From the NCBI GenBank assembly GCA_044378145.1, contig JBIPNX010000001.1, positions 1-26,747 on the forward strand: 26,747 nucleotides of DNA. The letters are read 5' to 3'. The position numbers and the translations under genes are program-made. Origin of the DNA: Flavobacteriales bacterium. GTDB taxonomy: Bacteria > Bacteroidota > Bacteroidia > CAMBQF01. Below the pieces are notes generated by a model. It made no database searches. It was not told where the DNA came from and saw only the letters and a list, made by a program, of their open reading frames with translations. Of the stretch, positions 1 through 26,747 are shown in pieces (the first letter of the stretch is position 1; the number at the start of each line of letters is the position of its first letter).

Positions 1-2
1 AC

Positions 3-3000
3 AACGATGAGCTAATAGCTATACTTGATACTGCTTCTACGCCTGAAGATACCCCTGTAACTATCCAGGTACCTGATAACGATATTGATGTTGACAACAA
101 CATTGATTACAGCAGCGTAACTATTACTCTGCCTCCTGCAAACGGTACTGTATCTGGTATTGACCCTGTAACCGGTTTCATTACCTATACTCCTAACTTA
201 AACTTCAACGGTACTGACTCGTTAATCTACCAGATTTGCGACTTAGGTTCGCCGGTATATTGCGATACAGCATGGGTATACATTAACGTAGGTCCTGTAA
301 ACGACCCACCGGTTGCTGTAACCGATACTGCTTCTACCCTTGAAGATACCCCAATCAACATTAACATAGACTTTAACGACTATGATGTTGATGGTAACCT
401 TGACACTAACTCAGTTGTAATAGTAACACCACCATTATTTGGTAACGCTATTTACGACCCAACACTTGGTGAGATTATCTATACCCCGAATGCCAACTTC
501 TTTGGCACAGACAGCTTATTGTACAACATTTGCGACAGCTTAGGTTTGTGCGATACTGCATGGGTATTTATTACTATCCAAAGTGTTCCTGACTTAGTTC
601 TTGATCCTAGCATTTTCCCAAGCGGTAACAACATTAGCTGCTTTGGTGCTAACGATGGTTCAATTGACTTAACAATTGACCTTGGAGTACCTCCATACAC
701 TATTACATGGACAGGTCCTAACGGTTTCTCAGCTAACACTGAAGATATCAGCGGCCTTGCTCCGGGTACTTACACTGTAGTTGTTGTTGATGCTAACGGT
801 AGCACTGCTACAGGCTCAATAACCTTAACAGAGCCACCATTGCTACAAAGCAGTACTGTGGTAGTTAGCTACAGCGGAGGTTACAATGTTAGCTGCGGCG
901 GTGCCGTACCTGCTTGCGATGGTTCTGTTGACTTATCGGTTGTTGGTGGTTCTGCTCCATACAGCTATAGCTGGACAGGTCCTGCTGGTTTTGTAGCCGT
1001 AACACAAGATATCTCTGGTATTTGTGTAGGTACTTACACTGTAGTTGTTACTGATGCTAACGGCTGTACAACAACACAAACTGTAACCTTAACTGCTCCG
1101 CCTGCTCTTGAGGTTGGTGGTGTGGCCCTTGAATACAATGGTGGATACAACGTAAGCTGTGCTAACGCATGCGATGGTTCTATTGATCTTGTAGTTAACG
1201 GTGGTGTTGCTCAATTTGCAATTTCTTGGACAGGTCCTAACAACTTCTCTTCTTCAAGCGAAGATATTAGCAACCTATGTGCAGGTACTTATGTTGTAAC
1301 TGTGGTTGATGCTAACAACTGTTCAACTACTGCTACTGTTACACTTCTTGCTCCTCAGCCATTAACTTCTGGCGCAGTAGCTGCAGTAGTAGCGGGTGGT
1401 TTCAACATCACATGTAACGGTGCTTGCAACGGCTCTATCAACGCTACTATTGGCGGTGGTACTGCTCCATACTCATATAGCTGGGTTGGCCCTAATGGTT
1501 TTGTAGCCATTACCGAAGATCTAAGCGGCCTATGTGCAGGTACTTATGTATTAACTGTAACTGATGCTAACGGTTGTACTTCAACCAGCACTGTAACCTT
1601 AACACAACCAGAGGTACTTAGCACTACTGCTTTAGCTGCAACTACCGATGGTGGTTCTAACATTAGCTGTAATGGTGCTTGCGACGGTTCTATTAACTTA
1701 ACTGTAACCGGTGGCACTGCTCCATACACAATCAACTGGGTTGGACCTAACGGCTTTGTATCATCACTTGAAGATATAAGCGCCCTATGTGTTGGTACTT
1801 ATGTTGCTACTGTGACTGATGCTAACGGTTGTACTTCTACTGTAACGGTAACGTTAACTGAGCCTACTCCACTTGTTTCAACAGGTGTTCTATCATCTTA
1901 CACAGGTGGTTATAACATTAGCTGTAACGGTGGTAACAACGGTTCTATAGACGTAACTACAACAGGTGGTTCTGGTAGCTATACCTTTAACTGGTCTGGT
2001 CCTGGTGGTTTCTCGGCTAACACTGAAGATATTGCCAACCTATATGCAGGTACGTATACCCTGATTGTAAGCGACGTTAACGGTTGCGATGATACACTAA
2101 CATTCATCATGACTGAGCCTGAGCCAATCAGCTTAGTTGCTGTTAATGCTCCAAGCTTCTGTGGTTTGTCTAACGGTACTATCGACCTTACTGTAAACGG
2201 TGGCTCTGGCTTCTACAACTTTGTGTGGACAGATGGCAATACCGGTTTAGTAATTGGTAACACTGAAGACTTGTTCAACATTACAGGCGGTGTATACATT
2301 GTAGCTGTGACTGATACTAACGGTTGTACAATGATAGATACTGTTATAGTAGGTGATAAACCACCGGTAGTTATAACTGGTACTACAACACCAACAAACT
2401 GTAATGGTGCATGCAACGGTGCTATTAACGTAACACTTGTAGGCGATGGCCCATACATTATCAACTGGACAGGCCCTAACAACTTCTCTTCTACAGACGA
2501 AGATTTAGTAGCCCTATGTGCCGGTACTTACATCATCACTGTACAAGATGGAAACAGCTGTACTGTTGTTGATACGTTTGTTATTACTGCACCAAATGCT
2601 ATAAACATAACTGTGGTAGCTAACAATGCTGCAACATGTAATGCAAGCAACGGTAGCATCGACATTAGTGTTGAAGGTGGCTCTGGTACTTACAGCTATA
2701 GCTGGACAGGACCTAACGGCTTCACTTCAACCAGCCAAGACCTAACCGGCCTGGCTGAAGGTTGCTATGTTGTAACTGTAACTGATGCAAGCGGCTGTAC
2801 AAGCACTCAAACAATCTGTGTAGGTTCTGTATCTGCACTGGTATTGAATACTACTCCGGTTAACGTTAGCTGTAACGGCTTAAACAACGGCTCGGCTTGT
2901 GCTGAGGTAACTGGCTCTACGCCTCCGGTAAGCTTCTTATGGTCTAACGGCGACACTACACAGTGTACTGATAGCTTAGCTCCGGGTACTTATGTAGTTA

Positions 3001-3602
3001 TTGTTACTGATGCAAACGGTTGTACAGGTTCTGATACTATTGTAATTACTGAGCCTGATGCAATTATAGTTGCTGCTGATATACCTGTTTATCCTAACGG
3101 TTATAACGTAAGCGGCCCTGATGCTGAAGATGGTTCTATTGACCTGACTGTTACCGGTGGTACTGTTCCTTACACTTACGATTGGAACTTACCAGCACCT
3201 AACGATATATTAGAAGACCAAGTATCTCTACCTGCCGACACGTATGTTGTTGTGATTACCGATGCTAACGGCTGTACTATTACTGAAGAGTATATCTTAA
3301 CCGAGCCACCATTAATTGAGCTACCAACTGGTTTCTCTCCTGACAATGGTGACGGTTTGAATGACTTCTATGTAATTCACGGTATTGATGGTTTAATAGA
3401 CAACAAGTTCACCGTGTTCAACCGTTGGGGACAAGTAATCTTTGAAAAAGAAGGTTACCAAAACGATTGGGCCGGTACCAACTTCCAAGGCAGGTTAATG
3501 CCAGACGGAACCTACTTTATACTGTTTACTGTTAACGTTCCTAACCAAGGCAACTTAACTTTCAAAGCAACAGTAGAACTTCGTCACAACCTTGGTAAAT
3601 AA
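3..3602 (+). CDS. SprB-like T9SS adhesin, 5'-truncated by the window edge: at least 2 Big_9/cadherin-like Ig repeats, 11 SprB-type repeats and a type B (gliding motility-associated, CHU_C-like) C-terminal domain
   Basis: The frame is open from base 3 (NDELIAILDTASTPEDTPV...YTPNLNFNGTDSLIYQICD); the ORF-track start at 519 is an internal TTG (Leu). Repeats read SC..ACDGSIDLTV.GG..PY.Y.W.GPNGF...EDIS.LCAGTY.V.VTDANGC. The C-terminus reads PTGFSPDNGDGLND...FNRWGQVIFEKEGYQNDWAGT...PDGTYF. Confidence 0.9.
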   Translation, partial: NDELIAILDTASTPEDTPVTIQVPDNDIDVDNNIDYSSVTITLPPANGTVSGIDPVTGFITYTPNLNFNGTDSLIYQICDLGSPVYCDTAWVYINVGPVNDPPVAVTDTASTLEDTPININIDFNDYDVDGNLDTNSVVIVTPPLFGNAIYDPTLGEIIYTPNANFFGTDSLLYNICDSLGLCDTAWVFITIQSVPDLVLDPSIFPSGNNISCFGANDGSIDLTIDLGVPPYTITWTGPNGFSANTEDISGLAPGTYTVVVVDANGSTATGSITLTEPPLLQSSTVVVSYSGGYNVSCGGAVPACDGSVDLSVVGGSAPYSYSWTGPAGFVAVTQDISGICVGTYTVVVTDANGCTTTQTVTLTAPPALEVGGVALEYNGGYNVSCANACDGSIDLVVNGGVAQFAISWTGPNNFSSSSEDISNLCAGTYVVTVVDANNCSTTATVTLLAPQPLTSGAVAAVVAGGFNITCNGACNGSINATIGGGTAPYSYSWVGPNGFVAITEDLSGLCAGTYVLTVTDANGCTSTSTVTLTQPEVLSTTALAATTDGGSNISCNGACDGSINLTVTGGTAPYTINWVGPNGFVSSLEDISALCVGTYVATVTDANGCTSTVTVTLTEPTPLVSTGVLSSYTGGYNISCNGGNNGSIDVTTTGGSGSYTFNWSGPGGFSANTEDIANLYAGTYTLIVSDVNGCDDTLTFIMTEPEPISLVAVNAPSFCGLSNGTIDLTVNGGSGFYNFVWTDGNTGLVIGNTEDLFNITGGVYIVAVTDTNGCTMIDTVIVGDKPPVVITGTTTPTNCNGACNGAINVTLVGDGPYIINWTGPNNFSSTDEDLVALCAGTYIITVQDGNSCTVVDTFVITAPNAINITVVANNAATCNASNGSIDISVEGGSGTYSYSWTGPNGFTSTSQDLTGLAEGCYVVTVTDASGCTSTQTICVGSVSALVLNTTPVNVSCNGLNNGSACAEVTGSTPPVSFLWSNGDTTQCTDSLAPGTYVVIVTDANGCTGSDTIVITEPDAIIVAADIPVYPNGYNVSGPDAEDGSIDLTVTGGTVPYTYDWNLPAPNDILEDQVSLPADTYVVVITDANGCTITEEYILTEPPLIELPTGFSPDNGDGLNDFYVIHGIDGLIDNKFTVFNRWGQVIFEKEGYQNDWAGTNFQGRLMPDGTYFILFTVNVPNQGNLTFKATVELRHNLGK

Positions 3603-3622
3603 TAATTGATAGTGTAAAAATT

Positions 3623-3644
3623 CCGGCGCGGCTTGCCGCGCCGG
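3623..3644 (+). promoter_or_regulatory. Perfect 9-bp GC-only hairpin (CCGGCGCGG-CTTG-CCGCGCCGG) inside the operon; likely an mRNA-stabilising or attenuating stem-loop
   Basis: Exact inverted repeat 20 nt after the adhesin stop. Followed by TTATTA rather than a long U-tract. No TAnnTTTG box in the gap. Confidence 0.6.
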
Positions 3645-3685
3645 TTATTATAAAGAGAATTAAACAGGTTTAAAAACCAGATAAT

Positions 3686-4621
3686 ATGAAAAAGGTTATA
3701 CTAACAGCAGCATTGGCCATAGCAGCACTTACGGGTCTTAAAGCCCAACAGGAAGCTATGTTTAGCCAGTACATGTTTAACCAGGTATTCTTAAATCCGG
3801 CGTACGCAGGTACTCAAAGCTACATTTCGAGCACGCTGCTTTACCGCGACCAGTGGACTAACTGGGAAGGTGCACCTAAAACGGCAGTACTGTCGGTAGA
3901 TGGTCCTATTGCCAATAACACAATGGGCTGGGGTTTATCTATCTGTAACGACAAAATTGGCGTTAACAACAACACCGATATTTATGCTAACTACGCATAC
4001 AAAATTAAGTTTAGCGAGAAAACCCGCTTAAGCTTTGGTATACGCGCAGGTGGTACATTTATCAATGCACAATCACCTGAAATTTACTGGGATGGCCAAA
4101 ATGGCGGCGACCCAAACATGCAACCTTTTCGCGCGTTTGCTACCCGTATAGGTTTTGGTATGTTTTTTAATACCGAAAGGTTTTATGCCGGTTTATCGTT
4201 CCCAACGTTAATGGCTTATGTGCCTAAAACCAAGTTTAATATTGATTTTACTAAAACAAGCTTTTTACGCCGTCACTACTTTTTACAAGCAGGTTACGTA
4301 ATTAAAGCCAACGACTTTTTGAAAATCCGCCCATCGTTTTTAATGAAATACCAAACGGCTACAGTAGCTCCGGTACAATTCGACTTTAACCTTCATTTTC
4401 TGTTTAACGACAAGGTATGGGTTGGAGCATCGTACCGTACACAAGATGCTGTAGTTGGTATGATAGAGTTTTTAATCAACCGCCGTTTCCGTATAGGTTA
4501 TGCTTACGATTATAAACTGCAAAGCGTACGTTACAACTATGTTGGTGCATCGCATGAGTTTATGCTTGGCTTTGACTTTGGCCGCGGTTTATTAAAAATT
4601 AAAACACCACGCTACTTCTAA
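3686..4621 (+). CDS. PorP/SprF family T9SS outer-membrane beta-barrel protein
   Basis: Signal peptide, then QQEAMFSQYMFNQVFLNPAYAG, YRDQWTNWEGAPKT, FRIGYAYDY and SHEFMLGFDF...KTPRYF. Lies directly after a type B CTD gene, the usual context. Confidence 0.92.
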   Translation: MKKVILTAALAIAALTGLKAQQEAMFSQYMFNQVFLNPAYAGTQSYISSTLLYRDQWTNWEGAPKTAVLSVDGPIANNTMGWGLSICNDKIGVNNNTDIYANYAYKIKFSEKTRLSFGIRAGGTFINAQSPEIYWDGQNGGDPNMQPFRAFATRIGFGMFFNTERFYAGLSFPTLMAYVPKTKFNIDFTKTSFLRRHYFLQAGYVIKANDFLKIRPSFLMKYQTATVAPVQFDFNLHFLFNDKVWVGASYRTQDAVVGMIEFLINRRFRIGYAYDYKLQSVRYNYVGASHEFMLGFDFGRGLLKIKTPRYF

Positions 4622-4658
4622 ACCAAGGCTCACACTAACTATCTATAATCAAATACCG

Positions 4659-6569
4659 ATGATAAAGAATTATATACGCTTGGCATGCATCGCTACACTG
4701 GTAATATTATTTGCCGGCTGCGCTCAAATGTATTTTAAGCAAGGAACTAAATCGTTTGACATGTTGCGTTTTTCAAAAGCAATTGACTCTTTTGAAAAAG
4801 CGTTGGACAGGAAAGACATTCCCAATGCCAAAGAAGGCCTGGCTAATGCATACCGTTTAACAAACAATACGGTAAAGGCAGAAAAAACCTATGCCGATGT
4901 GGTATTGCTACCGGATACAGACCCGTTGAACTATTTTCATTATGCCCGTATGTTGATGGCTAATAAGAAGTATGACGAGGCTAAAATTTGGTTTAACAAA
5001 TACCTTTCTGTTAAAGCAGGCGACCAAACAGCTCAGGTGCTATTAGCATCGTGCGACTCTTCGGTTGTATTTAACCGCGATACACTACGTTATTCAATAG
5101 AGCTTGTTCAATTAAAAGGTTTAGAAAACTACTACACTACCGCGCTTTATAAAGACGGCTTTGTTTTTTCTGCAGACCGTAATGAGATTGATGCTGACAT
5201 GGTAAATCCATGGACAGGCAACTCTTACCTTGACCTTTACTATACCGAAAACAAAGGCACTGATAAATGGGATGAGCCTAAGAAATTAGAAGGCCCGATT
5301 AACGGCCCTTACCACGAAGGCCCTTCTGTAATTACTAAGGATGGTAAAACCATTTACTTTACCCGTAGTAACTATACCAAAAGCAAGCTTAAAAAAGGTG
5401 CTGATAATACTAACAACCTTCAGCTATTCCGCGCTACACTTGATGGCGATAAGTGGAAAGACCTTGCTATGTTTAAATACAACAGCCCTGATTACTCAAC
5501 AGGCCACCCAACTTTATCGGCCGATGAGCAAACACTGTACTTTATTTCAGACATGCCGGGCGGCTTAGGTGGCACCGATATTTATATGGCTAAAAAAGAA
5601 GGCGAAGGTTGGGGCACCCCAATTAACCTTGGCCCGGGCATTAACTCATCGTTAGATGAGATGTTCCCATTCTATTGCCCAGGCGATTCTGCACTTTACT
5701 ACTCTTCAGAAGGCCATACCAATATGGGCGGTTTAGACGTGTTCCGTGCAAAAGATTTAGGCAACGGTAAATTTGGCCGTGCTGTAAACGAGGGTTACCC
5801 TTTAAATACAACACAAGACGACTTTGCTTATACCTTAAAGCCTGACATGAAAAATGGCTTTATCTCATCTAACCGTTTAGGTGGTGATAAGATATTCACC
5901 TTTGTTAAGAAGAAAGAAGTACCGCCACTGGCCTTTATGCTTGTGGGTACTGTTACTGATAAGTCTACCGGCTTGCCATTGGCAAACTCTAAGGTTGAGG
6001 TTATTGATATGCAAAACAATACCAAGCTTGAGTTTACTACCGATGCTAACGGTAACTACCAAACACCTATTGATCCTAATACCGATTACTCATTAATCGC
6101 GTCTAAAGAGAAATACTCTACCGCTACCGGCGATGCTACAACCAAAGGCTTAACCAAATCGGAGACTATCCGTCGCGACTTTGTGTTAGACCCATTTGCT
6201 CCTGTGGTTAACAAAGAATTTACGCTGGAAAACATCTACTACGATTTGGACAAATACAACATTCGTCCTGATGCGGCTGTAGAGCTTGACAAAATTGTTA
6301 AGTTGATGAAAGAGTATCCAAACATGGTTATCGAGCTAGGTTCTCATACCGACTCGCGTGCCCCGGATCAATACAACATTACACTGTCAGAAAACCGTGC
6401 TAAATCGGCCGTTGCTTACCTTGTTAAACGTGGTATATCTAAAGACCGCTTAACCTGGAAAGGCTATGGTGAAACCAAACTGGTTAACGGTTGCTCTAAT
6501 GATGTTAAGTGTACAGAAGACGAGCACCAACGTAACCGTCGTACAACGTTTAAAGTACTTAGCTACTAA
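4659..6569 (+). CDS. PorE-like lipoprotein: TPR, PD40 beta-propeller, carboxypeptidase-regulatory-like domain and OmpA C-terminal peptidoglycan-binding domain
   Basis: Lipobox LFAGC. PD40-like LYFISDMPGGLGGTDIY and NLGPGINSSLDEMFP. OmpA motifs IELGSHTDSRAPDQYNITLSENRAKS and HQRNRRTTF. Confidence 0.85.
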   Translation: MIKNYIRLACIATLVILFAGCAQMYFKQGTKSFDMLRFSKAIDSFEKALDRKDIPNAKEGLANAYRLTNNTVKAEKTYADVVLLPDTDPLNYFHYARMLMANKKYDEAKIWFNKYLSVKAGDQTAQVLLASCDSSVVFNRDTLRYSIELVQLKGLENYYTTALYKDGFVFSADRNEIDADMVNPWTGNSYLDLYYTENKGTDKWDEPKKLEGPINGPYHEGPSVITKDGKTIYFTRSNYTKSKLKKGADNTNNLQLFRATLDGDKWKDLAMFKYNSPDYSTGHPTLSADEQTLYFISDMPGGLGGTDIYMAKKEGEGWGTPINLGPGINSSLDEMFPFYCPGDSALYYSSEGHTNMGGLDVFRAKDLGNGKFGRAVNEGYPLNTTQDDFAYTLKPDMKNGFISSNRLGGDKIFTFVKKKEVPPLAFMLVGTVTDKSTGLPLANSKVEVIDMQNNTKLEFTTDANGNYQTPIDPNTDYSLIASKEKYSTATGDATTKGLTKSETIRRDFVLDPFAPVVNKEFTLENIYYDLDKYNIRPDAAVELDKIVKLMKEYPNMVIELGSHTDSRAPDQYNITLSENRAKSAVAYLVKRGISKDRLTWKGYGETKLVNGCSNDVKCTEDEHQRNRRTTFKVLSY

Positions 6570-6596
6570 AGAATTTAGTTAGACAAATAAAAGTGT

Positions 6597-7667
6597 TTAG
6601 TATGAAAGGGCCTTGCAGTAATGCAGGGCCTTTCTAATTTCAGGCTCGCTTACCGCAACATCTGTCTGGCAAGAGCCAACGCCCGTAATAAGGGCCATGT
6701 TTATATTGCCGTTGCTGTTTTTCTTGTCTTGTTCCATCAGGGTTAGTATGGCTTCTTCGTCATACTCATCAAGGCCATTAAAGCTAAAATGTCCGGCAAT
6801 AAACTCTTCAATTTCTTTTAACAATACGGGCGATATAAGCCCTTTTTCTACCGCTACAAAGCACTCGCATACTATACCAATGGCAATAGCTTCGCCATGC
6901 AGCAGTTCGTTGTCCGAGCCAATAAAATAACTCTCTATAGCATGCCCGAATGTGTGCCCAAAGTTTAGTGCACGGCGCTCGGCTTTGTCCAATGGGTCTT
7001 GGGTTACTATGGCATTTTTAATTTCAATGCTGCGGGGTATGTAGCGGCCTATTTCTTCGGTATGGGTAGGGTTTACGGTTTTCAATTCAGCCCACAATTC
7101 GGCATCGGCAATAAGGGCGTGTTTTACCATTTCGGCAAAGCCACTATAAAGCTCACGCTCGGGTAAGGTCTTTAAAAACACAGGGTCTATAAAAACAGCC
7201 TGCGGGTTAGAGAATAACCCTATCTGGTTTTTAATAGAGTTGAAATCGAAGCCTGTTTTACCACCTACAGATGCATCTACCATAGCCAGCAGGCTGGTGG
7301 GGATATTGATGTAGGGTATTCCCCTTTTAAATGTTGAAGCGGCAAAGCCTCCCATATCGCTAACCAAACCGCCGCCCAGGTTTATAAGGAGGGTGTTGCG
7401 GTCGGTACCAAGCCCCGTAAGGCTGTCCCATATATGGCTAATGTTAACCAGGGTTTTATTAACCTCGCCCGAAGGTATTTCTATTACCTCGGCATTAGCA
7501 ATGCTATCAGAATAACCGGAAATAACGGGGAGGCAAAGCTCAAAGGTATTATCGTCTACCAGCACCACAATGCTGTGGTTAGGGTAGCGTTCGTCTATAA
7601 AGGCCTGTAATTGGGCAAAAACAGCATTTCTGTGGTAAATAGAATAACCTGTAGATGATATTTGCAT
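6597..7667 (-). CDS. aroB: 3-dehydroquinate synthase
   Basis: GGGLVSDMGGFAASTFKRGIPYINIPTSLLAMVDASVGGKTG, EMVKHALI, LNFGHTFGHAIES, LLHGEAIAIG, DKK. Confidence 0.96.
   Translation of the reverse strand: MQISSTGYSIYHRNAVFAQLQAFIDERYPNHSIVVLVDDNTFELCLPVISGYSDSIANAEVIEIPSGEVNKTLVNISHIWDSLTGLGTDRNTLLINLGGGLVSDMGGFAASTFKRGIPYINIPTSLLAMVDASVGGKTGFDFNSIKNQIGLFSNPQAVFIDPVFLKTLPERELYSGFAEMVKHALIADAELWAELKTVNPTHTEEIGRYIPRSIEIKNAIVTQDPLDKAERRALNFGHTFGHAIESYFIGSDNELLHGEAIAIGIVCECFVAVEKGLISPVLLKEIEEFIAGHFSFNGLDEYDEEAILTLMEQDKKNSNGNINMALITGVGSCQTDVAVSEPEIRKALHYCKALSY
6606..6633. terminator. Probable bidirectional intrinsic terminator between convergent porE-like and aroB, lying within the last codons of aroB
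   Basis: 12-bp stem AAGGGCCTTGCA-GTAA-TGCAGGGCCTTT with 2 G-U pairs on the + strand; T-rich sequence follows on both strands. Confidence 0.55.
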
Positions 7668-7671
7668 AGGT

Positions 7672-7679
7672 CAAAATTA
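7672..7679 (-). promoter_or_regulatory. Bacteroidota housekeeping -7 promoter box (TAATTTTG) for aroB, 4 nt upstream of the ATG
   Basis: Minus strand reads TAATTTTG-ACCT-ATG and matches TAnnTTTG. Confidence 0.65.
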
Positions 7680-7720
7680 AACCATTCTATAAAGGATGAA
7701 CACTAAAAGGCATTGTTTGT

Positions 7721-7728
7721 TAACTTTG
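7721..7728 (+). promoter_or_regulatory. -7 promoter box (TAACTTTG) for mqnE
   Basis: Exact TAnnTTTG match 18 nt upstream of the ATG at 7747. Confidence 0.7.
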
Positions 7729-7746
7729 TACCTGTAATTCAAGTAA

Positions 7747-8931
7747 ATGACAAGTTCAGACCAAGTGCGCACGTTAGTATCCTTATCTAACGTAGATGCT
7801 GCCCTAAAGGCAATAGCAGACAAAGTATTAGCAGACCAACGTATTACCCCCGAAGAAGGCATTTTGCTTTATGAAAAGGCCGACCTGAACTTTGTAGGTA
7901 TGCTGGCTAACTACATCCGCGAAAAGCGCCATGGCGACAAGGTTTTCTTTAACCATAACATACACATAGAGCCTACCAATATTTGTGTGTACGATTGTAA
8001 ATTTTGCTCGTATAGCCGCCTTACAAAACATAAGGAAGAAGGTTGGGAAATGAGCGAAGAACAGATACTGGAAAAAGTACGCAGCTACGATGGGCAAAAG
8101 ATTACTGAAGTACATATTGTAGGCGGCGTTCACCCAAAAATGGGCCTGCAATATTTTGCCGATTTGATTAAGAAAATTAAAGAAATACGCCCTGATATTC
8201 ACGTTAAAGCCTTTACTGCCGTTGAACTGCACTACATGTGCAAAAAAGCAAAGGTTAGCTATGAAGAGGGCTTACGGATTTTGAAAGAACACGGCCAGGA
8301 TTCTTTACCGGGCGGTGGTGCAGAGATTTTTCACCCTGATATTCGTACTGTTATTTGTGAAGATAAATGTACCGCTGACGAATGGCTGGAGATACACGAA
8401 ACAGCCCATAAACTGGGTATGCCGAGTAACGCTACCATGCTATACGGACATATAGAAACGTTTGCCCACCGTGTAGATCACATGGAGCGCTTGCGCCAGC
8501 TACAGGACAAAACAGGCGGTTTTAACACCTTTATCCCGTTAAAATTCCGCAATATGGGCAACCAAATGTCGCATATTAAAGAGTCGTCTATTATTGAGGA
8601 CTTACGTAACTACGCTATCAGTCGTATTTACATGGATAATTTTGGACATATAAAAGCGTACTGGCCTATGATTGGCAGGCAGATAGCCCAGCTATCGCTA
8701 GCCTATGGGGTGGATGATATGGACGGCACTATTGACGATACCACCAAAATATACTCTATGGCAGGTGCTGAGGAGCAGAGCCCATCGTTAACCACCCGCC
8801 AGCTTACCGAACTGATTAAACAGGTTGGTCGCCGCCCTATAGAGCGTGATACTGTTTATAATGTTGTTAAAGACTACACCGATTATGATTGGGGTAGGGA
8901 AGAGATAGAACTGGAAAACCAGAAGAATTAA
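7747..8931 (+). CDS. mqnE: Aminofutalosine synthase MqnE (radical SAM, CofH/MqnC/MqnE family)
   Basis: CxxxCxxC motif in FFNHNIHIEPTNICVYDCKFCSY, plus EVHIVGG, HVKAFTAVE, LPGGGAEIF, NATMLYGHIE and HIKAYWPMIG...GVDDMDGT. Confidence 0.82.
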   Translation: MTSSDQVRTLVSLSNVDAALKAIADKVLADQRITPEEGILLYEKADLNFVGMLANYIREKRHGDKVFFNHNIHIEPTNICVYDCKFCSYSRLTKHKEEGWEMSEEQILEKVRSYDGQKITEVHIVGGVHPKMGLQYFADLIKKIKEIRPDIHVKAFTAVELHYMCKKAKVSYEEGLRILKEHGQDSLPGGGAEIFHPDIRTVICEDKCTADEWLEIHETAHKLGMPSNATMLYGHIETFAHRVDHMERLRQLQDKTGGFNTFIPLKFRNMGNQMSHIKESSIIEDLRNYAISRIYMDNFGHIKAYWPMIGRQIAQLSLAYGVDDMDGTIDDTTKIYSMAGAEEQSPSLTTRQLTELIKQVGRRPIERDTVYNVVKDYTDYDWGREEIELENQKN

Positions 8932-8933
8932 AT

Positions 8934-8966
8934 AAAAAGCCCCGACATTGCAGTCAGGGCTTTTTT
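8934..8966. terminator. Bidirectional intrinsic terminator between convergent mqnE and guaB
   Basis: AAAAAGCCCCGAC-ATTGCA-GTCAGGGCTTTTTT. The single C/A mismatch on + is a U-G pair on the guaB strand. A/T tracts on both sides. Confidence 0.85.
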
Positions 8967-8983
8967 AAGCTATAATCTTTTTG

Positions 8984-9014
8984 CTAGAACCTAGCCCCTA
9001 GAACCTAAAAACTA
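8984..9014 (-). repeat. Degenerate 7-bp tandem array (TAG-N4)x5 starting at the guaB stop codon
   Basis: Minus strand: TAG-TTTT-TAG-GTTC-TAG-GGGC-TAG-GTTC-TAG. Confidence 0.75.
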
Positions 9015-10475
9015 CATCCCATAATTAGGAGCGTGGCTGGTGATAGATACCCCATGTGGGTGGCTCTCTTTTAAGCCTGCATTGGTAATGCGCACAAACT
9101 GAGAGTTCTCTTGCAATGCTTTAACGTTGGCAGCGCCGCAATAGCCCATACCTGCGCGTAAACCGCCTACCATTTGATACAATACCTCGGCTATAGAGCC
9201 TTTATATGGTACACGGCCTGAGATACCTTCTGGAACTAACTTCTTAATATCATCTTCCGCATCCTGGAAGTAACGGTCTTTAGAACCTTGTTGCATGGCT
9301 TCTATAGAGCCCATACCGCGGTACGATTTAAACTTACGGCCTTCGTAAATAATAGTATCGCCCGGACTTTCGTCAACACCGGCAAATGCAGAGCCTGCCA
9401 TAATAGAAGCAGCACCTGCAGCAATGGCTTTTACAATATCTCCAGTAAACTTAATACCACCATCGGCAATAAGGGGAATGCCTGTGCCTTTCAAGGCTTC
9501 GGCTACGTTAAATACAGCCGTAAGCTGCGGAACACCCACACCGGCAATAATACGTGTGGTACAAATAGAACCCGGGCCAATACCCACCTTAACACCATCG
9601 GCACCTGCCTCAACCAAAGCTAAAGCAGCCTCGGCAGTGGCAATGTTACCTGCTATTACCTGTAAATCGGGGAATTGTGTTTTGGTGCGTTTTACGGCAT
9701 CAATAACACCTTTAGAATGCCCGTGGGCGGTATCAATAATAACAGCGTCAACACCGGCCTTTTCAAGGGCTGAAATGCGCTCCAGCATATCGGCAGTAAC
9801 ACCAACAGCAGCAGCAACGCGTAAGCGGCCTAAATCGTCTTTACAGGCGTTAGGGCGTATACGGGTTTTAATAATGTCTTTATAGGTAATAAGGCCCACC
9901 AGTTCAAACTTATCATTTACAACAGGCAGCTTTTCAATTTTATGTTCCTGAAGAATGTCTTCGGCCTTGGCAAGGTCAACTTTATCGGCAGTAATAAGCC
10001 CTTCGCTGGTCATAACCTCGCGTATAGGGCGGTTCATGTTTTTCTCAAAACGCAAGTCGCGGTTGGTTACAATACCTACCAGTTTACGGTCGCCGTTAAT
10101 TACCGGTATACCACCAATCTTGTTCTCCTTCATCAGCCCTAAAGCATCGGCAACTAAGGCATCTTCCATCAAGGTAACAGGGTCCAGTATCATTCCGCTT
10201 TCACTCCGTTTTACCTTTTTTACCTCTTCGGCCTGGCGTTGTATGCTCATGTTTTTGTGCAACACCCCAATGCCGCCTTCCTGCGCAATGGCAATAGCAA
10301 GGCCACTCTCGGTAACGGTATCCATAGCGGCAGATACAACAGGTACGTTGAGTTTTATTTTTTTAGTAAACCAGCTGGAAACATCAACCTCGCGGGGGAG
10401 GACTTCAGAATAACGTGGAACGAGTAGAACGTCGTCGTAAGTAAGGCCTTCGCCAATAAATTTAGAACTTGCCAT
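9012..10475 (-). CDS. guaB: Inosine-5'-monophosphate dehydrogenase with CBS pair
   Basis: [22 protein letters not shown] region, IDTAHGHS, catalytic loop [32 protein letters not shown]. Confidence 0.98.
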
Positions 10476-10503
10476 AAACCTTGATTTAAGATTATATAGC
10501 GAG

Positions 10504-10511
10504 CAAAGATA
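10504..10511 (-). promoter_or_regulatory. -7 promoter box (TATCTTTG) for guaB
   Basis: Exact TAnnTTTG on the minus strand, 28 nt upstream of the ATG. Confidence 0.7.
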
Positions 10512-10574
10512 GTGATAATTTGTTTAGGTCAACTTAATTTGACTAAGGTCATAGTATGTTCAATTGCATTTATA

Positions 10575-10582
10575 TACTTTTG
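10575..10582 (+). promoter_or_regulatory. -7 promoter box (TACTTTTG) for the 10598 gene pair
   Basis: TAnnTTTG match 15 nt upstream of the ATG at 10598. Confidence 0.55.
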
Positions 10583-10597
10583 AGTATTATTTAATCC

Positions 10598-11311
10598 ATG
10601 CAAGCCATGAAAAAATCTCTGCTATTATCAGTTTTTACCCTGCTGTTAAGCATTTCGGCAATAGCCCAATGCGATATGTACTTTCCCTTAAAAGCAGGTG
10701 CGTCGTTCGAAATGACAACATATAACACCAAAGAAGAACCTAACGGAACAGTAACCTATTATATTAAAGAGGTGCGTAACAATGGAACCGAGGCCGATTT
10801 GATGAGCGAGGTAAAAGACAAGAAAGGCAAGGTACAGTCTACTGCCACTTATACCGTACTATGCAAAGGCACTGAGATGTATATTGATATTAAAGCACTG
10901 GTACCCGCAGCAACCATGGATGGCTATAAGGATATGGATGTGAAAGCCAAAGGCGAGGGTTACCTGGTATTGCCCAGTGCCTTAACTGTTGGTGCTACAT
11001 TGCCTGATGCTACAATGAGTTGGGATATATCGGCACAAGGGCAAACTACCGTTATGACCACCCTGAGCATGACTGTTACCAACCGAAAGGTAGAGGCTAA
11101 GGAAACCATTACTGTGCCTGCAGGTACTTTTGAGTGTTATAAAATTACAGGTAATACCCGCATGGAAACAGCTACCTTTGGCCTTAAAGTACCCATTGAA
11201 ATGAAAACCATTGAGTATTTTGCCCCCGGTGTAGGTTTGGTAAAATCTATTACCTACAACAAAAACGATAAGCTCCAGGGCTCTACGGCGCTCAGCAAAA
11301 TAAATAACTAA
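10598..11311 (+). CDS. Secreted hypothetical protein, DUF3108-like/TapB-like family
   Basis: Sec signal peptide ending IAQC; YFPLKAG; ETITVPAGTFECYKIT; EYFAPGVGLVKS. An alternative start is the ATG at 10607. Confidence 0.6.
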   Translation: MQAMKKSLLLSVFTLLLSISAIAQCDMYFPLKAGASFEMTTYNTKEEPNGTVTYYIKEVRNNGTEADLMSEVKDKKGKVQSTATYTVLCKGTEMYIDIKALVPAATMDGYKDMDVKAKGEGYLVLPSALTVGATLPDATMSWDISAQGQTTVMTTLSMTVTNRKVEAKETITVPAGTFECYKITGNTRMETATFGLKVPIEMKTIEYFAPGVGLVKSITYNKNDKLQGSTALSKINN

Positions 11312-11314
11312 GAG

Positions 11315-12334
11315 TTGGATAAGAAGAAACGAAATTGGTTAAAGTCCCTATTGTTTACCGCAGTGGGGATTTTGCTTTTTGCCCTGGTACTTTGGGCTGT
11401 TTTATTTAGAGGGGCAAACTCGTTTAGCAGCCTGCGCGATAAGTTTAATACCATCCCATCTACCTATTATATTGCTATCCTAATTTTTACCAGTATTACC
11501 CATTTTAGCCGCGCTGTTAGGTGGAGGTTGATGGTGCAATCTACGGGGCATAAACCACGTTTAGGTACTACGGTTTTAGCTACTATGAGCGCTTATTTTG
11601 TAAACCAGGGCTTGCCCAGGGTAGGGGAGGTAACGCGTTGCACAGTGCTGGCTGACACCGACAAAGTACCCCTGCAAAAATCTATTGGAACTGTAATTGC
11701 AGAGCGTGTAACCGATGTGCTATGCATGCTGGTTATCAGCACTACCATACTATTATTCCACTTGAATATATTGTACGATTTTGTTTACCAAAACCTGTAC
11801 ACACCATTAGTAAAATTATATAACGAAAACTTTACCAAACTACTTATTGTTGGTGTTGTTGGGTTGATTTTGCTAGCTGCATTTTTATGGTGGTGGCGTG
11901 GGTATTACCGCAAGCATAAAGACGGTAAGTTAAGCGAAATAATTAAGGGTTTATTGGATGGATTGCTGAGTGTGTTCCGCTTGAAAAAGCAGGCTCAATT
12001 TTGGGGCCATACGGCCTTTATTTGGTTTATGTATTTTGTAATGACCTGGTATTGGTTTGATGCCTTTCCAAGCATAGCAAACTTCACCTTTGGGCAGATA
12101 CTGTTCATATTCGCGTTAGGTAATTTTAGCCGCGCTATACCTATACAGGCAGGGGCTTTGCCTGTGTATATGTTATTAGTATCGCAAGCGCTAATTCTCT
12201 TAGGAGCCGACCCTGTTGAAGCCGGAATATTGGTTTTGATTATTCCCGGAATACAAACCCTGTTTTACCTGGTAGCGGGTGGTAGCTGCTTTGCTATTTA
12301 CCTGCTGTTTAGAGGCAGGTGGGCAAGGGGTTAA
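11315..12334 (+). CDS. UPF0104 / lysylphosphatidylglycerol synthase transmembrane (flippase-like) domain protein
   Basis: Polytopic hydrophobic protein with RAVRWRLM, YFVNQGLPRVGEVTRC and IGTVIAERVTD. TTG start 3 nt after the upstream stop. Confidence 0.78.
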   Translation: MDKKKRNWLKSLLFTAVGILLFALVLWAVLFRGANSFSSLRDKFNTIPSTYYIAILIFTSITHFSRAVRWRLMVQSTGHKPRLGTTVLATMSAYFVNQGLPRVGEVTRCTVLADTDKVPLQKSIGTVIAERVTDVLCMLVISTTILLFHLNILYDFVYQNLYTPLVKLYNENFTKLLIVGVVGLILLAAFLWWWRGYYRKHKDGKLSEIIKGLLDGLLSVFRLKKQAQFWGHTAFIWFMYFVMTWYWFDAFPSIANFTFGQILFIFALGNFSRAIPIQAGALPVYMLLVSQALILLGADPVEAGILVLIIPGIQTLFYLVAGGSCFAIYLLFRGRWARG

Positions 12335-12660
12335 TTAGCTGATACAAACTTCAACCCTACAATAGAAGCAATAAGGGTGGTAATAAAGAATAACCGCCAA
12401 AAGTCGGCGGGTTCTTTAAAAAAGAATATACCGATGATAACAGTACCTACAGCACCAATGCCTGTCCATACCGCGTAGGCAGTGCCTAAGGGCAGGGTTT
12501 TAGTAGCCATATATAACAGCTGCATACTTAAAGTTAGGCAAACGAAAAAGCCCACCATCCATAGGGTAGATGTAGTACCACTTGTTTCTTTTGCTTTGCC
12601 TAAGCAGGTAGTAAAACCTACCTCAAATAAGCCACCTATGATGAGTAAAATCCAGTTCAT
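12331..12660 (-). CDS. SMR (DMT superfamily) small multidrug resistance transporter, SugE/Gdx-like
   Basis: 109 aa with four TM segments, membrane Glu13 (GGLFEV), LPLGTAYAVWTGIGAVGT, FFFKEP and GLK in TM4. Confidence 0.88.
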   Translation of the reverse strand: MNWILLIIGGLFEVGFTTCLGKAKETSGTTSTLWMVGFFVCLTLSMQLLYMATKTLPLGTAYAVWTGIGAVGTVIIGIFFFKEPADFWRLFFITTLIASIVGLKFVSAN

Positions 12661-12717
12661 AATATTAATGCATAATGCACAACGATTAAACGGAAATGAT
12701 GCAGAGTTATATGGTGA

Positions 12718-12739
12718 ATTCCCGCTTACGCGGGAATGA
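12718..12739. repeat. REP-like palindrome ATTCCC-N8-GGGAAT(GA)
   Basis: ATTCCCGC-TTAC-GCGGGAAT is a perfect 8-bp stem. It has the same form as Neisseria dRS3 and the widespread GATTCCCGC....GCGGGAATGAC elements. Confidence 0.65.
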
Positions 12740-12750
12740 TATTTAGATTG

Positions 12751-12774
12751 CTAGAAACTAGCACCTACAACCTA
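12751..12774 (-). repeat. Degenerate 7-bp tandem array (TAG-N4)x4 starting at the metH stop codon
   Basis: Minus strand: TAG-GTTG-TAG-GTGC-TAG-TTTC-TAG. Confidence 0.7.
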
Positions 12775-15700
12775 ATACCCCAATACCGGGCTCAACCAAC
12801 GCTCAATAACTTTCAACTCCATGCCTTTGCGGCCGGCGTATTCAACCACCTGGTCTTTTTGTATTTTACCTAAGCCAAAGTATTTGCTTTGAGGGTGGGC
12901 AAAGTACATACCGCTTACAGCGGCGGTTGGGTACATGGCAAAGCTTTCAGTTAATGTAATATCGGCTTTGGCAGTGGCATCAAGTAATTTAAATAGCGTG
13001 GCTTTCTCAGTATGGTCGGGGCAGGCAGGGTAGCCCGGTGCGGGACGAATACCTTGGTATTTCTCAGCTATCAAATCAAAATTATCCAGCGTTTCATTTG
13101 GTGCATAGCCCCAAAATTCTTTACGCACACGCAGGTGCATCATCTCGGCAAAAGCCTCGGCCAGCCTATCTGCAAGGGCTTTCAACATGATGCTGTTATA
13201 GTCGTCATGGTCAGCTTCAAACTCGGCTAATTTCTTTTCTATACCAATTCCAGAAGTAACGGCAAATCCACCCCAATAATCGGGCAGGCCGGTTTCTTTA
13301 GGCGCGATAAAATCAGCGAGCGCGTAGTTGGGTTGCCCCGGCGCTTTTTTGTTTTGCTGGCGTAGGGTATGTATGGTTTCTAAAACCGTTGTGCGGGTTT
13401 CGTCGGTGTACAATTCAATATCATCGCCCACAGCATTGGCAGGCCAAATACCTATCACAGCTTTAGCCGTTATCCATTTTTCGTCGATAATTTTTTGTAG
13501 CACAACTTTAGCATCAGCATACAATTTAGTGGCTTCAACGCCTACTACTTCATCTTCTAAAATAGCAGGGAAACGCCCCGCCAATTCCCATGTTTGGAAG
13601 AAAGGTGTCCAGTCGATAAACTTAGCAAGCTCTTCTAACGAATAATCTTCAAATACTTTGGTGCCGGTAAATTTGGGCGTATATAAATCGTCAATATTCC
13701 ACTCAATGGGCGTACGGTTGGCACGTGCTGCCTCAATACTTATTGATTCTTTACCCGATTTTTTGCTCTCGTGCATTTCGCGCAAAGCAGCATATTCGGT
13801 TTTAATGCCGGCTTCAAATTCTTCTTTATTCTCTTTGCTTAGCAAGCTACCTGCAACAGGCACCGAGCGCGAAGCATCCAGCACATGTACAACAGCACCT
13901 GAATATTTAGGGGCAATTTTTACCGCAGTATGCATACGCGATGTGGTAGCGCCACCAATCAGCAATGGCATTTTCATACCACGCGCTTCCATCTCTTCGG
14001 CAACATAGGCCATCTCATCAAGCGATGGTGTAATAAGCCCGCTCAGGCCAATAATATCGGCGCCAATTTCCTGCGCTTTATCTAATATTTTTTCGGCAGA
14101 AACCATTACGCCCATATCAACAACCTCGTAGTTGTTGCAGCCTAATACCACGCCTACAATGTTTTTGCCAATATCGTGCACATCGCCTTTTACGGTAGCC
14201 ATAAGCACACGGCCTGCACTAGATGATGTACCTTCTTGTTTAGCAGCTTCTATAAACGGCAACAAGTATGCTACTGCTTTTTTCATCACACGGGCGCTTT
14301 TAACCACTTGTGGCAGAAACATCTTGCCTGCGCCGAACAAATCCCCAACCACGTTCATTCCGTCCATCAGTGGGCCTTCAATAACATCAAGCGGGCGGTC
14401 CGATTTTTGGCGGGCCTCTTCCACATCTTCATCAATATGGTCAACAATGCCTTTTATTAGAGCGTGTGCCAGGCGTTTCTCCACAGGCTCTTCGCGCCAG
14501 CTATTATCAACCAGAATTTCTTTGCCTTTGCCTTTAAAACTTTCGGCCATTTCTATTAATCGCTCGGTAGCATCGTCGCGGCGGTTTAGTAGCACATCCT
14601 CCACACGCTCCAAAAGGTCTTTTGGAATTTCTTCGTACACCTCAATCATACCGGCATTTACAATGCCCATATCCAAGCCCGCTTTTATAGCGTGGTATAA
14701 GAAGGCCGAGTGCATAGCCTCGCGCACTTTATCATTGCCGCGGAATGAGAATGAGATATTACTTACCCCGCCTGAAACCTTTGCCCCGGGCAGGTTTTCT
14801 TTAATCCATTTAGTAGCGCGGATAAAATCAACCGCGTAATTATTATGCTCTTCAATACCCGTTGCAACAGTTAAAATATTCGGGTCGAAGATGATATCTT
14901 CGGCAGGAAAACCTACCTGTTCTGTTAAAATTTTATAGGCGCGTTCGCATATAGCAATGCGGCGTTCGTAGCTATCGGCCTGGCCAGTTTCGTCAAAGGC
15001 CATAACCACCGCAGCAGCGCCGTAGCGTTTTACTTTTTTAGCATGGGCAATAAAGGCGGCTTCGCCTTCTTTTAAGCTGATTGAATTTACAATCGACTTG
15101 CCTTGCACGCATTTTAAACCGGCTTCAATAACGCTCCATTTAGAGCTGTCAATCATTACCGGAACGCGTGATATATCAGGCTCAGAGGCAATCAAATTAA
15201 GAAAGCGCACCATAACGGCCTCGCTATCCAACATACCTTCGTCCATGTTTACGTCAATAACCTGCGCACCATTCTCTACCTGTTGGCGGGCCACAATAAG
15301 AGCTTCCTCATAGCGGCCATCAATAATCAGTTTGGCAAATTTGCGGCTACCGGTTACGTTGGTACGCTCGCCAATGTTAATGAAGTTGTTGCCTTCTACT
15401 TCCACCATCGGCTCTAAGCCGCTGTAATGGCTGCGCTTTGGTAAATGCGGAGCAACACGGGGTTTATATTCAGCCGCCACGCGGGCAATAGCCGCAATAT
15501 GGTCGGGCGTGGTGCCACAGCAACCACCTACTATGTTTACAGAGTTAGCTTCTAAATATTCACGCACTTGCGTAGCGGTTTCTTCGGGCAATTCATCGTA
15601 TTCGCCAAAGGCGTTAGGCAAGCCTGCATTAGGATAGGCCGATACTTTAAACTCGGTATTACGCGCCAGTGTTTGAATGTAAGGCTTAAGCTGGCGTGCA

Positions 15701-16479
15701 CCTAAGGCGCAGTTAAAGCCAACGCTTAACAAGGGTAAATGTGATACTGAGTACAAAAATGCCTCAGCAGTTTGGCCTGAAAGGGTACGGCCCGAAGCAT
15801 CTGTAATGGTGCCCGATACCATGATGGGGTACATGTCGCCAATTTCTTCAAAGTACTTATCTACCGCAAATAGCGCGGCTTTGGCGTTAAGCGTATCAAA
15901 AATAGTTTCAATAAGGATGATGTCTACACCGCCTTCGCACAAGGCTTTCACCTGCTCATAGTAATAATCAGCCAGTTGGTCGTAGGTAATAGCACGGTAA
16001 CCAGGGTCGTTAACATCGGGAGATAATGATGCAGTTTTATTTGTCGGGCCAAGGGCGCCGGCTACAAAGCGCGGTTTGTCTGGGTTCAGCGCCGTCATTT
16101 CATCGGCTACCTCACGGGCAATTTTCGCTGATTCGTAGTTGATTTCGTATACCAAATGTTGGCAATCGTAATCCTCTTGCGCTACCTGCGTGCCGCTAAA
16201 GGTGTTGGTTTCCACAATGTCAGAACCGGCCTCGTAATATTGCTTGTGTATCGCCTTGATAATATCGGGGCGGGTAAGCGACAGTATATCGTTATTTCCT
16301 TTTAAAGGCTTATGATGGTCCTTCAACGAAGGATAGTTCCTGAAATCATCTTCTGTCAGCTTATAACGCTGAATCATGGTGCCCATGGCACCATCTAATA
16401 CCAATACGCGTTGCTCCAATGCAGCGTAGAGCTGCTTACGGCGTTCTGCCAATGTTGTTGTAGTTACTGTAGTTTCCAA
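12772..16479 (-). CDS. metH: Cobalamin-dependent methionine synthase, full four-module form
   Basis: [17 protein letters not shown] and GGCCGTTP (Hcy domain); [10 protein letters not shown] and DVNMDEG (pterin domain); [16 protein letters not shown] (B12 motif DxHxxG); [17 protein letters not shown] (reactivation domain). An in-frame TAA at 16495-16497 makes TTG 16479 the furthest possible start. Confidence 0.98.
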
Positions 16480-16492
16480 ATTAACCTCCTTT
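16480..16492 (-). promoter_or_regulatory. Canonical Shine-Dalgarno (AAGGAGGT) upstream of the metH TTG start
   Basis: Minus strand AAAAAAAGGAGG-TTAAT-TTG; GGAGG lies 5 nt from the start codon. Confidence 0.6.
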
Positions 16493-16598
16493 TTTTAGGC
16501 CTTTAATATCAATACCAAGCGCACAAACGCGTTTGCATTTGCAAGACAGTATAAACCGGATATAAAGTGTACAGGGAATTACTTAGAAGCATCGCTAT

Positions 16599-16719
16599 AC
16601 TTATCTCACCAAAACATTGCTGTTTTAGAGGAGTTGGCACCTTCGGAACGGGGCGATGAAGCGCCGTTAGGGGTTGCCAAGACTTCAACGGGCCGGTCCC
16701 TCAGTCTTTCTTGATAAGT
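16599..16719 (-). ncRNA. SAM-I (S-box) riboswitch aptamer upstream of metH
   Basis: Minus strand ACTTATCAAGAAAGACTGAGGGACCGGCCCGTTGAAGTCTTGGCAACC...AAGGTGCCAACTCC...GAGATAAGT. It has P1 ACTTATC/GATAAGT, the kink-turn GAGGGA..GGCCC..TGAAG, GCAACC and GGTGCyAAyTCC. Confidence 0.95.
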
Positions 16720-16736
16720 TGTATCAAAGAACACTG

Positions 16737-16768
16737 CAAATATAATATATAATTAACCAATTAGCAAA
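16737..16768 (-). promoter_or_regulatory. Full Bacteroidota promoter for the SAM-I/metH transcript: TTTG-N20-TATATTTG
   Basis: -33 TTTG at 16768-16765 and -7 TATATTTG at 16744-16737, 20 nt apart, just upstream of the aptamer. Confidence 0.8.
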
Positions 16769-16831
16769 TTAGCCTTTTAACCAATGTTTAAACAGGTTAA
16801 TTAACACCCTCAATTATTTTTTGTTCGGGCT

Positions 16832-16857
16832 GTAACTTATTGCTTTTTAGTATCGTT
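16832..16857 (+). promoter_or_regulatory. Possible ECF-sigma promoter GTAAC-N16-TCGTT for the lipoprotein gene
   Basis: TGTAAC-TTATTGCTTTTTAGTA-TCGTT fits the AAC...CGT architecture of ECF promoters. No TAnnTTTG box was seen for this gene. Confidence 0.4.
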
Positions 16858-16924
16858 TATATATACCAAAACCACCACGCTACAGGATACACAACTACGC
16901 TAACCTAAATCCATCAGAGTAGTT

Positions 16925-18544
16925 ATGAAAACAATTGTTACCGGCCCACCTGTAGCCGAAAAGTCATTTTTTACGGCTTCTCTTCTCCGCATTTTAGCGA
17001 TTCTTCTTATAGTAGCTTTAAGCATCTTATCATCTTGCACCAATACAGCAGACAAGGCAGATAAGGGTACGACGAAAACCAAACCAGCTACTACAGATTA
17101 TGCCTATCAATATAATGAGCCTGAAAGCACAACTCCAACAGATTTAGAAGAAGCTATCCCAATTAAAGATTTTGCTGTTTTAACCCCATTAGCAAAGCCA
17201 GGTACCAAAGTGTTTAAGGTTGATACTAAAAAGGACACCGTTGTAGTTGGTAACAAAGGTGTAATGCTGCATATACCGGCCAATAGCTTTGATTTGCCTA
17301 ACCCTAATGCCGAGGTTAAAATTGAGATGAAGGAGTATACCTCTAAGGCTGACTTTTTCTTTTCGGGCCTTACTACTGCCAGCAACGGACAACTACTGGA
17401 GAGTGGCGGTACAGTGCATATTAGTGCCACTGCCGATGGTAAAGAAGTAAAATTAAAAGAGGGTAGTAAAATTGAACTGGCTTTCCCTAGCGCCAAACCT
17501 AAACCTGATATGCAAACTTTTTATGGCGAAAAAACCGCCGATGGTACTGTAAACTGGCTGCCTACCGGTAATAGTACAGTAGTTCCGTTTAAGTATACTA
17601 CTCCGTATGTAAAGAAAGTGGTTATTAAAAAAGGAGAACGACAAACCCCGTCTACCCTAAGTACTAAAACCTACCAGATACAAGTATTGGGTGCCCATGG
17701 TACCTGTACCCGTTTTGAGGATACTACAGAGTATAAAAACATACTGGAATATTTAGACAAGAACTTTACTATATCTGCAGCCGATGCTAAGCTATTGAAA
17801 GGTTCGTATTTGTCTTATGAAGTACGTATATGGTATGGAGGTAAGATTAGGGATATTAAACCTGTAATGGTAATGCTACCCAAAGCAGGAGCCGATAAAG
17901 AAAGAGCTCAGAAAGCGGCTGCAAAAAGAGTAAGAAACATTTTTGTAACACTGCTAAACAATGCTAAGGGATTACAGTCTTCAAGGTCATTAGGTAGGGG
18001 TTGCTATAGCGGTGGCAGGTCGTATGAATTAGCCAAAGAAATAATAAGGATTTACATTAACGATATTGAGTTATGCGATGGCGACGATGCGATTAAAATA
18101 GGCACTCTTGAACCCTATGAATATAAATCTTTGGAAACTGTATACGACAGTAAAATAGCAGACTCTTTACGCAACAGCGATGCTCGCTATTCATTCTTAA
18201 AATCAGAAAAACTGGGCTGGATAAACTGCGACAGGTTTTACGGCGACCAGATAGCAAAAACCAATGTACACATTGGCGTTAAGCCACAAATGGGCACAGA
18301 AGTAACGGTTATTTTTAAAGACATTATGAGTGTAATACATGCCAGTCCATTAAGTAATAAAGAAGGGTATGGCATTAGCAACATTCCTGCCGGAGCTAAC
18401 GTAAAATATGTAGCAATACAAAATAGAGAAGATGGCCTGTATTTTGCAGTAATGGATAGTAATACCAGTCAGGCCAACGTTACCGGCTTTGAATTTAAAC
18501 CCATGACGGTAGAAGCAGTGAAAAAAGAGCTGGCCACTTTATAG
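16925..18544 (+). CDS. Uncharacterised lipoprotein, 539 aa
   Basis: Hydrophobic stretch ending ILSS-C (lipobox). Segments GVMLHIPANSF, LTTASNGQLLESGG and LGWINCDRFY are of a type I recognise from Bacteroidota hypothetical surface proteins. Confidence 0.75.
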   Translation: MKTIVTGPPVAEKSFFTASLLRILAILLIVALSILSSCTNTADKADKGTTKTKPATTDYAYQYNEPESTTPTDLEEAIPIKDFAVLTPLAKPGTKVFKVDTKKDTVVVGNKGVMLHIPANSFDLPNPNAEVKIEMKEYTSKADFFFSGLTTASNGQLLESGGTVHISATADGKEVKLKEGSKIELAFPSAKPKPDMQTFYGEKTADGTVNWLPTGNSTVVPFKYTTPYVKKVVIKKGERQTPSTLSTKTYQIQVLGAHGTCTRFEDTTEYKNILEYLDKNFTISAADAKLLKGSYLSYEVRIWYGGKIRDIKPVMVMLPKAGADKERAQKAAAKRVRNIFVTLLNNAKGLQSSRSLGRGCYSGGRSYELAKEIIRIYINDIELCDGDDAIKIGTLEPYEYKSLETVYDSKIADSLRNSDARYSFLKSEKLGWINCDRFYGDQIAKTNVHIGVKPQMGTEVTVIFKDIMSVIHASPLSNKEGYGISNIPAGANVKYVAIQNREDGLYFAVMDSNTSQANVTGFEFKPMTVEAVKKELATL

Positions 18545-18599
18545 GCTTGTGGAATTTTAAGAGAACAAACATCATATATATAATTCAACCAACATTGTT

Positions 18600-18695
18600 A
18601 TGAAAGCGATTGTAGTAATGATAAAACAAGAAAGGCTGTGGGGGCCCATTATATGGTTTACCCTGCTACTGGGTATTCTAATTATAGGCTCGTAA
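18600..18695 (+). CDS. Candidate 31-aa small membrane protein (not in the ORF track)
   Basis: ATG...TAA translates to MKAIVVMIKQERLWGPIIWFTLLLGILIIGS, with one clean C-terminal TM helix. It ends 7 nt before the next small ORF. Confidence 0.4.
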   Translation: MKAIVVMIKQERLWGPIIWFTLLLGILIIGS

Positions 18696-18702
18696 CCTAA
18701 CC

Positions 18703-18924
18703 ATGAAGTTGCTTACAATAAAACTAAAACTGTTGACGTTGCTTATACACGTAAAAGCATTGAGGTTATCTATGCCTTTACTTAAAGGTAAGTCAAAGCG
18801 CAGGGTTAGGCTAAAACTGGTTGCATTGCAACTACAGCTTGCTAAAGCAGCTATGCCTTATTATGCAATTAAAATGCAAAGGCAGTTAACGGGTTTGTTT
18901 AAGCAATCTATCCAACTGTATTAA
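18703..18924 (+). CDS. Candidate 73-aa Leu/Lys-rich cationic small protein
   Basis: ATG with A at -3. 11 Lys, 5 Arg and no Asp/Glu. Ends 48 nt before a perfect terminator. Confidence 0.35.
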   Translation: MKLLTIKLKLLTLLIHVKALRLSMPLLKGKSKRRVRLKLVALQLQLAKAAMPYYAIKMQRQLTGLFKQSIQLY

Positions 18925-18972
18925 GAATCTGTTTGGCCTGTAAGAGGGGCTTTTCAGTTGTTGTGTGTGTAT

Positions 18973-19003
18973 AAAAAGGGCGGAAGAAATTCCGCCCTTT
19001 TTT
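18973..19003 (+). terminator. Strong intrinsic terminator, possibly bidirectional
   Basis: Perfect 13-bp stem AAAAAGGGCGGAA-GAAA-TTCCGCCCTTTTT followed by T. Confidence 0.9.
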
Positions 19004-19070
19004 GTATCTCTTCTTCATTGGTTAATGCAATCTTTTTTAATCTTTTTTCCAATCATATTAATCTGCGGTC

Positions 19071-19078
19071 TATATTTG
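19071..19078 (+). promoter_or_regulatory. -7 promoter box (TATATTTG) for the cobalamin riboswitch-btuBG transcript
   Basis: Exact TAnnTTTG ending 4 nt before the riboswitch P1 5' strand. Confidence 0.8.
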
Positions 19079-19082
19079 CCGC

Positions 19083-19253
19083 TGCTAAGGTTTCTAATCG
19101 CGTTGATTGGAATTAAAAGGGAACGGTGTGAAAATCGCCGACACTACCCGGTGCTGTAAGTCCTTTATATGTTTTTTGCACAATGCCACTGTTGGTTTAT
19201 CCATCACGGGAAGGCGCAAAAGATAGGATGAGTCAGAAGACCTGCCACTAGCA
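19083..19253 (+). ncRNA. Cobalamin (B12-element) riboswitch
   Basis: AAGGT...AAAAGGGAACGGTGTGAAAATC...CCCGGTGCTGTAA...GCCACTG...GGGAAGGC...AGTCAGAAGACCTGCC (B12 box). P1 TGCTA/TAGCA. Sits upstream of a TonB-dependent receptor. Confidence 0.93.
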
Positions 19254-19295
19254 TAAATCAATACCGGCTTTCGGGAAGAAAGGCTGTTTGATACC

Positions 19296-21236
19296 ATGAC
19301 GGTTAAAACAAATATATCTGTATTGCTATGCATTTTATGTGCAGTGCTTTTGCGCGCCCAAACACCGGCAGATACTGTACCTGTGCTATCGAAAACACAA
19401 AACCTTAACTCGGTAGATGTGCGAACCTATAAGCATGCTGCACCATCGGCCCGGTTTACTAATTTAAGCGGGGCGGTTATCCGCAACAAGGGCAATACAC
19501 TTACTGAACTATTACAGGAAAACACCGGCATTTACCTAAAGAACTATGGGCCGGGCATGCTATCAACTATAGCATTCAGAGGTACCGGTGCAGAGCACAC
19601 AGCATTGGTATGGAATGGTATCACCATAAACTACCCTGTACTTGGCCTGGCTGATTTTTCTACCATACCTGCTAACGGGTTTGGAATGGTAACCTTACAA
19701 CACGGCTCGTCAAGTACAAATTTTGGCTCGTCGGCCATAGGCGGCGCGGTTTTACTGGGTAACAACCTTAGTTATACTAGCGGCAGCAGCTTTGTTGGTA
19801 ACGATACTCTCCGTGCATCAGCCACATTTGAAACAGGCAGTTACGGGCGTTACTTTGGTTCGGTATTTAATACTGTTGGCAATGCTAAGTTCAACAGTCG
19901 TACCACTGCGCAATGGCTAACATCAAACAACAACTTCAACTTTGTAAACACCTTTAAGTTTGGCAAGCCGACAGAGCGTCAGGTAAATAGTGCCCTTGCG
20001 CAACGGGCCTTTATGCAGGATTTTGACTTTATTGTCGGGGCTTCCATTATAGGAATAAAAGTATGGTACAACTATACCGACCGCGAAATTCCACCAACGT
20101 TAACCAGTAACGATACCAAGGCAAAACAGATAGACGAGAGCATTCGCCTGCTTGCAGACTGGAAATTTAAACACATTGTAGTTCGCGGTGCGTATGTACA
20201 CGATTATATTGAGTATGCCGATAATTACCTGGTGTCAAATTCTAAAATGTCTACCACCACCTTGCAAGCAGAAAATACCTTCTGGTTCCGTAATTATATG
20301 TATTTGAAAGTAGGGGCAGAGGGCCAGTTTTTTACTGCTGATATTGTAGACTATAACGGATTTAAAACAGAGTGGAGGGCATCGGCACTTGCCATATTCC
20401 GCTACGAGCCTATGAAGCGCTATAGCTTAATGGCAGGCTACCGCCACATAATTGTTCAGGGCTTTAAAACAGCGGCTGCACCATCGTTTGGGGCTACCTA
20501 TAAACTGATAAAAGATAACCTGCTGGCTAAGCTAAGTGTATCGCGCAGCTTTAGGGTGCCAACACTTAACGAGCGCTATTGGGTACCCGGCGGCAACCCC
20601 GACCTTAAAGCTGAAGGCGGTTGGAACTACGAAGCAGGCCTGGCTTATACCGGCAAAAAGAAAGACTGGACCTTTACCGGCGAAGCCACAGGCTTTGCCA
20701 TGCAAATAAACAACTGGCTGCAATGGCAACCCACCAACTTTGGGTATTGGACGGCGAGCAACCTAAAGCAGGTATTAAGTCGAGGGGCTGAGGTAACTTG
20801 CGGTATTGGCTACAACCATAATACATTTAATCTAAGGGTTGATGGTGCGTATGCATTGGCCATTGCTACCAATCAAAAAAACTATACCAACCTGCCCGAA
20901 ATTATTGGCAAAGATTTGATTTATACCCCGCGTAATGTAGCGTCTGGTGGAGTAACGGTAGGTTATAAAGGCTTTAGTCTGTTTGTCAATGTGCAGTACA
21001 CAGGGGTACGCTATACCACTACTGATAATATCCAGTCGGTTGATGGGTACTGGCTGCTAAATACAAGGCTTTCTAAATCAATCAACCTGAAAACCATAAC
21101 GCTTGACGTTTGGATGCAGGCCTATAACATTACCAACAATGGTTATTTCAATTTACCCTACCGCCCCATGCCGTTGCGCAACTACAGAGCAGGCATAACC
21201 ATCAGCTTTAACAAAACACTAAAATTAATAAATTAA
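19296..21236 (+). CDS. btuB: TonB-dependent cobalamin receptor (BtuB-like)
   Basis: Signal peptide; plug motif GIYLKNYGPGMLSTIAFRGTGAEHTALVWNGI; barrel motifs FRVPTLNERYWVPGGNPDLKAEGG and NITNNGYFNLPYRPMPLRNY; B12 riboswitch upstream. Confidence 0.85.
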   Translation: MTVKTNISVLLCILCAVLLRAQTPADTVPVLSKTQNLNSVDVRTYKHAAPSARFTNLSGAVIRNKGNTLTELLQENTGIYLKNYGPGMLSTIAFRGTGAEHTALVWNGITINYPVLGLADFSTIPANGFGMVTLQHGSSSTNFGSSAIGGAVLLGNNLSYTSGSSFVGNDTLRASATFETGSYGRYFGSVFNTVGNAKFNSRTTAQWLTSNNNFNFVNTFKFGKPTERQVNSALAQRAFMQDFDFIVGASIIGIKVWYNYTDREIPPTLTSNDTKAKQIDESIRLLADWKFKHIVVRGAYVHDYIEYADNYLVSNSKMSTTTLQAENTFWFRNYMYLKVGAEGQFFTADIVDYNGFKTEWRASALAIFRYEPMKRYSLMAGYRHIIVQGFKTAAAPSFGATYKLIKDNLLAKLSVSRSFRVPTLNERYWVPGGNPDLKAEGGWNYEAGLAYTGKKKDWTFTGEATGFAMQINNWLQWQPTNFGYWTASNLKQVLSRGAEVTCGIGYNHNTFNLRVDGAYALAIATNQKNYTNLPEIIGKDLIYTPRNVASGGVTVGYKGFSLFVNVQYTGVRYTTTDNIQSVDGYWLLNTRLSKSINLKTITLDVWMQAYNITNNGYFNLPYRPMPLRNYRAGITISFNKTLKLIN

Positions 21237-21237
21237 A

Positions 21238-22308
21238 ATGAAAAATAAAACACTTGTACGCTTTTTAACTTTTGGCGTGTTGGCACTTGCCGCAACTACG
21301 CTACAATCATGTAAAGACGATGAGCCTGATAATACCCCAACCGCTAAGAACTATGCTAATGGTGTATTTATTACTAACGAAGGCCCTTTTCAATCGGGTA
21401 GCGGTAGCGTAGCTTTTTGGAGCCGCGACAACCAAACCCGCGAAACCGATATTTACAATACCGTAAACGGCGTGCAGTTGGGCAATATTGTTCAATCGAT
21501 ATCGGTAAGCTTTGGTAAAGCGTATGTGGTAGTAAACAATGCCAATAAAGTAGCTGTTGTTGATGCTAAAACATTTGAAAACAAAGGCAGTATTGATGGA
21601 CTTGCTTTGCCACGCTTTTTTGTAGGTGTTACAGAGACTAAAGGCTACATAAGCGAGTGGGTTAGCTTTGGCGGCCAGGGCCGTGTATCGGTGGTAGATT
21701 TAACTACCAATACCGTTACCGGTACCATTACCGTTGGTGTATTACCTGAAAAGATGGTATACTTAGGTGGTAAGCTGTTTGTTGCCAATTCTAACGATTC
21801 TACCATATCGGTTATCAATACCCAAACCGACCAACTGGAAAGCACCATTACTGTGGGCGACTGGCCAAGCGGAATTGAAGCCGACCAAAACGGAAACCTA
21901 TGGGTGCTTTGCGGTGGCGTTCCATCGTGGACAGGCTCTGCAGCTACCTCTCCTGAACTGATTAAATTCAACCCTGCATCGCCAACATTCCAAACTACGT
22001 TTGATTTTGGTACGCCTGATAACAACCCATCGCGCTTAACCATTAACGGTACCCGCGATAAACTGTACTACCTATACAGCGGTGGTGTGTACGAGTTTTC
22101 TATCAATGCAGGAAACCTAAGCGCAAGCCCTGTAATCAACCGTTACTTCTATGGTGTGGGTGTAGACCCTGTTGATGGCAGCATTTACGGTGCCGATGCC
22201 GGAAATTTTACCTCGGTAGGCAAGGTTGTTAAATACAACAGCTCATTTAGCGCGGTAGATTCATTCAGCACCGATATTGCCCCAAGCGATTTTTGGTTTG
22301 TTAACTAG
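21238..22308 (+). CDS. btuG: BtuG-like surface beta-propeller lipoprotein (YncE/DUF5074 type), cobalamin-binding
   Basis: Lipobox LQS-C followed by KDDE (acidic surface-export signal), GVFITNEGPF, LGNIVQSI, AYVVVNNANKV and YGADAGNF. Starts 1 nt after btuB. Confidence 0.8.
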   Translation: MKNKTLVRFLTFGVLALAATTLQSCKDDEPDNTPTAKNYANGVFITNEGPFQSGSGSVAFWSRDNQTRETDIYNTVNGVQLGNIVQSISVSFGKAYVVVNNANKVAVVDAKTFENKGSIDGLALPRFFVGVTETKGYISEWVSFGGQGRVSVVDLTTNTVTGTITVGVLPEKMVYLGGKLFVANSNDSTISVINTQTDQLESTITVGDWPSGIEADQNGNLWVLCGGVPSWTGSAATSPELIKFNPASPTFQTTFDFGTPDNNPSRLTINGTRDKLYYLYSGGVYEFSINAGNLSASPVINRYFYGVGVDPVDGSIYGADAGNFTSVGKVVKYNSSFSAVDSFSTDIAPSDFWFVN

Positions 22309-22326
22309 GTGCTAGGGACTATGTTC
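22306..22326 (+). repeat. Short 7-bp-period array starting at the btuG stop codon
   Basis: TAG-GTGC-TAG-GGAC-TAT-GTTC. TAGGTGCTAG is identical to part of the metH array. Confidence 0.5.
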
Positions 22327-22343
22327 CCTGTTGACAGATAAAG

Positions 22344-22377
22344 AAAAGCCCCTGACTGCAACGTCAGGGGCTTTTTT
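22344..22377. terminator. Bidirectional intrinsic terminator between convergent btuG and ahpC
   Basis: Perfect 13-bp stem AAAAGCCCCTGAC-TGCAAC-GTCAGGGGCTTTT plus TT. Confidence 0.9.
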
Positions 22378-22384
22378 ATTTTAT

Positions 22385-22423
22385 TCCCCCTATCTCTTTA
22401 GGAGAGGGGGTTAGGGGGTGAGG
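22385..22423 (-). repeat. REP-like element of the CCTCACCCCnAACCCCTCTCC-N4-GGAGAGGGG type
   Basis: Minus strand CCTCACCCCCTAACCCCCTCTCCTAAAGAGATAGGGGGAA, starting 5 nt after the ahpC stop; slightly degenerate in the right arm. Confidence 0.6.
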
Positions 22424-22428
22424 TAAGA

Positions 22429-23061
22429 TTAATGAGCAGCTAAGTATTCAGCTACGCCACCGTGGGTAGCGTTCATAGCGTCTTCGCCTTTAGACCAGTT
22501 TGCAGGGCAAACCTCACCTTTTTCTTCTAAGTGTTGCAAAGCATCTACCACGCGGATAGCCTCGGCTACGTTACGGCCTAATGGTAGGTCGTTTACCAGT
22601 TGGTGGCGAACAACACCTTCTTTGTCAATTAAGAATAAACCACGGTAAGCAACCATTTCGGCTGAAGCTAGTAGTTGGTCGTTCTCGTCAAGTTCGTAAG
22701 AGCCGTTTAGCACGTCAAAGTTGTGCGATATGGTTTTGTTGGTATCGGCAATAATTGGGTAAGTAACACCTTGTATGCCTCCTTTATCTTTTGGCATTTG
22801 TAACCAGCCCCAATGCGCATGCTCATTGTCGGTAGAGCAACCTACAACGGCTACGTTACGTGCTTCAAACTCAGGCAAAGCAGCCTGGAAAGCGTGCAAT
22901 TCTGTTGGGCATACAAAAGTGAAATCTTTCGGGTAGAAGAACAAGATAACGTGTTTCTTGCCTATAAATTGGTCTAACGAGTAGTTATCTACAATCTCTT
23001 CGCCGTTAATTACGGCTTTAGCTTTAAATGATGGGGCTTTTTTGCCTACTAATACTGCCAT
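22429..23061 (-). CDS. ahpC: 2-Cys peroxiredoxin (AhpC/TSA family)
   Basis: FFYPKDFTFVCPTE (peroxidatic Cys), AYRGLFLID, GRN, GEVCPANW (resolving Cys). Confidence 0.93.
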   Translation of the reverse strand: MAVLVGKKAPSFKAKAVINGEEIVDNYSLDQFIGKKHVILFFYPKDFTFVCPTELHAFQAALPEFEARNVAVVGCSTDNEHAHWGWLQMPKDKGGIQGVTYPIIADTNKTISHNFDVLNGSYELDENDQLLASAEMVAYRGLFLIDKEGVVRHQLVNDLPLGRNVAEAIRVVDALQHLEEKGEVCPANWSKGEDAMNATHGGVAEYLAAH

Positions 23062-23110
23062 TTTATGTGTTTTTAAATGTTTACTTATTGATTTGGTTAA
23101 AATTGTGGTG

Positions 23111-23118
23111 CAAAATTA
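23111..23118 (-). promoter_or_regulatory. -7 promoter box (TAATTTTG) for ahpC
   Basis: Exact TAnnTTTG on the minus strand, 49 nt upstream of the ATG. Confidence 0.65.
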
Positions 23119-23207
23119 CTCAACTTTGCGGAGGGAATAAAGACAAATTCAGTTAATATTTGTTTATCTCTATATATTCTATCTAACAATACATTGATTT
23201 TATCTAT

Positions 23208-23873
23208 ATGGCAGAAAGAACAGCATTATTATTAGGGGCTACAGGGCTAACCGGGGGCTTTTTACTTAGCGAGCTTATAAAGAGCAAGGCCTATACTAAA
23301 ATTATTGTGCCTGCCCGCAGACCTATTGGCGTTAGCAACCCTATGGTTGACCAGGTTAATACCGACTTTAAAAACCTGGATGCGATAAAAGACCGCCTAA
23401 AGGCTGATGATGTGTATTGCTGCTTAGGCACTACCATTGCCGTTGCCAAAACCAAAGAGGCTTTTCGCTTTGTTGATTATGAGCTGCCGCTGGCATTTGC
23501 CAAAATAGCGTTGGAGCATATCGCGCACTCATTCAACCTAATGTCGTCTATTGGGGCAAAGCCTGATACAAGTAACTTTTACCTGAAAACCAAAGGAGAA
23601 GTAGAGCGTGATATTACCGCCCTGCCATTTGAAAGGGTGAGTATTTTCCGCCCCAGTATGCTGCTTGGCCCACGTAAAGAAAACCGCCAGGGCGAGAGTA
23701 TTGGCAAAGTAGTAATGCAGGGCTTAGGTTTTATATGGCGTGGCCCCTTGAAAAACTACAAACCCATACAAAGCGAAACCGTAGCCAAAGCAATGGCTAA
23801 CGTGGGCAAAGTAAACACCGGCAGGGGAGTGAGGATATTAGAAAGTGCAGAGATTGAGGAGGTGGGGAAGTAA
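23208..23873 (+). CDS. Atypical SDR / NAD(P)-binding Rossmann-fold protein (YraR/TIP30-like)
   Basis: ALLLGATGLTG, VYCCLGTTI, FRFVDYE, SSIGA, FYLKTKGEVE, IFRPSMLLGPRKENR. Confidence 0.85.
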   Translation: MAERTALLLGATGLTGGFLLSELIKSKAYTKIIVPARRPIGVSNPMVDQVNTDFKNLDAIKDRLKADDVYCCLGTTIAVAKTKEAFRFVDYELPLAFAKIALEHIAHSFNLMSSIGAKPDTSNFYLKTKGEVERDITALPFERVSIFRPSMLLGPRKENRQGESIGKVVMQGLGFIWRGPLKNYKPIQSETVAKAMANVGKVNTGRGVRILESAEIEEVGK

Positions 23874-23937
23874 ATAGGCGTCTTAGTTATACTAATTAAA
23901 ATAACTTAACGTTATTGTATTGGATAACAGGATATAT

Positions 23938-25494
23938 ATGGATAAGAATAAAGGGTTACTCCCTGTCTTTATAAGCGCATTATTTGCTACGCTAATCTTT
24001 CATAAACAAGGCTCGGGGCTTAATGTGCTGGTATTTGAGCTCGTAACATTTTTATACCTGCTGGCTACAAAGCAATTCAGTTTTAAGGGCCGGAATATGA
24101 TTACTGTTTCAGTAGCCTTGGTGTTTACTGCCGTGGCATTTGTATTTGTAAACTTCTCGATATACGGCTTTATAGTTAACCTGTTGGTGTTTACGCTGTT
24201 TATTGGCATGGTTGCTTATCCACAGGCTAAATCGTTGCTTACAACACTGGGTATTTCTATTGTGAATGTTATAGATGGACAACGTGAATTTTTTAGTAAG
24301 TTGGCAAATCCTCAGGCGGGCAGTAAAGGCTTTAGGAGGCGTATTAGAAGGCTTGCTATATTCTTTGTTCCGTTACTTATAATCTTTGTATTTATTTTTA
24401 TTTACAGTGCATCTAACCCTGTGTTTGATGAGCTGGTGCAAAAAGTGGCCGATTTTATTGATAAAAACATCCTGTATATTTTTCAGGATTTAGACTTCAT
24501 GATGATCTTCACATTCCTGCTATACGTGTTTGTAAGCAATTTTATCTACCTGCGAACAGCCATTGTTAGCCTGGTTAACAAAGATGCAAATGAAACCGAT
24601 GAGCTGAGAAGGGTGAAGGTTAAACAGTATAACCAATATGGTAAAGTAATTGCTAAACCCTCGGGTTTAAAAAACGAATACAGGGCTGGAGTGTTCCTGC
24701 TTGTGGTGCTAAATGCCCTTATTTTATTGCTCAATATTATTGATGTTAATTGGGTTTGGTTTAACTTCTCGTGGGAGGGACAGTATTTAAAGCAGTTCGT
24801 ACACGAAGGTACGTATATGTTGATTATTTCCATATTAATATCCATTGCATTGGTGCTTTACTATTTCAGGAATAATCTTAATTTTTACTCAAAAAATAAA
24901 GTATTAAAATACCTTAGCTATGCATGGCTGGCACAAAATGCTGTGCTGGCAATATCAGTTTGTGTGCGTAATTACAGGTATGTAGAGTACTTCTCATTGG
25001 CCTATAAACGCATTGGGGTATTCATCTTTTTGCTGCTTACATTGTATGGTTTGTACACTGTGTTTATCAAGGTAAAAGATAAGCGCTCGTCGTTCTATTT
25101 ATTCAGGGTAAATGCCTATGCCGTTTTGGTGGTGTTGGTAGTTACCTCTCTGTTTAATTGGGATGTAATAATTGCCAAATACAACTTTGCCCATGCCGAC
25201 CGCTCGTACCTGCACCTCGATTTTATGAGTGAGCTGTCTGATAAAGCCCTGCCGTACTTGGATAAGCCATTGGCTGAAGTTGAGAAGATAAAGCTGGCAC
25301 AGCAGGATGATTTTGAATTTGATTCGGGTAGTAGTCGCCTTAGTCGTGGCTATAGTTACATGACGCCCGAAGCGTATTGCGATATGATAGCCTACCGCAA
25401 AACCCAGTTTATTATCGATTGGGAGCAAAAATCTATCTGGGAATGGAACTGGCCTGAATACAAGGCTTACCAAGAGTTAAAAGTGAAAAACTAA
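23938..25494 (+). CDS. DUF4153/DUF4173-like polytopic membrane protein
   Basis: IYSASNPVF, QFVHEG, YVEYFSLAYKRIGV, FNWDVIIAKYN, LSDKALP. ATG 23938 is preferred over the track's TTG 23920 (same frame). Confidence 0.7.
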   Translation: MDKNKGLLPVFISALFATLIFHKQGSGLNVLVFELVTFLYLLATKQFSFKGRNMITVSVALVFTAVAFVFVNFSIYGFIVNLLVFTLFIGMVAYPQAKSLLTTLGISIVNVIDGQREFFSKLANPQAGSKGFRRRIRRLAIFFVPLLIIFVFIFIYSASNPVFDELVQKVADFIDKNILYIFQDLDFMMIFTFLLYVFVSNFIYLRTAIVSLVNKDANETDELRRVKVKQYNQYGKVIAKPSGLKNEYRAGVFLLVVLNALILLLNIIDVNWVWFNFSWEGQYLKQFVHEGTYMLIISILISIALVLYYFRNNLNFYSKNKVLKYLSYAWLAQNAVLAISVCVRNYRYVEYFSLAYKRIGVFIFLLLTLYGLYTVFIKVKDKRSSFYLFRVNAYAVLVVLVVTSLFNWDVIIAKYNFAHADRSYLHLDFMSELSDKALPYLDKPLAEVEKIKLAQQDDFEFDSGSSRLSRGYSYMTPEAYCDMIAYRKTQFIIDWEQKSIWEWNWPEYKAYQELKVKN

Positions 25495-25537
25495 CAGTTA
25501 ATAATGAGTAGTTTAATCAGGCTTTTGTCTGTTTGCG

Positions 25538-25575
25538 CTAATTACTATAACCTAACACCTAAAACCTATCCCCTA
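25538..25575 (-). repeat. Degenerate 7-bp tandem array (TAG-N4)x6 directly upstream of the ABC-F promoter
   Basis: Plus strand CTAATTA CTATAAC CTAACAC CTAAAAC CTATCCC CTA. Minus strand TAG-GGGA-TAG-GTTT-TAG-GTGT-TAG-GTTA-TAG-TAAT-TAG. Confidence 0.75.
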
Positions 25576-25581
25576 ATTTCG

Positions 25582-25589
25582 TACCTTTG
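25582..25589 (+). promoter_or_regulatory. -7 promoter box (TACCTTTG) for the ABC-F gene
   Basis: Exact TAnnTTTG 18 nt upstream of ATG 25608. Confidence 0.75.
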
Positions 25590-25607
25590 CACCCCTTTAA
25601 AAGTGCG

Positions 25608-26747
25608 ATGGTTTCGATAGAAAATTTAAGTGTTCATTTTGCCGGCAGGTATCTGTTTGATGAAATTAGTTATTTAGTTAACCCAAACGACCGTATCGGC
25701 CTTACCGGCCATAACGGTGCGGGCAAATCTACTATGCTTAAAATTATCGCCGGACAGCAAATGCCCGAGAGCGGTAAGGTATCAAAACCAAAGAATTTTA
25801 AAGTAGGCTACCTTCCGCAGGAATTGCATATTAGCGATACCACCAATCTATTGGAAGAAACCGCCAAAGCGTTTGAAGAAGCCAAACAACTGGAGGCTGA
25901 CATTGAGCGCATGGAAAAGGAGCTAATGGACGAAAATGCCGACCATGCGGGCGATGCTTACATGGATTTGGTAAACCGTTTTTCTGAAGCTTCGGAACGC
26001 TACAACCACTTAGGCGGTGGCAACTACATGGCGCAGGTAGAGAAAATTTTGATTGGCCTTGGATTTAAATCGGAGCAGTTTGGCCTGCACACTTCGGAGT
26101 TTAGCGGCGGCTGGCGTATGCGTATTGAGTTGGCAAAAATCCTGTTACAGCACAACGATTTACTTCTGCTGGATGAGCCAACCAACCACTTGGATATTGA
26201 GAGTATCGGCTGGTTAGAGGGTTTCCTTTCTAACTACGAAGGTGCTGTGGTAATGGTATCGCATGATAAGGCTTTTCTTGATAAAGCAACCAACCGCACC
26301 ATTGAAATTGCCGGCGGCAAAATACACGACTATAAAGCGAATTACTCTAAGTACTTAATCCTGCGCGAAGAGCGCCGCCAGTTACAATTGGCCGCTAAAA
26401 AGAACCAGGATAAATACATTGAGCATACAGAGGAGTTAATCAACAAATTTAAGGCTAAAAACAGCAAGGCATCGTTCGCGCAAAGCTTGATGAAGAAACT
26501 GGATAAGCTGGAGATTGTTGAGTTGGATGATGATAAGGTACAGTCTATCCGTTTCCGTTTTCCTGAGCCGCCACGCTCGGGCAAGGTAACGGTTGATGCA
26601 AAGGATATCCATAAATCATACGGCTCTAAAGAGATTCTGAAAGGCGTTTCATTAATGGTTGAGCGTGGCGAAAAGGTTGCCTTTGTTGGAAAAAACGGCG
26701 AGGGTAAATCTACCTTGTCTAAAGTACTGGCAGGTGTTATTAAAGAC
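25608..26747 (+). CDS. ABC-F family ATPase (ribosome-associated), 3'-truncated by the window edge; absent from the ORF track
   Basis: Manual translation: MVSIENLSVHFAGRYLF...GLTGHNGAGKST (Walker A1), FSGGWRMRIELAKILL, LLLLDEPTNHLD, VSHD, inter-ABC linker, and second Walker A GKNGEGKST. No TM segments. Confidence 0.93.
   Translation, partial: MVSIENLSVHFAGRYLFDEISYLVNPNDRIGLTGHNGAGKSTMLKIIAGQQMPESGKVSKPKNFKVGYLPQELHISDTTNLLEETAKAFEEAKQLEADIERMEKELMDENADHAGDAYMDLVNRFSEASERYNHLGGGNYMAQVEKILIGLGFKSEQFGLHTSEFSGGWRMRIELAKILLQHNDLLLLDEPTNHLDIESIGWLEGFLSNYEGAVVMVSHDKAFLDKATNRTIEIAGGKIHDYKANYSKYLILREERRQLQLAAKKNQDKYIEHTEELINKFKAKNSKASFAQSLMKKLDKLEIVELDDDKVQSIRFRFPEPPRSGKVTVDAKDIHKSYGSKEILKGVSLMVERGEKVAFVGKNGEGKSTLSKVLAGVIKD

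Follow-up and report, generated by a model that had tools for sequence, protein, structure and literature searches.

Heptamer arrays with a TAG core at gene ends and promoters of a Flavobacteriales genome and their probable relation to PF05635 cassettes

The guaB gene of a Flavobacteriales bacterium ends with a TAG codon that is at the same time the first of a series of TAG triplets with a period of seven nucleotides. This raises the question of what such a series is, and whether it has anything to do with the gene at whose end it lies. In many bacteria no long simple-sequence repeat is as common as the heptamer repeats, and questions about where they come from and what they do go back to the STRR work of 1990. 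The region considered here, named the window below, is the whole analysed stretch of 26,747 nucleotides. It forms contig C481 of a 2.8-Mb assembly, G000 (516 contigs, 43% G+C, 81% complete), whose gene set of about 2,300 genes was obtained with a simple codon-usage ORF caller. At least 24 metagenome studies of lakes and rivers contain DNA of the window, and the nearest named relatives of the GuaB protein come from uncultured Bacteroidia (77-79% identity).

The observed pattern is real and strongly non-random, and the arrays add a new and especially clear case to the intergenic heptamer repeats, a class already known. Probably they are solo arms, or relatives of the arms, of selfish cassettes with a PF05635 gene, and their TAG takes over the stop codon of the host gene. 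The case is unusually clean in its invariant TAG core, in the exact fusion of one array end with a stop codon or a -7 promoter box, and in the occurrence of such arrays as arms around a four-helix-bundle gene. In this way it connects the repeats with a functionally uncharacterised protein family. For genome annotation, it means that such arrays can set the stop codons of housekeeping genes, replace the -33 regions of promoters and break short-read assemblies.

Arrays in the window

The guaB array (positions 8984-9014) lies on the minus strand. Direct reading confirms five TAGs with period 7, the first of which (9012-9014) is the guaB stop codon. The spacers are TTTT, GTTC, GGGC and GTTC, that is, the units are TAGTTTT, TAGGTTC, TAGGGGC and TAGGTTC, followed by the last TAG. 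A bidirectional intrinsic terminator hairpin with a 13-bp stem between A and U runs was found at 8934-8966 by folding the region 8925-9020. It is common to guaB and the convergent radical-SAM gene (7747-8931) and is situated 17 nt past the inner (free) end of the array.

The second array, at positions 12751-12774 of the minus strand, starts on the stop codon of metH (12772-12774), as had been predicted, and direct reading gives four TAGs with period 7 and the spacers GTTG, GTGC and TTTC (units TAGGTTG, TAGGTGC and TAGTTTC, then TAG). Just inward of it, sequence and fold reveal a REP-like hairpin of the ATTCCCGCG-loop-CGCGGGAAT type (12718-12737). This is a separate dispersed element outside the metH array; hairpins of the same type occur 3' of metH and guaB in sister species.

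The array at positions 22306-22326 of the plus strand, assigned by the original prediction to btuG, is indeed anchored on a stop codon. However, it consists of the units TAGGTGC, TAGGGAC and TATGTTC, and, as only two TAGs are followed by one decayed unit (TAG-GTGC-TAG-GGAC-TAT), it is a short, decayed and weak remnant. Since its units end in C and thus create CTAG palindromes, the minus strand contains three TAGs, and in the genome-wide list the array appears as a three-TAG array of the minus strand. In one sampled population it has a deletion of 1 nt at position 22313. The gene (21238-22308, plus strand) encodes a DUF5074 protein and is preceded by a gene for a TonB-dependent receptor and by a cobalamin riboswitch.

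The fourth array (25538-25575) was likewise confirmed by direct reading. It has six TAGs on the minus strand and is antisense to both neighbouring genes. An ABC-F gene (ATG at 25608) has its -7 promoter box TACCTTTG at 25582-25589 of the plus strand; the TAG-5' end of the array precedes this box by 6 nt, and the array covers the place of a -33 element. The box fits TAnnTTTG, the Bacteroidota -7 promoter consensus. Tandem Repeats Finder (TRF) detected period 7 at 8984-9007 and at 25550-25576.

The gene names guaB and metH are right, as follows from domain matches: the guaB product (9012-10475, minus strand) has the IMPDH and CBS domains, and the metH product (12772-16479, minus strand) has five MetH domains. 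The ABC-F product contains ABC_tran domains. Our ORF calls also reproduced the earlier count of four genes ending with TAG and twelve ending with TAA in the window.

The arrays do not behave as structured RNAs. The guaB array alone has no significant structure (z -1.0), and no fold was obtained for either strand of the 25538-25575 array (0 kcal/mol, no better than shuffled sequences); where the 3' regions do fold significantly, this is due to the terminator and the REP-like hairpin. RNA structure within the arrays was therefore rejected. A known RNA family was rejected as well, since an Rfam search of the whole window found no family match on any TAG array; the only Rfam matches in the window are one SAM riboswitch and one cobalamin riboswitch.

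Neither a PF05635 gene in the window nor a convergent partner array near any of the four arrays was found. Therefore the arrays of the window are at most solo arms. The absence of a four-helix-bundle gene from the window had been noted correctly, the sole hit in the genome being on another contig, C129.

Abundance, unit structure and anchoring

The proposed genome-wide scan for TAG-N4 series revealed a strong excess. The pattern (TAG-N4)2-TAG occurs in G000 161 times, with 14.6 occurrences expected from the trinucleotide frequency, and there are 71 windows with four TAGs and 33 windows with five. If an array is defined as at least three TAGs at exact 7-nt spacing, merging of the strands yields 96 arrays in this genome, 81 of them intergenic. 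Each of five genomes of the genus contains 71-126 four-TAG windows, compared to 0-6 for the reversed control, whereas other families of the class carry other heptamer units. Seven is the commonest tandem period in G000 (355 arrays). Thus the original suggestion of a dispersed STRR-like repeat that supplies stop codons was largely right: the TAG arrays are one of several heptamer families found genome-wide, and orthologous genes lacking the arrays often end with TAA at the same codon.

The unit can be described as TAG-B-K-K-H, that is, TAG-[G/C/T]-[G/T]-[G/T]-[C/A/T]. It had been noted from the window that the spacers vary but mostly start with G. Indeed, G is the commonest nucleotide in position 4 (G 56%, C 22%, T 19%), but the spacers are not free, as 95% of units have G or T in position 5 and 88% have one of these two in position 6. 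The commonest units are TAGGTGC, TAGCTTC, TAGGTTC, TAGGTTT and TAGGTGT, and there are smaller sub-families TAGTGGN, TAGCTTA/TAGCGTA and TAGGGTA. Many arrays show TAG on both strands because of the CTAG palindromes made by units ending in C. With one mismatch allowed, arrays with three to eight TAGs number 10, 20, 24, 16, 7 and 4, respectively. The size distribution is thus unimodal, and a typical array has five TAGs and spans about 31 nt. A perfect array of eight units is present on contig C319. For all heptamer families taken together, the TRF copy number peaks at 4-4.5, and only one of 118 arrays has more than six copies. The invariance of TAG against the drift of N4 in orthologous arrays, and likewise the unimodal size, would fit a function, for instance protein binding, better than plain decay.

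The enrichment at stop codons was borne out. Among 37 sense arrays situated behind a gene, 21 start at offset 0 of the stop codon, whereas 1.14 are expected if each array is placed uniformly within its own intergenic region; 33 of the 37 lie no more than 16 nt from the stop. The same periodicity is visible in the complete set of 574 ORFs ending with TAG: TAG is found at positions +7, +14, +21 and +28 from the stop in 36, 29, 25 and 23 cases, with a mean of 11.6 per offset. A sister species, G001, has a complete genome, and 2.0 Mb of it give corresponding numbers of 32, 24, 31 and 26 against 10.6. No excess of TAG was found upstream of the 574 TAG stops at -7 and -14, nor after TAA stops. An artefact of ORF calling was rejected, as orthologues end at the same residue and there is no upstream periodicity of TAG.

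Arrays in the opposite orientation are anchored as well. Twenty-five of 44, including the array at 25538-25575, run into a TAnnTTTG box within -2 to +9 nt; the probability of such a box in that interval at a random intergenic point is 0.011 (p about 1e-37). In ten of these 25 arrays the final CTA itself supplies the TA of the box. Of the 68 intergenic arrays that could be oriented, 31 are directed at the start of a gene and not at a stop. The anchored end always is the 5' end of the TAG strand: next to a gene that points towards the array it is on the stop codon, and next to one pointing away it is on the promoter. Thus one and the same array end is always anchored, as both the stop-side and the promoter-side arrays fix the TAG-5' end. 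The gap at the other (3') end varies from 0 to about 1,600 nt and is typically between tens and a couple of hundred nucleotides. Hence position and orientation relative to genes are both non-random, on the stop side and on the side of the -7 box. Start offsets of arrays of all heptamer families, although a noisy measure, have their mode at 0/+1, and families without a stop triplet also sit at stop codons.

PF05635 cassettes and turnover between species

The original prediction mentioned that degenerate heptamers often flank four-helix-bundle genes in this phylum, and this link turned out to be correct. The PF05635 genes of the cassettes (23S-IVS/Avd-like) are of a type first encountered in 23S rRNA intervening sequences. 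A profile search of the assembly G000 identified a single PF05635 gene, on contig C129 (4229-4543). It is flanked by TAGGGGC-TAGGTTC-TAGGTGC upstream and by an inverted array downstream, so that the two arms are inverted TAGGTKC arrays. These are the same units as in the guaB and metH arrays. In a collection of 61 PF05635 loci, composed of the C129 locus and 60 loci fetched from the genus and other families of the class, inverted arms are present at 44, mostly with period 7 or 8. Each cassette copy has a unit of its own, such as TAGCTTA, GAGGAGT, GGTCAGR, AATTAAG, GAAAAAT, GATAAAR and TGAGNNN. In the arms the TAG-5' end is outermost. It abuts the stop codon of a host gene, several times at a distance of 0-2 nt, or else a host -7 box or start codon. 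The polarity of free-standing arrays is the same: among 91 assignable stop-proximal heptamer arrays of all families in G000 and G001, 73 are on the inward-read strand of an arm and 18 are opposite. The literature searched contains no link of heptamer repeats to the PF05635 family.

These data suggest the following scenario. The TAG arrays constitute a genus-wide degenerate heptamer family of the same kind as the inverted arms of the small PF05635 cassettes. The arms of a cassette are placed with the TAG-5' end outwards, abutting the host stop codon on one side and a -7 box or a start codon on the other. The arrays of the window would be solo arms either left behind by cassettes or spread together with them, with the polarity retained. 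An arm may sit directly on the last sense codon and supply the stop itself, since every unit starts with TAG and seven is not a multiple of three; in the opposite orientation, the final CTA may merge with the TA of TAnnTTTG. The exact anchoring could result from insertion at the stop codon, or else from loss of a spacer by TAG/TA microhomology. The arrays are likely to be passengers rendering no service to guaB or metH, and nothing unusual is implied for these genes themselves.

One site demonstrates the loss of the gene from a cassette directly. On contig C286 of G000 both arms are kept, and 12 nt there still match the 3' end of the gene that was lost; the same site is occupied by an intact cassette in the sister genomes G001, G003 and G004. 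Thus the earlier idea that the arrays are scars of a mobile unit is supported in kind: the same arrays form inverted arms, and C286 retains both of them. However, about 75 of the TAG arrays, out of 81 in intergenic DNA, stand alone, and within 150 nt inward of the arrays coding remnants of a four-helix-bundle gene were found only at the C129 cassette and on C286. Descent from a cassette is therefore established at one site, and we infer that most solo arrays have the same origin. No enzyme, target duplication or movement was seen for the arrays.

The link between the abundance of arrays and the presence of the cognate gene is suggestive, although loose rather than clean. Windows of the TAGSKKY type number 33 and 21 in the genomes with a C129-type gene, and 7, 13 and 13 where there is no orthologue with identity above 59%. 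Windows of the TAGCKKR type number 46, 19 and 12 in genomes with the cognate gene and one where the gene is deleted; however, there are 32 in G002, where the gene was not found. Array families for which no cognate gene was found are thus TAGCKKR in G002 and TAGSKKY in G001, G002 and G004.

Comparison of sister species, in which coding DNA is 76-91% identical and proteins are about 95% identical, yields both filled and empty cassette sites. Either an insert follows the host stop at a distance of 0-2 nt or it brings its own stop. One insert of 427 bp starts 2 nt after the stop, the stop codon being TAG at the filled site and TAA at the empty one; another begins directly after a TAG stop; and in one more case the arm gives a TAA stop two codons late and also a new N-terminus to the downstream gene. 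The loci of the window vary in a similar manner. The metH genes of G003 and G004 have arrays of another family (TAGCGTA/TAGCTGA) on the same stop, whereas in G001 and G002 metH ends with TAA and has no array. The guaB gene ends with TAA and one leftover unit in G003, and with TAG lacking an array in G001 and G004. Clean empty sites were not found for the window's own arrays, as the intergenic DNA of the sister species is too diverged.

Among 893 pairs of G000 and G001 orthologues, an array with period 7 lies within 14 nt of the stop codon in 35 genes of G000 and 37 genes of G001, compared to 0-8 for other tandem periods. Array-bearing gene ends are shared in 8 of 64 cases (12%; odds ratio 8.5), 27 being specific to G000 and 29 to G001, and three of the eight shared sites carry arrays of different families. 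For TAG arrays, two of 15 gene ends are common to both genomes. Between orthologous loci not only the presence of arrays varies, but the stop codon often switches between TAA and TAG: it differs in 27 of 64 array-bearing pairs and in 226 of the 829 others. In 13 pairs consisting of a gene with a TAG array and an orthologue without an array, the latter ends with TAA at the same codon in five cases, and the C-terminus of the host protein is unchanged in 11. In one conserved orthologous array all five TAGs are kept and all four spacers differ.

Within the species, on the other hand, the arrays are stable. Contigs from four independent lake and river samples, which can hide rare variants, show no length change in those spanning the guaB array (two samples), the metH array and the 25538-25575 array (three samples each). 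A hypermutable or phase-variable repeat was therefore rejected.

One possibility is that the arrays are microsatellites born at TAG stops by duplication of a heptamer through replication slippage and have no tie to cassettes. Among long simple-sequence repeats, those with a 7-nt unit are the most frequent in many prokaryotes, according to the account of Mrazek et al. (2007) given in PMC4679880; the number of units differs between species by whole units, as in the C129 arm compared between G000 and G003; and a perfect eight-unit array does exist on C319. However, slippage would copy the sequence that happens to follow each stop, whereas the spacers follow B-K-K-H at dozens of unrelated loci. 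Moreover, a gene is enclosed by inverted arms built of these same units, arrays are also anchored antisense at -7 boxes, the sizes are unimodal and not long-tailed, and no changes by 7 nt were observed at the three clear arrays. Hence an origin by slippage is quite improbable.

Another possibility is that of an all-frame stop cassette, selected by the host to catch read-through or frameshifted ribosomes on important genes. The arithmetic behind it is correct, as three units place UAG in all three frames and thereby close them. Besides, the arms contain more stop triplets than column-permuted controls (141 compared to 121 on the inward-read strand, p 0.017; 85 compared to 57 on the outward strand, p 0.0005), and among 63 arrays with a periodic stop triplet, the triplet shares the phase of the host stop in 24, with 9 expected. 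Still, there are nearly as many antisense arrays at promoters; arrays come and go between sister species despite the high protein identity; a periodic stop triplet is lacking in 55 of the 118 heptamer arrays near stops; and UAG back-ups after a UAG stop would be useless against UAG-specific read-through. Although the arms close more frames on the inward-read strand (25 loci) than on the outward strand (9 loci), this asymmetry is mostly due to composition, since the inward strand is C-poor and both strands exceed the permuted controls, so that stop loading specific to the inward strand was rejected. A host-selected stop cassette is therefore unsupported and, in our opinion, highly improbable. 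The stop-triplet data are compatible with an element whose arms sit harmlessly on stop codons.

Known relatives and a possible binding protein

The spacing of the triplets recalls sites of ring-shaped regulators. The HutP motif of the Bacillus subtilis hut leader consists of three UAG triplets with four-base spacing, and TRAP binds repeats of (G/U)AG; both types of sites are read by ring-shaped homo-oligomers. The UAG-N4-UAG-N4-UAG spacing of the HutP site is identical to that of the arrays. However, the latter number about 80 and occur in both orientations, and instead of being part of an attenuator leader they follow stop codons or precede promoters in antisense orientation. A search for HutP (PF09021) in G000, which is 81% complete, gave no match, whereas the B. 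subtilis control was positive; HutP was thus rejected as a reader of UAG-N4.

A more specific candidate is the cassette protein itself. The arrays may be tracks to which the homopentameric four-helix-bundle protein encoded by the cognate cassette binds, with five units per pentamer, on RNA or single-stranded DNA; the protein would then have a trans-acting role at gene ends and promoters, or the arrays would serve it as landing sites. The four-helix-bundle protein matches 2GSC (E 1e-22) and 2RLD, both of which are five-chain entries, and its Xanthomonas relative is cited as a homopentameric toroid (Warrier et al. 2016, PMC4990558). In agreement with this, the unimodal size distribution has its mode at five TAGs (about 31 nt), each cassette has a unit family of its own, the orthologous array described above keeps five TAGs while changing all spacers, the arrays are unstructured as RNA, and the families tend to be commoner where the cognate gene is present. 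At the same time, G002 has many TAGCKKR arrays where the cognate gene was not found; arrays in both orientations to transcription make a single role at the RNA level hard to frame; the low fraction of array gene ends shared between sister species (12%) is unlike a conserved regulon; and the conservation of TAG may result from shuffling of whole units. We consider the binding-track explanation unlikely.

In its general form, the prediction would be that each four-helix-bundle paralogue is a sequence-specific pentameric nucleic-acid binder whose site is five copies of its own heptamer, and that the solo arrays are genome-wide binding or homing sites; it is offered tentatively, as we doubt it more than we believe it. 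If true, it would explain both the function of the very large PF05635/23S-IVS protein family and the dominance of the 7-nt period among bacterial intergenic repeats, an old puzzle, and the stop triplet combined with period 7 would let the sites sit harmlessly on gene ends.

The preferred explanation, that of arms of PF05635 cassettes, has a close parallel in the intervening sequence (IVS) of the Coxiella burnetii 23S rRNA, which carries an S23p/PF05635 gene inside a long stem and is known in Leptospira as well (Warrier et al. 2016, PMC4990558). On the 5' side of the Coxiella stem there are tandem GACAGAT heptamers whose number varies between strains. ORF-bearing 23S IVSs are regarded as selfish, and RNase III processing has been shown for the IVS (PMC4990558). 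The C129 cassette and 43 of the 60 loci from relatives share this layout, whereas the arrays of the window have neither a gene nor a partner arm and lie between protein-coding genes, not in rRNA.

The polarity of the TAG arrays resembles that of the dispersed heptamers GGGAATC of Xanthomonas and GGGGAYT of Nostoc PCC 7120, about 90% of which are intergenic (Rehm et al. 2015, PMC4692102). The 5' side of these repeats is nearer to the ORF whichever way the ORF points: they lie on the coding strand behind stops, some overlapping the stop, and on the non-coding strand upstream of starts. Many form convergent inverted pairs, and they are not tied to surface or contingency genes. The TAG arrays, which are also tandem, intergenic and ORF-proximal with their 5' side, have the same polarity. 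However, the repeats described by Rehm et al. are G-rich, were studied as quadruplex formers and were not linked to four-helix-bundle genes (PMC4692102), whereas here the core is an invariant TAG with the rest of the unit degenerate, the first unit is the stop codon in more than half of the sense arrays (the 21 of 37 counted above), and the fusion with the Bacteroidota -7 box on the promoter side is specific to this lineage.

A third group comprises the TAACTGA repeats of marine Beggiatoaceae, cyanobacteria and some Bacteroidetes (MacGregor 2015, PMC4679880). Like these and the cyanobacterial STRR heptamers, the TAG arrays are intergenic, mostly with two to six copies, contain stop triplets and have a patchy distribution; further features in common with the TAACTGA repeats are species-specific sites, indel steps of 7 nt between close strains and, in Bacteroidetes, the presence of other heptamer families beside them. 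The difference is that in the Beggiatoaceae genome the repeats are mostly in the sense orientation just upstream of start codons and were proposed as sites of a translational regulator, whereas here the sense arrays are on stops. TAACTGA-like arrays also occur in G000, and in an unrelated Bacteroidia metagenome-assembled genome a run of TAGTRGA units starts on the TAG stop of guaB.

Heptamer families and convergent arrays

Tandem repeats with period 7 are the most frequent class found by TRF in the contig's genome (355 arrays). Examples are C54:4382-4414, C502:1096-1125 and C487:3874-3905 (contig numbers of this genome). Apart from TAG-N4, the heptamer families include TAACTGA-like, AATTATG, GAAAAAT, TTTCAGA, GAGGAGT and CGGTTNC, and in sister species most of these are also found as arms flanking four-helix-bundle genes. 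TAG arrays also occur in convergent pairs separated by 10-20 nt with no gene between them (C139:802-880, C60:2860-2919 and C491:1942-2029). Such hairpins, which contain no gene, resemble cassettes that lack their cargo, the cargo being a PF05635 four-helix-bundle gene between inverted heptamer arms.

Arrays and hairpins at gene ends

In the metagenome-assembled genome of Bacteroidia bacterium M30B66, a distant relative (guaB identity 78%), the TAG stop codon of guaB opens a run of at least eight TAGTRGA units (locus L210:2053-2115). This is an independent stop-anchored array on the same gene as in the window.

A REP-like hairpin of the ATTCCCGCG-loop-CGCGGGAAT type lies 3' of metH (window 12718-12737). 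Hairpins of this type are present at orthologous loci (L006, L008, L002 and L003), in sister species 3' of guaB as well. The ORF immediately 3' of guaB in one of the sister genomes, G004, may encode an IS200/RAYT-type transposase. A dispersed repeat at window 22338-22438 consists of a terminator hairpin and a C-rich/G-rich palindrome with GGGGGTTAGGGGGTG at the end. All four sister genomes contain dozens of copies, 80-95% identical, and contigs from other samples vary or break at this region.

The -7 box and start codons

Over the whole genome, distances from the Bacteroidota -7 promoter box TAnnTTTG to the next ATG cluster sharply at 4 nt (n=76; 5 nt, n=32), and thus many genes of this organism look leaderless. 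One example of the box with its ATG is at window 25582-25610. Several arrays directly adjoin such box-N4-ATG units.

Riboswitches and a repeat-containing ORF

The SAM riboswitch upstream of metH (window 16598-16720, minus strand) and the cobalamin riboswitch upstream of the pair of TonB-dependent receptor and DUF5074 genes (window 19071-19264, plus strand) are ordinary, and support the assignments of these genes. The large open-ended ORF at the window start contains a 255-bp tandem repeat (1395-1969; 2.3 copies, 74% identity), and the product is probably a surface protein with repeated domains.
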